Source: a virus | IMG/VR virus record: IMGVR_UViG_3300045988_070690 | Coordinates: 1-37,095 of that record | DNA length: 37,095 bases | Direction: 5' to 3' (one strand) | Part shown: in pieces, positions 1 through 37,095 of the stretch | Layout of the letters: each line of letters opens with the position of its first letter | How positions within the stretch are numbered: the stretch's first letter is position 1 | The notes under the pieces: generated by a model | Seen by the model: the letters and a program-made list of their open reading frames with translations, nothing else | Database searches by the model: none | Told to the model about the DNA's origin: nothing | Position numbers and translations under genes: made by a program

Positions 1-119
1 GCTTTTTTGATTGTCCAGGCTTTCGGAATACGTTGAACCGGCATCAGAGAGGCTCTGCTGTGCATCTATGTAGTTTTCTTCATTGGCAGAAAGCAGAGCG
101 TTGGCTTTTTTGGTTGCCA
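1..119. repeat. Terminal overlap: bases 1-119 are identical to 36977-37095 (circular closure of the contig)
   Basis: Direct reading: gcttttttgattgtccaggc...ggcttttttggttgcca is present at both ends. The overlap lies in-frame inside one ORF. Confidence 0.95.
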
Positions 120-2112
120 TGACTTCTTCGATTTTGGATTTCAGATTGTCATACTCTTGTATCTGCCCGTCTACAATGTCGATTTCCACGCCAAGTGCTT
201 CTGACAGTTCGCCAGTTATCACTTTTGCCCGATTTTCGTAGCCTTCTTTGATTTTGCCGTTTTTGTCAACAATGTTTTCCAGAGCGTCAGACAGATTTTG
301 ATAGTATGTGTACTCTCTGTCAACATTATCTGTTGCGCTATTCCGTCTGTCTTCCCACTCCGATCTGATCTGATTTTGTTCTTCTGTTTTTTGGTTCAGC
401 TTATCCTGCTTGTCGATCAGATGTTGCGTGTAGCTGTCTAAGTCCACAGCATAGTCATTGGCGTACTTGATGTCCCTATAGGTGGCATAAGCAATGCCAG
501 CAACCGCAGCGGTTACACCAGTAACCGCCATACCCATAGGCCCCAGCACGCTGGGTATCAGCTTTACAACGCTGCTGACGCTATTTATAGTCTTGATTGC
601 AGTTGTTCCGAAGTCTGTCACTTTTTTGACTGCAAACGCCGTGGCTATAGCTTTTCCGATAGGCACGATGTCGTCAACCAGATCGTCCATATTTTTGGAA
701 ACCCATTCGATGCCTTCTTTTACTTTCGGCATCAGCTTCTGTGCAAACGGCTGCAACACTTCTGTTTCTGCCTGCCGCTTCAAGGCTGTCAGCTGTGACA
801 TGACATCATCGTACTTGACATCGTTCAGCTGCCCGATTGCGTCTGTGGTTTTGCTGATCTCCGTCTGAGTGTTCAGCAAGCTGTATACCGCTTCTTCACC
901 CAAGTCCTCCCACATGGTACCGAAAAGATCGACACCGATTTGGTTCCGCGTGACATCATCTTCGACGTTCTGCAGCTGCCCAAGCAGTTCGCTTGTGGCT
1001 TCTCTTGCTGATTCGCCGCCAGCAGCAAATTTTGCTTGCATGTCTGCTATGGAATCCCCAGTGTATCCCAGCAGTTTAAAAGCTTCTTGCGTGCTTGTCG
1101 AGGTATCCTTGACACGGATACCAAACTCCTTCATCGTGTCGCCGATTTTGTCTATACTAAAAGCACCAGAAGCAGCACCGTTTTCCAGAGAGCCGAAGAA
1201 ATCCTCTACAGTATATCCAAGCTGGCTATAGTGGACGGCGTACTCGTTGAGAGTGTCCAGCATATCGCCGTTTTTGTCAAGCCCTTTCTGTGCCCCTTGT
1301 GCCATAAGGCTGTAAGCTTCTTCGATAGATATGCCAAAATTGTCCGCCAGTGCTTTTGCAGTACGTATAGATTCGTTCACATCGTATCCGAAAGTATCGT
1401 CCAGCAGCATCGCGTTTTCTGCTGCTGTTTGCAACTCGTCGCCTACCAGCTTGGTCTGCTGATACGTGACTGCTACTGCATCGGCAGCATCTTCCATGCT
1501 GTCCCCAAAGTTGTCTTTGTACACGTTTTGAGAGATGTCCTGCACTTCTTTCAGAGCATCTCCTGTCAATCCTGTCGCAGCCGCCACCCGATTGGCTGCC
1601 TGTTCCGCCTGTGTGCCAGAAGCGATCACAGCTGCACCGATTCCGCCGATTGCAGCGACAAGACCACCGACAGACTTGATGCTGTCGCTCATAGCATCGT
1701 CAAACTTGTCGTTGAAATCTCCCATGCCGGAGATCGTGTCTGACACACTTTCGCCTACATGTGACATGCCGCTTTTGATGCTATCTGCCAAACCAGAAGT
1801 TTTCCCGTCGATGCCGTCCATCGCAGATTTTGCTGCCGTTTCAGTGTCTTTAAAAATTTTTTCCGACTTTTCGCCAGCTTCCTGCATGCTGGACTGCATT
1901 TTTCCAGACGATTTCGCGAAGCTTTTCGATATGCCGTCAGCAACATTTCCAGCTTTTTTCTCCGCGTTTTTTGAGGACTTTTCCGTGTCCTTTTCCACGT
2001 TCTTCGATGCTTTTTCGCTGGATTTGTCGATTTGTTTCAGCCCTTTTTCAAAGCCTGACGTGTCAATTTTGGTGTCGAAATTAACGCTGCCGTCTGCCTT
2101 GCTGTTTGCCAC
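1..2112 (-). CDS. Tape measure protein, N-terminal 704 codons; continues across the circular junction into 36976..35801 (about 1095 aa in total)
   Basis: GTG start at 2112 follows a GAGAGGTGA RBS. Translation begins VANSKADGSVNFDTKIDTSGFEKGLKQIDKSSEKASKNVEK, then an Ala/Ser/Gly/Lys-rich helical sequence. No stop-terminated minus ORF is listed for this frame, so it runs open to base 1. 2112 nt is exactly 704 codons and joins the phase of ORF 35801..36976. It sits between the Gp15-like chaperone and the distal tail protein. Confidence 0.85.
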   Translation of the reverse strand, partial: MANSKADGSVNFDTKIDTSGFEKGLKQIDKSSEKASKNVEKDTEKSSKNAEKKAGNVADGISKSFAKSSGKMQSSMQEAGEKSEKIFKDTETAAKSAMDGIDGKTSGLADSIKSGMSHVGESVSDTISGMGDFNDKFDDAMSDSIKSVGGLVAAIGGIGAAVIASGTQAEQAANRVAAATGLTGDALKEVQDISQNVYKDNFGDSMEDAADAVAVTYQQTKLVGDELQTAAENAMLLDDTFGYDVNESIRTAKALADNFGISIEEAYSLMAQGAQKGLDKNGDMLDTLNEYAVHYSQLGYTVEDFFGSLENGAASGAFSIDKIGDTMKEFGIRVKDTSTSTQEAFKLLGYTGDSIADMQAKFAAGGESAREATSELLGQLQNVEDDVTRNQIGVDLFGTMWEDLGEEAVYSLLNTQTEISKTTDAIGQLNDVKYDDVMSQLTALKRQAETEVLQPFAQKLMPKVKEGIEWVSKNMDDLVDDIVPIGKAIATAFAVKKVTDFGTTAIKTINSVSSVVKLIPSVLGPMGMAVTGVTAAVAGIAYATYRDIKYANDYAVDLDSYTQHLIDKQDKLNQKTEEQNQIRSEWEDRRNSATDNVDREYTYYQNLSDALENIVDKNGKIKEGYENRAKVITGELSEALGVEIDIVDGQIQEYDNLKSKIEEVMATKKANALLSANEENYIDAQQSLSDAGSTYSESLDNQKS

Positions 2113-2126
2113 TATCTATCACCTCT

Positions 2127-2687
2127 CTATCCAAAGACCGCACCCACTTGTCCTGCATCCAGTTTTTTGTTTGTCGGTATCCACAAGCTGTCCTTGATTT
2201 TCCGTATCCGCTTACGCTGGCTTTTATCCTTGATTTCAGCCAGATTGACGCTGCGATACGCCACACGCTGCTTTACAGCCGATTCGTCCGGCAGTGCTTC
2301 CAGAAGCAGCCGAAATTTGTACCAGTGCAGTGCATCTTTTGTCAAGTCGATTTGATAAAATCGAAGAAAATCGCTGATGATGTACGCTCCGTCATATGTA
2401 TATGACAGCAGCTGCGTGTTTGCGGATTTCCCCGTTTCACGTCCCGTGTGTGGCATATCTGCACATGATGCATACCTGAGCAGGGCTTGATACGCCTCCG
2501 CAACATCGCACGGAGGGCGTGCCCGATACCACGCCATAGCACACAGCACGCGTTCCTCTGCTGTGTACGTTTCGTCTGCCAGCATTTCCAAAAAAGAAAG
2601 CCATTCCCGATAGTCAGTCACTACCGGATATGGCTTTCCTTGTACGCTGACGGTATCCGGTAAGCTATCATACAGTGGGTGCAGCAT
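2127..2687 (-). CDS. Phage Gp15-family protein (tail assembly chaperone position)
   Basis: 186 aa, MLHPLYDSLPDTVSVQGKPYPVVTDYREW..HWYKFRLLLEALPDESAVKQRVAYRSV resembles the bacteriophage Gp15 family. It lies immediately upstream of the tape measure gene. AGGAAA RBS before the ATG. Confidence 0.7.
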   Translation of the reverse strand: MLHPLYDSLPDTVSVQGKPYPVVTDYREWLSFLEMLADETYTAEERVLCAMAWYRARPPCDVAEAYQALLRYASCADMPHTGRETGKSANTQLLSYTYDGAYIISDFLRFYQIDLTKDALHWYKFRLLLEALPDESAVKQRVAYRSVNLAEIKDKSQRKRIRKIKDSLWIPTNKKLDAGQVGAVFG

Positions 2688-3036
2688 TTTCGTTTCCTCT
2701 GGTCTTCGGGGCGTATTTCAGCAGGATACTTGCGATTCTGCGGTTCGACTCTGCTTTTTGGTCGTGGATACACCGAAGCAGAGATGCATAGATTTCATCA
2801 AAGCAGCGTTTGTTGTCCGGTACATCGGACAGCACTTTTCCGGCGTTTTCTTCTCCGATCAAGTCGGCATAAAAAATCCGGAAGTCATTGCAGTACTTCC
2901 GGATTCTGTCAGATTCCAGTTTTGGTGCGGCTTCATTTTCTCGCTCCGCTGCACTTTCCACTGCGGCGTTGTACTTATCCCAAAACGACGCAGATTCCGC
3001 GTCTACGCCATAGCCCTTCCAGTTGATCTCGTCCAT
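2668..3036 (-). CDS. Tail assembly chaperone-like protein
   Basis: 122-aa acidic ORF between the major tail and Gp15-like genes. The assignment rests on synteny only. Confidence 0.55.
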   Translation of the reverse strand: MDEINWKGYGVDAESASFWDKYNAAVESAAERENEAAPKLESDRIRKYCNDFRIFYADLIGEENAGKVLSDVPDNKRCFDEIYASLLRCIHDQKAESNRRIASILLKYAPKTRGNENAAPTV

Positions 3037-3054
3037 TTCTGCACCTCCACGGCG

Positions 3055-3864
3055 TTAAGATACTTTGATTTTGTATGTGCTTGTGCTGAACCCGTCTGTC
3101 ACTGTGATCGTGATGTTGTCACCAGACTTCAAGCCGTTGAACTGGTTTGTCTTGCCGCTGACAGTGTTGCTTGTGACATACGATTCGCCGTTGCAAGATA
3201 CTACGACAGTCAAAGATGCGTTTTCCGCAGTCGCTTCCACGATCGCAGTTGTGGTTCCTGCCGGAATCGTGTATGACATAGTGCCAGCGATAAACGCCGG
3301 TGTCAGAGCGACAGTCTTACCAGCACTTTCCACAGCCAAAGTCTTCAGCTTCGGCTTTGTTGCAGATGTAGACAGTTTCACAGTCTGCCAGTCGTCGCTG
3401 CTGATGACAGAAACATTTTCCCACTCGCCGTTGTTTTTTAAGTTTCCGGAGTAAGTCAGGACGTTTGCGTCATCGCCGCTGCCGTCAGGCACTACGCTGT
3501 AGCTCCGCATTCTGCCGGAAGCAGTGGTGCCGTCCTCGGACAGAGTTTTCATATCCACCTGGATAATGCGTCGAGTTGCCTGCTTGCCAACCTTTTCCTC
3601 GTCCGTGATCGTCACAATGTCGTCCTGCACTGCGTTTCCGTCGTACCGGTCAAAGCTGTAGGCGATGCTTTCCTCGTAGCCAACCGTGTCGGTTCTGCTG
3701 CTGCGTTCGTCCACATACTTTCTGCCATGCTCTGTCGCCGACTTGGACGTGCTCATTCTTGTAAAACCTTCCATACGCACGAAAGCATACTGACCAGGGA
3801 TTTCGTAAAACGCGACCTTTTCGTCACGCATCACGAGATTGCCATTCTGTAAAGTTTTACCCAT
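3055..3864 (-). CDS. Major tail protein with a C-terminal cadherin-like/Ig-like beta-sandwich decoration domain
   Basis: 269 aa. The N-terminal part (MGKTLQNGNLVMRDEKVAFYEIPGQ..FTRMSTSKSATEHGRKYVDE) resembles siphovirus major tail proteins. The C-terminus (LKTLAVESAGKTVALTPAFIAGTMSYTIPAG..ITITVTDGFSTSTYKIKVS) fits the cadherin-like beta-sandwich pattern. Confidence 0.75.
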   Translation of the reverse strand: MGKTLQNGNLVMRDEKVAFYEIPGQYAFVRMEGFTRMSTSKSATEHGRKYVDERSSRTDTVGYEESIAYSFDRYDGNAVQDDIVTITDEEKVGKQATRRIIQVDMKTLSEDGTTASGRMRSYSVVPDGSGDDANVLTYSGNLKNNGEWENVSVISSDDWQTVKLSTSATKPKLKTLAVESAGKTVALTPAFIAGTMSYTIPAGTTTAIVEATAENASLTVVVSCNGESYVTSNTVSGKTNQFNGLKSGDNITITVTDGFSTSTYKIKVS

Positions 3865-4294
3865 TGTTGTACCTCCTGTCTTGATAGTACGTAAGTTTCA
3901 GTTGGATTTGATACCGTGCTGTGCTGTCGCCGGCATCGTATACATATCCGCTAGTGGTGATTTCCACGCGTTGTGCAGTGCGGTATTCTCCAAGTTCCGG
4001 AAGCCGCCGCAGCTTGTTTTGTACCGCGATCCAGTCGGAAAAGTTGTCGTAAAACGCACTGTTTGCCAAATTTTGTGCAGTGTCGGCATACTGATTTCTG
4101 CTTGCGAACACAAACAAAAACTGCCGCAGTTTCGAGCCGTCCACATATTGCGATGCAACTGGATTGCAAGGCACAGTATCTACGGTATAGCCGATAGGGT
4201 CAGCCCCCAAGTGGTCAACGCCTAAAATTGCGTTTTCTTCGACAAGCGGACAGCTTGCAATCCAGTCACGCACAGCTTCAATGATTGCTGTCAT
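3857..4294 (-). CDS. Tail terminator / tail completion protein
   Basis: 145-aa ORF directly upstream of the major tail gene. Overlapping start and stop codons indicate translational coupling. Confidence 0.55.
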   Translation of the reverse strand: MTAIIEAVRDWIASCPLVEENAILGVDHLGADPIGYTVDTVPCNPVASQYVDGSKLRQFLFVFASRNQYADTAQNLANSAFYDNFSDWIAVQNKLRRLPELGEYRTAQRVEITTSGYVYDAGDSTARYQIQLKLTYYQDRRYNNG

Positions 4295-4616
4295 TTTCGC
4301 CTCCTAGAATCTTTGCAACGCCGTCCTGCCAGTCTTCTGCGTGGTCTGCCTTGGCACGGTCAAACCACCGTGCTCCACGCAGCCCTTTAGAGCTTCCTTC
4401 GTAGTACTGTTTTTTGGCGTATGGAGTGTTCCACGTCACAGTGCCGCTGCCGATGTCGCTTGACATCTTGCCGCTTCTTTCCAGTGTACCAGTATCCAGC
4501 GGTACATATGGTGCACAAGTCCGTATCACTTCCTGATCCAGATACTTCTGTGCTTTTTCCAGGGCTTTTTCACTGCATTTTCCGGTATGTATCACCAGTT
4601 CGCCGTGTATCGTCAT
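4278..4616 (-). CDS. HK97 gp10-like head-tail joining protein
   Basis: 112 aa. LDQEVIRTCAPYVPLDTGTLERSG..TWNTPYAKKQYYEG matches the gp10-family pattern. Confidence 0.65.
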   Translation of the reverse strand: MTIHGELVIHTGKCSEKALEKAQKYLDQEVIRTCAPYVPLDTGTLERSGKMSSDIGSGTVTWNTPYAKKQYYEGSSKGLRGARWFDRAKADHAEDWQDGVAKILGGENDSNH

Positions 4617-4948
4617 ACCGCCGTCACCTCGATGTGCTGCACGTCCGCAGAGCCATACCGGTAATCCTCCACCGCCGTGATCGTTCTTCCGTCGCTTGGT
4701 GGCGTATCAGATTCACACCTTCCGCAAGCGATGATGTCAGCTTTCTGTGGCAGGTAGTCAGACAGCGATGACGCGGGGATACAGCACCAGATTTGGTCTT
4801 GCTGCTTCATAGACGTGCCAGTCTGCACCTGTGCCACGGTATCCTCCCAGTACACAGCTGGGATAAAGTGCGGCACATACGCCTCCATGCGGTTCTTGAC
4901 AGTCTTTTCATAGACTGTACAACCGACTTTATTGACAAACATAGTCAC
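4613..4948 (-). CDS. Head closure / head-tail adaptor protein
   Basis: 111-aa ORF in the connector block with a 4-nt overlap to each neighbour. Confidence 0.5.
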   Translation of the reverse strand: MTMFVNKVGCTVYEKTVKNRMEAYVPHFIPAVYWEDTVAQVQTGTSMKQQDQIWCCIPASSLSDYLPQKADIIACGRCESDTPPSDGRTITAVEDYRYGSADVQHIEVTAV

Positions 4949-5367
4949 ACCCCCCTGTACATCAGTCCTGTGCTGCCCAGATAGCGTATACAGATGCTCC
5001 GGAGATAGTCTTGCAAGCCGGAAGATGTGCCGTACAGCAAGCCTGAAATGGCCTGTGCAACTGTGGTATAGCTGACACTGTACTTACCGATTGTTTCGGA
5101 AGCTTTTCCGGATTTTCCGGAGCCGTTTGGTGTGCTGCTGCCGCCGTAGTCAGCATAGTCTGCCAACGCTTCGGCGATTGCACAGCAGCATTTTTTCACT
5201 TTTTCCGAAAACTCCTCCGGCACGCCACCAGAAAGGCGGTCAAACGTCACCATGTCCATGTACTCCGATGCACGCTCTGCATACATCAAAAACGTTTCTT
5301 CTTCTTTGATACGCTGCCCGCGGTAGGACTGCGTATAGTACGTGTGATCTGCATAAGGCATACTCAC
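4945..5367 (-). CDS. Head-tail connector (gp6-like) protein
   Basis: 140-aa ORF, the first gene after the capsid gene block. MSMPYADHTYYTQSYRGQRI.. is typical of DNA-packaging/connector proteins. Confidence 0.55.
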   Translation of the reverse strand: MSMPYADHTYYTQSYRGQRIKEEETFLMYAERASEYMDMVTFDRLSGGVPEEFSEKVKKCCCAIAEALADYADYGGSSTPNGSGKSGKASETIGKYSVSYTTVAQAISGLLYGTSSGLQDYLRSICIRYLGSTGLMYRGV

Positions 5368-5465
5368 TTCTCCTTTTTTGTCGCCGTGTCCTTTTCCTGC
5401 TTCGGTGCAGGCTTCTTTGCAGCTTTTTCAGGCTTTTCCGGAAACACCAAGCCTACTGTACGCAT
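5364..5465 (-). CDS. Small Lys-rich protein (33 aa), hypothetical
   Basis: ATG at 5465 follows a GGAGGTGA RBS. Sequence MRTVGLVFPEKPEKAAKKPAPKQEKDTATKKEK. It fills the gap after the capsid gene. Confidence 0.35.
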   Translation of the reverse strand: MRTVGLVFPEKPEKAAKKPAPKQEKDTATKKEK

Positions 5466-5481
5466 GCGGCTCACCTCCAGA

Positions 5482-6369
5482 TCAGGTCTTAGATACCGAT
5501 GCGTAGATGCCAAACTTCTTGTTGTCGTACACCTCTGTGATGCCGTAAGCACGGTAGAAGTACAGCCATGCATCAGAGTGCTGGTTCTGCTCCGGTGTGA
5601 TGACCTTGTTTACAGTGTGCTTGGTGAACTGGATCGGGGAATTTTTCTGCACGATCAGGAAGTTCAACTTCTTGCCTGCGGTTGCTGCCTTATATCCGCC
5701 GGCACTCTCATCAGCACCGGAAGAACCCGTCTTATCTACGCCGGAGAGCAGGTCAATGGCACTGTAAAAACGCGACTGCGGTACGCGGATTGTCTTCGCA
5801 AAGCCCGCCAGCATCGCCTTGGACTTGTAAGTGTCCAGTGCCTGAATCGCGTTGTACATAGTCGGTGTGATGTACAGCAGGCGGCTTTCCTGCGGCACCT
5901 CTGCCTCGTCCATAGCGATGTTTGCAGCGGTAATCGCAGCACAAACTGCCGCACCGTCTGCGAGATCTTCGCTCTTGTTGGTGCCAGCTGCCTTTGCATA
6001 TGCAGCAAAACGCCACGCGTCCATTTCCGGCACGACCTTGGTACGGATAAACTCAGAAGCAAGCTTTCCGAAGGACAGTGCTGCGGTTTCCTCGTTGTCC
6101 ATAGCGTCCACACTGAACCGTCTGCCGCGGTCGTAGTTAAACGTCTTTTCAACCCACTCCAGATCTACGTCACCGGACACGTAGCCGTCCTTGCGGCTGT
6201 AGTCCCCAAGACCGTCCATGCTCATCTTGGGGATCAAGATCGTCCGTGCATTGCTGCCCTGCCGTACAGTGCTGGAATCCGATTCCAGATCTGCTGTCAG
6301 TGTAGCACTCTTGTACACTTCGTCCAGCAGTTCGATATACTTTTTAATCAGTGTGAGATTGTTTGCCAT
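5482..6369 (-). CDS. Major capsid protein
   Basis: 295 aa. MANNLTLIKKYIELLDEVYKSATLTADLESD..IPKMSMDGLGDYSR resembles SPP1/A118-type major capsid proteins. It follows the scaffold gene. Confidence 0.85.
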   Translation of the reverse strand: MANNLTLIKKYIELLDEVYKSATLTADLESDSSTVRQGSNARTILIPKMSMDGLGDYSRKDGYVSGDVDLEWVEKTFNYDRGRRFSVDAMDNEETAALSFGKLASEFIRTKVVPEMDAWRFAAYAKAAGTNKSEDLADGAAVCAAITAANIAMDEAEVPQESRLLYITPTMYNAIQALDTYKSKAMLAGFAKTIRVPQSRFYSAIDLLSGVDKTGSSGADESAGGYKAATAGKKLNFLIVQKNSPIQFTKHTVNKVITPEQNQHSDAWLYFYRAYGITEVYDNKKFGIYASVSKT

Positions 6370-6384
6370 ATCTTATCTCCTTTC

Positions 6385-6909
6385 TCACTTCAAGCCCATG
6401 ACACGGCGGACCATTTCGTCCGTCACATCTTTGTTTGTGCTGCCGGTTGCGGAATCCACAAAAATCGGCGGCTTTTCATCTTCCGTTGAAAATGCGTCAG
6501 GGCAGCTTTTTTTCAGTGCCTTTACCACATCTTCACCACCAAGCAGTGTGTCACCGTCAAATTTCAGCTGTTTGCTTTCAATCTGACGCTTCAGATAGTC
6601 TGCATAGATCGGATTCTTGCAGCCCTGCTGTGCCACAAACTTGTCCAGTTTGGTGCTGTACTCCAGCTTCTGCATCTGATCTTGTGCAGCCTCATACTTC
6701 TTCTGCCAGTCGGCAGCAGACTGCTTGATGCCGTCGATGTCCATATCGGCATACGACTTGATTTTGTCGTTTGCATCGTTCAGCTGCCCCGTGACAGCGT
6801 CCAGCTTCGCCTGCAGAGCGTTGTAGTCCGCTTCGCTGTAGGTTTTTGCCTGAGGCTCCGGTGTCTGCTCCTGCTGCTGTTCCGGCTCGTTTTTGGTTTC
6901 GTCTTCCAT
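6385..6909 (-). CDS. Capsid scaffolding protein
   Basis: 174 aa with an acidic, Gln-rich N-terminus and coiled-coil character (EQQQEQTPEPQAKTYSEADYNALQAKLDAVTGQL). It lies directly upstream of the capsid gene. Confidence 0.8.
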   Translation of the reverse strand: MEDETKNEPEQQQEQTPEPQAKTYSEADYNALQAKLDAVTGQLNDANDKIKSYADMDIDGIKQSAADWQKKYEAAQDQMQKLEYSTKLDKFVAQQGCKNPIYADYLKRQIESKQLKFDGDTLLGGEDVVKALKKSCPDAFSTEDEKPPIFVDSATGSTNKDVTDEMVRRVMGLK

Positions 6910-6945
6910 GTTTTTTCATCCCTTTCTGAAAAATGATATAAAAAT

Positions 6946-6972
6946 AGCATCGGTTTCCCGATGCTTATTTTT
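6946..6972. terminator. Bidirectional rho-independent terminator inside the late operon
   Basis: Stem AGCATCGG (6946-6953) / CCGATGCT (6958-6965) with a 4-nt loop. T-runs follow it on both strands (TATTTTT on plus, ATTTTTAT on minus). Confidence 0.7.
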
Positions 6973-7055
6973 CGATATAGAAACGCCTACCCGCTGGCTT
7001 TCGTGTTTCTACCTTCCAGCCCTCCGCCGGTTTATGCCCGTGGTCGGGGCAGTGG

Positions 7056-7319
7056 TTACAGTTCGATGTTTTCGATTGCTGCACGTGCTTCCAGACTGGC
7101 GATATAATCAGCCATCGCTCTGATCTGGAAATTATAAATTCCTCTCGGACAGGTCGGCTGGAAGTTCAGTTTTCCTTCGTCCCATTTGTCCAGCATTGCT
7201 TTCAGCTTCTGGTACCGGACGCACACTTGCATATACTCCGCTTTGAATCGCTCTTTGTAATCGTCACTGCACATCAGTGATACTGTGTCTTTCAGCTCCG
7301 TTGCTCTGTATGTTCCCAT
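7056..7319 (-). CDS. Small phage protein (resembles the crAss001_48-related family), function unknown
   Basis: 87 aa. CSDDYKERFKAEYMQVCVRYQKLKAMLDKWDEGKLNFQPTCP..IRAMADYIASLEARA. Family recalled from memory only. Confidence 0.45.
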   Translation of the reverse strand: MGTYRATELKDTVSLMCSDDYKERFKAEYMQVCVRYQKLKAMLDKWDEGKLNFQPTCPRGIYNFQIRAMADYIASLEARAAIENIEL

Positions 7320-7339
7320 GTTATTTCTCCTTTCACATT

Positions 7340-7612
7340 CTATTCAACAATGCACCAATCTTCTGCCAGCATATCAGCCTGACTTGCAAGCCACCCCATT
7401 TGGACACCGCTTGTGCCAACAAATGCAAGTGCCTTGTTCCCGATAGCTTCATGTTCGCAGTTGATAATTTCACCGTTTGTGTTTTTGTAAGAGACATTTG
7501 TTGCAAGCTCGACGTACTGACTTTTGCCGTTCCAACCGGTTCTTGCAACTTTCTTTCCGGCTTTCATTGCTTCCAATGCTTCTCCAAATGTCACGCTTGT
7601 GTTTTCCAGCAT
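7340..7612 (-). CDS. DUF2829-family protein (Tad2-like candidate Thoeris anti-defence sponge)
   Basis: 90 aa. The N-terminus TFGEALEAMKAGKKVARTGWNGK and C-terminus GWLASQADMLAEDWCIVE are the hallmark ends of DUF2829. Confidence 0.75.
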   Translation of the reverse strand: MLENTSVTFGEALEAMKAGKKVARTGWNGKSQYVELATNVSYKNTNGEIINCEHEAIGNKALAFVGTSGVQMGWLASQADMLAEDWCIVE

Positions 7613-7615
7613 ACG

Positions 7616-8947
7616 CTACATCCTTTCATCTTTGTACAATTTTCCTTTTCCGCCGTTCGTTTTTGGCTCAGGCGGCGTGACTTCCACAGCATGCCCAGAC
7701 GTTCCGGCAGCCGCCGTGCTCGCTTGCTGTTTCTGCTGCTTCTGCCGTTTCGCCGCATGGACAGCTTTCTGCGATGCACTCCGTCCGAAGCCGTCCACTT
7801 GCTCCCGAAACGTATCCCGCCGCCGTCCGGTCTGATTACAAAACATTCTCAGCTGCTTTTCAGTTTCTTTCAGCTTTACCGCGTTTGCTTCGTAGTCTTC
7901 TTGCAACGCGGTTTTCATTTCTTCGTTCGGAGCATTTTCCACAGCAGTCTGTGCCGCCAGTGTACGCCGTTTCAACGCCCGCACATCACGTTCACCGGCA
8001 CGCTGCATTTGGCTTACCTCATACTCCGTGTATTTCTTGCCGTTGTACGGGACATTTCTTTCGTTCAGCTTTTCGATCTGCTCCTGCGTATAATTTGGTC
8101 TGGAAATGCCTTTATAGTACGCATGCCAGTCATGGCGGCAGTTCCAACCCTTGAATCCATCGCCAGAGCCGTAGCCGATTTCATGCAGCGTGTACACACG
8201 CAGCCCGTCTATGGTTTTTCCCGCGTCTTCGCCGGTCAGCGTGACAAGCTGCCCTTGCCACCTTGCATGCTCCGGTCTGGCACCGCTGTGTGCTGTCAGT
8301 TCCATAAGATGACAGCCCGATTCTTCTGCATACGTCTTAGATACTGCCACAGAAGTCTGCCCCACACCTGTCAGCGTACAGCGTCGCACTGCCACGTCTA
8401 TGCGGTCACGGTGGCCGGTGGGATAGGTCACATATACACCGGTGTCTGCAAGGCTGCGTACAGCCGTCCGTATCGCTTCTTGATAGCTGAACGCCCCAGA
8501 GGACACCTGCATATAAGACCTGTCACAAGCGTCGTAGAACGCCTGCTGTGTGGTGCTTGCCGTGGTACTCACGAGATTTCGCAGCGTTTTCTGCGTCTTG
8601 CGATAGCCTGCTTCCAGCACACGCCGCATAGGATTGCTCTGCCGGATATTGACCGGCGGCTGTTCTGCGGTTTCATGTATGTCACTTTCGATATTGACAG
8701 TTTCCACTCCCGCATCTTCAAAAAGAGCTTTCACGGCTGCGGAGCAGGCATCTGTCCTGATTGCGATGATCTGCACAATGTCTTCATAAAGCAAGCCAGC
8801 TTGCTGTAAAATTTCTGCTTGATACTTTGTCGTATCAGACACTTTTCCCATACGCATCATACGCCGTATCATAGCAGTGATGATGTCATCTTCCAGCATC
8901 TGATACAGTGCCACAACGCGATCTGCATTTGGCTCGTAGTTACGCAT
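7616..8947 (-). CDS. Minor head protein (SPP1 gp7 / Mu F-like head morphogenesis)
   Basis: 443 aa. HSGARPEHARWQGQ..GWNCRHDWHAYY is the Mu-F/gp7 core. It lies directly downstream of the portal gene. Confidence 0.8.
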   Translation of the reverse strand: MRNYEPNADRVVALYQMLEDDIITAMIRRMMRMGKVSDTTKYQAEILQQAGLLYEDIVQIIAIRTDACSAAVKALFEDAGVETVNIESDIHETAEQPPVNIRQSNPMRRVLEAGYRKTQKTLRNLVSTTASTTQQAFYDACDRSYMQVSSGAFSYQEAIRTAVRSLADTGVYVTYPTGHRDRIDVAVRRCTLTGVGQTSVAVSKTYAEESGCHLMELTAHSGARPEHARWQGQLVTLTGEDAGKTIDGLRVYTLHEIGYGSGDGFKGWNCRHDWHAYYKGISRPNYTQEQIEKLNERNVPYNGKKYTEYEVSQMQRAGERDVRALKRRTLAAQTAVENAPNEEMKTALQEDYEANAVKLKETEKQLRMFCNQTGRRRDTFREQVDGFGRSASQKAVHAAKRQKQQKQQASTAAAGTSGHAVEVTPPEPKTNGGKGKLYKDERM

Positions 8948-10269
8948 CAGAATCCACCGCCGCCGAACAGCCCGCCGTCATCTGTCTGCTCCGGTATGTA
9001 TTCCGACGCATCTTCTACAGTGCAACCCATAGCGTAGGAGATCAGATACTCAGGCTTCAACAGCCTTGCATTGCACATCTGCAACCGTCGCTGGAACTCC
9101 TTGTCTGTATCCTCCAGAACGCTGTCACCCCAGTTGCAAGCCAGTGTACACGTCCCTTGTGGTGCAAGACGATACAGTGTCGCATACACGTCCATAGCAT
9201 ATACCAGCTGCCGCAGAGCGTGTTCTAACGAATTCTGCATAGCGGATACATGCACATAGCTACGTTGCTTAGAAGTGCGTATCTCCTCTGCTGTCTTTTC
9301 AACGTCCTGCGGTTCAGAGATCGTCCCATACGCCAGACCGACATTGAACTCAATCCGCTGCAAGATATGATTCAGACCGTTGAAAAGCGACGTATCGCGG
9401 ATTGCAGGAGCGTACACTTGCATCATCTTGGTGATGTCCGCATTTTCCCCGAAGTCATACTTCCGGAACAACCGCTTTTTACCTTTGGGAAGTGTCAGCC
9501 GCTTTTCCGCTTTTTTGTCCGCTGCTGAAAAATCGAAAAGGTCCACTGACGCATCAACCGCCATTTCCGAAGCGTCATACTCCCACGTGATTTTCCGCCA
9601 CTGCTCGTCCGCCTGCTGTATCAAGTCCACGGCGTTGGCATATACCGACACACCAACCGCAGAATCCATGTCCACGCGGTTAGAAGCTGGCACGCGGAAC
9701 ACCGCAAACAGCGGAGCAGATACGTTTTCGATTTCTTGATGCGGCTGCAGCTGCTCCCAGCCTTCCACATCTGACAAGTCGCAAGATACCCCAAGAGAAT
9801 CCACGCCGATCGACCGGTACGCCTGATTTTCAACAGTATAGCGTTTGGTCACAGCGTCCCAGCTGTGGAACTCCAGACGCGTGTAGTATACTTTCCCGAC
9901 AGTCTTACGTGCCATAAAAACCGCGGCGGTCACATCACCGTTGGCATCAAAAGCAGTTGGAACGTATCTGTCTGCTCGAACCATATCTACCAGTATTTCA
10001 TCACCGGACACATACGGCTTAAAAGCCATGCTCCCAAGTGCACACGCCACTTCCGCCTTTTCGGAAAACTTCGCCAGAAAGCTGTCTATCTGCTTCCCGA
10101 GAAATTCCGCTCTGCCGTTGCTTTCCTCTATGTGTATATCGGATTCTGCCAGCATCAGCCGTGCAAACTCTGATGCAATCCCAGCTGGCAAGCCTAAGGC
10201 TCCACAGTCATCGCCGATTTCATAGATCGTTTGCCACTTTTCCAGTGCGGTCTGCATACGAGTAGACAC
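8947..10269 (-). CDS. Portal protein
   Basis: 440 aa located between TerL and the gp7-like gene. Resembles A118-type portal proteins (FKPYVSGDEILVDMVRADRYVPTAFD). The start codon (GTG at 10269 versus ATG at 10257) is uncertain. Confidence 0.85.
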   Translation of the reverse strand: MSTRMQTALEKWQTIYEIGDDCGALGLPAGIASEFARLMLAESDIHIEESNGRAEFLGKQIDSFLAKFSEKAEVACALGSMAFKPYVSGDEILVDMVRADRYVPTAFDANGDVTAAVFMARKTVGKVYYTRLEFHSWDAVTKRYTVENQAYRSIGVDSLGVSCDLSDVEGWEQLQPHQEIENVSAPLFAVFRVPASNRVDMDSAVGVSVYANAVDLIQQADEQWRKITWEYDASEMAVDASVDLFDFSAADKKAEKRLTLPKGKKRLFRKYDFGENADITKMMQVYAPAIRDTSLFNGLNHILQRIEFNVGLAYGTISEPQDVEKTAEEIRTSKQRSYVHVSAMQNSLEHALRQLVYAMDVYATLYRLAPQGTCTLACNWGDSVLEDTDKEFQRRLQMCNARLLKPEYLISYAMGCTVEDASEYIPEQTDDGGLFGGGGF

Positions 10270-10328
10270 CGGCTGCTCTGCGTTTGGTCTGTTCCGAAAC
10301 AGCCAGTTTCCAAGAATCTGAAAAATGT

Positions 10329-11594
10329 TTATCGTTTTTCCTCACCTCTTACCTGTCGAATCGTTCGCCGCATCGCTGTCCGAACAAAATATCGCATATC
10401 ATCCATGGCGTGGTCGTTTTCTTTCAGTACCACATCATGGGATTGCTTTTCGTTCCAGCGGTACAGTCCGAATTCTCGAATCGTATCTGCACAGCAGCTG
10501 CAAAAATGCAAGTACCCGCTTTGCAAAAGAACTGACGTATCTCGTATCCCGTCCAAAACGCTGTTGTCTGCCTGCTTCACTCGCATTCTTCCGTGCCGTC
10601 TGATACAAGCGATAAACGATGCTGCTGACGGGTCAACGATGACCGCACGTATTTCGTCGATATGCTTTCCTGCCAGCTGCTCCAACGCTTTGTAGTGCTC
10701 CTCATCGGTTCGCGGCGTTCCGTCACGTCCGCTGTAGTAGTACTCCTGCAGCCGTGTGGCGTGTCCGGTAGTATCCAGATACCACAAGCCTGCACTTGTC
10801 GGGTTCAGAGTGCCGTAGTCACAAGAGATAAAGTAATCCCCACCTGGGAGCAGTTCGACCGTATCCGGTACAACATGCTGCTGCTTGTCAAACATGGTGT
10901 ATACGGTTCCTTCTGCGACCACCCATTGCCCTTGAATGTATCTGTCGTAAAATACGCCTGCATACATGCCTTCTGCACGGCGGATTTTTTCCGCGGTCAT
11001 GATCGGGTTATCCCACATCGTAAAGTGCAAATGAAGTACGTCGCTTCTTTCGCCGTTGTCCGCTTTTTGTATCCAATCTTTGTAAAACCAGTGTTCTGGG
11101 CTGTCCGGATTGCAGTTAAACCACAGCCGCGTACCGTCTACAGACAAGGTACGAGCGATCGCCTGATTTACGAAGCTTTCCGGCATAAGTGCCACTTCAT
11201 CAAAAAGCACTCCCGCCAGCGTCATGCCCTGCACAAGCTTGTAAGAGCCTTCGTCTTTTCCACCGAAAACATAAAATCTGTTGCTTTTTCCGCAGCCGGA
11301 AACTGTCATTAGGTGAGAATCCCCACCTACATACGACACATCGTAGTAGTGTGTGATGTCTACCATTTGCATAATTTCCATGATGATATTGCGTTCCGCT
11401 GATTTTACGGTGTTTCCGCAGATTGCGAACCGTTCTCCGTTAAACCGCGACATCGCCCAGTGGATAAAGCTACACGCCATTGCCGCAGTCTTGCCGGACC
11501 GGACAGAGCCGTCACAGATCAAGGCGTAAGCTTCTGGACGATATGCCCACCGAAACACCGTTTTTTGCTTTTTTGAAAGTTTCTCAAACGTCAT
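10329..11594 (-). CDS. terL: Terminase large subunit (PBSX-type, probably headful packaging)
   Basis: 421 aa. Walker A motif CDGSVRSGKT, then the nuclease half. Overlaps the TerS stop codon. Confidence 0.9.
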   Translation of the reverse strand: MTFEKLSKKQKTVFRWAYRPEAYALICDGSVRSGKTAAMACSFIHWAMSRFNGERFAICGNTVKSAERNIIMEIMQMVDITHYYDVSYVGGDSHLMTVSGCGKSNRFYVFGGKDEGSYKLVQGMTLAGVLFDEVALMPESFVNQAIARTLSVDGTRLWFNCNPDSPEHWFYKDWIQKADNGERSDVLHLHFTMWDNPIMTAEKIRRAEGMYAGVFYDRYIQGQWVVAEGTVYTMFDKQQHVVPDTVELLPGGDYFISCDYGTLNPTSAGLWYLDTTGHATRLQEYYYSGRDGTPRTDEEHYKALEQLAGKHIDEIRAVIVDPSAASFIACIRRHGRMRVKQADNSVLDGIRDTSVLLQSGYLHFCSCCADTIREFGLYRWNEKQSHDVVLKENDHAMDDMRYFVRTAMRRTIRQVRGEEKR

Positions 11595-11961
11595 CGGTGT
11601 CCTCCAACGCTTCCAGCAGCTTCGGCAGTTCCTTTTCTCCGCTGTCGTTTTGCTGCTTCTGCATATACTCGCCTGTCATCTTGTTCAGCGTGTCGATTGC
11701 TTTTATGCGGCACTGCGTGTCATTGATGTCATCTCGTGCGATGTCTGACAAAATGACTTTCCGATCTCGTGCGTCCAAGATGCGTTTGTCTTTCTCTTCC
11801 GATTCCAGTTCCATGATATAGTTTTGCACTTCAACATCTTTCAACAGCCTGTTGGCTTGACTGTACGCCGTCTTTTTACTGTATCCAGCCTTGATTGCTG
11901 ATTCTGTGCCGTTGGAACTGGCTCTGTAATACTCTGCAAATCGCATCTTTCTCGGGTTCAT
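11584..11961 (-). CDS. terS: Terminase small subunit
   Basis: 125 aa. MNPRKMRFAEYYRASSNGTESAIKAGYSKKTAYSQANRLLKDVEVQNYI is the Terminase_2 HTH signature. Confidence 0.85.
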   Translation of the reverse strand: MNPRKMRFAEYYRASSNGTESAIKAGYSKKTAYSQANRLLKDVEVQNYIMELESEEKDKRILDARDRKVILSDIARDDINDTQCRIKAIDTLNKMTGEYMQKQQNDSGEKELPKLLEALEDTDDV

Positions 11962-11965
11962 TTTC

Positions 11966-12520
11966 TCACCTCATGTGCCGCACCTCGTCAAAAATACCAT
12001 GATACATATCGTACAGTTCCTCGTTTTTTTCAAAGCTAAATTGTTCCATTTTGGGATTTTCGTTCAAATTCGACGATGTTTCGATGACGAATTTCCCAAG
12101 TTCTGTGTCAAACAAAAGCACTTTGCTGTGGTTTGTGTACACCGTCACGTCCCAGCCGTTTGCCTCGCATACAGTCTGCAAGCTGTCGAAATACCCGTAT
12201 TTCTGCCCTACCTTGCTGTCGTTTGACATGATAGAGCCTACGAGAAAATGCACGTAGTCAAGCTTGCCTTTTTTATGCAAAACGTCAAGCACTTTCAAAT
12301 GCTTTTTCCCAACTCTGAGCGTAGACACTTCCATTTTTTTAATTTTGGTCTGTGCCGCGATGTAGTTTACGAAACCGATAGAAGAAAAGCCACCAAACGA
12401 AACAATCTTGTACACCGTATCATCATCTGGCAGCTTTTCAATCAAGTTTTCGATCAGACGTGATTCCCTCACAACATTAAATTTTATACTTTTCTTTTTC
12501 TGTTTTACAATATGTACCAT
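11966..12520 (-). CDS. Single-HKD phospholipase D-family (Nuc-like) nuclease-like protein
   Basis: 184 aa. Contains HSKVLLFD(x9)TSSNLN, i.e. HxKxxxxD followed by an (G/T)SxN-like element. It is visibly more AT-rich than its neighbours. It is the first gene of the late operon, after a GGTGA RBS. Confidence 0.6.
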   Translation of the reverse strand: MVHIVKQKKKSIKFNVVRESRLIENLIEKLPDDDTVYKIVSFGGFSSIGFVNYIAAQTKIKKMEVSTLRVGKKHLKVLDVLHKKGKLDYVHFLVGSIMSNDSKVGQKYGYFDSLQTVCEANGWDVTVYTNHSKVLLFDTELGKFVIETSSNLNENPKMEQFSFEKNEELYDMYHGIFDEVRHMR

Positions 12521-12534
12521 TTTTTCACCTGGGT

Positions 12535-12569
12535 ATAAAAAATGCCTGACAGCATTACACTGTCAGGCA
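12535..12569 (-). terminator. Rho-independent terminator immediately downstream of the late promoter
   Basis: On the minus strand: UGCCUGACAG-guaaug(7-nt loop)-CUGUCAGGCA followed by UUUUUUAU. Perfect 10-bp stem (12543-12552 / 12560-12569). Confidence 0.75.
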
Positions 12570-12587
12570 CAATATTTTATGTTACCA

Positions 12588-12616
12588 ATTATAGCACAAA
12601 CGATGCCGAAAGTCAA
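12588..12616 (-). promoter_or_regulatory. Late promoter, TTGACT-17-TATAAT
   Basis: Minus strand: -35 TTGACT (12611-12616), 17-nt spacer, -10 TATAAT (12588-12593). A -10-like TAAAAT occurs in the first transcribed nucleotides. Confidence 0.7.
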
Positions 12617-13017
12617 GCTTTTTCCAAAAATTTTTCAAAAGCTTTCCGCACTTTATACTGCGATTGCTTCCTACTCACACCACATCGCTCGTTCACTTCT
12701 TCCCATGAGCCTGCAAACGCATAGTACCCAACAATCAATCGCCGCGTAATAATCGGTAAATTTTTTGTCGCTTTTACGACCTCTCTTTCAAGTGGCTTCC
12801 AAATGCATTCACATTTTTCCAATTCTTCCTGCAGCTGCTCCAACTTTTCCATGTACGCTTCCTGCGGTGCAAGCGGTTCACCACGTCCGCGAGGGGCATC
12901 ACCATACCTCATGCCGCTGATGCTTCCGGCAGATGCTTTATGCTCCAGTAAGCGTTTTTTCGCCTTTCTGACATCGACCGCAGCTTTGCGGCATTGCTTT
13001 AGGGTTTCTATGGTCAT
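12613..13017 (-). CDS. Late gene transcription regulator (ArpU/RinA/sigma-70 region 4-like)
   Basis: 134 aa. The C-terminal HTH LPIITRRLIVGYYAFAGSWEEVNERCGVSRKQSQYKVRKAFEKF resembles sigma region 4. It lies immediately upstream of the late promoter and packaging genes. Confidence 0.65.
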   Translation of the reverse strand: MTIETLKQCRKAAVDVRKAKKRLLEHKASAGSISGMRYGDAPRGRGEPLAPQEAYMEKLEQLQEELEKCECIWKPLEREVVKATKNLPIITRRLIVGYYAFAGSWEEVNERCGVSRKQSQYKVRKAFEKFLEKA

Positions 13018-13036
13018 GTGTCATCTTCCTTTCTTT

Positions 13037-13105
13037 CGCTCGTTTTACGCTCGTTTTATGCTCGGCGTGCGTTAACTCGCAAAATGCTAACGCTCGCGTG
13101 CGTTA
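13037..13105. repeat. Short direct-repeat cluster upstream of the late regulator gene
   Basis: CGCTCGTTTTA occurs twice in tandem (13037-13047, 13048-13058). GCGTGCGTTA occurs twice, 31 bp apart (13065-13074, 13096-13105). Confidence 0.5.
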
Positions 13106-13151
13106 CGATCTCCCATGATTTTTGCACTTTCCGCCTCTGCTGTATCCAAGC

Positions 13152-13490
13152 TCAGTTCACCGCCTTATCAGATTTTGGCTCACTATCCACGTAGTTGATG
13201 TCCACGTTGATTTTCAGCTTGTCCACATCAACGCCGTACTCTTTCCGCAAGTGTCTTATCGCATCTTCTGCTGTAACGTCTTTTCCAAGCATCGCCGGCA
13301 TCAGCAGAATTTCCTGCATAGCATCAAACACCCTTGTCAGACGCGTTCTACGCCACCCTAACAGCTTTTCAAGAGTAACAAGCATAACTGCCACCCCTTC
13401 TTTTACACCGTCTTGTATGGCTTCCTGCTGCATCTCTGTGTATGATGCTTCGGAGATGCGAACAGCATAGCGGTCTTTCTTTGCATTCAT
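13152..13490 (-). CDS. Hypothetical protein
   Basis: 112-aa ORF in the co-oriented early operon. No motif recognised. Confidence 0.5.
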   Translation of the reverse strand: MNAKKDRYAVRISEASYTEMQQEAIQDGVKEGVAVMLVTLEKLLGWRRTRLTRVFDAMQEILLMPAMLGKDVTAEDAIRHLRKEYGVDVDKLKINVDINYVDSEPKSDKAVN

Positions 13491-13502
13491 ACATATGCCC
13501 CC

Positions 13503-13652
13503 CTAAAAAGTTACCGTCAAATTTAACACCGCCGCTGCTATCCAGTACACCGCCCGTCTGTAGTCCTTATGCCACAGACACACCGCCGCCGCACCAACGT
13601 CCAGCAAGATCATTGCGATCGGCAGTATCTGCGTGGTGTTGATTTTGGTCAT
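13503..13652 (-). CDS. Small membrane protein (49 aa, two hydrophobic segments)
   Basis: ATG at 13652 follows a GGAGG RBS and forms an ATGA overlap with the upstream stop. Sequence MTKINTTQILPIAMILLDVGAAAVCLWHKDYRRAVYWIAAAVLNLTVTF. Confidence 0.5.
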   Translation of the reverse strand: MTKINTTQILPIAMILLDVGAAAVCLWHKDYRRAVYWIAAAVLNLTVTF

Positions 13653-14120
13653 GGCTGTGCCTCCATAACTTCCTCCCAGCACTCGCGGCAGCCGCAGCCA
13701 CCTTTTTCGCACAGCGTTTCTTCCGAATAGCCGCCAAACAGACTTCGTCTGCATATACAGCTGCGGTCAGCATTTGGAAATTTATCTTTCGGAAAATTTT
13801 CCTCGAAATAATCCGCATATGTTTTGCAGTTTTTCATTTTCGCACCGCAGTACGCACAGAATTTGGTTTTCTTCTCTTGACAGCAACCGCATTTCGCACA
13901 ATAAAAGAATCCTCCGTGCTTGTTCCATTGGCTGTTCTTGTGGTAGTCTGGTGGCTTAACGCGGTCGTTCCACAGTTTTTTCGCATCTTCCAGCGTTCTT
14001 GCTTTTTGCCCTCTGGATTCGCAAATGGTGCACTCAAAAAAAATACTTGCCTTCTGCCAGCACTTCTACTGCTCTGCCACCGCAAAACGGGCAGTACTTC
14101 AAATCATCTTCCTTTTTCAT
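13649..14120 (-). CDS. Lar-family restriction-alleviation-like zinc-ribbon protein, interrupted by an apparent frameshift at an A8/T8 tract (14036-14043)
   Basis: Frame 1 from ATG 14120 reads MKKEDDLKYCPFCGGRAVEVLAEGKYFF then TGA. Shifting +1 continues ECTICESRGQKARTLEDAKKLWNDRVKPP..FYCAKCGCCQEKKTKFCAYCGAKMKNCKTY.. with no stop until 13649. The joined N-terminus fits the Lar pattern (CPFCGG..C..C..eeA...WN.R). Confidence 0.6.
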
Positions 14121-14442
14121 TTTCTTTCACTCCCATCTCTTTCAATTTCTCGCACATCGCAGCCAGCTGGATTGCTTCATATGCTGCATACACCGCGGAG
14201 CCTTCCAGATACTTTGCGTTTATGACCGCACCAGCTTTATCGTCCTGTCTGGTGTCGCTATGTAAGTCCTCGAAAAGCTTTCTGCAGACTTCCGCTTGTT
14301 CTTCCAGTTCTTCCAGCTCCTCGCGGATCACGCTTTCTGCTTCGTGCAGGCTGTGGAATTTTTCCTCGTGCTGTGACTTGCTGAACTCCAGTTCATGACC
14401 GACCAGCTGCAGCACGGCGGTTCTTGTAAAATCACTTATCAT
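14104..14442 (-). CDS. Hypothetical acidic helical protein (weak MazG-like EExxE resemblance)
   Basis: 112 aa from ATG 14442, after a GGAGAAGAAA RBS. HSLHEAESVIREELEELEEQAE. The functional guess is weak. Confidence 0.45.
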   Translation of the reverse strand: MISDFTRTAVLQLVGHELEFSKSQHEEKFHSLHEAESVIREELEELEEQAEVCRKLFEDLHSDTRQDDKAGAVINAKYLEGSAVYAAYEAIQLAAMCEKLKEMGVKENEKGR

Positions 14443-15028
14443 TTTCTTCTCCGATCTCAAAATGAATTTTTGCAGCTTCTACGCATGCCAGATACTCTTT
14501 TGCGTATTTGCTGTTGCCGTGCGTTTCTTTCACCTTCTCCGTAAATTTTTTCAGACTGCCAGTGAAACAACCGCAGCACACATAAACATCTCCGTTTTTG
14601 GTTCTGAGCATGGTTGTATTTCTGTTCTCGCTGCCAAATCCTTTGAAACAGATATAATCTGCATCGCCGGAAACCCGTGCATCGCCGGAAACCCGTGCAT
14701 CGCCGGAAACCAGTGCATCGCCGTAAACCCGTGCATCGCCGGAAACCCGTGCATTGCCGTAAACCCGTGCATCGCCGTAAACCCATGCATCGCCGGAAAC
14801 CAGTGCATCGCCGTAAACCCGTGCATTGCCGTAAACCCGTGCATCGCCGTAAACCCGTGCATCGCCGTAAACCCAGGCGGTGCCATCATGTGACAGGTTT
14901 TCTTCTTTTTCGATATAGCCTCCCAAATCTCCAGCTGTGACATTACCAAAGCTTACAAGTGCCTTAATCTGGAACAACTTTCGCCCAAATCGCATTTTTG
15001 TGTTTGTGGTCAACTCGTATTTTTTCAT
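14432..15028 (-). CDS. Hexapeptide-repeat (left-handed beta-helix-like) phage protein
   Basis: 198 aa. About 13 consecutive G-[DN]-A-x-V-[YS] hexads (GDARVYGDARVYGNARVYGDALVSGDAWVY..) lie between a conserved N-terminus (FGNVTAGDLGGYIEKEENLS) and a Cys-containing C-terminus (VCCGCFTGSLKKF). Confidence 0.7.
   Translation of the reverse strand: MKKYELTTNTKMRFGRKLFQIKALVSFGNVTAGDLGGYIEKEENLSHDGTAWVYGDARVYGDARVYGNARVYGDALVSGDAWVYGDARVYGNARVSGDARVYGDALVSGDARVSGDARVSGDADYICFKGFGSENRNTTMLRTKNGDVYVCCGCFTGSLKKFTEKVKETHGNSKYAKEYLACVEAAKIHFEIGEENDK
14661..14876. repeat. 12 tandem 18-bp units (GCATCGCCGKAAACCCGT) that encode the hexapeptide repeats
   Basis: Counted directly. The units are contiguous and in-frame, with no spacers between them. 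Confidence 0.95.
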
Positions 15029-15034
15029 CTTTTT

Positions 15035-15394
15035 TTACCTCACATTCTCAAAAAATATCACATCGCACCCTTGACAGTACCGCTCTTCAAAAAGCTTTCG
15101 TTTGAGGATATACACTTCATCTTTTCGCGTCGCCTCTGACTTGACATCTTCCACAGTCAGCACGCCGCTTTTCCGATACGCAAAGTCTGCCACGTACCGC
15201 ACCTCTCGCTCTGATCTCCACGGGTACTTGTGCTTCCCGATCAGTATGTACGCCGGCTGTATCTGCAAGTCTGTGATCTCGCCGCGTTCCAGCATCTGAT
15301 GCAGCTCGTTGCACCGCCACGCCTCTTTCTTGCTGTCGTGGACATGTCCTTGTCTGCACTGCATCTTGCTGGCATTGTACTTGCTGCGTTTCAT
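15035..15394 (-). CDS. DUF1064-family protein (putative endonuclease/resolvase-like)
   Basis: 119 aa. SKYNASK..HDSKKEAWRCNELHQMLERGEITDLQIQP..YVADFAY..VEDVK matches the DUF1064 pattern. Confidence 0.7.
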   Translation of the reverse strand: MKRSKYNASKMQCRQGHVHDSKKEAWRCNELHQMLERGEITDLQIQPAYILIGKHKYPWRSEREVRYVADFAYRKSGVLTVEDVKSEATRKDEVYILKRKLFEERYCQGCDVIFFENVR

Positions 15395-16062
15395 GATTTC
15401 ACCTCACCTCCCCATTGCTCTGCCATCGCTTTTGCAATCCCCGGAAAAGTTTTGCTCCTGCTTTTTGCTCTGTCTTTTGTAAAAATCCCTTTATGCTTGG
15501 CATCGTGCTTATGGCTGTAGCTGCCAGACGGGCACCATGTCCCCACAGGATCCACGATGTCCGTCGGCTGTAACGGCGGCAGATTTTTAAGCCACAGACA
15601 CGTCCGCTTGCTATATGGGTGCCCGTACTCATACGGCTGTATCGTCTGCGTGTACTTAGGCAACTCATATATGCGGCTTGGGACGGGATTTTCGACACAG
15701 ATTCTTGGGCAATCCGCACCCAAAAAACGCATGAAAAATGCCTTGCCTTCCAAGCCTTTTTCGTACCTCTCTTGATTGAGTACATGACCTTTCCAAAGGT
15801 GCCGTGCTCCGGCATTGCTGAGATATGTACACGGCGGATGTGCTATCAAAAGGTCCCATGTGCCGTCAATCCGATGTTCCACACCGTCCATGGTTGTGAC
15901 GATACAGCTACCGTCAATGTACGGCAGCACATCGCCTTGTATATGCCACTCTGGGTGTCCACCAGAGCACTCCTGAACGTCGCAGCTGTATGCTTCGTGT
16001 CCAATCTGTCTAAACGCTGTGCACACTCTCTGCGATTCCTCACATGCAATCAACACTTTCAT
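15391..16062 (-). CDS. Short DNA cytosine-C5 methyltransferase-like protein
   Basis: 223 aa. IAHPPCTYLS (PC catalytic motif) and ICVENPV (ENV-like motif). The N-terminus VLIACEESQRVCTAFRQIGHEAYSCD is typical of short phage proteins annotated as cytosine methyltransferases. No canonical FxGxG motif seen. Confidence 0.45.
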   Translation of the reverse strand: MKVLIACEESQRVCTAFRQIGHEAYSCDVQECSGGHPEWHIQGDVLPYIDGSCIVTTMDGVEHRIDGTWDLLIAHPPCTYLSNAGARHLWKGHVLNQERYEKGLEGKAFFMRFLGADCPRICVENPVPSRIYELPKYTQTIQPYEYGHPYSKRTCLWLKNLPPLQPTDIVDPVGTWCPSGSYSHKHDAKHKGIFTKDRAKSRSKTFPGIAKAMAEQWGGEVKS

Positions 16063-16104
16063 TTTTTATTTCACCTTTTCGCCCGCCGTCCCACCGCAAA
16101 AAAT

Positions 16105-16791
16105 TCACTCGTTGTAGATAAAGCTTGCATACGCTTCCGCGTTCTCGCTCTGCCTGTCGCTCTCTCGCTTCTGCTTGTCTTTGACTTCCCATGCTCGGAA
16201 AACCGCTTTCCAGTTCTGGACTGGTTTCCCTCCGGATTGCCATCCTTGCTCCTGCATAGTCCGATAAAAAGCAGATGCATCACACCCTGCACCGATCTCT
16301 GCAGCGTATGCTTTGACTTCCTCCTCCGTCGCTGCAGCAGTGCAAGAAAGAGAGGAGGAAGAAGGAGGAGAAAAAGATTCTTTATCTTCTTTATCTTCTT
16401 TTACTTTCTTATACTGCTGCCCTTTGCCTGCCCTTACCCTGCCATTACCCTGCCCTTTGCCTGCCGTTTTGCCTGCCCCTGACTGGAATGTATCATAATT
16501 ATTTATCGCAAATACGGTGTATTTCGGGTATTTTGTGCGTGCCACTTCCCCTGTCGCTTCAAGGTGGCTTATCGCAGTCCGCAGTTGCTTAACTGACAGC
16601 CCTGTTTCTTTTGCCAAAACGGGGTAGCTGCTCACTCTGCTGCCACGTTTTACCGTGATGCCGTGCCACTTGCTGTCCTCGATGGATACTGTCAGCAGCA
16701 GATGTAAAAACACAACTTTGGTGTTGACATCGTCGTACCACTCCCATTTCAACAGGCTGCGGTATATCTTGACATACCCATTTTCCAGCAT
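16105..16791 (-). CDS. Replisome organizer / DnaD-like replication initiation protein
   Basis: 228 aa. N-terminal winged-helix-like region YVKIYRSLLKWEWYDDVNTKVVFLHLLL..LAKETGLSVKQLRTAISHLEATGEV. C-terminal conserved phage domain (VKAYAAEIG..FYRTMQEQGWQSGGKPVQNWKAVFRAW). Confidence 0.7.
   Translation of the reverse strand: MLENGYVKIYRSLLKWEWYDDVNTKVVFLHLLLTVSIEDSKWHGITVKRGSRVSSYPVLAKETGLSVKQLRTAISHLEATGEVARTKYPKYTVFAINNYDTFQSGAGKTAGKGQGNGRVRAGKGQQYKKVKEDKEDKESFSPPSSSSLSCTAAATEEEVKAYAAEIGAGCDASAFYRTMQEQGWQSGGKPVQNWKAVFRAWEVKDKQKRESDRQSENAEAYASFIYNE
16422..16477. repeat. Five tandem 11-12-bp iteron-like repeats ending in CTGCC, next to an AT-rich stretch (16371-16414): candidate replication origin
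   Basis: CTTTGCCTGCC / CTTACCCTGCC / ATTACCCTGCC / CTTTGCCTGCC / GTTTTGCCTGCC, read directly. They lie in the low-complexity linker of the organizer gene. Confidence 0.45.
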
Positions 16792-16807
16792 GCCACATCA
16801 CCCTGCC

Positions 16808-17341
16808 TTAAAACGGCACGTCGCCGTCGCTGATAATGTCCTCGAACTCGCTAAGATCACCCAGCTGCTGCATTTGCTGCGGCTGCTGTACGTCTTGCTG
16901 GTATGAGTGCTGCACAGGAGCGTTCTGCGGCTGCTGTGGGCTCGTCTGCTGCTGTGGGGTGTAGTTTTGAGGCTGATTCTGCTGCGGCTGATACGGGGCG
17001 TTCTGTGCAGTCTGAGAGCTGTCCTTGTTGCCGACAAATCCGACATAGTCCGCAAGCACGTTCATGCTGTAGTGCTTCACACCGTTTTGGTCTGTGTAGT
17101 CATTGTTCCGCAGCTCGCCGGATACCTCAATCCAGCTGCCCTTGTGGAAATAGCGGCTGACAAACTCCGCCGTGTTCCGCCAGCAGCTGACGTTGATGAA
17201 ATCTGCTTCCCGTTCGCCGGTCTGCTTGTTGGCAAAGCGACGATTGACTGCCACGCGGAACCGGCAGGCGGCAACGCCGCTTTGTGTCTGCCGAAATTCT
17301 GGGTCAGCACAAAGCCGACCGGTAATGTGAATGCTGTTCAT
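16808..17341 (-). CDS. ssb: Single-stranded DNA-binding protein
   Basis: 177 aa. OB-fold N-terminus (ITGRLCADPEFRQTQSGVAACRFRVAVNRRF), Gln/Pro-rich linker and acidic tip ending DGDVPF. Confidence 0.9.
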   Translation of the reverse strand: MNSIHITGRLCADPEFRQTQSGVAACRFRVAVNRRFANKQTGEREADFINVSCWRNTAEFVSRYFHKGSWIEVSGELRNNDYTDQNGVKHYSMNVLADYVGFVGNKDSSQTAQNAPYQPQQNQPQNYTPQQQTSPQQPQNAPVQHSYQQDVQQPQQMQQLGDLSEFEDIISDGDVPF

Positions 17342-18108
17342 TGGTTATACCTCCCAAGTTCCCGATAGTCTAAGATTTCTGTGATTTTTTTGGTTCTGCG
17401 GCAGTATGCACACACCCCGCATCTGTGAGGCGGAATTTGCCCTTCCCACACGGCTTGTATGTGCGGCGTGATTTCTTCCACAAACCGCAGCTTTTCGTCC
17501 AGAACTTCCGCTGGGATTCCCGCCAGTGCAATATCCGGCGGGTCCTCTTTGGTCGCTACCGCCAAAAAGTACGGCAGTGTGTTGCCTGTGTTCTGCCGGA
17601 CAATTTCCCGATATATCGCTGCTTGCATATCGTACCCAAACGCTTCCACAAACGGCAATTTGCACGCTGTATCATCGCTCCAGCGGTAATTCATATCACG
17701 CATGCATTTCAGGTCAACGATTGCTTTCCCCGCGTGGTAGCTGTCCATTTTGATTTTATACGGTGCACCGGCAATTTCTCCGGTCATGATGACTTGTTTT
17801 TCACCGGACATGTACCGCATAAACATCTCATCTTCCTGCACCCGATGAATGATTTTTTCTGCAGTCTGATAGTCAGCTTTTAGGCTGCCGTCTTTTTTAA
17901 AGATCTGCGGGTTCTCCGCCTGAAACTTGTCCAGTGTGCCTTCGAACCACGCGTCTACATAGCTACCTGTCAACATTGCCGTGGTTGGTGGCTCGCGGTC
18001 TGCATACATCGCCGCTGCTTCACAAGCCAGAAACGCTTTCAGCTGACTGTATGACAGATACGCTGCATCAGATTCGGCGCTGTAGTAGTTTTCTTCTGTC
18101 AGTTTCAA
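17338..18108 (-). CDS. PD-(D/E)XK recombination exonuclease (Cas4/DUF3799-like)
   Basis: 256 aa. Contains the IVDLKC motif and a C-terminal Cys cluster (HRCGVCAYCRRTKK). Paired with recT. Confidence 0.7.
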   Translation of the reverse strand: MKLTEENYYSAESDAAYLSYSQLKAFLACEAAAMYADREPPTTAMLTGSYVDAWFEGTLDKFQAENPQIFKKDGSLKADYQTAEKIIHRVQEDEMFMRYMSGEKQVIMTGEIAGAPYKIKMDSYHAGKAIVDLKCMRDMNYRWSDDTACKLPFVEAFGYDMQAAIYREIVRQNTGNTLPYFLAVATKEDPPDIALAGIPAEVLDEKLRFVEEITPHIQAVWEGQIPPHRCGVCAYCRRTKKITEILDYRELGRYNQ

Positions 18109-18698
18109 AGCACGTCCTCCACGGTTCTGGCTGCCGGTGCGGCATCATCTGCTTCTCCCTCGACACAGCAGCCCATGAGGACATCAGGACAGTGCACACG
18201 GGCAAAAAACGCCCCCGCACGGTAAGCAAGCATTTGCTCCGGCATGTTACGCCACTTTGGGTTGCTGATCCAGCCTTCTGCCTTTGCCATAGCGATTGTG
18301 ACTTCCGTACCCTGCAACGTACTGTTGCCGCTTTTGGCTTGGATATAGCAGCCGCGGCTGTCAGTTCCACGTGTGCCAGCGTACACCACTTGTACATCGC
18401 TGTACCGCTTCCGGATAAACGCCATGCACGCTTGTCCACTCCATGACGGCTTGCCCTTGACCACATACAGCTGCTGCATGACCATAAGTGGAGATACACC
18501 CATACGTGCTGCCATATCCACAGCAATCGCACAGTCATTTGGCTTGCCAGCATATGCAGCAGGTACTACACCGCTTCCGGCGTACACCTTGCCGATCTTG
18601 TATGCTTCTGCAAAGTCTGTCAGCTCGTTCCGGTGCTCCGCTGGTACAGTAAGTACACTCTGCTGTACTTCTGCCACTTCATTTTTGGTCGGTTCCAT
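18105..18698 (-). CDS. recT: RecT-family single-strand annealing protein
   Basis: 197 aa. AIAVDMAARMGVSPLMVMQQLYVVKGKPSWSGQACMAFI.. fits the RecT core. Adjacent to the exonuclease gene. Confidence 0.7.
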   Translation of the reverse strand: MEPTKNEVAEVQQSVLTVPAEHRNELTDFAEAYKIGKVYAGSGVVPAAYAGKPNDCAIAVDMAARMGVSPLMVMQQLYVVKGKPSWSGQACMAFIRKRYSDVQVVYAGTRGTDSRGCYIQAKSGNSTLQGTEVTIAMAKAEGWISNPKWRNMPEQMLAYRAGAFFARVHCPDVLMGCCVEGEADDAAPAARTVEDVL

Positions 18699-18831
18699 GT
18701 TCCTGCTCCTCCTTTTTTGTTTCCACGATCAGCAGTCCGGCGTGATCTGCACAGTGCAGATTTCCGTCCAGCCCTAAGTATAGCGGCACATTTGCGATGC
18801 CGCAGTTCACGCAGTGTTCCCTTTCGATCAT
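18679..18831 (-). CDS. Small zinc-ribbon-like protein (50 aa), hypothetical
   Basis: ATGA start/stop overlap with the upstream ORF. Sequence MIEREHCVNCGIANVPLYLGLDGNLHCADHAGLLIVETKKEEQEHGTDQK. Below the ORF-track size cutoff. Confidence 0.35.
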   Translation of the reverse strand: MIEREHCVNCGIANVPLYLGLDGNLHCADHAGLLIVETKKEEQEHGTDQK

Positions 18832-19070
18832 GTCAAAGATTCACCTCTTCTCCACACAAGCATCTCTTTCAGGCAGTCTTCGCACACCCACGATTCTTTC
18901 TCCCGATACGGTGCACGGCACAGCTCGTCAGCTTCTTCACCGCACGCATCGCACACCAGCACTTCCCGTTCCTCGTCGTGCGGGTGATACGGGCAGGCTT
19001 GCCCCATGCAGCCTGTTTCCGGCGGGCAGCCTACGCAGTCGTTGACGTGCTCGATCACGGTTTTAACCAA
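18828..19070 (-). CDS. Cys-rich small protein, hypothetical
   Basis: 80 aa with several CxxC-type pairs (CVGCPPETGC..CDACGEEADELC..CEDC). Confidence 0.5.
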   Translation of the reverse strand: MVKTVIEHVNDCVGCPPETGCMGQACPYHPHDEEREVLVCDACGEEADELCRAPYREKESWVCEDCLKEMLVWRRGESLT

Positions 19071-19413
19071 AATTCTTCACCTCTTTTTTTGCCAGATTAC
19101 GGATTTCTTGCAAGAGGCTTTTTACATCACAGGAGACATGCTCAAATGTTTCGATTCCTCCGAATTCGATTGGAATCAGCTCTTTGTTGTAATATTTTCC
19201 TCTGAAGTTTTTGTAAGATGCACGGAACACGAAGTACTCCGTCGCTCTGTCTCCGACGTATCCCCATCCATCCGGATAGATTTGCAGCTCAATTTCGGAA
19301 ACGTGCGGCGAAACGGTAACAAACACCTGCATTTTGGTTTCCTGTGATTCGTTGATAATCATCGCCAGACGCACGATTTCCTGCACAGAATCAACGATTT
19401 CTTTCTTATCCAC
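19063..19413 (-). CDS. Hypothetical protein
   Basis: The start is probably GTG 19413, after a GGAGG RBS and coupled to the upstream TAA. The track start at 19440 is possible but lacks an RBS. Confidence 0.5.
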   Translation of the reverse strand: MDKKEIVDSVQEIVRLAMIINESQETKMQVFVTVSPHVSEIELQIYPDGWGYVGDRATEYFVFRASYKNFRGKYYNKELIPIEFGGIETFEHVSCDVKSLLQEIRNLAKKEVKNFG

Positions 19414-19597
19414 GCTTGCACACCTCCTCTGCTTCGGCATCTTCTTTCGACTTTTGCTCTGCCGCTTTTTCCCACATGACCTCGTTCTCGTATCCGAAAA
19501 AAATGTCCCGCATCATCTGAAACCAATTTTCGTCGGACACAACATCATCTCTGCGAATGCTCAGTGCCTGCATCTTCTTCACTTCACTGTTTTTCAT
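19406..19597 (-). CDS. Hypothetical protein (63 aa)
   Basis: ATG at 19597 follows AAAGGAAAAG. Sequence MKNSEVKKMQALSIRRDDVVSDENWFQMMRDIFFGYENEVMWEK... The upstream part of the 178-aa track ORF overlaps the better ORF 19650..19985. Confidence 0.45.
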   Translation of the reverse strand: MKNSEVKKMQALSIRRDDVVSDENWFQMMRDIFFGYENEVMWEKAAEQKSKEDAEAEEVCKRG

Positions 19598-19598
19598 C

Positions 19599-19627
19599 TT
19601 GACTTTTCCTTTCTGCTGTGGTATAAT
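19599..19627 (+). promoter_or_regulatory. Plus-strand (antisense) promoter, TTGACT-17-TGgTATAAT
   Basis: -35 at 19599-19604, 17-nt spacer, extended -10 TGGTATAAT ending at 19627. It lies in the gap between two minus-strand genes. Confidence 0.55.
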
Positions 19628-19649
19628 ATACCTGTTGATTTTTTTGTTT

Positions 19650-19985
19650 TTATGCTTTGTTTCCGTGCTGGTTGCCGCCAGTGCGGAATTTTTTTGCCAT
19701 GTACATGCCGTAAGACAAGCCGGCAGCATCAGCACTTCTGATGCTATCCGCAAGCCGTTCTGCTGCTTCTTTGGCATCACTCTGGCATGCTTGCTTCTTT
19801 TTCTTTGCGTCTTTTGCCTCGCTGCTATACCACCGGCTTCGGTACTTTGCTTCCAGCTCTCTGTGCCTTTTCCGTGCATAGGCTTTCTGACACGCAGCAC
19901 ACCGCACTTGGGCACTGCTGTTTTTGATATATACAGTGCCACAGTCTTGGCATATCGCTTCTTTTGGTCGGTTTCGCATAGTCAC
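19650..19985 (-). CDS. Zinc-ribbon small protein, hypothetical
   Basis: 111 aa after a GAGGAGG RBS. CQDCGTVYIKNSSAQVRCAACQ, with a basic middle section. Confidence 0.55.
   Translation of the reverse strand: MTMRNRPKEAICQDCGTVYIKNSSAQVRCAACQKAYARKRHRELEAKYRSRWYSSEAKDAKKKKQACQSDAKEAAERLADSIRSADAAGLSYGMYMAKKFRTGGNQHGNKA
19664..19695 (+). terminator. Plus-strand rho-independent terminator about 60 nt downstream of the antisense promoter
   Basis: CGUGCUGG (19664-19671) pairs with CCAGUGCG (19678-19685). The 8 bp include two G.U pairs that exist only in the plus-strand RNA. It is followed by GAAUUUUUUU. Confidence 0.5.
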
Positions 19986-19994
19986 ACCTCCTCA

Positions 19995-20270
19995 TCAAAA
20001 AGGCACAGCTGCTGCGGCAGCGACTGGATTTGCGAAAAGTCCCTGATGTTCATAGCAACCTCCCCCTTTCACTGTGTTTTCGTCACACTTCGCCTTGACG
20101 GCATTCATCGCCACTCTGGCACGTAAGTCCTTGATCGGCTCGAGTACCTCTGGGATACCGCCGCCGTCGTAGAGATGCTCCAGCATTGGCAAGTCCGCCC
20201 TACTCATGGGCAGAGACAGCAGGTACTTTATCACGCCGTTGTACTCCTCAGCGTTCATCGTAAGCGTCAT
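19995..20270 (-). CDS. Hypothetical protein
   Basis: 91 aa after a GAGGAGG RBS. Translationally coupled to the upstream ORF. Confidence 0.5.
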   Translation of the reverse strand: MTLTMNAEEYNGVIKYLLSLPMSRADLPMLEHLYDGGGIPEVLEPIKDLRARVAMNAVKAKCDENTVKGGGCYEHQGLFANPVAAAAAVPF

Positions 20271-20518
20271 CAGCTTTCCTCCTCGTCCAGTGGTTCGTCT
20301 GCCATTGCCGAAGCCATGACGGCGATATTGCGTAGCACTTTCCGTTTTCCAACGCTTCCGGTTCTTGCGACGGTTTCCGCAACGCAGTTCGCAACTGCAA
20401 GGCAGCCAACGAGCAACTCTCCGGTGGTTGGCTTTTCAGCATCGACATGTACATGCAGCTGATCTGCTTCCCCGTCAATATCGACGTGGAACTCAATGTG
20501 CTTTTTCGTTTTTTCCAT
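20270..20518 (-). CDS. Hypothetical protein
   Basis: 82-aa ORF in the co-oriented early operon. Confidence 0.45.
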   Translation of the reverse strand: MEKTKKHIEFHVDIDGEADQLHVHVDAEKPTTGELLVGCLAVANCVAETVARTGSVGKRKVLRNIAVMASAMADEPLDEEES

Positions 20519-20648
20519 TTGGCTTGTCCTTTCTGCCGCTTTCGCGGCGGGTGTCGTTGAATTCTCTGCACGGATACAGCCTGCTCCGTTCTGGGCAGAC
20601 GCTGTACCAGTAGCAGCTTTTACATGTGATCTCGCTCGTTTCCTTCAT
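20493..20648 (-). CDS. Small Cys-rich protein (51 aa), hypothetical
   Basis: Sequence MKETSEITCKSCYWYSVCPERSRLYPCREFNDTRRESGRKDKPNGKNEKAH. It bridges the gap between two track ORFs and is below the track cutoff. Confidence 0.3.
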   Translation of the reverse strand: MKETSEITCKSCYWYSVCPERSRLYPCREFNDTRRESGRKDKPNGKNEKAH

Positions 20649-20877
20649 TCCGCTTCCTGTGCAGCTCACCAACCAAGGAATTTAACGCAATATCTGCAAT
20701 TTTGTGCATAATTGCGTCAATTTTTTCCGCGTCCTTTTCGCGGTCCAAGCAGTAGTTGTCTGCAATCGCAATTTTGGTGTTCCCCACCATGAATCGCTCC
20801 ACGATGTGCGGTGTTTCTTCCCTGCGGCTTTCTGCCATAATTTTCAGACCCTTTCTGCTAAACTCTGTACAAGTCAC
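20620..20877 (-). CDS. Hypothetical protein
   Basis: 85 aa. Either a GTGA overlap with the antirepressor stop, or an alternative ATG at 20838. Confidence 0.45.
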   Translation of the reverse strand: MTCTEFSRKGLKIMAESRREETPHIVERFMVGNTKIAIADNYCLDREKDAEKIDAIMHKIADIALNSLVGELHRKRNEGNERDHM

Positions 20878-21641
20878 CGTGCGTTCATGAACTTGTTGAT
20901 AAAGTAAACTTGTCCCTTGCCCGTCACCTTCGGCGTTTTGTTGGTGGTGATATGCCCGTCAGAGTGCGTGATGATAGTCTGCTTCACTTCAAACAGCCCC
21001 ATTTCCGCAGATTTCTGCGTCGGCATGTTGTAGTCGCTGCCCTCTCGCTTTATCAGGTATCCGTTTTCACGGAGCCAAGCAAAAAGTCTGAACTGCCCTG
21101 TGTCCACGCCGTTCTGCTTCAGAATCTTTGCAAGTTCACCCACCAAGATGCTGGATTTCGACGCGGAAACGCTGTCTGCGAACAGTACTTTCGGCTTGTC
21201 CTGCTCCACTTTGGCTTCAAGCTGCTTTCGCTGCTCTTTTTCTTCTTTCAGCTGCGTCGCAAGCTGGATCAGAAAATCCGGTGAAGTCAAAGCCTGCTCC
21301 AGCGTCTGATCTGTCATGTACGCACCGTGCTTGCGTATAGACGGCAGGACCACGCTGGTAACCCACCGCTTGAACTTCTTCGCGTTCGGCAGTTTGCTGG
21401 AAAGAACAAGACTGTAGAGACCGGATTCGTTTAAAATTGTCAAATCCTGTGCGCCACCAAGGGTGTAACATTTCGTTACCCCCTTATCCTCAGCGTCAAC
21501 ATGGTCTGCTATCGCTTTGCTTGCGTTTGCATATCCCAGAACCTTTGCTACATCCTTTGCAACGAACCACGGCTCGCTGTCTTTCTCAACGGTGCGGATT
21601 TCGTGATACTCATAGTTCCAGACTAGTAAATTATTGTTCAT
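20874..21641 (-). CDS. Antirepressor (Bro-N domain plus KilAC/ANT C-terminal domain)
   Basis: 255 aa. Bro-N region (IRTVEKDSEPWFVAKDVAKVLGY..AIADHVDAEDKG) and C-terminal region (LVGELAKILKQNGVDTGQFRLFAWLRENGYLIKR). Confidence 0.8.
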   Translation of the reverse strand: MNNNLLVWNYEYHEIRTVEKDSEPWFVAKDVAKVLGYANASKAIADHVDAEDKGVTKCYTLGGAQDLTILNESGLYSLVLSSKLPNAKKFKRWVTSVVLPSIRKHGAYMTDQTLEQALTSPDFLIQLATQLKEEKEQRKQLEAKVEQDKPKVLFADSVSASKSSILVGELAKILKQNGVDTGQFRLFAWLRENGYLIKREGSDYNMPTQKSAEMGLFEVKQTIITHSDGHITTNKTPKVTGKGQVYFINKFMNAR

Positions 21642-21657
21642 GTTTCATCTTCCTTTC

Positions 21658-21858
21658 TTACGCCGGCATAAGCGGCAGAACTTTTTCGGCAGCTGCGGCG
21701 ATAGACGCTTGATAGAGCACGTGTCGTGCTTTTTCCTCACTTAGTCCGCCGATCAACTCGAAAAGTGTGACGACCTGCCCGATGTCAGCGTTGTACTTAC
21801 GACACGCTTCCATAAGTGTCATCGTGTCATCAAAAGTGGTTTTTACAGGCTCTCCCAT
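21658..21858 (-). CDS. Hypothetical protein; first conventional early gene after the non-coding block
   Basis: ATG at 21858 follows a GAGGTGA RBS. The track uses GTG at 21867. Confidence 0.45.
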   Translation of the reverse strand: MGEPVKTTFDDTMTLMEACRKYNADIGQVVTLFELIGGLSEEKARHVLYQASIAAAAEKVLPLMPA

Positions 21859-21867
21859 AGCTTTCAC

Positions 21868-22417
21868 CTCGCTTTCTTTTTAGATTTGTGGTAGGCACTG
21901 ATCTGCTCAATGCCCAGAAGCACCGGCACACGCATATCTCATGCGGGACGGTATGCACTGTGTGCTTTTACAGGCTTTCAGCCGCCTGTGGTCGCTGCTG
22001 TACTAGGTCTGCGTAACGTTATCACAGCCTTGCCCACAGCTGGGCTGGTGGAGCGTTCGGGGGTTGCACCTAAAGCTGTGGATTGTCAGCCCACAGCATG
22101 ACTGCATCGCTCCCCTTGCGGCGGCATCGTACTAGCCGCCGCGTGGAGAAAAATAAAAATGGAGGTATTACGCCATCATGGCGTTTTGAAGATGTTGGTG
22201 CGGCGTGCCGGAGTTGCACCGGAGCCGGTGGAAAGGTTGACCGGCTATCTGTTCGCCACATCTGACCGCGGTGTTGGCAGCACCACGGTCAGTTGCAATT
22301 GAAAGGAGTACACCGAGCAGTTTAACGTCTTACTCTGGACGGCTTTTTTGTTGTCCGCCAGTCGCGGACGTGTGGAAGCGGTCAGTTTAGAGCCGTACCG
22401 CCGGACGGCTTGAAAAA
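21868..22417 (-). ncRNA. Candidate structured non-coding RNA, distal block (about 550 nt)
   Basis: No RBS-led ORF. GC-rich with many perfect stems (22118-22125/22135-22142; 22262-22292; 22391-22410). One G.U pair forms only in the minus-strand sense. Confidence 0.4.
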
Positions 22418-22418
22418 T
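22372..22418. repeat. 47-bp direct repeat, left copy (44/47 identical to 23325-23371), containing hairpin AGCCGT-N8-ACGGCT
   Basis: Aligned by eye: GTGGAAGCGGTCAGTTTAGAGCCGTACCGCCGGACGGCTTGAAAAAT versus GTGGAAACGGTCAGTTTAGAGCCGTACCGCCGGACGGCTGGAAAAGT. Confidence 0.9.
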
Positions 22419-22894
22419 CAATACACCATTCCATTTTCGCGAATATGCATAAAGCCGCGAATTAGCCATGTCGGAACTTGTGAGTATCCAACGAAACCGC
22501 TTTTTTCATTGTAAACCGCTTGCTGTATATCATATGCTACACACCTACCAGCCCTATTCTCAATCAAAATATAGCATTTTTCGCCATTTTCCGGTTTCGT
22601 TTTATCGGTGTAGTTACCATGCCACTTTCTGAGATCCATAATATTTTTCTCATAATAGGCTCTAATTGATTTGTTAAAAAGAACTTCATATGCTGTAACG
22701 ATTTCCCCGCTGTTGCGTTTATCCTGTCCAATCGGATATGCAACCATAACAACATTTTCGCCGTTCTTATCACATTCATATAACACATTACATACTTCAC
22801 AACTGCCATTATTAAATTTGCACAATACTGGCGGATAATGCAAGGCAACTTTCATAATATCGTCAATGCTCATGCCATTTGTTTTTTTTAACAT
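22418..22894 (-). CDS. Orphan protein (158 aa) of the AT-rich cassette
   Basis: ATG follows a GGAGGAAAAAAGAA RBS. Sequence starts MLKKTNGMSIDDIMKVALHYPPVLCKFNNGSCEVCNVLYECDK... No family recognised. Confidence 0.6.
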   Translation of the reverse strand: MLKKTNGMSIDDIMKVALHYPPVLCKFNNGSCEVCNVLYECDKNGENVVMVAYPIGQDKRNSGEIVTAYEVLFNKSIRAYYEKNIMDLRKWHGNYTDKTKPENGEKCYILIENRAGRCVAYDIQQAVYNEKSGFVGYSQVPTWLIRGFMHIRENGMVY

Positions 22895-23035
22895 TTCTTT
22901 TTTCCTCCAAAAAAAATAAGATTTTTTCGCCTTGTGGTGTGGTGTATTATACTTGCCACTTTGTGCAGTTATGGAATACTACTTTTTTTCGTGAAGTAGT
23001 TCAGAAACACGTCTTTTCTTTTAGCCTTTTAGCTT

Positions 23036-23275
23036 CTACTTTTTTACATAGTCCTTAAAATGCTTCATAGGCTTATCGACTTCATAACCCCAGCGTTTTA
23101 TAATATTTTCGTTGCCTTCCTCCATAAAAACATTGACTTCAAAAAAGATTGTTTCTGTGTTTTCTGGAAGTGTTTCTCTAATTTCCTTGCACTTTTGCAA
23201 AGAAGCAGAGATGAACAAAACCGTCTCACGTAATACGTTTTTTGAAATATCGATTGCAGAAACAGAATACAGCAT
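23036..23275 (-). CDS. Orphan protein (79 aa) of the AT-rich cassette
   Basis: ATG follows a GGAGGTATAAAGTC RBS. Sequence starts MLYSVSAIDISKNVLRETVLFISASLQKCKEIRETL... No family recognised. Confidence 0.55.
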   Translation of the reverse strand: MLYSVSAIDISKNVLRETVLFISASLQKCKEIRETLPENTETIFFEVNVFMEEGNENIIKRWGYEVDKPMKHFKDYVKK

Positions 23276-23637
23276 GACTTTATACCTCCATGAATTTATT
23301 TTTTACGTGTTTTCGCCTGTCGGCGTGGAAACGGTCAGTTTAGAGCCGTACCGCCGGACGGCTGGAAAAGTAGCATTTACTCTCCCGACGGGTGTTGGTG
23401 GATGCTGCGGAATTGCACCGCACAGCAAGACAGAGGAAACGAAATAGACAATGCTCCCTGTTGGAGACAGCTGCCACGGAGTTGCACCGTGCATTGCCCA
23501 GAGGCTTCATATCTCTCAGCTGGACAACTAAGACGCACCCCCAATTATGCGGTGATACGCCACCACCTTATGCTTATTCGCTTTCCCTATAGGCGGGAAA
23601 CAAAATTTTCAGTCGTTCGCGTTTTGCCCTTGACTGT
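23276..23637 (-). ncRNA. Candidate structured non-coding RNA / long leader, promoter-proximal block (about 360 nt)
   Basis: It starts just downstream of the leftward consensus promoter. No credible ORF. Contains two T-arm-like hairpins (23475-23491, 23406-23422). Confidence 0.4.
23325..23371. repeat. 47-bp direct repeat, right copy
   Basis: See 22372-22418. The copies start 953 bp apart. Confidence 0.9.
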
Positions 23638-23643
23638 AATTAA

Positions 23644-23672
23644 ATTATAGCACATAACGCCAACATTGTCAA
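23644..23672 (-). promoter_or_regulatory. Early leftward promoter, perfect TTGACA-17-TATAAT
   Basis: Minus strand: -35 at 23667-23672, -10 at 23644-23649, 17-nt spacer. Confidence 0.8.
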
Positions 23673-23680
23673 CTGGAATA

Positions 23681-23727
23681 TTACACAAATCGCATACGAT
23701 ATTTTTGTGCAGTTTGCGTAATGTGAA
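23681..23727. promoter_or_regulatory. Imperfect inverted repeat between the divergent promoters (candidate repressor operator)
   Basis: TTACACAAATCGCA (23681-23694) versus the reverse complement of TGCGTAATGTGAA (23715-23727). The core CACAwwwCGCA is shared. Confidence 0.35.
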
Positions 23728-23746
23728 AATTAAAGCAAAAATTCAC

Positions 23747-23775
23747 TTGACAGCGTTCACGTTTTGTAGTATAAT
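23747..23775 (+). promoter_or_regulatory. Rightward repressor promoter, perfect TTGACA-17-TATAAT
   Basis: -35 at 23747-23752, -10 at 23770-23775. A GGAGG RBS follows, then ATG at 23800. Confidence 0.8.
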
Positions 23776-23799
23776 AGAATATAGAAAGGAGGTGATAGC

Positions 23800-24306
23800 A
23801 TGTGCTGGTATGAAATCTTGAAAACACTACGCGAAAAATCTGGGGAATCCATGTCGAAAACAGCAGAATTTCTTGGAATCCCAAAAGGTACGTATGCAAG
23901 CTATGAGTACGGGAAGCGAGAGCCTAACATAGAAATGATTTTGAAAATTTCAGATCATTTCGGCGTAGCAATTGACTATCTACTAGGTGGGAAATCCGCG
24001 GAAACGCCAGAAGACACCATAAAAAGGCTTGCAAAGCAGTACAAGATGACAGATGCACAGAGGGGTATTGCAGCCGCATACTTTTATATGGACAAAGAAA
24101 ACCGAGAAAAGCTTCTGGAGATCGTCAGGACGTTTGCAGACAGTGCAGATGCCGCGGAATCCAAAGAATCCCGCGAAAAATTCGAAAAAGTCAAGGTTGC
24201 AGCTTACCAAAATCCCGCCGGAAGTATCCCACGTGAAGCAGAGTATCCGCAGGAGCTGCTTGACGATATGGACAAAAACGCCCCTCTGACAGACCCAGAT
24301 ATGTGA
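23800..24306 (+). CDS. XRE-family repressor (ImmR-like)
   Basis: 168 aa. HTH LREKSGESMSKTAEFLGIPKGTYASYEYGKREPNIEMILKISDHFGVAIDYLLG. No S24 peptidase domain. Followed by the ImmA-like gene. Confidence 0.85.
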   Translation: MCWYEILKTLREKSGESMSKTAEFLGIPKGTYASYEYGKREPNIEMILKISDHFGVAIDYLLGGKSAETPEDTIKRLAKQYKMTDAQRGIAAAYFYMDKENREKLLEIVRTFADSADAAESKESREKFEKVKVAAYQNPAGSIPREAEYPQELLDDMDKNAPLTDPDM

Positions 24307-24362
24307 TACAGCATCATAAAAAGTCACCTTAGTGGTATACTACCATGCAGAGAGGTGACTGT

Positions 24363-24890
24363 ATGAAGCGTATCTATCAGACCGCCGCAGAAGCAAGCTT
24401 ATGCTGCTTGCTGTCCTGCGGCGTTTCTGCACTACCGGTAAAGCCAGTGCGTATCGTGATGCACTACGATGTGCCGTGCTTTGACTGTGCACACCCGCTT
24501 CTGGAAGGGGAGATAGGGCGTATCATCAAGCGGGCGGACGGCAGAGTGCAGATCGTGCTGGACCCGTCGAAGCCGATACCGCAAAAGCGTTTTGCAGTGG
24601 CTCACGAGCTGGGGCACTATCTTCTGGGGCATCTGGACAGACCACCGGAGCCAGAGGACGAGTGTGACGCAGACCGCTTCGCAGACGGCGTTCTGATGCC
24701 GCTGTGTGTGCTCTACGGCGTTCAAGCGTTCGATACGTCAACTATATCGCGTGTCTGTAAAGTCCCTCACGCAGCCGCACAACGCCGTTCTGACGGGTTT
24801 AAAGCTTTTCACAAAAAAAGAAAGCCGGAAAGTGTGTTGGAACGGCAGGTGTACGAGCAGTTCCGGCAGTTTATCGACAGCAGCAGATAA
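24363..24890 (+). CDS. ImmA/IrrE-family zinc metallopeptidase (anti-repressor protease)
   Basis: HELGHYLLGH (HExxH motif). ATG at 24363 follows an AGAGGTGA RBS. Classic immR-immA gene order. Confidence 0.8.
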   Translation: MKRIYQTAAEASLCCLLSCGVSALPVKPVRIVMHYDVPCFDCAHPLLEGEIGRIIKRADGRVQIVLDPSKPIPQKRFAVAHELGHYLLGHLDRPPEPEDECDADRFADGVLMPLCVLYGVQAFDTSTISRVCKVPHAAAQRRSDGFKAFHKKRKPESVLERQVYEQFRQFIDSSR

Positions 24891-24897
24891 AAAAAAC

Positions 24898-24927
24898 GCC
24901 TACAGCGTATAACTGTGGGCATTTTTT
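24898..24927 (+). terminator. Rho-independent terminator after the repressor/ImmA operon
   Basis: GCCTACAG / CTGTGGGC stem with one G.U pair and a 7-nt loop, followed by ATTTTTT. Confidence 0.65.
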
Positions 24928-24989
24928 ACACATATAAACAGCCGATTTTGTGTAGTACAACAAAAATTCGAACAACAACACTAAAATAC

Positions 24990-25018
24990 TTGTAATAATG
25001 TATAAAAAGCGGTATAAT
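24990..25018 (+). promoter_or_regulatory. Promoter of the lipoprotein gene, TTGTAA-17-TATAAT
   Basis: -35 at 24990-24995, -10 at 25013-25018. Confidence 0.6.
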
Positions 25019-25052
25019 TGTTGTATCATTTTGAAAGGAAAGGTACCATCAA

Positions 25053-26012
25053 ATGAAAAAGAAGTTTATATCCATTTTGCTGGCTGGTGCTATCGCTGCA
25101 TCGCTATCTGCATGCGGAACGGAGCAAGAAAAGCCAGAAAGCAGCAAGCAAACAGAAACTGCCACTAGCACGACACTTGCAACGACTGGGACAAAATCGA
25201 CATATAAAATTGTAAAAAGCACGACCGCAGCAGTAGCGACGCAACCTGCAGAGCCGGACAAAATAGATACTCTGGCGACCGTGGGAGATGCAACATTTTC
25301 TGTTTCGTCAAATTGGACAAAAACGGAAGATAAAAACACTGTGTATTGGGCGAAAACAAGTTACAGTTGCTTTTTTGTGTATAAGTCTGAGGTTCAATAC
25401 AACGATTCAAAATCGTGTATGCGGCAAATTTATGACGAATTCACAAAAAGTGACAATATCGACGGATACAGCATGACAGAAGACACGACGATAGGCGGCG
25501 TAGAGGGCATCAGGTTTGACGCTGTCACAGTGCCAGACGAAGATGATTTCAGCCGGAAAGCCGTGTACTATGTCACTGTGTATAACGGGAACGCATACTG
25601 TTTCGCGTTCGTTGATCGCTGTGTCAGTGATGCGGAAATTTTCGGGTTTGAAGATGAGATAGTAAGCTCCATTTCGTTTTCCGGAGCAGCTGCAGAAACC
25701 CAGACAGCGGCAGAGAGCAGCGTCACAATCGGAATGGCAAATGCTGTCGAAACCGCAAAGAATTACCTTAAATTTACATCTTTTTCGTATCAAGGACTTG
25801 TCGATCAGTTGCTGTATGAAAAGTACACGCAAGAGGAAGCAGTATATGGTGCAGACAACTGCGGAGCAGACTGGAATGAACAGGCAGCAAAATGTGCAGA
25901 AAGTTATATGGAATACTCATCATTTTCAAGACAAGATTTGTACGATCAGTTAATATATGAAAAATTTACAGATGAACAGGCTGAATACGGCGTTCAGTCT
26001 GTCGGATATTAA
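25053..26012 (+). CDS. Ltp-like surface lipoprotein (candidate superinfection exclusion)
   Basis: 319 aa. Signal peptide with lipobox LSAC. Two C-terminal Ltp-type repeats (AVETAKNYLKFTSFSYQGLVDQLLYEKYTQEEAVYGADN / AAKCAESYMEYSSFSRQDLYDQLIYEKFTDEQAEYGVQS). Confidence 0.8.
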   Translation: MKKKFISILLAGAIAASLSACGTEQEKPESSKQTETATSTTLATTGTKSTYKIVKSTTAAVATQPAEPDKIDTLATVGDATFSVSSNWTKTEDKNTVYWAKTSYSCFFVYKSEVQYNDSKSCMRQIYDEFTKSDNIDGYSMTEDTTIGGVEGIRFDAVTVPDEDDFSRKAVYYVTVYNGNAYCFAFVDRCVSDAEIFGFEDEIVSSISFSGAAAETQTAAESSVTIGMANAVETAKNYLKFTSFSYQGLVDQLLYEKYTQEEAVYGADNCGADWNEQAAKCAESYMEYSSFSRQDLYDQLIYEKFTDEQAEYGVQSVGY

Positions 26013-26017
26013 AAACG

Positions 26018-26037
26018 CCCTGCGGTTCCCCGCAGGG
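26018..26037 (+). terminator. Perfect 8-bp GC hairpin after the lipoprotein gene (weak terminator, or part of an att site)
   Basis: CCCTGCGG-TTCC-CCGCAGGG. The T-tract that follows is poor (TGTTGATAT). Confidence 0.4.
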
Positions 26038-26067
26038 TGTTGATATATCGGAAAGGAATGGTGCTTT

Positions 26068-27657
26068 TTGGACACATACTGTATATATCTACGAAAATCG
26101 CGTGCGGACGCAGAAGCTGAAGCACGCGGAGAGGGCGAAACCCTGGCACGGCACGAGCACACACTGTGCGACTTAGCCAAGCGGCAGAAGCTCCACATAT
26201 CTAAGATATACCGCGAGATCGTATCCGGCGAAACGATCGCAGCAAGACCGCAGATGCAGCAGCTTCTGCAAGACGTGGAAAGCGGCATATACGCTGGTGT
26301 GCTGGTCATGGAGGTAGAGCGACTTGCCCGCGGTGACACCATAGATCAAGGCATCGTGGCACAAGCTTTTAAGTACTCTGGCACAAAGATCGTCACACCT
26401 ACTAAGACGTATGACCCAGACAATGAGTTTGACGAGGAATACTTCGAATTTTCACTTTTTATGTCACGGAGAGAGTACAAGACGATCAAGCGGCGTATGC
26501 AGGCAGGGCGTGCAGCAGCGGCGAAAGAGGGAAAATTTGTCGGAAATATCCCGCCTTACGGATACGACCGGAAAAAGCTTGACCATGACAGTGGCTTTAT
26601 GCTGGTACCAAACGAAAAGGCAAAAATTGTAAAAATGATATTTGAGTGGTACACTGTGGGTGTCGTCATGCCAGACGGAACGCGGCAGCGAATCGGCACG
26701 ACACACATCGCAAACCGACTGCATCAAATGGGCATAAAAACGCCACGGGGCGGGCGTTGGAACAACTACTCTGTCCGCAGTATACTGCTTAACCCCGTGT
26801 ACTGCGGTGTTATCCGGTGGGGATACCGCAGGGGTAAAAGCAAGCTGCAAAACGGCGTCATCACTAAAACGCGACCGACAGCCGAAGATGGATATATAGA
26901 AGCAAAAGGCTTGCACGATCCTCTCATATCGCAAGAGACCTATGACACCGCACAGGAACTTGCACACGCCGCTGCAAAGATACCCAAGGTTAAGCTGGGC
27001 GGGGCTCTCAAAAATCCGTTAGCGGGGATTGTGGTGTGCCGTAAATGCGGGAAAAGCATGGGGCGGCAGCCATACACAAGTGAAAGGTACAGCGGCGAAA
27101 TGCTGATCTGCAAAACCCCCGACTGCCGGTGCGTTTCATCTGATATACACATAGTGGAGCAACGGCTGCTTGATAGCCTTGCAGAGTGGCTGCATCAGTA
27201 TGAGGTACAGTGGCAGGAGCACACGATGCAAGCCACAGCCGCCGAACCGAAGGACGATCAGACCGCCGTCTTAGAAGATCTTCGGAAAGAGCAAGCAAAG
27301 GCAAAAGCACAGCTTGCAAAAGCTTACGATCTGCTAGAGCAAGAGATATACGACACCAACACCTTTGTGGAGCGTTCCAGCATCTTAAAAGCAAAAATCT
27401 CCGATTTGCAGGACAGTATAGACCATATAGAGAAAAGCGTGCGGGAGATGTCATCGCGTGACGATGACATGCAAAAGATCATACCAAAGGTAAAGCATAT
27501 CTTAGAGGTATACAGCACGCTTCCAGATGCGTCAGCGAAAAACCAGCTGCTTAAAGAAGTACTTGAAAAAGCAGAGTACAGCAAAGACCACAGCACCCGC
27601 TGGCACGGAAATCCCGACGATTTTGACCTTGTGATTTTCCCGAAACTTCCAAGGTGA
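26068..27657 (+). CDS. int: Large serine recombinase (integrase)
   Basis: 529 aa with a TTG start. Catalytic N-terminus CIYLRKSRAD..ETLARHE, recombinase domain, zinc-ribbon (CRKCGKSM..CKTPDC) and C-terminal coiled coil. Confidence 0.9.
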   Translation: MDTYCIYLRKSRADAEAEARGEGETLARHEHTLCDLAKRQKLHISKIYREIVSGETIAARPQMQQLLQDVESGIYAGVLVMEVERLARGDTIDQGIVAQAFKYSGTKIVTPTKTYDPDNEFDEEYFEFSLFMSRREYKTIKRRMQAGRAAAAKEGKFVGNIPPYGYDRKKLDHDSGFMLVPNEKAKIVKMIFEWYTVGVVMPDGTRQRIGTTHIANRLHQMGIKTPRGGRWNNYSVRSILLNPVYCGVIRWGYRRGKSKLQNGVITKTRPTAEDGYIEAKGLHDPLISQETYDTAQELAHAAAKIPKVKLGGALKNPLAGIVVCRKCGKSMGRQPYTSERYSGEMLICKTPDCRCVSSDIHIVEQRLLDSLAEWLHQYEVQWQEHTMQATAAEPKDDQTAVLEDLRKEQAKAKAQLAKAYDLLEQEIYDTNTFVERSSILKAKISDLQDSIDHIEKSVREMSSRDDDMQKIIPKVKHILEVYSTLPDASAKNQLLKEVLEKAEYSKDHSTRWHGNPDDFDLVIFPKLPR

Positions 27658-27670
27658 TTTTTTTGTATCT

Positions 27671-27724
27671 ATCATATATATCATGTGCGTTCGAACCCGC
27701 CTGCTCACACATGATATATGTGAT
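27671..27724. other. Inverted repeat downstream of int: candidate attP core
   Basis: 17-bp arms with one mismatch, including a perfect 12-bp ATATATCATGTG / CACATGATATAT. They flank a 20-bp GC-richer centre (27688-27707). Confidence 0.3.
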
Positions 27725-27774
27725 AAGTCTGCTCATAGCACGTCTTTGAGTGGGTTTTTGTACTGTATGTTTAA

Positions 27775-27879
27775 CTTGCACAAGTTTTCTATGCTTGCTT
27801 TGTGCAAGTATACAAATATATTCTTAATCAACAGAAAACGCTTGACAAATACGCCGAAATGGTGTATAATAATTACAGA
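27775..27879. repeat. 105-bp promoter-carrying direct repeat, copy 1 (71 bp identical to copy 2, upstream part diverged)
   Basis: 27809-27879 equals 28799-28869 exactly. The upstream part holds palindrome CTTGCACAA-N16-TTGTGCAAG (27775-27808). Confidence 0.9.
27842..27870 (+). promoter_or_regulatory. Promoter P1, perfect TTGACA-17-TATAAT
   Basis: -35 at 27842-27847, -10 at 27865-27870. Confidence 0.75.
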
Positions 27880-27925
27880 AAGCACGAGAGGTGCTAAGAA
27901 AAATAAAAAATCGGAGGAAAATAAA

Positions 27926-28372
27926 ATGAGAAAGTATAATCTGGCAAGCATTATGAAAAGAGCATGGGAAATCGTTAAGACTATGGTAGGCGACACTGTT
28001 GCAAAGCTGTCCTACGCACTGAAGCAGGCATGGGCAGAAGCTAAGGCACCGGCAGACGAAATTCTGAGCGGCTGGAACATCACCAAGCTGGAAAAGGCTG
28101 GTGCAAACCGCTGGACTAAGTACGGCAAAGATCGCATGTATCTTAGTGAAACTGGTGATGCTCTCATGAATCTGGAACTGGATTTTTACAAGAGTGGCAA
28201 TGTTTGCGGTGCATGGCTGAACGACGAGAAGATCAGCAACCGCGAAAGTTTCCGTGTAAGAGAAGCTTACTCCAGAGCCTACATCGACCTTGCAAGTGGA
28301 AAAGTGTACGAGTGCGTAGGCAGATATGCAGACGACTTCATGGACAAGCTGAACGCTACTTTTCACGCTTGA
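27926..28372 (+). CDS. Hypothetical protein A (148 aa) of the plus-strand accessory module
   Basis: ATG at 27926 lies 8 nt after GGAGG. Sequence starts MRKYNLASIMKRAWEIVKTMVGDTVAKLSYALKQAWAEAKA... The longer track ORF (from 27683) begins upstream of its own promoter. Confidence 0.6.
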   Translation: MRKYNLASIMKRAWEIVKTMVGDTVAKLSYALKQAWAEAKAPADEILSGWNITKLEKAGANRWTKYGKDRMYLSETGDALMNLELDFYKSGNVCGAWLNDEKISNRESFRVREAYSRAYIDLASGKVYECVGRYADDFMDKLNATFHA

Positions 28373-28374
28373 TC

Positions 28375-28403
28375 TTGACAAATGTTCTGAATAGGTGTAT
28401 ACT
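28375..28403 (+). promoter_or_regulatory. Promoter P2, TTGACA-17-TATACT
   Basis: -35 at 28375-28380, -10 at 28398-28403. Confidence 0.65.
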
Positions 28404-28441
28404 AAATGCATATCAAAAAGAAACAGAAAGGAAGTTTAATC

Positions 28442-28780
28442 ATGATCGATTTTAACGCATTTCGTGCCCTCTATGAGGACGCGAAAACATGCGATTCAGA
28501 AGCAAAGTACGTCATGGAAAGAAGGTGGGAAGATTGGATGAACGGGATCTCCGATAGTGACAAAATCGCCGACGTTCTCCGGAGAATTTACACCATGACG
28601 AACGAGGGTTTTACGGCGATTGTGAGGCAGTATAAAAACATGCGGCAGATGTGCGAAGTGTTGGGTATCCCTTACTCAACAGCACAGAAATGGAGCGTTG
28701 GACATCAGAAGCCGGCATCATATCTCTTGATGCTCATGGTGTACGCTACTGTAAACTATGACAAAATGCACAAATTATAA
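28442..28780 (+). CDS. Hypothetical protein B (112 aa) with a probable C-terminal HTH
   Basis: ATG at 28442 follows an AAAGGAAG RBS. MRQMCEVLGIPYSTAQKWSVGHQKPASYLLMLM resembles XRE/antitoxin-type HTH ends. Confidence 0.55.
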   Translation: MIDFNAFRALYEDAKTCDSEAKYVMERRWEDWMNGISDSDKIADVLRRIYTMTNEGFTAIVRQYKNMRQMCEVLGIPYSTAQKWSVGHQKPASYLLMLMVYATVNYDKMHKL

Positions 28781-28869
28781 GCTTGTGTTTTGTGCATATA
28801 TACAAATATATTCTTAATCAACAGAAAACGCTTGACAAATACGCCGAAATGGTGTATAATAATTACAGA
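28765..28869. repeat. 105-bp promoter-carrying direct repeat, copy 2
   Basis: Palindrome ATGCACAA-N16-TTGTGCAT (28766-28797) has the same 16-bp spacing as copy 1, with one compensatory T/A to A/T change. Confidence 0.9.
28832..28860 (+). promoter_or_regulatory. Promoter P3, perfect TTGACA-17-TATAAT (identical to P1)
   Basis: -35 at 28832-28837, -10 at 28855-28860. Confidence 0.75.
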
Positions 28870-28920
28870 GGTTAGGGAAAAGCCCGAAACCCAAAAATAA
28901 AAACATGGAGGAAAAAGAAA

Positions 28921-29427
28921 ATGCGTGAACTGAAAAATCGTGAAGAAGTTGTAAAGGAACTGGCTAAGATGCTGAGGGAGTTCGATGTAGAAATGAACTC
29001 TTTCGAAACAGATGTTTATCTGTACTACAACGACGAAGAAAAGACCGCTGAACTTGACACCTTCGTAAACGCCGGCGGAAATTCGTGGTTGAACGACGAT
29101 CACGAAACGATTTACAGAGATGAGTGCCACTTCGACAACATGTACGAAGTCGGGTTCCAGTCCATTTCCGATCTGGCGGAAGCAGTGGGACTTTCCGAAA
29201 AGGATTTGATCGTCAAAACGGCGGAATTCCTCGAATTCGATGAAGATGACGATCTGGACGAAATTGATTACTGGGACGTTGTAAGCTTTATCAAGTCCGA
29301 CTGTAACCTTGTGGATAAGGTCAAGGCGGCTTTTGCGGAGTGGATTGACGAGCAAGGCGAAGATTATGAAAGCAAGGCTGACGATATTATCCGCGAGTGG
29401 GAAGAGTACGAGCCGGACGAAGATTGA
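28921..29427 (+). CDS. Highly acidic protein C (168 aa): candidate DNA mimic / anti-restriction-type protein
   Basis: By my count 53 of 168 residues are Asp or Glu (e.g. EFLEFDEDDDLDEIDYWD, EWIDEQGEDYESKADDIIREWEEYEPDED). GGAGG RBS. Confidence 0.55.
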   Translation: MRELKNREEVVKELAKMLREFDVEMNSFETDVYLYYNDEEKTAELDTFVNAGGNSWLNDDHETIYRDECHFDNMYEVGFQSISDLAEAVGLSEKDLIVKTAEFLEFDEDDDLDEIDYWDVVSFIKSDCNLVDKVKAAFAEWIDEQGEDYESKADDIIREWEEYEPDED

Positions 29428-29457
29428 TTCACCTAAGCTAAACCCAAAAAACAAAAT

Positions 29458-29497
29458 CGGCACCGTGGGGAAGTCCCTGCGGTGCCGTTTGCTTTTT
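29458..29497. terminator. Bidirectional terminator between convergent gene C and the endolysin gene
   Basis: CGGCACCG (29458-29465) / CGGTGCCG (29480-29487). T-runs follow it on both strands. Confidence 0.7.
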
Positions 29498-29500
29498 GTT

Positions 29501-30289
29501 TTACTTTACTTCTTTGAAGTTGTCCACGCTTACGTAGCCGGTGACGTACTTGCCTGCCGGCTTTTTGCCGCAGTACTCTTTACGTGTCGTCACGCGATAC
29601 CGCCCCAACTTGCACTGCTTGCCGTCGTAGATGTAGTACACACCAGCCGGCAGAGTAGCGGCGGGAGTGGTCGTCGTATCGTTTGCGAAAAGCTGTGTCT
29701 TAGCCTTGTACAGCCGTACCGCCTGCCCCTTCTTCCAGTCGTATCGCAGCGGGGGATTGCTTGCAGCGGCGTTCGATGACGTACCGCTGCCGCCCATTTT
29801 GGCGGCGACATCTGACAAAAATTTTTTCCAGTGCTGCTCGTCGGCAGTGTCAGAGCCACCCTTGCTTGACGGCACGAACCACTTCGGGCAGACCTTTCCT
29901 GTCACGTCATAGTGCCGGATAACGCCGCCCTTTTGCGGGTGCAGTCCGTACTTTTTGCAAAGATGTGCTGTCAGCTCCACAAGGCTTCTGTACGTGCTGT
30001 CAGAAAATTTTCCTGTCCAGTCAGGGTGGCAGGTTTCGATGCTGACCGTGTAGGAGTTAGCACGGTTCGTGCACCAGCTGACCTCGTTATCTGGGATACA
30101 GCAGATAATCTCGCCTTGCAGCCCTATGATGTAGTTGCTGCTGACCTCGCGGTCGGTCGTCTGAAAATAATTTCGATTGTTGATAGCAGATGTACCGGCG
30201 TTGCCTACCCAGTGCACAGCGATAGCGGTCGTCTTTTTACGCTTGGTATACGGGCGGTTGTGTGTCAGTAGCTTTTGCAAAATGTTCAT
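29501..30289 (-). CDS. Endolysin: N-acetylmuramoyl-L-alanine amidase (Amidase_2/PGRP) with a C-terminal SH3-like binding domain
   Basis: 262 aa. AIAVHWVGNAGTSA..SSNYIIG..SIETCHPDW..IRHYDVTGKVCPKWF. The C-terminal part (WKKGQAVRLYKAKTQLF..GVYYIYDG) is SH3b-like. Confidence 0.85.
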   Translation of the reverse strand: MNILQKLLTHNRPYTKRKKTTAIAVHWVGNAGTSAINNRNYFQTTDREVSSNYIIGLQGEIICCIPDNEVSWCTNRANSYTVSIETCHPDWTGKFSDSTYRSLVELTAHLCKKYGLHPQKGGVIRHYDVTGKVCPKWFVPSSKGGSDTADEQHWKKFLSDVAAKMGGSGTSSNAAASNPPLRYDWKKGQAVRLYKAKTQLFANDTTTTPAATLPAGVYYIYDGKQCKLGRYRVTTRKEYCGKKPAGKYVTGYVSVDNFKEVK

Positions 30290-31122
30290 TTATTTTCCCT
30301 CCCAAGATTTTTCACAATTTCTTTTTCGCGATCGCTTAATGCCCAGCGTTCCGCCTTCTCTCGTTCCGCCTTCTCTCGTTCCGCCTTCTCTCGCTCTGCC
30401 TTCTCTCGTTCCGCCTTCTCTCGCTCTGCCTTCTCTCGCTCTGCGGCACACCGTTCGGATACCAGATAACCGCCGCCAAAAATAGCTTTTTTGCTTTCGA
30501 TTTGAGAATCCAGCCTAGAAATGAACAAACTTTCGCTTTTTTTTACACGGTATTCAATCCCGTATCTGCTATAGGGATTTAGCCGTGCCGATTGTGCCAC
30601 GAATGGCGGAAAAGCATATTTTGGTAGTTTTTTTTTGGCTTCGGTTCTAATTTTGTCGACTGCATTTTTTACCGCAGTGTACAGCGTCGGGCATGTCCGA
30701 AACCTCAAATCTTCCGATTCCAAATTTGTTATAAACGACGTTTTTACAACAGCGTGGTTTTCATATGTAACGTCATTATCAACAATTAATGCCGTACAAT
30801 CGCGATTTCTAAGAACAGAAAAAAGTACCAAGCTGGGTGCAAACAAAAAAAACTGAACGCCGTGCAAAATGTAAAAATCAATGATTTTCGACAAAATGGA
30901 AAATGGTGGGTTATCCACTACAATCTTGCCATCATAGTCAAAATGTTCGTAATCTCCGCCCGGATAAAACGGGCGAACAAAATTTTCACGATCAAGTTTG
31001 TATTCGCTCGCAGTCCACTCCGCCACTGCTTCGTAAACCTCCGTCGGAGTGTAGCAGTCGTCCGTGGTCTTTTTCGGCTTAAATTTTTCCACAAATTCTT
31101 CGTAATTTTCGCCTTTCGCCAT
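30286..31122 (-). CDS. Phage Dam-like N6-adenine DNA methyltransferase-like protein with a C-terminal (AEREK)n repeat
   Basis: 278 aa. TTDDCYTPTEVYEAVAEW and VVDNPPFS (motif IV, NPPF). The C-terminus is AAEREKAEREKAEREKAEREKAEREKAEREKAERW. Translationally coupled to the endolysin gene by a 4-nt overlap. Confidence 0.55.
   Translation of the reverse strand: MAKGENYEEFVEKFKPKKTTDDCYTPTEVYEAVAEWTASEYKLDRENFVRPFYPGGDYEHFDYDGKIVVDNPPFSILSKIIDFYILHGVQFFLFAPSLVLFSVLRNRDCTALIVDNDVTYENHAVVKTSFITNLESEDLRFRTCPTLYTAVKNAVDKIRTEAKKKLPKYAFPPFVAQSARLNPYSRYGIEYRVKKSESLFISRLDSQIESKKAIFGGGYLVSERCAAEREKAEREKAEREKAEREKAEREKAEREKAERWALSDREKEIVKNLGRENK
30349..30444. repeat. Six and a half tandem 15-bp units (TTCCGCCTTCTCTCG / CTCTGCCTTCTCTCG) that encode the AEREK repeat
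   Basis: Counted directly. In-frame coding repeat. Confidence 0.9.
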
Positions 31123-31125
31123 GCG

Positions 31126-31329
31126 TCACCCCTCCACTTCCGGCAGTCCTGCGATAGATGTCAGCACAGACAAGATACCGGCTACCAGAGCAGTGCTGCC
31201 TACCACTGCCCAGCTGATGTCTTGCATGGTCGCAGCTACGCCGATAGTAGCAACGGCTGTCTGTGCCATAGTCTTAACGGCTCTGATTCCAGCGGCTTTC
31301 GCCCACTGCTTCCAGTCACGATTTTTCAT
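31126..31329 (-). CDS. Holin (two transmembrane segments)
   Basis: 67 aa from ATG 31329, after a GAGGAAAATC RBS. MKNRDWKQWAKAAGIRAVKTMAQTAVATIGVAA..VVGSTALVAGILSVLTSIAGLP fits LL-H/phi-LC3-type holins. Confidence 0.75.
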   Translation of the reverse strand: MKNRDWKQWAKAAGIRAVKTMAQTAVATIGVAATMQDISWAVVGSTALVAGILSVLTSIAGLPEVEG

Positions 31330-31552
31330 GATTTTCCTCACTTTCCAGCTTTTCCACCTTGCATTCAACTTTCGTCATACGGTCAAGGAGATTGTTATGC
31401 TTATCCACACGCCGCGAGAGCGTGTCTACATCGCTTCTGAGTGCGTCCAGCTTTACCTGTAAAACGGCGGTTGCTTTACTCTGCATCAGTGCAGAGCCGC
31501 CTACAGCACCAAGTGCAGCAATTCCGGCTGTGATGATCTCTGTCCAGTCCAT
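31316..31552 (-). CDS. Lysis-module membrane protein (N-terminal transmembrane segment plus coiled coil)
   Basis: 78 aa from ATG 31552, after an AAGGAAG RBS. MDWTEIITAGIAALGAVGGSALM then a heptad-like region LQVKLDALRSDVDTLSRRVDKH. Confidence 0.55.
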   Translation of the reverse strand: MDWTEIITAGIAALGAVGGSALMQSKATAVLQVKLDALRSDVDTLSRRVDKHNNLLDRMTKVECKVEKLESEENHEKS

Positions 31553-31599
31553 TTGGTTCACTTCCTTTTTTAGTCCACAAAAAGTCCTCGTGTTTCCTC

Positions 31600-34500
31600 T
31601 TATCCGAGCAAGTATGTCAAGTCGATGCGATATGTAGTGCTTTTCACAAAGGTTCCGGCTGCATCAGAGCTGAAAGACACAACGCCTGCTGTGTCCACTT
31701 TGATACAAAAAATCTTTCCGCTTGGCGTGTATCCACAAGTCTGCACCACGGCTGCCGGACGATACCCAGCAGGCAGTGTGCACACTGTCGGAGAGCCATA
31801 TGTGCTGCTAAAAGTCACCTCACCACGCACTTCTACAAACCGTCCGTACTTCCTGCACTGTACTGTAGAAGTCGCTGTAAAGGTCGTGTTTTTGGTGGTG
31901 GCTGTCCAGCCGCTGTCTGTCAGTGTTTCGGCTCTTCCAGTGGTTGCACAAATGGAATTGTCAGTAGAATCCACACACACATCTCCAGATGTTGGTGCTT
32001 GTTTTGCATCAGCACTACTCTTAGACGTTAACGCCCAGAAGATACCATTATTTGCACCACCTAGATTCATTTCGTTCAAAATAACGACACGTGTTCCCTC
32101 GTATTGGCTTACCACTTTTGCCCATAGTTCAAAAGTCACATTTTTTTCGCCGTTTATCGCCACTACACGAAAAAGTCCAGTTGGCATGCTGCCGGTTCTA
32201 CCAGATTCAAAAAATGACATGGATTCGACAGCATTTCCAGCAGATGCTAAACGCACACGGCATGTGTATAGTGCATGCTTTCCCCAGCCACAAGTGCATA
32301 AAAATGTCGTTGCGATCGTAGCGTATCTGCCAGATAGTGTTGCGGTTCCGATTTTAAACCAAATATAGCCATTTGAAAAATTTGCATTAGCGTTATAGCA
32401 AAATGCACTTCGCATTTGACCGTTGCTTAGCGATTCAGCTTTTTTCGCCGTTCCGTCTTTCGGCAGATACTTCGACAAATCCATGCCGTCCAGCTTTTTC
32501 TTATCCGCAGCAGTCATCAGACCGTGCGTAGACTGTGTGGCATCGCTGTAGGTGGTGTCTTTCGCACTGATGGTGCTACCACTGATCGTGATGTTCGTGC
32601 CGGCGGTTAGTTTGTCTTGCTTGCCGGAGATGTCGGGGATTTCACTTTTGTCAGCTTTACTTGCAAGTATATCTGTAACAGCTTCAACTTTTGCAGCTGA
32701 CATTCTTATGCTTTCAGAAATCACAGACGAATCCAACTGCACGACGTTTGAATAATTTTGATTAACATTGGAACAACTGCCAACAAATGGATAAACCGAT
32801 GTTTCCACCGTCACTCTCACCCCTGGAGCTGTTGCGGTATAGCTTTCATCTGCATACAAAAAAAGATACAAATCATAGTTGGTTTTTCCTCCCACGGCTG
32901 TATCTATACTACTATAGCGACCCACTGCGTATACAGACAACTTTTTTTCAGGTGCACTGCTGAAAATTTTTAAATTTTCCAGCGGCCTTACCTCAAACAG
33001 CTTGGCGTTGTGCAGTGGCAGGTCTGCTGTGATGCTGACTCCACGTCGGCCAGCGACACCATAGAGCGCAATCGCAATTTTTGCAACTCCCTGCGGCTCA
33101 TAGTAAATTCTTTCGCCTTGCTCGTAGCCGCCTTCAATGCCGATTTTTTTGTAGTCATGAGCAGTGCTCTCTACCACAGTAAAAGCAAGTTGACACCAAC
33201 AATAACCTCTCCCATTATCGTATGTATTGGGAAAATATGGTATTAATGACGTGATCGATCTGGTGCTTGGGAATTTAAGTCTATAAAATTCAGAAGAAGT
33301 GCTTTGATTGATTTCCAGCCCAGTGCCGTCTACAGCAAATTTGTAGCGTGTGTTTTCAGACGGAATCCCTAACGCCGTAATATCTTCCTTCGTCACCTTT
33401 TCAGCGTCCGCGACATGCCCCTCACCGTCGCTTGCAAACTTGTAAAATCCTTTCGCGTGTGCGGTGTGGGCTGGGTGAGTGTAGTTCTCCAGCCCTGCCA
33501 GCTTGTCCCGTTCTGCCGTGGTATACGGCTGCTCGATCTTGTCCAACACACCTTTGTTGTTGTGTGTATGTGCTGACTTCTTCAAGGCGGCGATTTGCGT
33601 GTTCTGCGTGTTGTTCACAGACACAGCCCCGTCTGCGGTTCCTTGTGCCTTATCTGCAGCCGATTTGACAACCGCGTCCTTTGCATCGATCTCCGCTTTC
33701 GTGTACGTGTTTGCGTCACCGCCGCCGCCGCCGGTGTTAGACTTGCTTTTCCGGTACAGATACCGGCTGTAGTCCGATATTTTTTTGGCACCATTCCGCG
33801 ATGTGCTCACAGACAGCGTTCTGGTATCCTCGCCAGCACATGAAATTTGTTGCCCGCCTCGGAACGTCCACGTCACATCTGTCACATAAGAGTGATATTC
33901 CTCTGATGTGAGTGGGTCGATGATTTTTACACGGTCGCCGGCTCTGAAGTAGTACGGCACGTGCACCGTGCACCGGAAAGGGTTGATTTGCGGCACGTTG
34001 TCTATATACGCCACTTTTCCCTGTGCTACCCACATATATCGCAGCATGGTTTCTGTACGTCCACGCACCATGCTTTCCGGTGTGCCGTCCTCTACAGACT
34101 GCCAAAAAGGGTTATTGTTGACGACTATAGACAGCGGTGCTGCATTTTCAGGGAAGTCACCCGATACGCTCCACGAAGTCCATATGCCGCTGTCATGGTT
34201 TACACGCCAGCTTGACGTGCTTACATGAAACGGCGATTTTTGGTAGGTGTCACGCTCGATGTTTGATGCGTCGATTGTTATCGGACAAGTTCTGCTTCCC
34301 ATATATGCGAAATGCAGCTCCCCGTTTTCGTCCGGCATTATGATCGCACCAAGATACTCCGCCAGATAGTTTGCAAAGTCCTTGACGGATTCCGTGCAGC
34401 AGTCGCTCGGTACTTTTACGGATAGAGCACCGATTCCGGATTCTGGCACCGATTCTTCGTTTTTCGCAGCGTTCCAGTGCGGCACACTGTAAGCGTTGCA

Positions 34501-34941
34501 GATCATGTTGAAAATCACGCTCGGAACTTTTTTTTCTCCCAGCTGCATTGCAAGCCAGTTCTGAGCTGCTGTTGTCGTGTCGTTAGAGTAGCACGCTTCA
34601 TCAAGAAGATACACGTTATCAGACAAGCTGAGCGTGTACACGCCATAGCTACGCTCTGTCGATGTGACGTTGTACACACCGACTTGCTTTTTCGATGTAT
34701 CTCCATACCAGACGTACAGCTTGACTTTTGCTCCAAAAAGCTTTTCATATGACAGTGCACTTGGAGCGTGAAAAGCCACCGATGCAGTGCCGGTGTTGCA
34801 GCTTCCCGCAGGGATACCGCCGCCGCTGGAGCAGGACTGTGATGTGGTCAGGCTGTCACGTATGATCTGCGATTCATCGATCGCATACGTGCTGTCGTCT
34901 TTTGTAATGACATCAAGTGCTGCGTGTTCTTCAATCACCAT
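31600..34941 (-). CDS. Tail-associated/receptor-binding protein (Tal-like N-terminus fused to fibre and C-terminal binding domains)
   Basis: 1113 aa, directly after Dit. The N-terminal third resembles prophage-tail/minor structural proteins. A central Gly-run is followed by helical segments and the fibre motif STHGLMTAADKKKLDGMD. Confidence 0.8.
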   Translation of the reverse strand: MVIEEHAALDVITKDDSTYAIDESQIIRDSLTTSQSCSSGGGIPAGSCNTGTASVAFHAPSALSYEKLFGAKVKLYVWYGDTSKKQVGVYNVTSTERSYGVYTLSLSDNVYLLDEACYSNDTTTAAQNWLAMQLGEKKVPSVIFNMICNAYSVPHWNAAKNEESVPESGIGALSVKVPSDCCTESVKDFANYLAEYLGAIIMPDENGELHFAYMGSRTCPITIDASNIERDTYQKSPFHVSTSSWRVNHDSGIWTSWSVSGDFPENAAPLSIVVNNNPFWQSVEDGTPESMVRGRTETMLRYMWVAQGKVAYIDNVPQINPFRCTVHVPYYFRAGDRVKIIDPLTSEEYHSYVTDVTWTFRGGQQISCAGEDTRTLSVSTSRNGAKKISDYSRYLYRKSKSNTGGGGGDANTYTKAEIDAKDAVVKSAADKAQGTADGAVSVNNTQNTQIAALKKSAHTHNNKGVLDKIEQPYTTAERDKLAGLENYTHPAHTAHAKGFYKFASDGEGHVADAEKVTKEDITALGIPSENTRYKFAVDGTGLEINQSTSSEFYRLKFPSTRSITSLIPYFPNTYDNGRGYCWCQLAFTVVESTAHDYKKIGIEGGYEQGERIYYEPQGVAKIAIALYGVAGRRGVSITADLPLHNAKLFEVRPLENLKIFSSAPEKKLSVYAVGRYSSIDTAVGGKTNYDLYLFLYADESYTATAPGVRVTVETSVYPFVGSCSNVNQNYSNVVQLDSSVISESIRMSAAKVEAVTDILASKADKSEIPDISGKQDKLTAGTNITISGSTISAKDTTYSDATQSTHGLMTAADKKKLDGMDLSKYLPKDGTAKKAESLSNGQMRSAFCYNANANFSNGYIWFKIGTATLSGRYATIATTFLCTCGWGKHALYTCRVRLASAGNAVESMSFFESGRTGSMPTGLFRVVAINGEKNVTFELWAKVVSQYEGTRVVILNEMNLGGANNGIFWALTSKSSADAKQAPTSGDVCVDSTDNSICATTGRAETLTDSGWTATTKNTTFTATSTVQCRKYGRFVEVRGEVTFSSTYGSPTVCTLPAGYRPAAVVQTCGYTPSGKIFCIKVDTAGVVSFSSDAAGTFVKSTTYRIDLTYLLG

Positions 34942-35781
34942 TTACGATTTCCTCCCGTGTAGACGCAGTTCAAAAGGTGTCCCATAGTCTGCATTTTGGT
35001 CTGCCGCCATGTTCCCTGATAGCCGTATCATGCACTCAAAGTCGCCAAAAGGCAGCTCGATCAAACCGGTGGCACTGGAATCGATTTCGCTTACCAGTGG
35101 AAATGGCTTGACTTCGCTCCACTCGGTATCTCCGACTTTTCGAACTGCAAAAAATCGCTTCGTCAAAGTCGCTGGCGAAGCGTATTCGCCCACCAAAAAT
35201 GCGTTGCCGCCGCAGATAAGATTGACAAATTCAAGCACTTTGTCGTACTCGTATACGCCACTGCCCAGATACCGGCAGTCTTCCAGCTTTACCATGTGAT
35301 CTGTATCTCTTGTCCTGTCCGCGACGTTGCCAAAGTACACGCCCGCAACGCCGTCACAAGTCAGGTGAAATGACGGTATCGCACAGTGGTTGTCTTTGAT
35401 GATTACGGGAAGGCTTAGGGTGGCGATGTCTGCAATGCTTTCCGGAGATACTACAGTCACCGTTGGTGTTCCGTCCACATAGCAGTGCATACCGTATAAA
35501 GAGTTTCCAGCTATACCGCTGACTGTCGCACCACCAAGCAAAATTTCTCCGCTTTTCATCGCGTCCGCCACACGCCGTATATCTCTACATGTGCCCTCGA
35601 ACTGCAAAGTAGCTTTTTCTTCGAGTTTACCGCGTGAGTATGTCGCATAGGACCCGTCTTCACACTGCTCCCTCTCAACATCTGGCGTGCACTCTGATGC
35701 AACGTCGCCGATTTGATATACAGTCGCACGCAGCCTCAGACGGGCATGCTGATCGTCATAGAAAAAATCACACGCCTGCAT
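34942..35781 (-). CDS. Distal tail protein (Dit)
   Basis: 279 aa from ATG 35781, after a GAGGGGGGGGAGAAGC RBS. It lies between the tape measure stop (35801) and Tal. The track start at 35847 would overlap the tape measure gene. Confidence 0.7.
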   Translation of the reverse strand: MQACDFFYDDQHARLRLRATVYQIGDVASECTPDVEREQCEDGSYATYSRGKLEEKATLQFEGTCRDIRRVADAMKSGEILLGGATVSGIAGNSLYGMHCYVDGTPTVTVVSPESIADIATLSLPVIIKDNHCAIPSFHLTCDGVAGVYFGNVADRTRDTDHMVKLEDCRYLGSGVYEYDKVLEFVNLICGGNAFLVGEYASPATLTKRFFAVRKVGDTEWSEVKPFPLVSEIDSSATGLIELPFGDFECMIRLSGNMAADQNADYGTPFELRLHGRKS

Positions 35782-35800
35782 ATGCTTCTCCCCCCCCTCG

Positions 35801-37095
35801 CTAAAATTCTGTTCCGCCGCTGATTGCGTTTGCACGGTCCTTTGCACTCAGCACGATCGTGTCCAGCACATGCGTGTTTGGTGCCATGTAGATCGGGAAA
35901 ACCCAGTCCCCGCCGGTCTGTGCTTGCTGCGTTCCATGCGTCTGTGTCTGTTCTGCCGCACGCGGCTGATGCACCGGATAAGCGATCTCGTTGTACGGAC
36001 TGACTGGCAGCTGTGATGCGTTGATGACATCTTGTGCCATTTGCTCTGCTGTGACAGAAGTTTCTCCAGAGCCGTCGCGGATACCTTCCGCAAGCCCCTC
36101 AGAGTAGTATCCACCAAGCTTTTTCGCCACCTTAGACGGTGAGTGCTCGTCCCACGTGGAACGTGTGCTGTTTGTCGCAGCATTTGCCAAAGCCTTTGAC
36201 GCTTCTTCTGCCGCCAGCGTGTTCCCTGGGTCGTTGATACCCGCAGCAAGCCCAGCGGCGTAGTTGTACCCGTTATCCATGCCCCACTGATACAGTTCAG
36301 CAGCTTGTTCAGACAGCATTCTGGAGATGTTTCCGAGAGCGTCTGTGATCTGATACGAGTTGTCTGTAACGCCGGCAGAAAAAGAACTCGTGTAATTTGA
36401 CGCACCTTCATAGCCTGCACTCGAAGCGTTTGCTTTAAAGTCGTTAAACTCTTGGTTTGTGATTACATACGTTTGATATGCAGCATCAACCATAGACTGC
36501 GTGATTCCTGCAACGCCGTCGTCGTACTTGATTTTCAAGTCTTCCCAGTACTGATGAGCATCATCCATTTGCTTTTGCAGTGATTCTCGCGTACCGGTTT
36601 CTGCTGTCTGCAAGTTGTTAAGCAGTCGCGTGTTGCACTCTGCGATTGCGTCCGCATCACCAGATGCAAGTGCTTCCTGCATATCTTCGTAGTTTTTGAT
36701 TTCCGATTGGTAAGCTATGACGTTGCTAAGGTTGTCTTTGACATCTTTTTTTGCGTCGTCAAGGCTGCTTGATGTTTCGTCAATCGATTTTTGGATTTGC
36801 TGGAAAACATTGGTGCTGTTGTTGGCAATGTCGGATTGTGTTACACCGAGCATCTCACCATACGAGGACACAAAGCGGTCTACTGCCGCATAGTAAGCGT
36901 CTGTGCCACCGCCGTAGTTGCTCAAATTTTGAAAAGCACTTTTTGCAGCTTGTATTTTTGTAAGCCGCCGTTCCAAGCTTTTTTGATTGTCCAGGCTTTC
37001 GGAATACGTTGAACCGGCATCAGAGAGGCTCTGCTGTGCATCTATGTAGTTTTCTTCATTGGCAGAAAGCAGAGCGTTGGCTTTTTTGGTTGCCA
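35801..37095 (-). CDS. Tape measure protein, C-terminal part (36977-37095 duplicates 1-119)
   Basis: In phase with 1..2112 across the junction (...SLDNQKS|LERRLTKIQ...). Contains the TMP-typical STWDEHSPSKVAKKLGGYYSEGLAEGI motif. Confidence 0.85.
   Translation of the reverse strand, partial: ATKKANALLSANEENYIDAQQSLSDAGSTYSESLDNQKSLERRLTKIQAAKSAFQNLSNYGGGTDAYYAAVDRFVSSYGEMLGVTQSDIANNSTNVFQQIQKSIDETSSSLDDAKKDVKDNLSNVIAYQSEIKNYEDMQEALASGDADAIAECNTRLLNNLQTAETGTRESLQKQMDDAHQYWEDLKIKYDDGVAGITQSMVDAAYQTYVITNQEFNDFKANASSAGYEGASNYTSSFSAGVTDNSYQITDALGNISRMLSEQAAELYQWGMDNGYNYAAGLAAGINDPGNTLAAEEASKALANAATNSTRSTWDEHSPSKVAKKLGGYYSEGLAEGIRDGSGETSVTAEQMAQDVINASQLPVSPYNEIAYPVHQPRAAEQTQTHGTQQAQTGGDWVFPIYMAPNTHVLDTIVLSAKDRANAISGGTEF
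36977..37095. repeat. Terminal overlap, right copy
   Basis: Identical to 1-119. Confidence 0.95.

What the first reader, a model, noticed from the sequence alone, without database searches (positions are those of the whole stretch)
21868..23637. About 0.8 kb of hairpin-dense non-coding sequence at the head of the early transcript: candidate large structured RNA, split by an inserted cassette
The perfect-consensus leftward promoter (23644-23672) is followed by about 360 nt (23276-23637) with no RBS-led ORF. After a two-gene AT-rich cassette there are another 550 nt (21868-22417) with none. Only then does the first conventional early gene (21858) start. Both blocks are GC-rich and full of perfect stems: GCGGCGGC/GCCGCCGC at 22118-22142, a 12-bp stem at 22262-22292, AGCCGT/ACGGCT at 22391-22410 and again at 23344-23363, and TTCCC/GGGAA near 23583-23599. 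One position of the 22262-22292 stem is a G.U pair in the minus-sense RNA but an A/C mismatch in the plus sense. That supports a minus-strand RNA and argues against a DNA-level palindrome. If the two blocks are joined through the shared 47-bp repeat, they form a contiguous non-coding unit of roughly 0.8 kb. The size, the prophage context and the tRNA-like modules (next finding) recall the giant phage-associated RNA classes GOLLD and ROOL. I cannot reproduce their consensus from memory, so this may be a member of a known class, a new RNA, or an elaborate leader or antitermination element.
Basis: partly seen in the sequence, partly recalled or inferred. Interest (0 to 1): 0.8.

Follow-up and report, generated by a model that had tools for sequence, protein, structure and literature searches.

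The report
tRNA-like RNA modules in phage leader
The non-coding DNA at the head of this gut prophage's early operon is not one giant RNA but a chain of separate, exchangeable structured RNA modules, three of which mimic the acceptor/T-arm half of a tRNA, plus a 27-nt pseudoknot-like motif found in well over 100 other phage contigs; none has a matching family in the Rfam library.

Summary
The perfect leftward promoter, the two GC-rich ORF-free blocks, the AT-rich two-gene cassette, the 45-nt flanking repeat and all named stems are real. No GOLLD, ROOL, tRNA, tmRNA or intron model matches. Blocks A and B are independent modules: A occurs alone in at least 25 other prophage contigs, and B occurs without A in at least 12.

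Block A (23540-23396) is a 145-nt unit closed by an acceptor-like stem, with two T-loop hairpins (UGCAAYU) and a 3' ACCA. Block B holds a 27-nt hairpin/pseudoknot motif, a 12-bp hairpin, two D-armless tRNA-like units (B1, B2) ending in ACCA, and a conserved three-hairpin 3' domain.

Homologues keep 96-97% of the proposed pairs, against 30-53% when partners are slid. Compensatory changes occur in several helices, and the G·U pairs fit only the early-transcript strand.

My best guess (about 0.4) is RNA-processing and stability punctuation: RNase P-type cleavage at the tRNA-like units would separate the accessory cassettes from the essential early genes. tRNA-mimic decoys and a cis-regulatory leader remain open. 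Function is inferred, not shown.

The parts
23644..23672 (-). Early (lytic) promoter, TTGACA-17-TGnTATAAT
   Evidence: 12 of 12 match with TG. It is divergent from the repressor promoter at 23747-23775(+). Relatives share sequence only down to about 23606.
23549..23566 (-). H0 hairpin (GUGGUG/CACCGC) at the 5' side of unit A
   Evidence: In other phages it reads GCGGUGA/UCACCGC and sits about 8 nt after a -10 box. The U.G to C-G change is consistent with pairing.
23396..23540 (-). Unit A: large tRNA-like unit. Acceptor-like stem 23540-23535 with 23405-23400. P1 23528-23520 with 23501-23493. T-loop hairpin 1 at 23491-23475. P2 23474-23448. Pyrimidine-rich linker 23447-23423. T-loop hairpin 2 at 23422-23406. 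ACCA 23399-23396.
   Evidence: Alignment A4 has 19 distinct sequences. 97.2% of cells pair, against 34-53% when slid. Double-sided changes occur only in the P2 inner helix (CUCC/GGAG, CUUC/GAAG, AUAC/GUAU, AUGC/GCAU). 32 unique variants.
23325..23369 (-). 45-nt repeat, copy 1 (hairpin AGCCGU/ACGGCU at 23344-23363, then CUAAACUGACCG)
   Evidence: L038 carries the variant AGCCGC/GCGGCU, which is compensatory.
22418..23275 (-). Inserted AT-rich accessory cassette: 79-aa and 158-aa genes of unknown function
   Evidence: No Pfam match above the curated cut-off, and no PHROG or PADLOC match. Absent in L038. Other cassettes sit at the same place in relatives.
22372..22416 (-). 45-nt repeat, copy 2. 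It marks the 3' boundary of the variable cassette.
   Evidence: In L226-L228 three different cassette genes each end just before this hairpin.
22353..22369 (-). Hx hairpin GUCCGC/GCGGAC
   Evidence: It follows the repeat hairpin in relatives.
22315..22341 (-). 27-nt motif CGUC-C(A/U)GAGUAA-GACG-UUAAACUGCUC: 4-bp hairpin, invariant 8-nt loop, invariant tail, possible H-type pseudoknot (GAGU with GCUY)
   Evidence: Invariant in both block-B clades. It is also in named phages of Firmicutes and cyanobacteria. Hairpin covariation over 93 unique contexts: AU 53, UA 35, CG 3. Position 27 is a pyrimidine in 87 of 91. No Rfam family.
22262..22292 (-). H1, a 12-bp hairpin
   Evidence: 91% paired. U.G to U-A changes are consistent with minus-sense RNA.
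22196..22260 (-). Unit B1: D-armless tRNA-like unit. Acceptor UGUGGCG/CGCCGCA, 7-bp hairpin, T arm CCGG-UGCAACU-CCGG, then CCA.
   Evidence: The minimum-free-energy (MFE) fold equals the centroid fold, z=-2.2. RNAalifold predicts the same fold. All three helices are 98-100% paired, with one-sided changes only.
22170..22184 (-). H2, a 5-bp hairpin with a variable loop, followed by the conserved ACCUCC (22166-22161) and a U-rich tract
22118..22142 (-). H3, an 8-bp GC hairpin
22046..22113 (-). Unit B2: D-armless tRNA-like unit. Acceptor GGAGCG/CGCUCC, 8-bp hairpin with 7-nt loop CUGACAA, T arm, then A-CCA.
   Evidence: ARAGORN in mitochondrial mode calls 22113-22046 'mtRNA-Val(gac)'. Weak Tymo_tRNA-like hit of 18.5 bits. 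The T stem has 2 compensatory pairs and the hairpin has 1. The acceptor has A.C or U.C mismatches in 4 of 13 sequences.
21894..21989 (-). 3' domain: hairpins D1 (21970-21989), D2 (21926-21965) and D3 (21894-21914), upstream of the RBS of the 66-aa gene (start 21858)
   Evidence: z=-2.75. D1 has 1 compensatory pair and D3 has 3. The loops are nearly invariant.

Best explanation
The region is a modular 5' leader of the prophage's early (lytic) transcript. It is built from independently exchangeable RNA modules that alternate with accessory gene cassettes.

Shown:
- Three modules (A, B1, B2) are each closed by a 6-7-bp acceptor-like stem.
- That stem is stacked next to a 4-5-bp T-stem carrying the T-loop UGCAAYU, and is followed by (A)CCA. 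They have no D arm and no conserved anticodon.
- A 27-nt hairpin/pseudoknot motif, shared with well over 100 other phage contigs, opens block B.
- A hairpin pair marks the 3' end of each variable cassette.

Inferred mechanism:
- The modules punctuate the polycistronic early RNA.
- Host RNase P recognises the acceptor/T-arm/RCCA mimic and cuts at the 5' edge of each tRNA-like unit. 3' trimming then stops at the CCA or at the flanking hairpins.
- This would uncouple the stability and translation of the promoter-proximal accessory cassettes from the downstream small gene and ant (antirepressor) operon. It would also release compact tRNA-like RNAs.
- The hairpins and the 27-nt motif would protect the new ends.

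The family has no match in Rfam.
For: - T-loop 11-mer: 4 exact copies, all on one strand and only here. CCA follows 12-15 nt after each loop, and exactly 13 nt after the loop in B1 and B2, as in tRNA.
- B1 and B2 fold as D-armless cloverleaves, both alone and in RNAalifold. ARAGORN -mt calls B2.
- Pairing is kept in homologues. Block B: 96.5% against 30-42% slid, with 10 pairs changed on both sides; only 1 of 500 shuffles reaches that. Unit A: 97.2% against 34-53%.
- Many U.G pairs would be A.C on the other strand.
- Modularity: A without B, B without A, different cassettes in the same slot, and hairpins at cassette ends.
- Unit A usually starts about 8 nt after a -10 box and can end at ACCA directly before an RBS.
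- In two unrelated phages the 27-nt motif is followed within 3 nt by a self-cleaving ribozyme: Pistol at 54.4 bits, and twister-P1 at 39.6 bits, E 1.6e-5, which is below that family's gathering score of 67.2. In those two contigs the motif therefore sits next to RNA-cleavage elements.
- No minus-strand terminator lies inside the leader.
- From general knowledge: bacterial RNase P cleaves non-tRNA substrates that have an acceptor/T-arm stack and RCCA. Examples are the tmRNA precursor, the P1/P7 C4 RNA and the TYMV tRNA-like structure (TLS).
Against: - No transcript-end data exist, so cleavage is pure inference.
- Divergence is low (73-100%). The acceptor stems of A, B1 and B2 show only one-sided changes and some mismatches: the A4.G69-type mismatch in 4 of 19 unit A sequences, and A.C or U.C in the B2 acceptor.
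- The acceptor plus T stack is 11 bp rather than 12 in several units.
- The 3' CCA of unit A is not invariant: ACCA in 24 of 32 by my count of the listing, otherwise ACAA, AUCA, ACCU or ACCG.
- Unit A is not more stable than shuffled sequence (z=-0.5).
- RNAalifold offers a competing long-range helix for the B2 5' strand. A pistol-like P2 helix overlaps the B1 5' strand.
- Only 2 of 19 scanned motif loci have an adjacent known ribozyme.
Confidence: 0.4

Rival explanations
1. Trans-acting tRNA mimics. The units are made, or released, to titrate a tRNA-binding factor. Candidates are a host defence nuclease or toxin that targets the tRNA acceptor end or elbow, the CCA-adding enzyme, EF-Tu or a synthetase. 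In that case they would be non-coding accessory (anti-defence) cassettes.
For: - The units sit in the variable, promoter-proximal slot that otherwise holds small unknown accessory genes, and they are exchanged like cassettes.
- The acceptor/T-arm/CCA half is conserved, while the 'anticodon' hairpins vary. L126 replaces the B2 loop.
- B2 carries A35, C36 and A73, which I recall as the main valine identity set (and my own knowledge).
- The same U55-to-G T-loop occurs in many phage tRNA arrays.
Against: - No defence or partner protein has been identified.
- G3.U70 and other identity elements are not conserved.
- The CCA of unit A is variable.
- The units are internal to an mRNA, so they would need processing first.
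Confidence: 0.2
2. Cis-regulatory leader. The folded modules control downstream early and ant expression through attenuation or antitermination, translational masking, or binding of a protein or ligand. The T-loops would serve as tertiary-contact modules rather than as tRNA mimicry.
For: - The position lies between the lysogeny-switch promoter and the small gene and ant.
- Loop sequences in the 3' domain are nearly invariant.
- Several conserved pyrimidine tracts resemble anti-SD sequences: CUCCUUUC, CCUUUCC, ACCUCC and UUCCUCU.
- Alternative pairings are predicted.
Against: - There is no terminator or anti-terminator pair on the minus strand.
- Loop-to-RBS complementarity is no better than for shuffled probes.
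- Relatives run the same downstream genes with no block A, with no block B, or with neither. Unit A precedes unrelated genes.
Confidence: 0.2
3. One large GOLLD/ROOL-like structured RNA of about 0.8 kb, interrupted by a cassette.
For: - L038 has A and B contiguous, about 700 nt in all.
- Block B alone is a conserved structured unit of about 450 nt.
- From general knowledge: GOLLD and ROOL are phage-associated and lie near tRNAs.
Against: - No Rfam hit to GOLLD or ROOL at gathering score or at E<=10.
- A and B occur independently in most loci.
- No long-range A-B pairing was found.
Confidence: 0.05
4. Decayed tRNA genes, or DNA-level palindromes such as operators or an origin, with no RNA function.
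For: - Phage early regions can carry tRNA arrays.
- Standard ARAGORN and the Rfam tRNA model do not call the units.
- Inverted repeats can bind dimeric proteins.
Against: - Stems are maintained while loops drift, with compensatory pairs and strand-specific G.U pairs.
- The units are kept across different phage types and host MAGs (metagenome-assembled genomes).
Confidence: 0.05

Closest known systems
Plant-virus tRNA-like structures (TLS; TYMV type, Rfam RF00233)
   Same: Both have an acceptor-like stem, a T arm and an ACCA tail in a viral RNA. The T-loop heptamer UGCAACU is identical to the Rfam consensus. B2 has a GAC 'anticodon' and an A discriminator.
   Different: Here the host is a DNA phage, and the units are internal to a 5' leader rather than at a 3' end. 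They have no pseudoknotted acceptor and no D arm. The covariance-model score is 18.5 bits against a gathering score of 40. Aminoacylation is untested.
Phage P1/P7 immI C4 antisense RNA (leader of c4-icd-ant, matured by RNase P)
   Same: Both are a structured RNA with an acceptor-like stem and CCA, lying in the leader of an operon that encodes a small protein and then an antirepressor. RNase P processing is the mechanism proposed here.
   Different: There is no Rfam C4 hit. No loop-to-RBS complementarity exceeds shuffled controls. The host phylum differs, and there are several units rather than one.
D-armless mitochondrial tRNAs and the tRNA punctuation model; mascRNA/MALAT1
   Same: B1 and B2 have the acceptor - hairpin - T-arm topology, and ARAGORN -mt calls B2. 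The shared idea is that tRNA-shaped elements inside a long transcript act as RNase P (or RNase Z) cut sites.
   Different: These units are bacterial/phage and have no decoding function. The anticodon loop is not conserved and the B1 loop is 10 nt. The CCA is encoded.
tmRNA tRNA-like domain
   Same: The topology matches: 5' acceptor strand, single-stranded linker, long helix, T arm, 3' acceptor strand, ACCA. Some phage two-piece tmRNAs use the same T-loop.
   Different: There is no tag ORF and no pseudoknots. G3.U70 is not conserved. ARAGORN finds no tmRNA in the window.
GOLLD / ROOL large phage-associated RNAs
   Same: Both are prophage-borne, sizeable, hairpin-dense non-coding RNAs.
   Different: There is no model match. 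The present region is a chain of independent modules.
Pistol self-cleaving ribozyme (RF02679)
   Same: The start of block B has the same order of elements. These are a 4-bp P1 with an 8-nt loop, a UAAA linker, P2 (CUGCUCG with CGAGCAG), a loop pseudoknot (GAGUA with UACUC) and P3, which is H1. In L215 the 27-nt motif abuts a true pistol.
   Different: The pistol model does not hit the window. The conserved pistol nucleotides are absent. In other phages the motif stands alone as little as about 10 nt before an RBS, so it is not the 5' half of a larger ribozyme.

Membership tests
GOLLD (RF01998) / ROOL (RF03087) | Match to the curated covariance model | tested here: not met
   cmscan of the whole window at gathering score gave 0 hits. 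cmscan of 21600-23900 at E<=10 gave no GOLLD or ROOL hit.
GOLLD (RF01998) / ROOL (RF03087) | A single conserved RNA unit of several hundred nt | tested here: not met
   Blocks A and B are distributed independently among relatives.
Canonical tRNA | Cloverleaf with a D arm and a 7-nt anticodon loop, recognised by ARAGORN or RF00005 | tested here: not met
   ARAGORN in standard mode found 0 genes. No RF00005 hit.
Canonical tRNA | Acceptor stem plus a T arm with a 7-nt T-loop plus 3' NCCA, with 13 nt from the T-loop to CCA | tested here: met
   B1 and B2 have exactly 13 nt. In unit A the stretches following T-loop hairpin 2 and T-loop hairpin 1 have 12 and 15 nt. The T-loop carries G at position 55 instead of U.
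Viral tRNA-like structure (Tymo_tRNA-like RF00233) | Covariance-model match at gathering score | tested here: not met
   18.5 bits against 40, E=0.71, for B2 only.
Viral tRNA-like structure (Tymo_tRNA-like RF00233) | Aminoacylatable 3' end | not testable with these tools
   This needs a ValRS and CCA-adding enzyme assay on a processed B2 RNA.
P1/P7 C4-type antisense RNA | Loops complementary to the RBS region of the downstream icd/ant genes | tested here: not met
   The best duplex energies are no better than for shuffled probes (fraction 0.23-0.99). No RF01695 hit.
P1/P7 C4-type antisense RNA | Location in the leader of a small-gene and antirepressor operon | tested here: met
   A 66-aa gene is followed by a Bro-N/KilAC protein downstream.
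Bacterial RNase P substrate (functional class) | Coaxial acceptor/T-stem stack of about 12 bp, a T-loop and 3' RCCA | tested here: inconclusive
   The stacks are 11-12 bp. ACCA is invariant in B1, and is ACCA in 12 of 13 B2 sequences (one has GCCA, so CCA itself is invariant). It is ACCA in 24 of 32 unit A variants. Actual cleavage cannot be tested here.
Pistol ribozyme (RF02679) | Covariance-model match and the conserved core nucleotides | tested here: not met
   No hit in 22230-22360 at E<=10. A true pistol in L215 scores 54.4 bits.
tmRNA | tRNA-like domain with G3.U70, plus a tag reading frame | tested here: not met
   ARAGORN finds no tmRNA. Position 3:70 is G.U in only 4 of 19 unit A variants and A-U in 11.

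The most novel reading that the evidence does not exclude
The tRNA-like units are non-coding 'RNA morons'. On this reading they are excised acceptor/T-arm mimics, and B2 may be chargeable with valine. They would act as decoys or sponges for a host tRNA-targeting defence or tRNA-end-modifying toxin. Separately, the 27-nt motif would be a previously undescribed universal phage RNA device, for example a pseudoknot that blocks exonucleases or marks a processing site.
Probability: 0.15. Interest if true: 0.85.

Novelty: new variant of a known kind. Interest (0 to 1): 0.62.

Why it matters
To my knowledge, tRNA-like structures are a classic device of plant RNA viruses and of a few bacterial RNAs, but have not been described as exchangeable leader modules in temperate phages of gut Firmicutes. 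If they are RNase P cut sites, they reveal a 'tRNA punctuation' logic for phage early operons. That would explain how accessory cassettes can be swapped without disturbing essential genes. If they are decoys, they would be RNA-based counter-defence.

It spans phages of Firmicutes and cyanobacteria, shows clean covariation and has no matching Rfam family. It is therefore a directly testable new RNA element, and it sits next to known self-cleaving ribozymes in two phages.

Tried and rejected
- Rfam at gathering score and at E-value threshold found nothing beyond noise.
- blastn of the region against 50,697 phage records found no match.
- Standard ARAGORN found no tRNA or tmRNA.
- The neighbouring 66-aa protein was used as an anchor. 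It has only 9 homologue clusters, and several of those loci lack the leader.
- A leader peptide was considered. MLWADNPQL, behind a GGGGAG, is not conserved: L114 reads through and L126 gives MMRE.
- c4-like antisense was tested. Loop-to-RBS duplexes are no better than shuffled probes.
- A recoding signal was considered for the 27-nt motif. Its distance to the upstream stop codon ranges from -8 to -55, and its distance to the downstream start from 10 to 130 nt.
- Pistol membership was tested and rejected. The motif can stand alone just before an RBS.
- Cassette proteins were scanned against Pfam, PHROGs and PADLOC. Nothing reached Pfam's curated cut-offs, and PHROGs and PADLOC gave no hits.
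- The L142 'deletion' of H3 is a run of N, that is, an assembly gap. It is not evidence.
- The literature searches found no description of these elements.
Full report
**Context.** The window is a temperate phage.
- On the plus strand lie an HTH repressor (23800-24306), an ImmA/IrrE peptidase, an Ltp lipoprotein and a large serine recombinase.
- On the minus strand, after the region in question, lie a 66-aa gene (start 21858) and a Bro-N/KilAC antirepressor.
- Two perfect sigma-70 promoters sit back to back. The leftward one is at 23672-23644 (12 of 12, with TG). The rightward one is at 23747-23775.

**Observation.**
- Between the promoter and 21858 the only RBS-led genes are a 79-aa and a 158-aa gene. 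They lie in an AT-rich stretch (GC 0.34-0.39) flanked by a 45-nt direct repeat that is 96% identical with 953-nt spacing.
- The two GC-richer blocks contain mechanical ORFs, but in relatives these are interrupted by 1-2-nt indels.

**Known families.**
- cmscan of the whole window at gathering thresholds gave nothing.
- At E<=10 over 21600-23900, the only relevant hit was a weak match of 22046-22113(-) to the tymovirus tRNA-like element (18.5 bits against 40).
- Standard ARAGORN found no tRNA or tmRNA.
- blastn against 50,697 phage records found nothing.
- So this is not GOLLD, ROOL, a tRNA gene, a tmRNA or an intron.

**The key feature.**
- GGTGCAAYYCC occurs exactly four times in the 37 kb. 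All four are on the minus strand and inside the finding, at 23488, 23419, 22220 and 22070.
- Each is a 4-5-bp hairpin with the 7-nt loop UGCAAYU. That is a tRNA T-loop with G in place of U55, and the same heptamer as in the Rfam TYMV TLS consensus.
- Each is followed 12-15 nt later by CCA(A/G)C.
- B1 (22260-22196) and B2 (22113-22046) fold as acceptor stem, linker, 7-8-bp hairpin, T arm, acceptor 3' strand, then (A)CCA. This holds for each sequence alone, in the centroid fold and in RNAalifold. They have exactly 13 nt from the T-loop to CCA, as in tRNA.
- ARAGORN in mitochondrial (D-armless) mode calls B2 'Val(gac)'.
- B1 and B2 are paralogues: 37 nt at 73% identity.

**Relatives.** DNA-pattern scans and look-ups of the neighbouring protein gave many loci.
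- *L038.* This is the same phage type without the cassette. Window 23554-23374 runs straight into 22387-21566.
- *Most close relatives.* They carry the same promoter, a different cassette (genes of 111 aa and 43 aa), the 45-nt hairpin and block B, but no block A.
- *L114 and L143.* They carry a 73%-identical block B behind yet other genes.
- *L122, L144, L145 and L226-L228.* They have the downstream genes or the hairpin but no block B.
- *Block A alone.* It occurs in at least 25 contigs. These include Ruminococcus and Oscillospiraceae MAGs, 43 metagenome contigs (those with descriptive names are from human gut) and a Mu-like prophage. In most of the viral and genome contigs inspected it starts about 8 nt after a -10 box, and in several it ends at ACCA directly before an RBS.
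- *Conclusion.* A and B are separate modules in a variable, promoter-proximal slot. The 45-nt hairpin, plus a second hairpin (Hx), marks the 3' edge of whatever cassette occupies the slot.

**Structure of unit A.** Divergent copies (L173, L200, L204, L206) show that block A is one unit, 23540-23396.
- *Elements.* An acceptor-like stem GGGUGC/GCAUCC closes four elements: a 9-bp P1, T-hairpin 1, a two-part P2 and a 24-nt pyrimidine-rich linker. T-hairpin 2 and ACCA follow.
- *Pair counts.* On 19 distinct sequences, 97.2% of cells pair, against 34-53% with slid partners.
- *Double changes.* Only the inner P2 helix has double-sided changes: CUCC/GGAG, CUUC/GAAG, AUAC/GUAU and AUGC/GCAU.
- *Acceptor stem.* It shows only wobble-consistent one-sided changes, plus some mismatches.
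- *Tail.* It is ACCA in 24 of 32 unique variants by my count of the listing.
- *Stability.* The fold energy is not unusual (z=-0.5).

**Structure of block B.** On 13 sequences, 96.5% of cells pair, against 30-42% slid.
- Ten pairs are changed on both sides, and only 1 of 500 shuffles reaches that.
- The genuine double changes lie in the B2 hairpin (1), the B2 T stem (2), D1 (1) and D3 (3).
- The B1 helices are 98-100% paired but nearly invariant.
- The B2 acceptor has A.C or U.C mismatches in 4 sequences.
- RNAalifold prefers a competing long-range helix for the B2 5' strand.
- Numerous U.G pairs fit only the minus-sense RNA.
- These counts carry the tool's stated caveats. The sequences are related, and the structure was derived from the same sequences.

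**The 27-nt motif.**
- *Position.* The invariant start of block B (22341-22315) is CGUC-CAGAGUAA-GACG-UUAAACUGCUC.
- *Distribution.* Its 18-nt core occurs in 22 viral stretches. It is also in named phages of Lactobacillus, Staphylococcus, Geobacillus, Anoxybacillus, Synechococcus and Nostoc.
- *Setting.* In all contexts inspected it is intergenic and in the sense of the downstream gene. It often lies between the MuF minor head and scaffold genes.
- *Covariation.* The hairpin covaries cleanly over 93 unique contexts. The middle pair is AU 53, UA 35, CG 3. The outer pair is UG 25, CG 23, AU 14, UA 10, GC 7.
- *Invariant parts.* The loop and tail are invariant. Position 27 is a pyrimidine in 87 of 91. 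This fits a second stem, GAGU with GCUY, that is, a small H-type pseudoknot.
- *Spacing.* There is no fixed spacing to the upstream stop or the downstream start. The motif can sit about 10 nt before an RBS.
- *Database and neighbours.* It is not in Rfam. In L215 a Pistol ribozyme follows within 3 nt. In L219 a twister-P1-like element follows; it scores below that family's gathering score.

**Mechanism.**
- Shown: the region holds conserved, strand-specific structured RNA modules. Three of them mimic the acceptor/T-arm/CCA half of tRNA. They are modular and exchangeable.
- Inferred: the modules punctuate the early transcript. RNase P-type cleavage would occur at the tRNA-like units, and the hairpins and the 27-nt motif would protect the new ends. 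The adjacency of the motif to self-cleaving ribozymes in two phages is indirect support.
- Tested and not supported: c4-like antisense pairing to downstream RBSs, and a terminator-based attenuator.
- Still open: trans-acting tRNA mimicry (decoy), and cis-regulation. The cassette proteins give no functional clue.

**Verdict.** The region is a new variant of a known kind: tRNA-like viral RNA elements, here as exchangeable modules in a phage early leader. It also contains a widespread 27-nt motif with no matching Rfam family. Function remains unproven.

Noticed in passing
It also occurs in named phages of Firmicutes and cyanobacteria. Its 4-bp hairpin covaries strongly, and its loop and tail are invariant. 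It has no Rfam family and no annotation. It may form an H-type pseudoknot.
   Followed up: partly
L215 12411-12500 (-); L219 3663-3738 (+): In two unrelated phage contigs the 27-nt motif is followed within 3 nt by a self-cleaving ribozyme. One is Pistol at 54.4 bits. The other is twister-P1-like at 39.6 bits, E 1.6e-5, below that family's gathering score of 67.2. The motif's hairpin loop (CUGAG) equals the pistol P1 loop, so both could pair with the same pseudoknot partner.
   Followed up: partly
L188, L179, L174, L147, L150, L152, L154, L155, L160, L163-L166, L195, L196, L201; L006, L032, L041, L042: Many IMG/VR contigs carry tRNA genes, often whole tandem arrays, whose T-loop is GGUGCAAYUCC (G at position 55 instead of the universal U/pseudouridine). 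L188 alone shows six tandem T-loop matches. This is the same T-loop as in the tRNA-like units here.
   Followed up: partly
L029, L030, L043, L054, L068, L074, L083, L086, L090, L091, L097, L099, L108: A GC-rich conserved element, ...GGUGUCGAGGA-GGUGCAACUCC-CCGACACC-UACCACCAGC-AAAGGAG, lies directly upstream of an RBS in 13 viral contigs. It is a long hairpin presenting the same T-loop-like sequence. Its identity was not determined.
   Followed up: no
L003, L015, L053, L106, L036, L019, L075, L085: Other viral contigs hold ACCA-ended, acceptor-closed, T-arm-bearing elements that ARAGORN does not call. Some have a G3.U70 acceptor (L003, L015). One is a bare minihelix (L053). tRNA-like elements may therefore be more common in phages than annotation suggests.
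   Followed up: partly
window 22372-22416 and 23325-23369; L226-L228, L114, L143, L038 4520-4545: The 45-nt hairpin element (AGCCGU..ACGGCU CUAAACUGACCG) always sits right after the stop codon of a variable accessory gene. It is followed by a second hairpin (GUCCGC/GCGGAC). It behaves as the 3' boundary of a cassette insertion hot spot behind the early promoter. L038 has a compensatory variant (AGCCGC/GCGGCU).
   Followed up: partly
L203 (Ruminococcus sp. MAG CABQIF010000016) 2345-5636: Unit A also heads the early region of a Mu-like transposable prophage. The order is a small hydrophobic peptide, an HTH protein, then a 656-aa Mu-type transposase. The RNA module therefore crosses phage types.
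   Followed up: partly
L011 7698-8068 (-): A tmRNA gene (tag ARNNITVSSRSYAVAA) lies about 640 nt upstream of unit A on the same strand. This may mean the prophage is integrated at ssrA.
   Followed up: no
window 22326-22341 (+): On the plus strand, the complement of the motif hairpin followed by GCTTTTTTGT scores as an intrinsic terminator. It is not conserved in L114, so it is probably incidental.
   Followed up: partly
window 23747-23775 (+) and 23644-23672 (-): Two perfect 12-of-12 sigma-70 consensus promoters sit back to back about 75 bp apart at the lysogeny switch.
   Followed up: no

What the first reader, a model, noticed from the sequence alone, without database searches (positions are those of the whole stretch)
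22059..23491. Four T-arm-plus-CCA (tRNA 3'-half-like) modules with an invariant UGCAAYU loop
On the minus strand, four hairpins share the architecture of a 4-5 bp stem with a 7-nt loop UGCAAYU. They are CACGG-UGCAACU-CCGUG (23475-23491), UGCGG-UGCAAUU-CCGCA (23406-23422), CCGG-UGCAACU-CCGG (22208-22222) and a weaker GG-UGCAACC-CC (22059-22070). Each is followed 6-10 nt later by CCA or ACCA (..GCAGCUGUCUCCA, GCAUCCACCA, CACGCCGCACCA, GAACGCUCCACCA). This is the geometry of a tRNA T-arm, 3' acceptor strand and CCA. The loop differs from the canonical UUCRANY only at its second position, which is G in all copies. The U..A positions that define a T-loop fold are kept. For the 23475 copy, a 6-bp helix (CAGCUG with CAGCUG) closes a mini-cloverleaf of about 56 nt that lacks a D-arm. 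For the 22208 copy, a partial acceptor pairing (5 of 7) and a 7-bp stem AGCCGGU/ACCGGCU lie at tRNA-like distances, but the anticodon loop is not canonical. None looks like a functional standard tRNA. Possible roles are tRNA mimics or decoys (for CCA-adding or modification enzymes, or against tRNA-targeting defence nucleases), or structural T-loop modules of a larger RNA.
Basis: seen in the sequence. Interest (0 to 1): 0.7.

Follow-up and report, generated by a model that had tools for sequence, protein, structure and literature searches.

The report
D-arm-less tRNA-like units in phage leader
A gut Ruminococcus prophage carries three conserved, undescribed tRNA-shaped RNA units (plus one extra T-loop hairpin) in the untranslated parts of its early transcript upstream of the antirepressor gene; they most likely act as handles for the host's tRNA-processing enzymes.

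Summary
GGTGCAAYYCC occurs four times, all on the minus strand within 1.4 kb, against 0.08 expected by chance.

The anatomy needs correcting. Three hairpins (23406, 22208, 22057) are the T-arms of complete tRNA-like units that lack a D-arm. Each unit has a 6-bp acceptor helix, a connector, a central arm, a T-arm, a discriminator A and CCA. The units are Element A (23540-23396), M3 (22259-22196) and M4 (22113-22046). The fourth hairpin (23475) sits at the tip of Element A's long central arm. Its CCA and the proposed CAGCUG closure are not conserved.

The units lie downstream of a perfect sigma-70 promoter that faces away from a CI-like repressor gene, and upstream of ORF66 and a Bro/ANT antirepressor. 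Related gut phages keep them at 78-91% identity, while neighbouring third codon positions are about 50% identical. Compensatory changes support the helices. ARAGORN and Rfam 15 do not recognise them, and I found no published description.

Best reading (about 0.4): these are tRNA-like processing or punctuation elements, cut by RNase P and by tRNA 3'-end enzymes. They would be analogous to the P1 c4 RNA or to plant mitochondrial t-elements. Decoy and regulatory roles remain open.

The parts
23644..23672 (-). Early promoter, TTGACA-17-TATAAT with an extended TG. It faces away from the promoter of the CI-like repressor gene (23800-24306 +).
   Evidence: 12 of 12 matches to the consensus. HTH_3 / CI-repressor domains on the opposite side.
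23551..23564 (-). Hairpin GGUGGCGUAUCACC, 10 nt upstream of Element A.
   Evidence: Conserved as GGUGAGCGAAUCACC in relatives.
23396..23540 (-). Element A, a 145-nt tRNA-like unit. It has acceptor 5' GGGUGC (23540-23535), a 12-nt connector, a long central arm (23522-23427), the M2 T-arm, and acceptor 3' GCAUCC + A + CCA (23405-23396).
   Evidence: MFE and RNAalifold folds. On 20 variants, 96.5% of cells are paired and 5 pairs changed on both sides; only 4 of 500 shuffles reach that. In natural short forms the arm is replaced by CAGCA-GCUU-UGCUG.
23475..23491 (-). M1, a T-loop-type hairpin CACGG-UGCAACU-CCGUG at the tip of Element A's central arm. It is not a tRNA 3' module.
Evidence: position in the consensus fold. 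(absent from short forms). (downstream CCA not conserved).
23406..23422 (-). M2, the T-arm of Element A: UGCGG-UGCAAUU-CCGCA.
   Evidence: G-C changes to G-U in relatives, and 100% of cells are paired.
23325..23369 (-). D1 repeat, copy 1. The core 28-mer is AGCCGUCCGGCGGUACGGCU-CUAAACUG (23363-23336).
22418..23275 (-). ORF79 (23275-23036) and ORF158 (22894-22418), a gene cassette lying between the two D1 copies. It is absent from the closest relative, L021.
   Evidence: No Pfam or PHROG hit.
22372..22416 (-). D1 repeat, copy 2 (core 22410-22383).
22315..22340 (-). m1, a 26-nt motif GUCCAGAGUAAGACGUUAAACUGCUC (a small hairpin followed by UUAAACUG). It is the 5' border of Element B.
   Evidence: It is exactly or nearly exactly conserved in about 25 otherwise unrelated phage and bacterial contigs.
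22262..22292 (-). H1, a 12-bp hairpin that ends 2 nt before the first base of M3.
22196..22259 (-). M3, a 64-nt tRNA-like unit: GUGGCGA / ACAGAU / AGCCGGU-CAACCUUUCC-ACCGGCU / CCGG-UGCAACU-CCGG / C-ACGCCGC-A-CCA.
   Evidence: MFE and RNAalifold folds. Covariation: G-C to U-A in the central stem (L129) and U-G to U-A in the acceptor (L117). It is 90.6% identical to the L153 lineage.
22143..22184 (-). Hairpin H2 (22184-22170) followed by the invariant pyrimidine-rich tract UAAUACCUCCAUUUUUAUUUUUCUCC.
   Evidence: The spacer between M3 and M4 is 86% identical between lineages.
22118..22142 (-). H3, a G+C-rich hairpin GCGGCGGC...GCCGCCGC that ends 4 nt before M4.
   Evidence: 100% of cells are paired.
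22046..22113 (-). M4, a 68-nt tRNA-like unit: GGAGCGA / UGCAGUCAUG / CUGUGGG-CUGACAA-UCCACAG / CU / UUAGG-UGCAACC-CCCGA / ACGCUCC-A-CCA. The central loop has the shape of an anticodon loop (GAC).
   Evidence: Compensatory changes occur in the acceptor (GGAGCG/CGCUCC versus GGAUUG/CAAUCC in L154) and in the T-stem (UUAGG/CCUGA versus UCCGGG/CCCGGA). ARAGORN -mt calls it tRNA-Val(gac), but that mode has a high false-positive rate.
21859..22045 (-). The rest of Element B: hairpin H4 (22045-22032), a lineage-variable insert, a conserved 3' domain (22000-21888), and the ORF66 ribosome-binding region (21881-21865).
20874..21858 (-). Downstream genes: ORF66 (21858-21658) and the Bro-N/KilAC antirepressor (21641-20874).

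Best explanation
The region is the untranslated part of the phage's early (lytic-direction) transcript. It holds three complete, D-arm-less tRNA-like units: Element A, M3 and M4.

Each unit presents the part of a tRNA that end-processing enzymes read. That part is a 6-bp acceptor helix stacked on a 5-bp T-arm with a near-canonical T-loop, then a discriminator A and usually an encoded CCA. Each unit is preceded within 2-10 nt by a stable hairpin.

I propose that host RNase P cuts at the 5' side of each unit. The 3' side would be trimmed back to CCA by exonucleases, or cut by RNase Z in the variants that lack CCA. This would chop the polycistronic early RNA into separately stable pieces. The upstream pieces would end in a protective hairpin. 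The downstream pieces would begin at or just after a compact tRNA-like fold. Small stable tRNA-like RNAs would also be released. In this way the units would set how much ORF66-antirepressor message, and first-gene message in Element A phages, survives.

M1 is not such a unit. It is a T-loop hairpin decorating the optional long arm of Element A.

Shown: sequence, location, strand, conservation, purifying selection, and helices supported by compensatory changes.
Inferred: transcription from the promoter, cleavage by RNase P and RNase Z, and the effect on expression.
For: 1. Geometry. All three units have acceptor 6 bp (+ a 7-66 mismatch in M3 and M4) + T-stem 5 = 11-12 stacked pairs, G1-C72, A73 and CCA. 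The review PMC3858429 states that an acceptor-plus-T-arm minihelix is a known minimal RNase P substrate. It also states that the tRNA-like precursor of phage P1/P7 C4 RNA is an RNase P substrate, and that plant mitochondrial tRNA-like t-elements separate mRNAs.

2. The folds are predicted independently by MFE and by RNAalifold. The M3-M4 stretch folds with z = -5.1.

3. Covariation. In Element B, 94.9% of cells are paired and 14 cells changed on both sides (0 of 500 shuffles reach this; slid controls give 0-5). In Element A, 5 pairs changed on both sides (4 of 500 shuffles). L154 restores the M4 acceptor with two compensatory pairs.

4. Purifying selection. M3 is 90.6% identical, the spacer 86%, M4 78% and the 3' domain 82%. 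Third codon positions of the adjacent ORF66 and ant are 49-54% identical.

5. Fixed context. M3 and M4 lie about 380 and 230 nt upstream of ORF66-ant in every relative that has Element B. Element A lies in the leader of the first early gene, 12-30 nt before its SD in many phages.

6. The central arm is freely replaceable, ranging from a 14-nt hairpin to a roughly 96-nt arm, while acceptor and T-arm stay. This is as expected if the acceptor/T-arm face is the functional part.

7. Other phages (L162, L042) carry units of the same design.

8. The neighbourhood is rich in other likely RNA-processing motifs (m1/D1). Elsewhere m1 sits next to a twister ribozyme and next to tRNAs.
Against: - There are no expression or end-mapping data, so cleavage is pure inference.
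- The encoded CCA is not universal. Short forms of Element A and L109 have ACAAA instead.
- Strong sequence conservation extends to the spacers and to a 110-nt 3' domain. Simple punctuation does not explain that.
- Element A's acceptor helix shows only one-sided changes.
- All relatives are close, so the covariation counts are small, and relatedness can inflate the shuffle statistics.
- G at T-loop position 55 and the purine-purine 7-66 mismatch are conserved oddities that the processing model does not require.
Confidence: 0.4

Rival explanations
1. tRNA mimics acting in trans as decoys or sponges. The released units would occupy host factors that read the acceptor/T-arm/CCA face of tRNA. Candidates are the CCA-adding enzyme, T-loop modification enzymes, EF-Tu, aminoacyl-tRNA synthetases, or defence toxins that modify or cut tRNA 3' ends. 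M4, with anticodon-like loop CUGACAA, A73 and CCA, might even be charged.
For: - Immediate-early location behind a consensus promoter.
- Three units per phage, all with the same conserved T-loop variant.
- The M4 loop CUGACAW is kept in two diverged lineages.
- The same G55 T-loop occurs in genuine phage tRNA-Tyr genes and in phage-borne tmRNAs, so it is compatible with tRNA-type function.
- Conservation is stronger than punctuation alone needs.
Against: - No tRNA-related enzyme or known anti-defence gene was found nearby.
- The central loops are not conserved between units. The M3 loop is 10 nt, short Element A has a tetraloop, and L114 replaces the M4 loop.
- CCA is absent from some Element A variants.
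- No partner is identified, so nothing here distinguishes this model from processing.
Confidence: 0.2
2. Parts of a larger cis-acting structured leader, about 480-550 nt for Element B, that controls ORF66-ant expression through its overall fold (attenuation, translation control or protein binding). The tRNA-like modules would be architectural building blocks rather than enzyme handles.
For: - The whole stretch from m1 to the ORF66 SD is conserved, including spacers and a 110-nt 3' domain with its own covarying hairpins.
- M1 is clearly an internal structural hairpin.
- Element B is always directly upstream of ORF66-ant.
Against: - The exact spacing of acceptor, T-arm, A73 and CCA, repeated three times, has no reason to exist in a purely architectural role.
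- Element A and Element B occur independently of each other in different phages.
- The one long-range pairing predicted (anti-SD 22167-22155 with the ORF66 SD) is no better than chance: -11.1 kcal/mol against -9.7 +/- 2.8 for shuffles, rank 528 of 2519 windows.
- There is no Rfam match to any riboswitch or leader family.
Confidence: 0.15
3. A functional analogue of the P1/P7 c4 or P4 CI immunity RNAs. A tRNA-like RNA would be cut out of the leader by RNase P and then base-pair with the downstream message to shut off the small ORF and the antirepressor.
For: - The gene order (tRNA-like RNA, then a small ORF of 66 aa, then ant) mirrors c4-icd-ant of P1. The P1 order is from my own knowledge.
- The tRNA-like nature of the C4 precursor and its RNase P cleavage are cited in PMC3858429.
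- A pyrimidine-rich CCUCC tract lies between two hairpins right after M3.
Against: - A search of the transcript found no complementarity above chance. There were four perfect 10-bp matches against about 3.8 expected.
- The M3 loop matches the ant SD over only 6 nt.
- The anti-SD/ORF66 pairing is at chance level.
- There is no Rfam C4 hit.
- The promoter is the CI-controlled early one, so the RNA would not be made in a lysogen, where an immunity RNA is needed.
Confidence: 0.1
4. Decaying relics of phage tRNA genes, or att-type tRNA gene fragments, with no present function.
For: - M4 keeps a tRNA-Val-like anticodon loop and GGAG/CUCC acceptor ends.
- ARAGORN in mitochondrial mode calls it tRNA-Val(gac).
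- M3 and M4 look like duplicates: their 5' strands match at 5 of 7 positions, and so do their 3' strands.
Against: - Conservation is far above the neutral level: 78-91% against about 50% at third codon positions.
- Compensatory changes keep the helices.
- The units are complete, not 3' fragments.
- The integrase is a serine recombinase, and the units are not beside it.
- ARAGORN -mt gives 6 hits in the window against 4.4 per shuffle, so its call carries no weight.
Confidence: 0.05
5. DNA-level sites (operators, iterons or recombination sites), or protein-coding sequence on the opposite strand.
For: - The location is near the immunity switch.
- A 47-aa antisense ORF (22159-22302 +) overlaps M3 and stays open in the closest relatives.
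Against: - All four motifs share one orientation.
- Compensatory changes preserve RNA helices as much as 60-140 nt apart, which is meaningless for a DNA site.
- The antisense ORF is broken in the L060/L101 lineage, and no frame stays open in all variants.
Confidence: 0.04

Closest known systems
C4 antisense RNA of phages P1/P7 (Rfam C4, RF01695) and CI RNA of P4
   Same: Both are small tRNA-like RNAs embedded in the leader of a phage operon. In P1 that operon continues with a small ORF and then the antirepressor. The C4 precursor is a natural RNase P substrate with reduced D and T loops (PMC3858429).
   Different: - There is no sequence or covariance-model similarity.
- No antisense target was found.
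- Here there are three units per phage, with a near-canonical T-loop and an encoded ACCA.
- The host is a Bacillota member (Ruminococcus), not an enterobacterium.
- The promoter here is the repressor-controlled early one.
Plant mitochondrial t-elements, animal mitochondrial tRNA punctuation, and the nuclear mascRNA
   Same: All are tRNA-shaped folds inside longer transcripts that RNase P and RNase Z use as cutting marks to separate RNAs (t-elements: PMC3858429; the others are from my own knowledge). Some are D-arm-less.
   Different: Those are organellar or eukaryotic systems. No bacterial or phage family of this kind is curated in Rfam 15. Processing has not been shown here.
tmRNA tRNA-like domain, including the 'TLD-only' mini versions seen in some phage contigs
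   Same: Both have an acceptor helix, a connector instead of a D-arm, a long arm emerging where the anticodon arm would be, a T-arm and ACCA. Several phage-borne tmRNAs carry the same GGUGCAAYUCC T-loop (L025, L092, L094, L001).
   Different: - There is no tag reading frame and there are no pseudoknots.
- There is no conserved G3-U70.
- There is no 5' GGGG...UUCGAC signature.
- ARAGORN and the Rfam tmRNA models are negative.
Canonical tRNA (Rfam RF00005), including phage tRNA-Tyr genes with a G55 T-loop
   Same: The acceptor, T-arm, A73 and CCA geometry is shared, and the T-loop is identical to that of bona fide phage tRNA-Tyr(GUA) genes in L004, L023, L024 and L097. The M4 central loop is CUGACAA.
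   Different: - There is no D-arm.
- The units are 64-68 nt, or 145 nt for Element A.
- The central loops are a 10-nt loop or a tetraloop in M3 and in short Element A.
- They are not detected by ARAGORN or by Rfam at E<=10.
Bacterial Y RNAs (YrlA)
   Same: These are non-coding RNAs, also found in phages, with a module that mimics the tRNA T-arm and acceptor (PMC4201824, listed).
   Different: YrlA units sit next to an rsr (Ro60) gene and carry a Ro-binding stem. Here there is no Rfam hit, and none of the 30 window ORFs scanned had a Ro60 (TROVE) domain.
Theta (HDV-like) ribozymes beside tRNAs in gut phages
   Same: They come from the same ecological setting and concern the same theme, how phage transcripts get their tRNA ends (PMC10879173).
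   Different: Those are self-cleaving ribozymes placed 3' of real, mostly CCA-less tRNAs. No HDV-like or other ribozyme hit occurs in this window.

Membership tests
tRNA (RF00005) | Four-arm cloverleaf detectable by tRNA gene finders or a covariance model | tested here: not met
   ARAGORN in standard mode finds 0 genes in the window. Rfam gives no tRNA hit at gathering score, nor at E<=10 on 21500-24000.
tRNA (RF00005) | D-arm (3-4 bp stem, loop with G18 G19) | tested here: not met
   The connectors are 6 nt (M3), 10 nt (M4) and 11-12 nt (Element A). At most a 2-3 bp stem is possible.
tRNA (RF00005) | 7-bp acceptor stacked on a 5-bp T-arm, T-loop G53-T54-Psi55-C56-R57-A58-N59-Y60-C61, discriminator base, CCA | tested here: met
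   This is met for M2/Element A, M3 and M4, with three deviations: G55, a 6-bp acceptor plus a 7-66 mismatch, and a 4-5 bp T-stem.
tRNA (RF00005) | 5-bp anticodon stem with a 7-nt loop (Y-U-NNN-R-N) | tested here: inconclusive
   M4 has CUGACAA on a 7-bp stem, kept in two lineages but replaced in L114. M3 has a 10-nt loop. Short Element A has a tetraloop.
tmRNA | tRNA-like domain plus an internal tag-peptide reading frame and pseudoknots; G3-U70 | tested here: not met
   ARAGORN tmRNA search and the Rfam tmRNA families are negative. No stop-terminated tag frame is seen on reading Element A. G3-U70 is present only in some variants.
C4 / CI phage antisense RNAs (RF01695) | Match to the family covariance model | tested here: not met
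   No hit at gathering score or at E<=10.
C4 / CI phage antisense RNAs (RF01695) | Loops complementary to target sites in the same operon's leader or RBS | tested here: not met
   No complementarity above chance.
C4 / CI phage antisense RNAs (RF01695) | Excised from the operon leader by RNase P | not testable with these tools
   This needs end mapping or an in vitro RNase P assay.
tRNA-like punctuation elements (t-element type) | tRNA-shaped fold inside a longer transcript between coding segments, on the sense strand | tested here: met
   The units lie between the promoter and ORF79, and between ORF158 and ORF66, on the gene strand. The same placement is seen in relatives.
tRNA-like punctuation elements (t-element type) | Cleaved by RNase P and RNase Z in vivo | not testable with these tools
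   No transcriptome data are available.
Bacterial Y RNA (YrlA) | Adjacent rsr (Ro60/TROVE) gene and a Ro-binding helix | tested here: not met
   None of the 30 window ORFs scanned had a TROVE domain. There is no Rfam hit.
ROOL / GOLLD large phage RNAs | Match to the Rfam models | tested here: not met
   There is no hit in the window. The same search finds ROOL in the unrelated locus L042, so the method works.
att-site tRNA gene fragment | 3' part of a host tRNA/tmRNA gene only, next to an integrase, identical to the host gene | tested here: not met
   The units have their own 5' acceptor strands. The recombinase is a serine type, 3.5 kb away. The host tmRNA in L006 has a normal UUCGA T-loop and a different sequence.

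The most novel reading that the evidence does not exclude
A DNA phage encodes a family of D-arm-less tRNA mimics, made from the first transcript after infection or induction, that work as free RNAs. They would be matured by RNase P and the CCA machinery. They would then engage host tRNA-binding proteins, for example as sponges for tRNA-3'-end-modifying or tRNA-cleaving defence toxins. Alternatively M4 (anticodon-like GAC loop, A73, CCA) would be a chargeable valine-type tRNA-like structure. The invariant G55 T-loop and the purine-purine 7-66 mismatch would be the features that let them bind some partners while escaping others.
Probability: 0.15. Interest if true: 0.85.

Novelty: new variant of a known kind. 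Interest (0 to 1): 0.6.

Why it matters
tRNA-shaped processing signals inside mRNAs are textbook for organelles and are known from one enterobacterial phage family (P1/P7 c4, P4 CI). No such family is described or curated for Bacillota phages.

Here is a compact, conserved and modular version, with up to three units in one phage. It sits at the lysis-lysogeny control region of abundant human-gut Ruminococcus phages. If the units are cut by RNase P and RNase Z, they give a simple, testable account of how these phages meter antirepressor and early-gene expression after transcription. If instead they act as free tRNA mimics, they would add an RNA class to the current picture of phage counter-measures against tRNA-directed immunity.

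In either case the alignments made here are enough to build a covariance model and to survey metagenomes.

Tried and rejected
- **Standard tRNA and tmRNA finders, and Rfam.** Nothing was found at gathering score or at E<=10.
- **ARAGORN relaxed and mitochondrial modes.** The -mt mode calls M4 a 68-nt tRNA-Val(gac). The same mode gives 6 hits in the window against 4.4 per shuffled window, so I give it no weight.
- **Search for relatives.** blastn of the region against 50,697 phage genomes gave no match. A protein-anchored search with ORF158 in genome contigs gave none either.
- **Copies of host tmRNA or tRNA 3' ends (att sites).** Rejected. The host tmRNA next to Element A in L006 is unrelated, and the units are complete.
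Rejected.
- **Antisense (c4-like) targets.** Long-range complementarity in the transcript is at chance level. The M3 loop matches the ant SD over only 6 nt. The RNAalifold-predicted anti-SD/SD pairing is no better than shuffles.
- **Opposite-strand coding.** The 47-aa ORF is not kept in all lineages.
- **m1/D1 as CRISPR repeats or RNA anti-CRISPRs.** A scan of 185,579 species genomes found only single copies and no arrays.
- **m1 as a pistol or other known ribozyme.** No Rfam hit at E<=1 in ten loci. A literature text search for the sequence found only an AFLP-primer coincidence.
- **Pfam and PHROG scans of 30 window ORFs** for tRNA-related enzymes, Ro60 or known anti-defence genes found none.


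Full report
**Setting.** The window is a temperate siphovirus or prophage.
- It encodes a large terminase, portal and minor capsid protein. It also encodes a CI-like HTH repressor (23800-24306 +), an M78-type peptidase, an Ltp lipoprotein and a large serine recombinase (26068-27657 +).
- On the minus strand it encodes a Bro-N/KilAC antirepressor (21641-20874), RecT, a PD-(D/E)XK nuclease and SSB.
- A perfect TTGACA-17-TATAAT promoter (23672-23644, minus) faces away from an equally perfect promoter for the repressor.
- The finding lies on the minus strand downstream of that early promoter.
- An exact 21-mer from the region occurs in two Ruminococcus genome assemblies. All close relatives come from human or animal gut metagenomes.

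**Checking the observation.**
- GGTGCAAYYCC occurs four times, all on the minus strand and within 1.43 kb. Shuffles give a mean of 0.08, and 0 of 100 reach four.
- The loops match the T-loop consensus, including the G53-C61 closing pair, U54, C56, R57, A58 and Y60. The only deviation is G at position 55.
- A generic scan for a T-arm followed by 6-8 nt and NCCA picks out exactly M2, M3 and M4 on the minus strand of the window.

**Anatomy: M3 and M4.** Each is a complete unit, not a 3' half.
- M3 (22259-22196, 64 nt) reads GUGGCGA / ACAGAU / AGCCGGU-CAACCUUUCC-ACCGGCU / CCGG-UGCAACU-CCGG / C / ACGCCGC / A / CCA.
- M4 (22113-22046, 68 nt) reads GGAGCGA / UGCAGUCAUG / CUGUGGG-CUGACAA-UCCACAG / CU / UUAGG-UGCAACC-CCCGA / ACGCUCC / A / CCA.
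- Both have six acceptor pairs, an A.A at 7-66, no D-arm, a central arm, and the exact tRNA spacing from T-arm to CCA.
- Thermodynamic folding recovers these folds. The M3 fold appears in the single-sequence MFE (z = -5.1 for the 291-nt stretch), and both units appear in the RNAalifold consensus of the whole element.

**Anatomy: Element A.** The M2 T-arm is closed in the same way. GGGUGC (23540-23535) pairs with GCAUCC (23405-23400), followed by A and CCA. Between them lies a 12-nt connector and a long arm (23522-23427) that carries M1 at its tip.

Nature has done the deletion experiment. In eight IMG/VR contigs the whole arm, M1 included, is replaced by CAGCA-GCUU-UGCUG. This leaves a unit of about 60 nt with the same plan as M3 and M4.

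It follows that M1 is an optional decoration. That proposed helix is paired in only 65% of cells in its second half, and its sixth pair exists only in this window. The CCA after M1 is replaced in relatives.

**Relatives and modularity.**
- Element A is a discrete block, 91-92% identical, in some 37 IMG/VR contigs and two Ruminococcus genomes, with unrelated flanks. It always lies in the leader of the first early gene(s), and in many phages only 12-30 nt before the Shine-Dalgarno sequence.
- Element B runs from m1 to the ORF66 ribosome-binding site and contains M3 and M4. It is found in every contig that encodes a close ORF66 homologue, with M3 and M4 about 380 and 230 nt upstream of ORF66, which is followed by the antirepressor.
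- Only this window and L021 have both elements.
- In L021, Element A runs straight into Element B. So ORF79 and ORF158 of the window are a cassette lying between two copies of the 45-nt D1 repeat.
- More distant ORF66 homologues lack Element B.
- A different phage (L162) has three UGCAAYU hairpins. Two of them are full units with a 6-bp acceptor, a purine-purine 7-66 mismatch, A73 and CCA. One shares its acceptor with a minihelix 650 nt upstream of a ROOL RNA in L042. The design is therefore not confined to one phage lineage.

**Is it functional RNA?**
- Between the window and the L153 lineage, third codon positions of ORF66 and ant are 49% and 54% identical. M3 is 90.6% identical, the M3-M4 spacer 86%, M4 78% and the 3' domain 82%.
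- No reading frame on either strand stays open in all variants.
- On 14 distinct Element B sequences, 94.9% of cells form standard pairs. Seven pairs and 14 cells changed on both sides. No shuffle out of 500 reaches the cell count, and sliding the partner gives 0-2 pairs.
- The clearest cases are these: G-C to U-A in the M3 central stem; three pair changes in the M4 T-stem, two of them on both sides, between UUAGG/CCUGA and UCCGGG/CCCGGA; and the M4 acceptor, where GGAGCG/CGCUCC becomes GGAUUG/CAAUCC in L154, with L060 as a mismatched intermediate.
- On 20 Element A sequences, 96.5% of cells pair and five pairs changed on both sides; only 4 of 500 shuffles reach this. The acceptor itself shows only one-sided changes.
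- The sample is shallow and closely related, so these numbers support the folds without proving every helix.

**What it is not.**
- Standard ARAGORN finds no tRNA or tmRNA. Rfam 15 gives nothing at gathering score and nothing relevant at E<=10.
- ARAGORN's mitochondrial mode calls M4 a tRNA-Val(gac) with precisely my coordinates. That mode yields 6 hits in the window and 4.4 per shuffle, so it is not evidence.
- The units are not att-type fragments of a host gene. They are complete, the integrase is a serine recombinase elsewhere, and the host tmRNA seen beside Element A in L006 is unrelated.
- The same T-loop does occur in real phage tRNA-Tyr genes and in phage-borne tmRNAs. UGCAAYU is therefore a working T-loop variant, not a degenerate one.

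**Mechanism.** What the three units share, and what survives replacement of the central arm, is the acceptor/T-arm coaxial stack with G1-C72, A73 and usually CCA. This is the surface read by RNase P and by the 3'-end machinery.
- The review PMC3858429 records three relevant facts. An acceptor-plus-T-arm minihelix is a known minimal RNase P substrate. The tRNA-like precursor of phage P1/P7 C4 RNA is a natural substrate. Plant mitochondrial t-elements use the same principle to separate mRNAs.
- Each unit is preceded within 2-10 nt by a stable hairpin (23564-23551, H1, H3). After a cut at -1/+1, that hairpin would protect the 3' end of the upstream piece.
- The CCA-less short forms end ...GCAUCC-A-CAAAA just before an SD. 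By general knowledge of Bacillota tRNA maturation, such ends would be RNase Z substrates, whereas CCA-bearing ones would be trimmed by exonucleases.
- I therefore favour, at about 0.4, a punctuation and stability role in the early transcript. This role would set ORF66-antirepressor expression and first-gene expression.

This reading does not explain the conservation of the spacers and of the 3' domain. It also does not explain the invariant G55 or the 7-66 mismatch. A trans-acting mimic or decoy role (0.2) and a larger regulatory leader (0.15) therefore stay open.

A c4-like antisense role is attractive because of the order tRNA-like RNA, small ORF, ant. I found no complementarity above chance. 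The one long-range pairing predicted by RNAalifold is no better than shuffles.

**Novelty.** No Rfam family and no paper in the searchable library describes these units. In kind they belong with tRNA-like processing elements. They are new in form (D-arm-less, G55 T-loop, modular central arm), in host range (Bacillota gut phages) and in placement (the lysis-lysogeny leader). I rate them a new variant of a known kind, with interest 0.6.

**Side observations.** The region also carries a second, unexplained motif family, m1/D1, whose 26-nt core is conserved across phyla. It and other side observations are listed under 'noticed in passing'.

Noticed in passing
window 22315-22340 (minus); also L133-L151, L156-L161, L186: The 26-nt motif GUCC(U/A)GAGUAAGACGUUAAACUGCUC (a small hairpin plus UUAAACUG) is exactly or almost exactly conserved in about 25 otherwise unrelated phage and bacterial contigs. 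Hosts include Saccharibacteria, Peptoniphilus, Aedoeadaptatus, Geobacillus phage D6E and Streptococcus Javan prophages. It is always intergenic, co-oriented with the flanking genes, and has no conserved flanks. In D6E, the Javan phages and L139 it follows an intrinsic terminator and precedes the scaffold-capsid genes. In L145 a twister-P1 ribozyme hit starts right after it, and in L160/L161 a tRNA follows 75 nt later. It is not in Rfam, it is not a CRISPR array repeat, and I found no mention in the literature.
   Followed up: partly
window 23325-23369 and 22372-22416 (minus); L021 4528-4555; L105-L107: The 45-nt D1 repeat (core AGCCGUCCGGCGGUACGGCU-CUAAACUG) follows the same design as m1, a hairpin plus YUAAACUG. 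It sits at module borders. The two copies bracket the ORF79/ORF158 cassette. L021 lacks precisely 38 nt containing the copy after Element A, and has a covarying variant (AGCCGC...GCGGCU-CUAAACAA) before Element A. This may mark RNA-processing sites that double as recombination joints.
   Followed up: partly
L004, L023, L024, L097 (tRNA-Tyr); L025, L092, L094 (tmRNA): Genuine phage tRNA-Tyr(GUA) genes, and phage-borne standard and permuted tmRNAs, carry the same unusual T-loop with G at position 55 (GGUGCAAYUCC) instead of the universal U/Psi55.
   Followed up: partly
L001 12183-12260, L074, L026/L063 (about 80 nt), L008, L020: Short RNAs of about 78-85 nt have a perfect 7-bp acceptor, a tmRNA-like 5' region (GGGGGCGAC..GGUUGACGG), a G55 T-arm and ACCA. 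Rfam scores L001 as a tmRNA with the whole mRNA-like part deleted. They look like 'tRNA-like-domain-only' mini-tmRNAs in phages.
   Followed up: no
L042 4740-5258 (ROOL) and 5916-5942; L062, L067, L077, L089: A ROOL RNA (306 bits) lies about 650 nt downstream of an acceptor/T-arm minihelix (GUUCC...GUGGG-UGCAAUU-CCCAC-ACGGAAC-ACCA). That minihelix shares its acceptor with one unit of L162.
   Followed up: no
L162 13900-14300: A non-coding stretch in an unrelated phage has three UGCAAYU hairpins. Two are full D-arm-less units. The third has ACCA directly after a 6-bp stem.
   Followed up: partly
window 22155-22167 (minus): The invariant tract UACCUCCAUUUUU between hairpins H2 and H3 has the same CCUCC core as the 16S rRNA anti-Shine-Dalgarno. 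Its best partner in the transcript is the ORF79 ribosome-binding site (AUGGAGGUAU, 10 bp, -20.6 kcal/mol). ORF79 is absent from most relatives that keep the tract.
   Followed up: partly
L006, L014, L046, L047 and others, flanks of Element A: The sequence GCCCGUCGGGAGCGUAUCCCGACCCA occurs both about 140 nt upstream of Element A and immediately after it in many phages. It is a hairpin-forming direct repeat that brackets the element.
   Followed up: no
window 22159-22302 (plus): A 47-aa ORF with a plausible SD lies antisense to M3. It is open in the closest relatives but broken in the L060/L101 lineage.
   Followed up: yes

Follow-up and report, generated by a model that had tools for sequence, protein, structure and literature searches.

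A two-gene orphan cassette in the early leader of a temperate gut phage: probable shuffling by homologous recombination at a repeated intercistronic element

The lysogeny switch and the early leader

The DNA analysed here (the window, 37,095 nucleotides, positions 1 to 37,095 of IMG/VR virus record IMGVR_UViG_3300045988_070690) belongs to a temperate siphovirus, of the type that infects Clostridia of the human gut, and contains its lysogeny switch. Its genes are arranged in the order serine integrase, Ltp lipoprotein, ImmA protease, XRE repressor, a divergent promoter pair and a minus-strand early operon. Both promoters of the pair score 12/12, that of the repressor on the plus strand (23747-23775) and the early promoter on the minus strand (23644..23672), a sigma-70 match composed of TTGACA, a 17-nt spacer and TG-TATAAT, with an extended -10 element. 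The early promoter is the only strong minus-strand promoter near the cassette described below, and it is predicted to drive the leader, the cassette and the early genes. A scan of 22372-23371 revealed neither a minus-strand promoter (at least 10/12) nor an intrinsic terminator inside or beside the cassette. A blastn search of INPHARED with 21600-23800 gave no match.

On either side of the cassette lies a conserved non-coding leader module. Module A (23372..23572, minus strand) contains two hairpins with a T-loop-like 7-nt loop, UGCAAYU; 24 IMG/VR contigs whose flanking sequences are unrelated share it at about 91% identity, and its RNAalifold consensus comprises 46 pairs, 8 of them with compensatory change. 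Module A is probably a structured RNA. The GC-rich module B (21868..22345, minus strand) carries two more T-loop-like hairpins and one tRNA-like unit, and ends at the ribosome-binding site (RBS) of a 69-aa ORF (21867..21658). It is 91-96% identical to the related phage contigs L108 and L208; L003 and L005 match it at 76%, and no ORF is conserved there. The motif GGTGCAAYYCC occurs four times, always on the minus strand (0.08 expected). Since ARAGORN, at default and relaxed thresholds, found no credible tRNA or tmRNA in the leader, its T-arm-like hairpins are termed T-loop-like only. At the Rfam gathering threshold the whole window, including both modules and the repeated element R described below, gave zero hits; the sub-threshold matches in 21600-23900 (E ≤ 10) included M23 (E = 0.28) and Tymo_tRNA-like (E = 0.71). 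Modules A and B look like new RNAs with T-loop-like hairpins that are not in Rfam. As only a conserved non-coding module separates the early promoter from the first cassette gene, the original prediction was right to place the cassette as the first coding unit after that promoter.

The cassette genes and their products

The cassette consists of two minus-strand orphan genes of 79 codons (23036..23275, 34% GC) and 158 codons (22418..22894, 37% GC), separated by an intergenic spacer (22895..23035). As had been noted from the sequence, each is served by a GGAGG RBS, located 8-9 nt 5' of the ATG, and the segment is clearly more AT-rich than its surroundings: the GC content is 35.8% in 22419-23324, as against 55.4% (21870-22371) and 52.8% (23372-23600) in the flanks. 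Both ORFs are real genes under purifying selection, because their dN/dS values against the nearest homologues are 0.27 (79-aa gene, versus L126) and 0.14 (158-aa gene, versus L134). In the latter comparison synonymous sites are saturated (dS > 2).

No family had been recognised for either protein, and none emerged from Pfam, PHROGs, NCBIfam, PADLOC or PDB sequences; a profile search of the PDB gave E > 0.8. Relatives of the 79-aa protein are confined to one identical cluster and one protein of 75% identity. For the 158-aa protein there are 4-6 relatives among 1.84-5.8 billion proteins, with 4 true relatives in an exhaustive phmmer search of 1.84 billion representatives; two further phmmer matches (an ShK domain and listerin) were discarded as spurious, being due to Cys-rich repeats. 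An AlphaFold model of the 158-aa protein built from 8 sequences was usable (pLDDT 75.9; with 5 sequences the value was 48, unusable), and the predicted fold is all-beta. Foldseek returned nothing significant (best PDB E = 0.24, best BFVD E = 0.044, TM ≤ 0.33); its weak hints (E ≥ 0.04) are to tandem Tudor or chromo-barrel folds and to DUF551-like small barrels. Similarity to known Acr or anti-defence proteins was not found, nor was an aca-type regulator adjoining the cargo. The cassette shares several traits with anti-CRISPR and anti-defence loci at the start of early operons, namely small, fast-evolving, first-transcribed orphans with a quick turnover between relatives. The proposed counter-defence effector role of the cargo is a guess from position.

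The two genes appear to have different histories. The 79-aa gene and its 3' spacer (22945-23316) are 81.6% identical to L126, and the AT-rich phage lineage of the L126 type carries the 79-aa block but lacks the 158-aa gene. The 5' two-thirds of the spacer 22895..23035 correspond to a repeated intergenic element of the L126 type (hairpin ACUACUU/AAGUAGU), and its 3' part holds a degenerate CCAC..GGCGAAAA remnant together with the RBS of the 158-aa gene. A 19-nt imperfect repeat, D6 (22924-22942 and 23310-23328), flanks the 79-aa block. Members of the 158-aa family occur elsewhere with other partners or alone (L134, L118, L235), and in L118 and L235 no copy of R stands beside them. Judged from these comparisons of sequence, the 79-aa block derives from the AT-rich phage lineage, and the cassette is a composite of two genes of separate origin. 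On the available evidence the two products are therefore not a functional or obligate effector pair, as had been suggested.

The repeats and the intercistronic element R

The segment is bounded by 47-bp direct repeats (22372-22418 and 23325-23371), for which the predicted identity (44/47) and the offset of 953 bp between their starts were reproduced. The longest exact run common to both is 32 nt, compared with a maximum of 15 nt in 200 dinucleotide shuffles of 21500-24000, and in the whole 37-kb window there are exactly two occurrences of a 26-nt core (none expected by chance). Each repeat contains the same small hairpin, AGCCGT-CCGGCGGT-ACGGCT on the minus strand. The right copy, R1 (23325..23371, minus strand), is made up of hairpin HP1 (AGCCGT/ACGGCT stem, 8-nt loop), CUAAACUG and ACCGUUUCCAC, and runs into a second hairpin, HP2' (23314..23325, minus strand; CGCC-GACA-GGCG, with a GNRA tetraloop on that strand), which is followed by an A-rich run and the RBS of the 79-aa gene. 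Variants of HP2' at other loci read CGCC-GUAA-GGCG and CGCU-GUAA-AGCG, the latter with a compensatory stem change. The left repeat copy, R2 (22372..22418, minus strand), begins at the stop codon of the 158-aa ORF, as originally described: the overlap is 1 nt, and R2 is given as starting 7 nt past the UGA. It leads into HP2 (22353..22369, minus strand; GUCCGC-GACUG-GCGGAC, then an A-run), which is seen both in the sequence and in the minimum free energy (MFE) fold and is kept beside R, with loop variants, at many loci. R1 with its downstream hairpin is 92-93% identical to the elements of L003, L005 and L166, and R2 with HP2 is 96-100% identical to those of L001, L002, L004, L203, L208 and L210.

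The repeat is not specific to the cassette; R belongs to a family of intercistronic elements found behind at least 10 unrelated small orphan genes in related phages. The element is 45-47 nt long and comprises the 6-bp hairpin HP1 with its 8-nt loop, then CUAAAC(UG), then ACCGY; beyond these there is usually another small hairpin, whose loop is of the GNRA or UNCG type, and after it an A-run and the RBS of the following gene. R is positioned after the stop codon of the gene, with a spacer to HP1 of 6-7 nt in most cases. Nine other R-adjacent proteins are likewise orphans for which no family match was significant: none has a PHROG hit, and a single Pfam match (TusA) is sub-threshold. Between loci R is 92-100% identical, while the adjoining sequence is saturated (158-aa gene versus L134) or 76% identical (module B versus L005). 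A scan of GTDB genomes with a degenerate R pattern gave chance hits only, in unrelated phyla.

Searches with R yielded 51 matches, of which 46 lie in a phage context; the other five are CRISPR spacers and were left out of the phage set. They include what at first looked like an odd R variant flanked by repeats (the L167 group), a candidate that was rejected and removed. The spacer that matches R is carried by host type I-E CRISPR arrays in gut metagenome contigs, and the repeat of these type I-E CRISPR-Cas arrays is CTTTTCCCCGCATAGGCGGGGGTGATCC.

RNA-level features of R

The minus strand is assigned as the functional RNA strand because one pair of the HP1 stem covaries (U-A, U-G, C-G), HP2 stems that differ fully are still paired, and GNRA or UNCG loops occur only on that strand. 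The MFE z-scores of R, -2.2 to -2.6, are modest. HP1 and HP2 are both present as conserved stem-loops, and R has no canonical terminator, promoter or duplex of RNase III size; neither hairpin is followed by a U-tract, and a terminator scan was negative. A role of R as an intrinsic terminator on either strand was judged unlikely for want of a consistent U-tract. A candidate H-type pseudoknot would pair the loop GCGGU with a downstream ACCGC or, in type 2 elements, CUGGU with ACCAG. In this pairing 96.8% of cells are paired, a value matched by 0/500 shuffles, with the covariation coming from two haplotypes only; the pairing is broken in the natural hybrids L179 and L182 and in the variant L134b. 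We also rejected R as a stimulator of stop-codon read-through or frameshifting, since its frame relative to the upstream ORF varies and the peptide so added would be short and not conserved. We infer that the selected role of R is at the RNA level, where it may insulate or process the polycistronic early mRNA.

Such features could also mean that R is kept only as a cis-acting RNA signal of the early operon, of the nut type (boxA/boxB) or an RNase site, and that its duplication is a by-product of a single block transfer from another phage, without recurrent mobilisation through R. R does lie downstream of the early promoter, as nut sites do, its RNA strand can be assigned from tetraloops and covariation, GGCUCUAAAC resembles the boxA of E. 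coli and lambda (which we take to be CGCUCUUUAACAA), and the GNRA-type loop of HP2' is like boxB. The element is comparable to the nut sites of lambda and P22, the RNase III sites of T7 and REP elements in being a repeated, structured part of the early transcript downstream of its promoter, and its intercistronic position is compatible with processing or stabilisation. The likeness of the boxA-like GCUCUAAAC and the GNRA-type-loop hairpin to a nut site is a resemblance only. HP1 is too short for RNase III, there is no terminator to override, and no N-like or Q-like gene was identified in a non-exhaustive search. The loops of HP2 vary (GNRA, UNCG and a pentaloop), a poor fit to a single RNA-binding antiterminator, and this lack of conservation in loop type argues against a specific boxB. 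An RNA function is assumed by our preferred explanation as well, so the two overlap; an RNA signal duplicated by a single transfer seems to us an unlikely account of the locus in view of the arrangements found in related phages.

Alleles in related phages

The locus was compared among related metagenomic phage contigs (designated by L numbers); differences between alleles are unpolarised and may represent gain or loss. Contig L208 carries module A, one complete R, HP2 and module B with no cassette, and is 94-96% identical to the flanks of the window. The two flank alignments between L208 and the window overlap by exactly one R. The cassette, with its deviant base composition, thus sits between elements that are contiguous in L208. 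The single R of L208 has the R2-type base at both polymorphic sites, and L208 is therefore not the literal product of a crossover between R1 and R2 of the window genome.

Direct repeats around an insertion of foreign composition relative to L208 might suggest that a transposon- or MITE-like element had inserted in the leader and that the repeats are its ends or a duplication of its target site. At 47 bp, the repeats are far beyond known target-site duplications, and neither a transposase domain nor terminal inverted repeats at the cassette ends were found. Moreover, R1 continues into HP2' and R2 into HP2, two conserved hairpins that have separate homologues elsewhere, and R itself stands behind many unrelated genes and, singly, at the empty site of L208, which effectively refutes such an insertion. 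We regard it as very improbable.

The allele of the window, in the order A, R, HP2', 79-aa gene, 158-aa gene, R, HP2, B, is shared by at least six independent assemblies (L229-L234), which come from different samples and assemblers and encode identical proteins. Repeats of about 47 bp can mislead short-read assemblers, and the arrangement might in principle be a metagenome assembly chimera made at the repeat; its recurrence in these contigs, together with the presence of alternative alleles in several contigs each (L108 and L172; L003, L005, L177 and L202), makes this explanation negligible. In L170, module A is followed by R (type 2), a gene for a 58-aa Cys-rich protein, R, HP2 and B. Contigs L108 and L172 have module A joined to ACCGTTTCCAC-HP2-B, a junction that a deletion could have produced by way of the microhomology TAAA(C)TG. 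In L203, L210 and L134 other genes are found directly 5' of R-HP2-B.

The element thus occurs both once without a cassette (L208) and with other cargo between two copies (L170), the two outcomes by which the original prediction could be checked. Its view of an exchangeable cassette in a structured non-coding leader is upheld by the alleles seen at this one locus, which lack the cassette, hold another cargo or show a deletion. Related phages do not always carry the same two genes without repeats, and neither protein matches a housekeeping phage family.

By their flanks, the 46 phage matches to R group into 16 sequence classes upstream and 13 downstream, which occur in 25 combinations; seven upstream classes each join two or three downstream classes, and the reverse is also true. 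These combinations and the hybrid R elements indicate repeated exchange, rather than the single event that an RNA signal duplicated in one transfer would require. Breakpoints were located in at least four positions: at the 5' edge of HP1, after CTAAAC (in the hybrids L179 and L182), after CTAAACTG (in L108), and after TTCCAC (HP2 versus HP2').

The layout recalls an integron, with a common promoter, an array of promoterless ORFs and, 3' of each, a hairpin element that marks the exchange joint. R could accordingly be a site-specific recombination site, either integron-attC-like or res/att-like, at which a dedicated enzyme, such as a phage large serine recombinase or a host recombinase, moves the cassettes. 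The sharp 5' boundary of R at all loci, the imperfect palindrome inside it and a serine recombinase gene about 2.7 kb away (26068-27657) are in keeping with this notion. The breakpoints, however, lie at several positions in and after R and not at one, which points to homologous or illegitimate recombination, unlike the situation at integron attC sites. R does not have the attC architecture, and its sequence hardly varies from cassette to cassette, in contrast to the diverse attC sites. There is no IntI integrase here: the neighbours are XRE, ImmA, Ltp and the large serine recombinase, with no tyrosine integrase adjoining the array, and the serine recombinase is an ordinary prophage integrase in the standard module position. 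The att half-sites of serine integrases are, moreover, far longer than 6 bp, the length of the arms in R. Site-specific movement at R is accordingly improbable.

Proposed exchange at R

The explanation that we favour, and consider probable on the strength of the sequence comparisons, is the shuffling of genes by homologous recombination at R, a conserved junction element with a function at the RNA level. The first ~1.8 kb of the early transcript would then be a patchwork, made up of modules A and B, both non-coding, and of small orphan genes that lack promoters; each gene unit closes with an R element. Recombination between R copies would insert, delete or replace the DNA between them; such exchange is possible because near-identical copies stand behind unrelated genes in many related phages. 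The recombining copies could belong to a single genome, to relatives that infect the same cell or to prophages already resident there, and an excised circle is a further possible route. The block of the 79-aa and 158-aa genes would constitute one composite cargo that has neither its own promoter nor its own terminator and relies for expression on read-through of transcripts from the early promoter. The two hairpins may have a shielding role, one for the 3' end of the cistron before R, the other for the 5' end of the cistron after it. The recombination would presumably be mediated by RecA or a phage recombinase and not be site-specific; 45 nt is short for efficient RecA-type recombination, and phage single-strand-annealing recombinases work at such a length. 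The cargo proteins may have early functions such as host takeover or counter-defence.

Relation to known systems

The closest comparison is with the promoter-early stem-loops (PeSLs), mobile regulatory cassettes of the ORFan-rich hyperplastic regions of T4-type phages, which pair a strong early promoter of the sigma-70 type with a terminating or attenuating stem-loop (Arbiol et al. 2010, PMC2839356; Comeau et al. 2014, PMC4122927). In both cases the ORFans of a hypervariable early region lie between short conserved intergenic repeats with a stem-loop, the ORFs so enclosed are present, absent or replaced when close relatives are compared, and repeat-repeat recombination explains the indels and predicts mini-circles; the R-linked orphan cargo parallels the ORFan content of the T4-type regions. 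In contrast to the PeSLs, R has neither a sigma-70 promoter nor a terminator U-tract, all cargo depends on one upstream promoter, and the element follows each ORF on its 3' side. R and the PeSLs share no sequence similarity, and the phage with R is a temperate siphovirus of gut Firmicutes, whereas those with PeSLs are lytic T4-like myoviruses.

Classical morons are transcribed autonomously, each from its own promoter to its own terminator. Like the morons of lambdoid and HK97-like phages, reportedly described by Juhala and colleagues and by Hendrix and colleagues in 2000, the cassette is extra DNA of deviant composition, with an accessory or unknown function, between elements that are adjacent in a close relative. 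It differs from them in the lack of its own promoter and terminator and in its predicted expression, from the lytic early promoter and not in the lysogen.

A broader and much more tentative view, which we hold to be possible but doubtful, is that the leader serves as a plug-and-play platform. R and its partner hairpin would then form an undescribed portable RNA module, which insulates cistrons by processing, stability or a pseudoknot and doubles as the joint for recombination within a pool of ORFans that phages have in common. Immediate-early counter-defence would be the task of the cargo proteins, those of 79 and 158 aa among them, directed for instance against the type I-E CRISPR-Cas systems with the R-matching spacer.

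Implications

R is a compact candidate RNA motif absent from Rfam, as are the two larger T-loop-like leader RNAs, and this conserved junction, found in many related phages, is matched by a spacer in gut-metagenome CRISPR arrays. If the favoured explanation is true, the repeat-mediated shuffling of orphan genes, documented so far in lytic T4-type phages, would extend to temperate phages of the human gut, with a junction element that differs from the T4-type one and has no promoter of its own. Immediate-early accessory genes are the class that usually holds anti-defence and host-takeover proteins, and the R core AGCCGTCCGGCGGTACGGCTCTAAAC, together with its type-2 variant, would provide a handle for harvesting such genes from gut viromes.

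Genomic context of the repeat-flanked cassette

The window carries the lysogeny switch of a temperate phage, in which two perfect sigma-70 promoters diverge: the early promoter (23672-23644, - strand, with an extended -10) and the repressor promoter (23747-23775, + strand). The + strand encodes an XRE repressor (23800-24306), an ImmA/M78 protease (24345-24890) and a large serine recombinase (26068-27657), and between the ImmA protease and the integrase lies an Ltp lipoprotein (25053-26012; PF07553, E = 4e-29, two repeats), a surface protein whose gene probably serves the prophage in superinfection exclusion. The terminase and integrase share at most 55 % identity with those of uncultured human-faecal phages and Clostridium/Dorea phages, and all of the related contigs discussed below (L-numbers) derive from gut metagenomes.

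Along the early transcript (- strand) the order is promoter, non-coding module A, repeat R1, hairpin HP2', 79-aa gene, spacer, 158-aa gene, repeat R2, hairpin HP2, non-coding module B, a 69-aa ORF (21867..21658) and a Bro-N/KilAC antirepressor (Ant; 21641..20874), followed by more early genes. The cassette proper (22419-23324, 906 bp) contains the 79-aa gene (23275..23036) and the 158-aa gene (22894..22418), each with GGAGG 8-9 nt upstream of its ATG, and has a GC content of 35.8 %, versus 55.4 % and 52.8 % in its flanks. R1 (23325-23371) and R2 (22372-22418) are identical at 44 of 47 positions; the longest stretch that they share without a mismatch is 32 nt (15 nt at most in 200 shuffles), and the 26-nt core of the element, here termed R, occurs exactly twice in the window, with 0 expected. 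The original prediction of an AT-rich two-gene block with strong ribosome-binding sites, bracketed by near-identical repeats, was thus confirmed. An assembly artefact is ruled out, since the same arrangement was found again in at least six independent assemblies. Scans of the block revealed no - strand promoter, intrinsic terminator or terminal inverted repeat of its own; the cassette must therefore be transcribed from the early promoter, through approximately 270 nt of non-coding leader.

Natural alleles of the locus in related phages

The prediction had held that the block is an exchangeable cassette, and that related phages would carry either a single repeat without it or different cargo between two copies. 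Both were found, and these natural alleles bear out the core interpretation. In L208, the order is A, R, HP2, B; both flanks are 94-96 % identical to the window, and precisely one R is common to the two alignments with it. L208 is the cassette-less allele with a single element. L170 reads A, R (type 2, a variant of the element), a 58-aa Cys-rich gene, R, HP2, B, and carries other cargo between two copies. In L108 and L172 (88-95 % identical), module A is joined straight to ACCGTTTCCAC-HP2-B and the R hairpin is absent; the junction coincides with a short TAAA(C)TG match that the end of A shares with the middle of R (microhomology). L232 contains an extra gene and a type-2 R 5' of module A.

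Other relatives are devoid of module A. In L203, which is 100 % identical to window positions 22131-22410, the promoter is followed by a 111-aa gene, R, HP2 and B, and in L210 and L134 a 48-aa gene holds the position of the 111-aa gene. L134 continues with a type-2 R, a 150-aa homologue of the 158-aa protein, R, HP2 and B. L003 and L005 show promoter, 111-aa gene, R, HP2', an opposite-strand lipoprotein gene, 65-aa and 88-aa genes, and B. This lipoprotein gene (L005 3030-3665; also in L003, L177 and L202) comes with a promoter-like sequence of its own as well as a canonical terminator, and is a classical moron located beside the R element, within the same hot-spot.

The R family and its reassortment

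IMG/VR and JGI/ENA metagenomes were scanned with a degenerate pattern; together with a subsequent, looser regular-expression search, this gave 51 R matches, 46 in phage early regions and five in CRISPR spacers. R begins mostly 6-7 nt (range 6-19 nt) past the stop codon of a small gene, and the genes 5' of it represent at least ten unrelated protein families of 43-158 aa. Nine R-adjacent proteins had no significant match in PHROGs or Pfam (one sub-threshold Pfam hit, TusA; no PHROG hit). In L174 (~547), R lies 3' of a truncated Bro-N (antirepressor N-terminal) reading frame, consistent with a gene cut by recombination at R.

When the 200 nt on either side of R were clustered, with the CRISPR class left out, 16 upstream and 13 downstream classes occurred in 25 combinations: seven upstream classes each had two or three different downstream partners, and five upstream classes were joined to downstream class 0 (HP2-B). 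Breakpoints were located at the 5' foot of the R hairpin; after CTAAAC, as in L179 and L182, hybrids in which a type-2 tail follows a type-1 hairpin; after CTAAACTG (L108); and after TTCCAC, whereupon HP2 (GTCCGC-GACTG-GCGGAC) or HP2' (CGCC-GNRA-GGCG) follows. R is 92-100 % identical across loci, even where its neighbours are synonymously saturated (158-aa gene versus L134, dS > 2) or, like module B versus L005, only 76 % identical. Judged from these alignments, the scattered breakpoints, free reassortment and conserved core bear the signature of homologous recombination at a conserved linker, and part of the exchange may occasionally be microhomology-mediated. Transposition or single-site recombination is not compatible with this combination of features.

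R as a putative RNA element

Read on the early-transcript strand, R consists of a hairpin (HP1), CUAAAC(UG or AAUA), and ACCGY (type 1) or ACCAG (type 2), with another small hairpin, an A-run and the ribosome-binding site of the next gene further 3'. HP1 has a 6-bp stem (AGCCGY/RCGGCU) and an 8-nt loop, and is paired throughout in 23 distinct elements, with U-A, U-G or C-G as closing pair. The stems of the second hairpin (HP2, 22353..22369; HP2', 23314..23325) are wholly different among elements yet complementary (GUCCGC/GCGGAC, CGCC/GGCG, CGCU/AGCG, CCC/GGG, GACC/GGUC), and only as read on the early-transcript strand are their loops GNRA (GUAA, GACA) or UNCG-type (UACG). This stem and loop pattern is the best evidence here that R would be selected as RNA, on the - strand of the window. 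MFE z-scores for R range from about -2.2 to -2.6. The 3' ACCGC or ACCAG could pair with its complement in the HP1 loop (GCGGU or CUGGU) to give a putative H-type pseudoknot; 93 % of the cells of its helix are paired and no shuffle reached the observed score, a signal confined to two haplotypes, and natural hybrids break the pairing.

In the promoter/terminator scan, neither R hairpin was followed by a U-tract and no promoter was found. A nut-like function (boxA-like GCUCUAAAC plus GNRA hairpin) is conceivable, but gained no positive support. From position and architecture, R may serve as an intercistronic insulator or processing module. Its two hairpins, separated by an A-rich single strand, would then act as caps, one on the preceding cistron's 3' end and one on the 5' end of the cistron that follows.

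Leader modules A and B

Module A (23372-23572, - strand) is a discrete non-coding element of ~190 nt, conserved at ~91 % in 24 IMG/VR contigs with unrelated flanks. Its consensus fold is a long stem topped by a multi-way junction, with eight pairs showing compensatory change, and it includes two hairpins with a tRNA T-loop-like 7-nt loop (UGCAAYU). It matched no Rfam family and is a candidate new phage leader RNA. At its 5' end (23534-23551, - strand) there is a terminator-like hairpin, CGCAU-AAUUGGGG-GUGCG followed by UCUUAGUUGU, which is kept in L160 through compensatory change; in other phages an upstream hairpin (GCGGUGA-GCGAA-UCACCGC) overlaps it, hinting that the early leader may contain an attenuator or switch.

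Module B (21868-22345, - strand) is 76 % identical to L003 and L005 and 91-96 % to L108 and L208, and no ORF is conserved in these comparisons. It contains two more T-loop-like hairpins, and the motif GGTGCAAYYCC occurs four times in the window, always in module B and on the - strand (0.08 expected). A unit at ~22046-22113, present as two tandem copies in L118, resembles a degenerate cloverleaf with an anticodon-like loop (CU-GAC-AA) and a 3' ACCA; its match to Tymo_tRNA-like was weak (E = 0.71), and ARAGORN made no call there.

The two orphan proteins and the composite origin of the cassette

As had been predicted, neither protein belongs to a recognised family: both lacked significant matches in Pfam, PHROGs, PADLOC, NCBIfam and PDB sequences. 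Among 5.8 billion clusters, the 79-aa protein has as relatives only one identical cluster and one at 75 %. For the 158-aa protein, k-mer/HMMER searching detected four relatives, and exhaustive phmmer against 1.84 billion representatives four true relatives. Its AlphaFold model (8-sequence alignment) is all-beta, with pLDDT 75.9 and pTM 0.69; Foldseek returned nothing significant (best E 0.24 in PDB and 0.044 in BFVD; TM <= 0.33), with weak likeness to small beta-barrels only. Both genes are under purifying selection (dN/dS = 0.27 for the 79-aa gene versus L126 and 0.14 for the 158-aa gene versus L134). As orphans that are transcribed first and turn over rapidly, they match the profile of anti-defence or host-takeover genes and are candidates for such a role.

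Positions 22945-23316 take in the 79-aa gene with the preceding 41 nt and two-thirds of the spacer that follows it. They are 81.6 % identical to L126-L133, a group of AT-rich phages that have an HTH_26 repressor and several small early genes in a row. The 158-aa gene is absent from those phages, and its family occurs without R elsewhere, fused directly to a B-like module in L118 and in an unrelated context in L235. The cassette is thus composite, its two genes having become neighbours through recombination history, and the effector pair originally proposed is no demonstrated functional pair. A 19-nt imperfect direct repeat (15/19; 22924-22942 and 23310-23328) flanks the L126-derived block, and its left copy, directly before the 158-aa gene's ribosome-binding site, resembles a decayed R tail plus HP2' (CCAC..GGCGAAAA). 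This suggests a nested insertion 5' of a pre-existing 158-aa-R-HP2-B unit, as in L134; or else the resemblance is due to chance.

The L126-type phages have an intergenic element of their own, GTTTCTGAACCGTTTCCAG..., repeated between small early genes (L126 4885-8576, also L127-L133; five copies, some 60-77 nt), so the architecture of a repeat between ORFans is also present in the donor lineage, with a different repeat. The decamer ACCGTTTCCA is common to this element and the tail of R.

CRISPR spacers matching R

The five CRISPR matches are arrays on gut-metagenome contigs (L176, 4577-8880; L167, L183, L195 and L197) with the 28-nt repeat CTTTTCCCCGCATAGGCGGGGGTGATCC and a period of 61. In L176, examined in detail, the array adjoins a type I-E Cas1e gene and a Cas2e-DnaQ exonuclease fusion. 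One spacer, TATATAGCCGTCCGGCGGTACGGCTCTAAACTG, matches the R core, so that the bacteria with these arrays have a spacer corresponding to a junction element conserved across many related phages.

Comparison with known systems

In T4-type phages, PeSLs are short conserved intergenic motifs around ORFans in hyperplastic regions, which bring about indels and replacements among close relatives and give rise to mini-circles (PMC2839356). R shares the flanking and shuffling of ORFans, but the defining promoter is missing and a terminator signature was also not seen; the PeSL system is its closest analogue, of which R is not a member. The cassette is similar to morons in the way it is inserted and in its base composition, but the autonomous promoter and terminator of a moron are missing. 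As in integrons, one promoter serves promoterless ORFs that each carry a hairpin element at the 3' end, but the locus has no IntI and no attC architecture, and its breakpoints are scattered. The locus is best filed under a known kind of plasticity in phage genomes, the modular shuffling of ORFans at repeats. Here the shuffling takes place in temperate gut phages, within their early leader, and it uses a new junction element that is promoterless and RNA-like.

Follow-up and report, generated by a model that had tools for sequence, protein, structure and literature searches.

Classical morons, found in lambdoid and other temperate phages, are autonomous promoter-gene-terminator units lodged between core modules; they occupy prophage ends, vary among relatives and are oriented against late transcription. 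Regulation of accessory genes from a distance is known for the C1 operators of phage P1 and the gp71 'stoperators' of mycobacteriophage L5, which are immunity-regulator sites lying far from the switch. In phage phi29 the p4 protein recognizes an inverted repeat whose half-sites are separated by about two turns of the helix and whose centre is about 82 bp upstream of a promoter; working via RNA polymerase, it activates a weak promoter and represses strong ones. The Acr loci of Firmicutes sit between the lysin and the prophage end, as does the locus described here. Strong acr promoters are repressed by the Aca helix-turn-helix (HTH) proteins (PMC6765145, PMC9410906), and RNA polymerase is recruited in a p4-dependent manner at the phi29 A3 promoter (PMC2731898). 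Early anti-defence genes are marked by shared regulatory sequences (PMC11065993), and conjugative DNA carries its anti-defence genes at the entering edge (PMC11541004).

The locus considered here is part of a viral sequence of 37,095 nt (the window, meaning the whole stretch that was analysed) and contains three small genes, A, B and C (Table 1). The region would represent the accessory ('moron') island that adjoins att in a temperate siphophage infecting Ruminococcus-like gut bacteria. Taken as a whole, it is best explained as three independent single-gene cassettes, two of them operator-linked to the immunity circuit, a reading based on sequence comparison to which we assign a probability of roughly 0.55. 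The three ORFs, the promoters P1, P2 and P3, and the placement of the module at one end of the prophage, with the integrase on one side and the convergent lysis genes on the other, had been reported in a first-pass annotation of this DNA and are borne out; the integrase is of the serine type, and its attP also borders the module. That annotation had also recognized the layout of morons or early counter-defence genes, which is the correct general class. The promoters are autonomous and conserved. Several features expected of morons and accessory cassettes are found together: autonomous promoters and a terminator, replacement of C by an unrelated gene (C'), presence/absence variation, and a site between attP and the lysis genes. 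Unlike classical morons, several of the units share a regulatory head; the immunity repressor gene has it too, and its copies within a genome are homogenised. The candidate attP is an inverted repeat (I2) with 18-nt arms that are 94% complementary. Two relatives (L079 and L074) keep the right att arm and gene A with unrelated DNA leftward, and L078 shares with the window the order integrase, both att arms, then A. The island ends in a bidirectional terminator toward the lysin and a terminator-like hairpin toward att. The latter, which was not flagged by a simple terminator scan, is stronger in relatives (L078: GCCCACT...AGTGGGC TTTTGTG) and would shield the island against read-through from the integrase gene or the host. 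The former is kept behind C and C' alike, and very probably terminates the convergent lysis operon as well. By DNA similarity, the sole match among GenBank phages is 67 nt long.

Table 1. Features of the island and of the immunity switch, in window coordinates.
Feature	Coordinates	Strand	Remarks
Third operator copy, immunity switch	23682-23711		TACACAA-N16-TTGTGCA
Repressor promoter	23747-23775	+	perfect
Xre-type immunity repressor gene	23800-24306	+	
ImmA-like protease gene	24345-24890		after repressor gene
Serine integrase gene	26068-27657		
Candidate attP	27670-27725		imperfect inverted repeat, arms 27670-27687 and 27708-27725; crossover near 27697
Terminator-like hairpin then T-run	27729-27761	+	read from sequence; lower confidence
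Operator O-A	27777-27806		TGCACAA-N16-TTGTGCA; ends 38 bp before P1 -35; kept in relatives
Promoter P1	27842-27870	+	TTGACA-17-TATAAT, 12/12
Gene A	27926-28372	+	148 aa, basic, pI 8.8
Promoter P2	28375-28403	+	TTGACA-17-TATACT, 11/12; begins 3 nt past A stop codon
Gene B	28442-28780	+	112 aa
Operator O-C	28767-28796		TGCACAA-N16-TTGTGCA; overlaps B stop codon; ends 38 bp before P3 -35
Promoter P3	28832-28860	+	TTGACA-17-TATAAT, 12/12
Gene C	28921-29427	+	168 aa, net charge -38, pI 4.05
GC-rich hairpin with T-runs	29458-29497		13 pairs; ends cassette array

In every cassette a separate consensus promoter, of the host housekeeping-sigma type, is followed by a leader and a strong ribosome-binding site (GGAGG- or AAGGA-type). 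Perfect promoter matches are found only four times in the whole 37-kb window, both strands included, where about 0.004 would be expected by chance (74 kb / 4^12); besides P1 and P3, the remaining two form the divergent pair of the immunity switch. Across at least 12 related phage contigs the promoter hexamers are conserved and the spacers variable. Longer ORFs for A (27683-28372) and B (28406-28780) are not credible, the one crossing attP and P1 and the other starting at about the P2 transcription start. Cassettes A and C have a common 'head' comprising an operator (TGYACAA-N16-TTGTRCA), a spacer and a consensus promoter, and in sister phages the cargo is exchanged behind conserved heads. Thus P3 and its 5' leader, as far as the ribosome-binding site, drive either C or, at six related loci, C', an unrelated 95-aa acidic protein whose promoter, leader and terminator are those of C. 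The P1 and P3 blocks form a direct repeat (27796-27879 and 28786-28869; 84 nt, 96%), which includes the 71-nt exact identity noted previously (27809-27879 and 28799-28869); the identity stops there on both sides. Similarity between the two blocks is 82-96% in some lineages but about 65% in others, and within-genome heads are homogenised in several lineages. The 71-nt identity is lineage-specific homogenisation rather than a conserved feature. An exact search of viral and genome collections with the 37-nt promoter block returned zero matches.

The palindromes O-A and O-C are present as first reported (two matches vs 0.00 expected), and P2 carries none. The core CACAA-N16-TTGTG occurs three times in the window against 0.07 expected, and tolerating two mismatches in the 14-base version adds no further copy in the 37 kb. 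Behind O-A, at about 27810-27817, is a third element resembling a half-site, TATACAAA, and the left half-site of O-C is formed by the last codons of B (M-H-K). The single 8-mer TTGYRCAA was considered as a host global-regulator site and rejected, being not enriched (five found vs 6.6 expected); specificity lies only in the paired arrangement of the half-sites, which are two helical turns apart. Among 34 distinct related sites, which are phylogenetically non-independent, a symmetric core of 7-8 bp is conserved, and the 14-16 nt between the half-sites are variable and not self-complementary. The symmetry reaches 2 bp beyond the searched core. This combination of conserved symmetric core and variable inner spacer upholds the earlier suggestion that the symmetry itself is selected. 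The T/A to A/T change in the outer pair, formerly read as compensatory, is window-specific, its position being complementary in only 5 of the 34 related sites. All three operators in the window lie 38 bp upstream of the -35 element of a perfect promoter, the switch copy showing this same offset to the repressor promoter and also standing 12 bp upstream of the -35 element of the leftward promoter (23672->23644). In relatives the operator-to-promoter offset is 37-39 or 47-49 bp, that is, it changes in 10-bp steps; the offset to the divergent switch promoter is 12-13 or 22-23 bp, and the offsets are quantised across three non-homologous spacer types. Since the steps are of 10 bp, the operator stays on one face of the helix.

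Because the switch copy has an identical offset, the palindrome can be regarded as an operator shared with the immunity circuit. The genes found behind operator and promoter heads, at all loci, are the repressor, the first early gene, A, C, C' and a 69-aa acidic protein; as in an immunity-repressor regulon, the same operator sequence is present in the switch and at remote genes. The pattern thus proposed is that of the dispersed immunity-repressor operators of P1 and L5. Unlike in those phages, there are here only two extra sites, they are symmetric with a 21-bp half-site spacing, and they are helically phased upstream of consensus promoters on swappable cassette heads, with repressor binding putative. 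The phi29 p4 system serves only as an analogy of mechanism: the phage lacks a p4-like protein, the candidate binders are HTH proteins, and the half-sites are unrelated. One DNA-binding protein would occupy all three operators and contact RNA polymerase or loop the DNA from about -85. The Xre-type immunity repressor is the most likely candidate, at slightly under even odds, and is more likely to bind the palindrome than is B, an improbable though conceivable alternative. Negative control of A and C is suggested because their promoters already match the consensus; as the operator is centred near -85, clear of the promoter, repression could not be explained by simple occlusion. A and C would fire via host RNA polymerase immediately upon DNA entry or induction and would be damped after the regulator accumulates, as in a lysogen, and B, served by the operator-less P2, would be constitutive. 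The HTH of the repressor is near-identical in the window and in two other phages (L008 and L009) that share the half-sites, although other switch motifs differ; this conservation is the sole indirect support for repressor binding. The GCGTTCRCGTTTTG motifs overlapping the switch promoters may be the true operators of the repressor, with the palindrome left to another factor. The recognition helices of B and of the repressor are both conserved among close relatives, so covariation of half-site and HTH cannot separate the two binders. If the proposed control is correct, the design is unusual, with a fixed and phased operator placed upstream of consensus promoters and common to them and the repressor gene, and raises the question of how an upstream-bound factor controls a promoter needing no help. 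The head (TGYACAA-N16-TTGTRCA, 38 or 48 bp, TTGACA-17-TATAAT) would then also provide a search handle for accessory/anti-defence genes in gut Clostridia phages, where annotation is almost absent, a parallel to the regulatory-sequence approach used for archaeal viruses (PMC11065993). Counting against the proposed control, the switch palindrome of L039 keeps these half-sites although the recognition helix of the L039 repressor differs.

Several other explanations of the island have been weighed. On the sequence comparisons, A, B and C are three independent single-gene expression cassettes and not one three-part machine. The opposite view, that the genes work as a single system (a toxin-antitoxin or a three-component defence, for instance), can appeal to their adjacency in at least eight related contigs and to the combination of a basic A, an HTH-bearing B and an acidic C. 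It is highly improbable, being largely refuted by distribution: the genes occur and are replaced independently, each has its separate promoter, and PADLOC, Pfam and NCBIfam give no match to toxin, antitoxin or defence families. A is found alone at four loci, B alone at others, Streptococcus prophages included, and C is replaced in sister phages, so that the co-inherited three-gene module suggested by the first-pass annotation does not hold. Separate occurrence, separate promoters and the absence of a toxin family match likewise speak against a type II toxin-antitoxin pair. Of the outcomes that this annotation had named as refuting its reading, lack of co-occurrence was seen, and homology to ordinary housekeeping proteins was not. 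The palindromes have also been considered as RNA hairpins, acting as terminators or stabilisers at the 3' ends of upstream transcripts rather than as protein operators. In favour of this are the positions of copy 2, across the B stop codon, and of copy 1, behind the integrase/att region. A G-U pair on the plus strand would survive the C/T variation of the left arm, and copy 1 of the window folds with z = -3.2. The z-scores of homologous copies are, however, only +0.18 to -1.9, and folding of the palindromes is not consistently better than that of shuffled sequence. The stems are AT-rich and of 7-9 bp, with unconserved loops of 14-16 nt, non-complementary inner positions and no proper U-tract. 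Furthermore, the switch copy is upstream of both promoters and so is transcribed from neither, a fixed and phased offset to the -35 element is meaningless for an RNA element, and a separate terminator-like hairpin already precedes copy 1. Rfam models match nothing at gathering score anywhere in the window, nor at E <= 1 within 27600-29550. Conserved half-sites around a variable, non-complementary spacer favour a protein operator, and an RNA role for the palindromes is quite improbable.

If a protein operator is accepted, two other assignments of the circuit compete with control from the immunity switch. The motif ERGWQDWM lies in the N-terminal domain of B. The C-terminus of the protein is an Xre-like HTH, to whose counterpart in phage repressors the profile of B aligns; this relationship means that B could bind the same sites. 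The island would then be an Acr/Aca-like locus in which B, as HTH autoregulator, shuts off P1 and P3 after a burst, the switch copy being secondary or a coincidence. Like the Acr/Aca loci (Listeria acrIIA1, the Aca1/Aca2 operons), the island encodes small, often acidic proteins behind unusually strong promoters and combines an adjacent HTH gene and inverted-repeat control sites with variable cargo beside a conserved partner. B, which would be promoted constitutively by P2, immediately precedes the variable slot for acidic genes, one member of the C family carries a fused B-like HTH, and known Aca proteins repress strong acr promoters via inverted repeats (PMC6765145, PMC9410906). Unlike in Acr/Aca loci, each gene here has one promoter and there is no shared operon. 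Aca proteins autoregulate, repressing their own operon via repeats that overlap the promoter, whereas P2 is palindrome-free and the operators lie about 38-48 bp upstream of -35 (O-A and O-C both end 38 bp upstream). The third palindrome stands in the immunity switch with identical geometry, and neither B nor C matched a named family, Acr/Aca ones included, in Pfam or NCBIfam. Operators occur in L040 (at the switch and upstream of an A homologue), L018 and L030, with no full-length B in the loci examined, which for L040 means the stretch between lysin and switch; conversely, most B homologues among the 80 loci examined are in palindrome-free contexts. The earlier proposal that B is the cognate regulator of the palindrome therefore finds no specific link, and an Acr/Aca-like arrangement of this kind is unlikely. 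Somewhat less unlikely is that A and C are lysogenic-conversion morons with a positive or neutral operator. The lysogen would express them alongside the repressor, and they would benefit the host through, for example, superinfection exclusion, defence, or a surface or metabolic change. The repressor gene, necessarily on in lysogens, has an identical operator-promoter geometry; A, B and C are on the strand of the lysogeny genes, convergent with the lytic genes; and the lysogeny operon already includes the gene for a Sie-like lipoprotein. The lysin-to-att stretch is moreover the classic site of prophage conversion genes, and operator centres of about -60 and -85 are typical upstream-activator positions. 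Against this, 12/12 consensus promoters require no activator, the proteins are small, acidic and cytoplasmic, their sequences showing neither a signal peptide nor a membrane segment, and PADLOC matches are absent. The occurrence of the C family in lytic-looking phage contigs of 100-200 kb and at an integrative-element edge is a better fit to a function in the entry phase than to a benefit for the host. If A and C were merely ordinary lysogen-expressed genes, the finding would be a well-described but ordinary moron island.

The extreme acidity of protein C, pointed out at first pass and confirmed here (Table 1), is conserved in its family, which comprises 319 clusters at 50% identity and has a mean net charge of -30 +/- 5 (225 members). 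The N-terminus is formed by a conserved helix and three-stranded sheet (TDVYLYY...LDTFVN.GGNSWLNDDH), and the C-terminal half is acidic and helical. The structural model (pLDDT 89.1, pTM 0.80) has no Foldseek match in PDB or BFVD, with a best PDB TM-score of 0.26 and nothing at E <= 0.001, and a Pfam scan at E <= 1 gives only a spurious HTH_AsnC match. Scans of the longer C-family fusions with Pfam are uninformative save for one HTH_3 fusion. C resembles ArdA (PF07275, Tn916 Orf18) and T7 Ocr in being an extremely acidic product of a single gene with a strong promoter, and ArdA, at about 166 aa, is close to C in length; the placing of C-family genes at an integrative-element edge and in small-gene arrays of large phage contigs is a further likeness. 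Unlike ArdA, C has no Pfam ArdA match at E <= 1 and none among PDB sequences by the C profile, and its model is without a PDB match to the elongated three-domain DNA-mimic dimer of that family. C also differs from typical DNA mimics in its strongly conserved N-terminal motif; several D and H residues in the conserved loop are invariant, for which reason an enzyme or a specific protein-binding site fits C at least as well as a generic DNA mimic. C homologues are found alone at the edge of an integrative element (five loci), as the first gene, 332 bp inside the boundary, and this element is present at three different insertion sites; others are in long arrays of small genes on phage contigs of 100-200 kb (three loci). 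With the family present in three kinds of mobile element and the fold confident but unmatched, C would be a good candidate for a new host-defence inhibitor, and an anti-defence role is plausible. That C and C' act as acidic, DNA-mimic-like inhibitors of host defence or other host functions is a tentative proposal, its odds being about one in three. More speculative, and on balance doubtful, is the broader idea that C and C', possibly with the 69-aa acidic protein of L090, are new anti-defence/host-takeover families of previously unseen fold, common to temperate phages, integrative conjugative elements and very large phages, and delivered from a portable operator and consensus-promoter head that plugs any cargo into the immunity circuit via a remote, helically phased, p4-like operator.

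The first-pass annotation could assign neither the module to a described system nor protein A to a family, and both statements agree with searches of Pfam, NCBIfam, PADLOC, PHROGs, PDB sequences and, by Foldseek, the PDB. The family searches with A, B and C (Pfam, NCBIfam, PADLOC, PHROGs) yielded only function-unannotated PHROGs and sub-threshold Pfam matches, with no known anti-defence family among them, and the profiles of the three proteins gave only spurious coiled-coil and designed-protein matches among PDB sequences (for B, no relevant chain). The Foldseek and PADLOC checks recommended earlier have been carried out, with no significant match for A or C; PADLOC matches B only to DpdB (E 0.018, 12 bits). 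B has no named family in Pfam or NCBIfam, nor has C, and belongs to phrog_25567 (E 7.7e-33), a PHROG without assigned function; its homologues follow the lysin in Streptococcus prophages. Protein A comprises an N-terminal helical hairpin, which matches Phage_Gp111 (PF07410) weakly, and an alpha/beta core containing the motif RWTKYGKDRxY; its model (pLDDT 91.6) has no fold match in the PDB by Foldseek. A role for A as excision/directionality factor of the serine integrase was considered and rejected, as a close homologue (82% identical) belongs to a tyrosine-integrase phage and others follow lysins with no integrase nearby. In several Firmicutes prophages A is the first gene adjoining att or the lysin.

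The DNA beyond the serine integrase gene is best described as an att-proximal island of swappable, independent cassettes carrying orphan proteins and, judging from its sequence, tied into the immunity circuit through a common putative operator. The window represents a temperate siphophage with the majority of its genes on the minus strand, and the source names attached to homologues are Ruminococcus. On the plus strand the order is repressor, ImmA-like metalloprotease, lipoprotein and serine integrase, then the small genes A, B and C. All three small genes of the first-pass annotation were recovered, and a promoter scan bore out its perfect promoters P1 and P3 as well as the P2 sequence TTGACA-17-TATACT. 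For B the start at 28442 is preferred over 28406 because it fits P2, the -10 element of which ends at 28403. Perfect 12/12 promoter matches number only four on both strands of the 37,095-nt window (about 0.004 expected by chance, by our calculation), namely P1, P3 and the divergent pair at the immunity switch (23672, minus strand; 23747, plus strand). Each of the predicted P1 and P3 transcripts has a short conserved hairpin at its 5' end, AGCAC-GAGAG-GTGCT (27881-27895) and GGGAAAAGCCC... (28873-28890), and the leftward switch transcript of the related locus L008 has a similar GAAAGCACGA motif shortly downstream of its -10. The phrog_4980-type lipoprotein gene sits inside the lysogeny operon, flanked by the ImmA-like protease and integrase genes.

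Features of the lysogeny region and the A-B-C block
Feature	Position	Strand	Remarks
Putative operator, third copy	23682-23711		between the two perfect divergent switch promoters
Xre-type repressor	23800-24306	+	
ImmA-like metalloprotease	24345-24890	+	
Superinfection-exclusion-type lipoprotein	25053-26012	+	PHROGs match phrog_4980, E 4e-34
Large serine integrase	26068-27657	+	
Inverted repeat, likely attP	27670-27725		18-nt arms; directly 3' of integrase gene
P1	27842-27870	+	TTGACA-17-TATAAT, promoter scan
Gene A	27926-28372	+	ORF call, Shine-Dalgarno present
P2	28375-28403	+	TTGACA-17-TATACT, promoter scan
Gene B	28442-28780	+	ORF call, Shine-Dalgarno present
P3	28832-28860	+	TTGACA-17-TATAAT, promoter scan
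Gene C	28921-29427	+	ORF call, Shine-Dalgarno present
GC-rich hairpin and T-runs	29458-29497		closes block against convergent amidase gene

Two palindromes with a 16-bp spacing had been described upstream of P1 and P3, and both are present as TGCACAA-N16-TTGTGCA (27777-27806 and 28767-28796; 0.00 expected). Loosening the pattern slightly, to CACAA-N16-TTGTG, gives exactly three sites in the window where 0.07 would be expected; the third is the switch copy, and a 14-base version of the palindrome finds the same three sites with no extra even at two mismatches. Measured from where the core palindrome ends to where the downstream -35 starts, the distance is 38 at the repressor promoter, P1 and P3 alike. 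Among all loci retrieved, a strong promoter lies downstream of 47 distinct palindrome contexts; offsets on that side group at 37-39 (15 contexts) and 47-49 (21 contexts), those for the divergent switch promoter at 12-13 and 22-23. The clustered offsets are carried on at least three unrelated spacer sequences. The site is thus kept on one helix face with respect to RNA polymerase; on one side its centre falls at about -85 or -95, on the other at about -60 or -70. Position counts over 34 distinct sites give the consensus TGYACAA(A)...(T)TTGTRCA, with symmetry reaching two positions past the searched core (33/34 and 26/34) and 14-16 nt of variable sequence without self-complementarity between the half-sites. 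The next pair outwards had earlier been taken for a compensatory change, a reading that fails, as the pair is complementary in only 5 of these 34 sites. RNA fold z-scores of homologous copies range from +0.18 to -3.2; this variability, together with the untranscribed copy at the switch, counts against an RNA stem and favours a protein operator. The palindrome thus appears to be an operator common to the cassettes and the immunity switch.

The block 27809-27879 is identical to 28799-28869, as first claimed, over exactly 71 nt with no extension beyond, and forms the core of a direct repeat of 84 nt with 96% identity. Relatives do not conserve this 71-nt identity. In the window and five related loci (L071, L072, L074, L078, L079) the heads at P1 and P3 (operator, spacer and consensus promoter) belong to one type and are 82-96% alike; in six others (L008, L009, L013, L014, L035, L083) the two belong to different types, with a similarity of about 65%. 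The variation among lineages indicates that heads have been repeatedly homogenised or exchanged, consistent with their serving as recombination handles for cargo swapping.

The genes themselves are distributed independently. The trio occurs together in L008-L010, L013/L037, L014/L036, L072, L074 and L084. A is found without B or C as an 82%-identical copy in a tyrosine-integrase phage (L001/L002), and distant copies (37-40%) lie just after the lysin (L152) or as the first gene beside the host junction, convergent with the lysin (L150). Homologues of B follow the lysin in Streptococcus prophages PH15 and Javan242, and many metagenomic contigs have B without A or C. An integrative element with genes for ParA, DUF6075, ParB_N and DUF6017, which occupies three different insertion sites, has a 52%-identical C homologue as its first gene, 332 bp in from the boundary; further C homologues lie in long same-strand arrays of small genes on phage contigs of 100-200 kb. 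The most telling result on cargo exchange is the replacement of C behind a constant head: in six loci (L035, L070, L071, L078, L079, L083) the third slot holds C', a 95-aa protein unrelated to C with a net charge of -16 to -20, and palindrome, promoter, 5' leader to the ribosome-binding site and terminator are all kept. The P3 leader is retained with both C and C'. At the same locus L039 (integrase 70% identical) has A, three other small genes, B and a 390-aa repeat protein. The A-B-C block is therefore a cargo island of independent cassettes, not a three-gene system. The 390-aa protein of L039 (5741-6913), another cargo product, is built of repeated 'IDLTGQKFGDLTVIDYAG..KWNC.CSCG' units. The 332-bp region before the C homologue (L003 4669-5000; the same in L004-L007) contains long hairpins and no phage-type consensus promoter, and might be a single-strand promoter or other entry-phase signal.

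The inverted repeat 3' of the integrase gene is likely the attP. The order integrase, both arms, A is common to L078 and the window; L079 and L074 lack the left arm, and the DNA leading up to their right arm and A is unrelated. Integrated and non-integrated relatives part at about 27697, mid-repeat, the pattern expected of a serine-integrase attP and its integrated junctions. If the repeat is attP, the A-B-C block starts about 100 bp from the host DNA junction in the prophage.

The proteins are orphans. A, B and C gave no match in PADLOC or NCBIfam. The A family combines an N-terminal helical hairpin (IMKRAWEI...ALKQAWAEAK), which has a sub-threshold match to Pfam Phage_Gp111, with a core containing RWTKYGKDRxY; its confident model (pLDDT 91.6) has no match in the PDB. 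B is phrog_25567, annotated as of unknown function in PHROGs, with a conserved ERGWQDWM motif and, as had been noticed, an HTH-like C-terminus that aligns with the HTH of phage repressors. With a profile, 319 clusters of the C family were recovered from 1.84 billion cluster representatives. Its members have an invariant N-terminal core (TDVYLYY, LDTF, G.S...D.H) ahead of an acidic helical half, and net charge is -30 +/- 5 (225 full-length members). The C model is also confident (pLDDT 89.1, pTM 0.80) and matches nothing in the PDB or BFVD. C resembles ArdA in size, charge and position; by neither sequence nor fold does it qualify as an ArdA. P0273, a C-family protein of 313 aa, joins the C domain to an Xre-type HTH (residues ~178-224); the sequence pattern of this HTH, GIP.RT.E.WE.G.R..P.Y, is like that at the C-terminus of B, and the fusion parallels self-regulating anti-defence proteins. 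The C family and C' are credible candidates for an anti-defence function.

Directly behind operator-promoter heads lie the repressor gene, the first early gene on the opposite side of the switch, A, C, C' and a gene for another small acidic protein. The immunity repressor is the leading candidate for binding the palindrome, at a probability of roughly 0.45. Across the window, L008 and L009, whose half-sites are shared, its HTH (…MSKTAEFLGIPKGTYASYEYGKREP…) is nearly identical, while other motifs, which overlap the switch promoters, vary (GCGTTCRCGTTTTG in the window and L009, GTCTTCAT-N3-GTGCT in L008). Moreover, L040 has operators at the switch and upstream of an A homologue, and its lysin-to-switch interval lacks a full-length B and encodes just a protein whose C-terminal HTH is B-like. 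In favour of B, proposed earlier as the cognate regulator of the module, are its HTH, broadly similar in type, its own promoter without an operator, and the place of its gene just before the variable acidic slot. The layout noticed earlier is confirmed, and the reading of it as a module with its own regulator B is only partly supported. Binding by B seems improbable. Some other factor is a somewhat better, still doubtful, candidate. The promoter-overlapping, phage-variable motifs may be immunity-specific operators. In the window GCGTTCRCGTTTTG occurs twice, just downstream of the leftward promoter (23614-23627) and in the repressor promoter spacer (23753-23766); in L008 both switch promoters carry GTCTTCAT-N3-GTGCT instead.

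Negative control is favoured since all promoters concerned are already consensus. A bound factor could damp the repressor's own synthesis and shut off A and C in the lysogen. The p4 protein of phi29 holds RNA polymerase at strong promoters, and a factor bound upstream could act in this way or by looping. Recruitment dependent on p4 is also described (PMC2731898). The main rival, that the operator activates and A and C are hence expressed in the lysogen, is a minority prospect beside repression. A 45-nt direct repeat (96%; 22372-22416 and 23325-23369) brackets two small minus-strand ORFs (22418-22894 and 23036-23275; region 22350-23640) and lies in a GC-rich non-coding leader of ~340 nt downstream of the leftward perfect switch promoter. 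There is no Rfam match here, and the fold z-score is only -1.7; the repeat may have arisen by duplication of an RNA element or be a scar left by a cassette's insertion.

Among the nearest known systems are classical morons and the dispersed operators of immunity repressors, as for P1 C1 and the L5 stoperators. Anti-CRISPR/Aca loci, with strong promoters repressed by HTH proteins (PMC6765145, PMC9410906), and DNA-mimic anti-restriction genes at the entering edge of conjugative DNA (PMC11541004) are also close, as is the approach of finding early anti-defence genes through shared regulatory sequences (PMC11065993). The island differs from all of these in that its operator is remote, phased and common to the repressor gene's promoter, its genes each have their own promoter, and its proteins lack detectable homology to a known family. 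Elsewhere in the window, between the tail-fibre and amidase genes, a minus-strand gene (30286-31122) encodes a 278-aa protein of phrog_21498 with a DNPPF motif, a weak type II methyltransferase match and about six C-terminal EKAER copies (15-nt tandem repeat at 30347-30438); the gene may provide self-protection as an orphan adenine methyltransferase.
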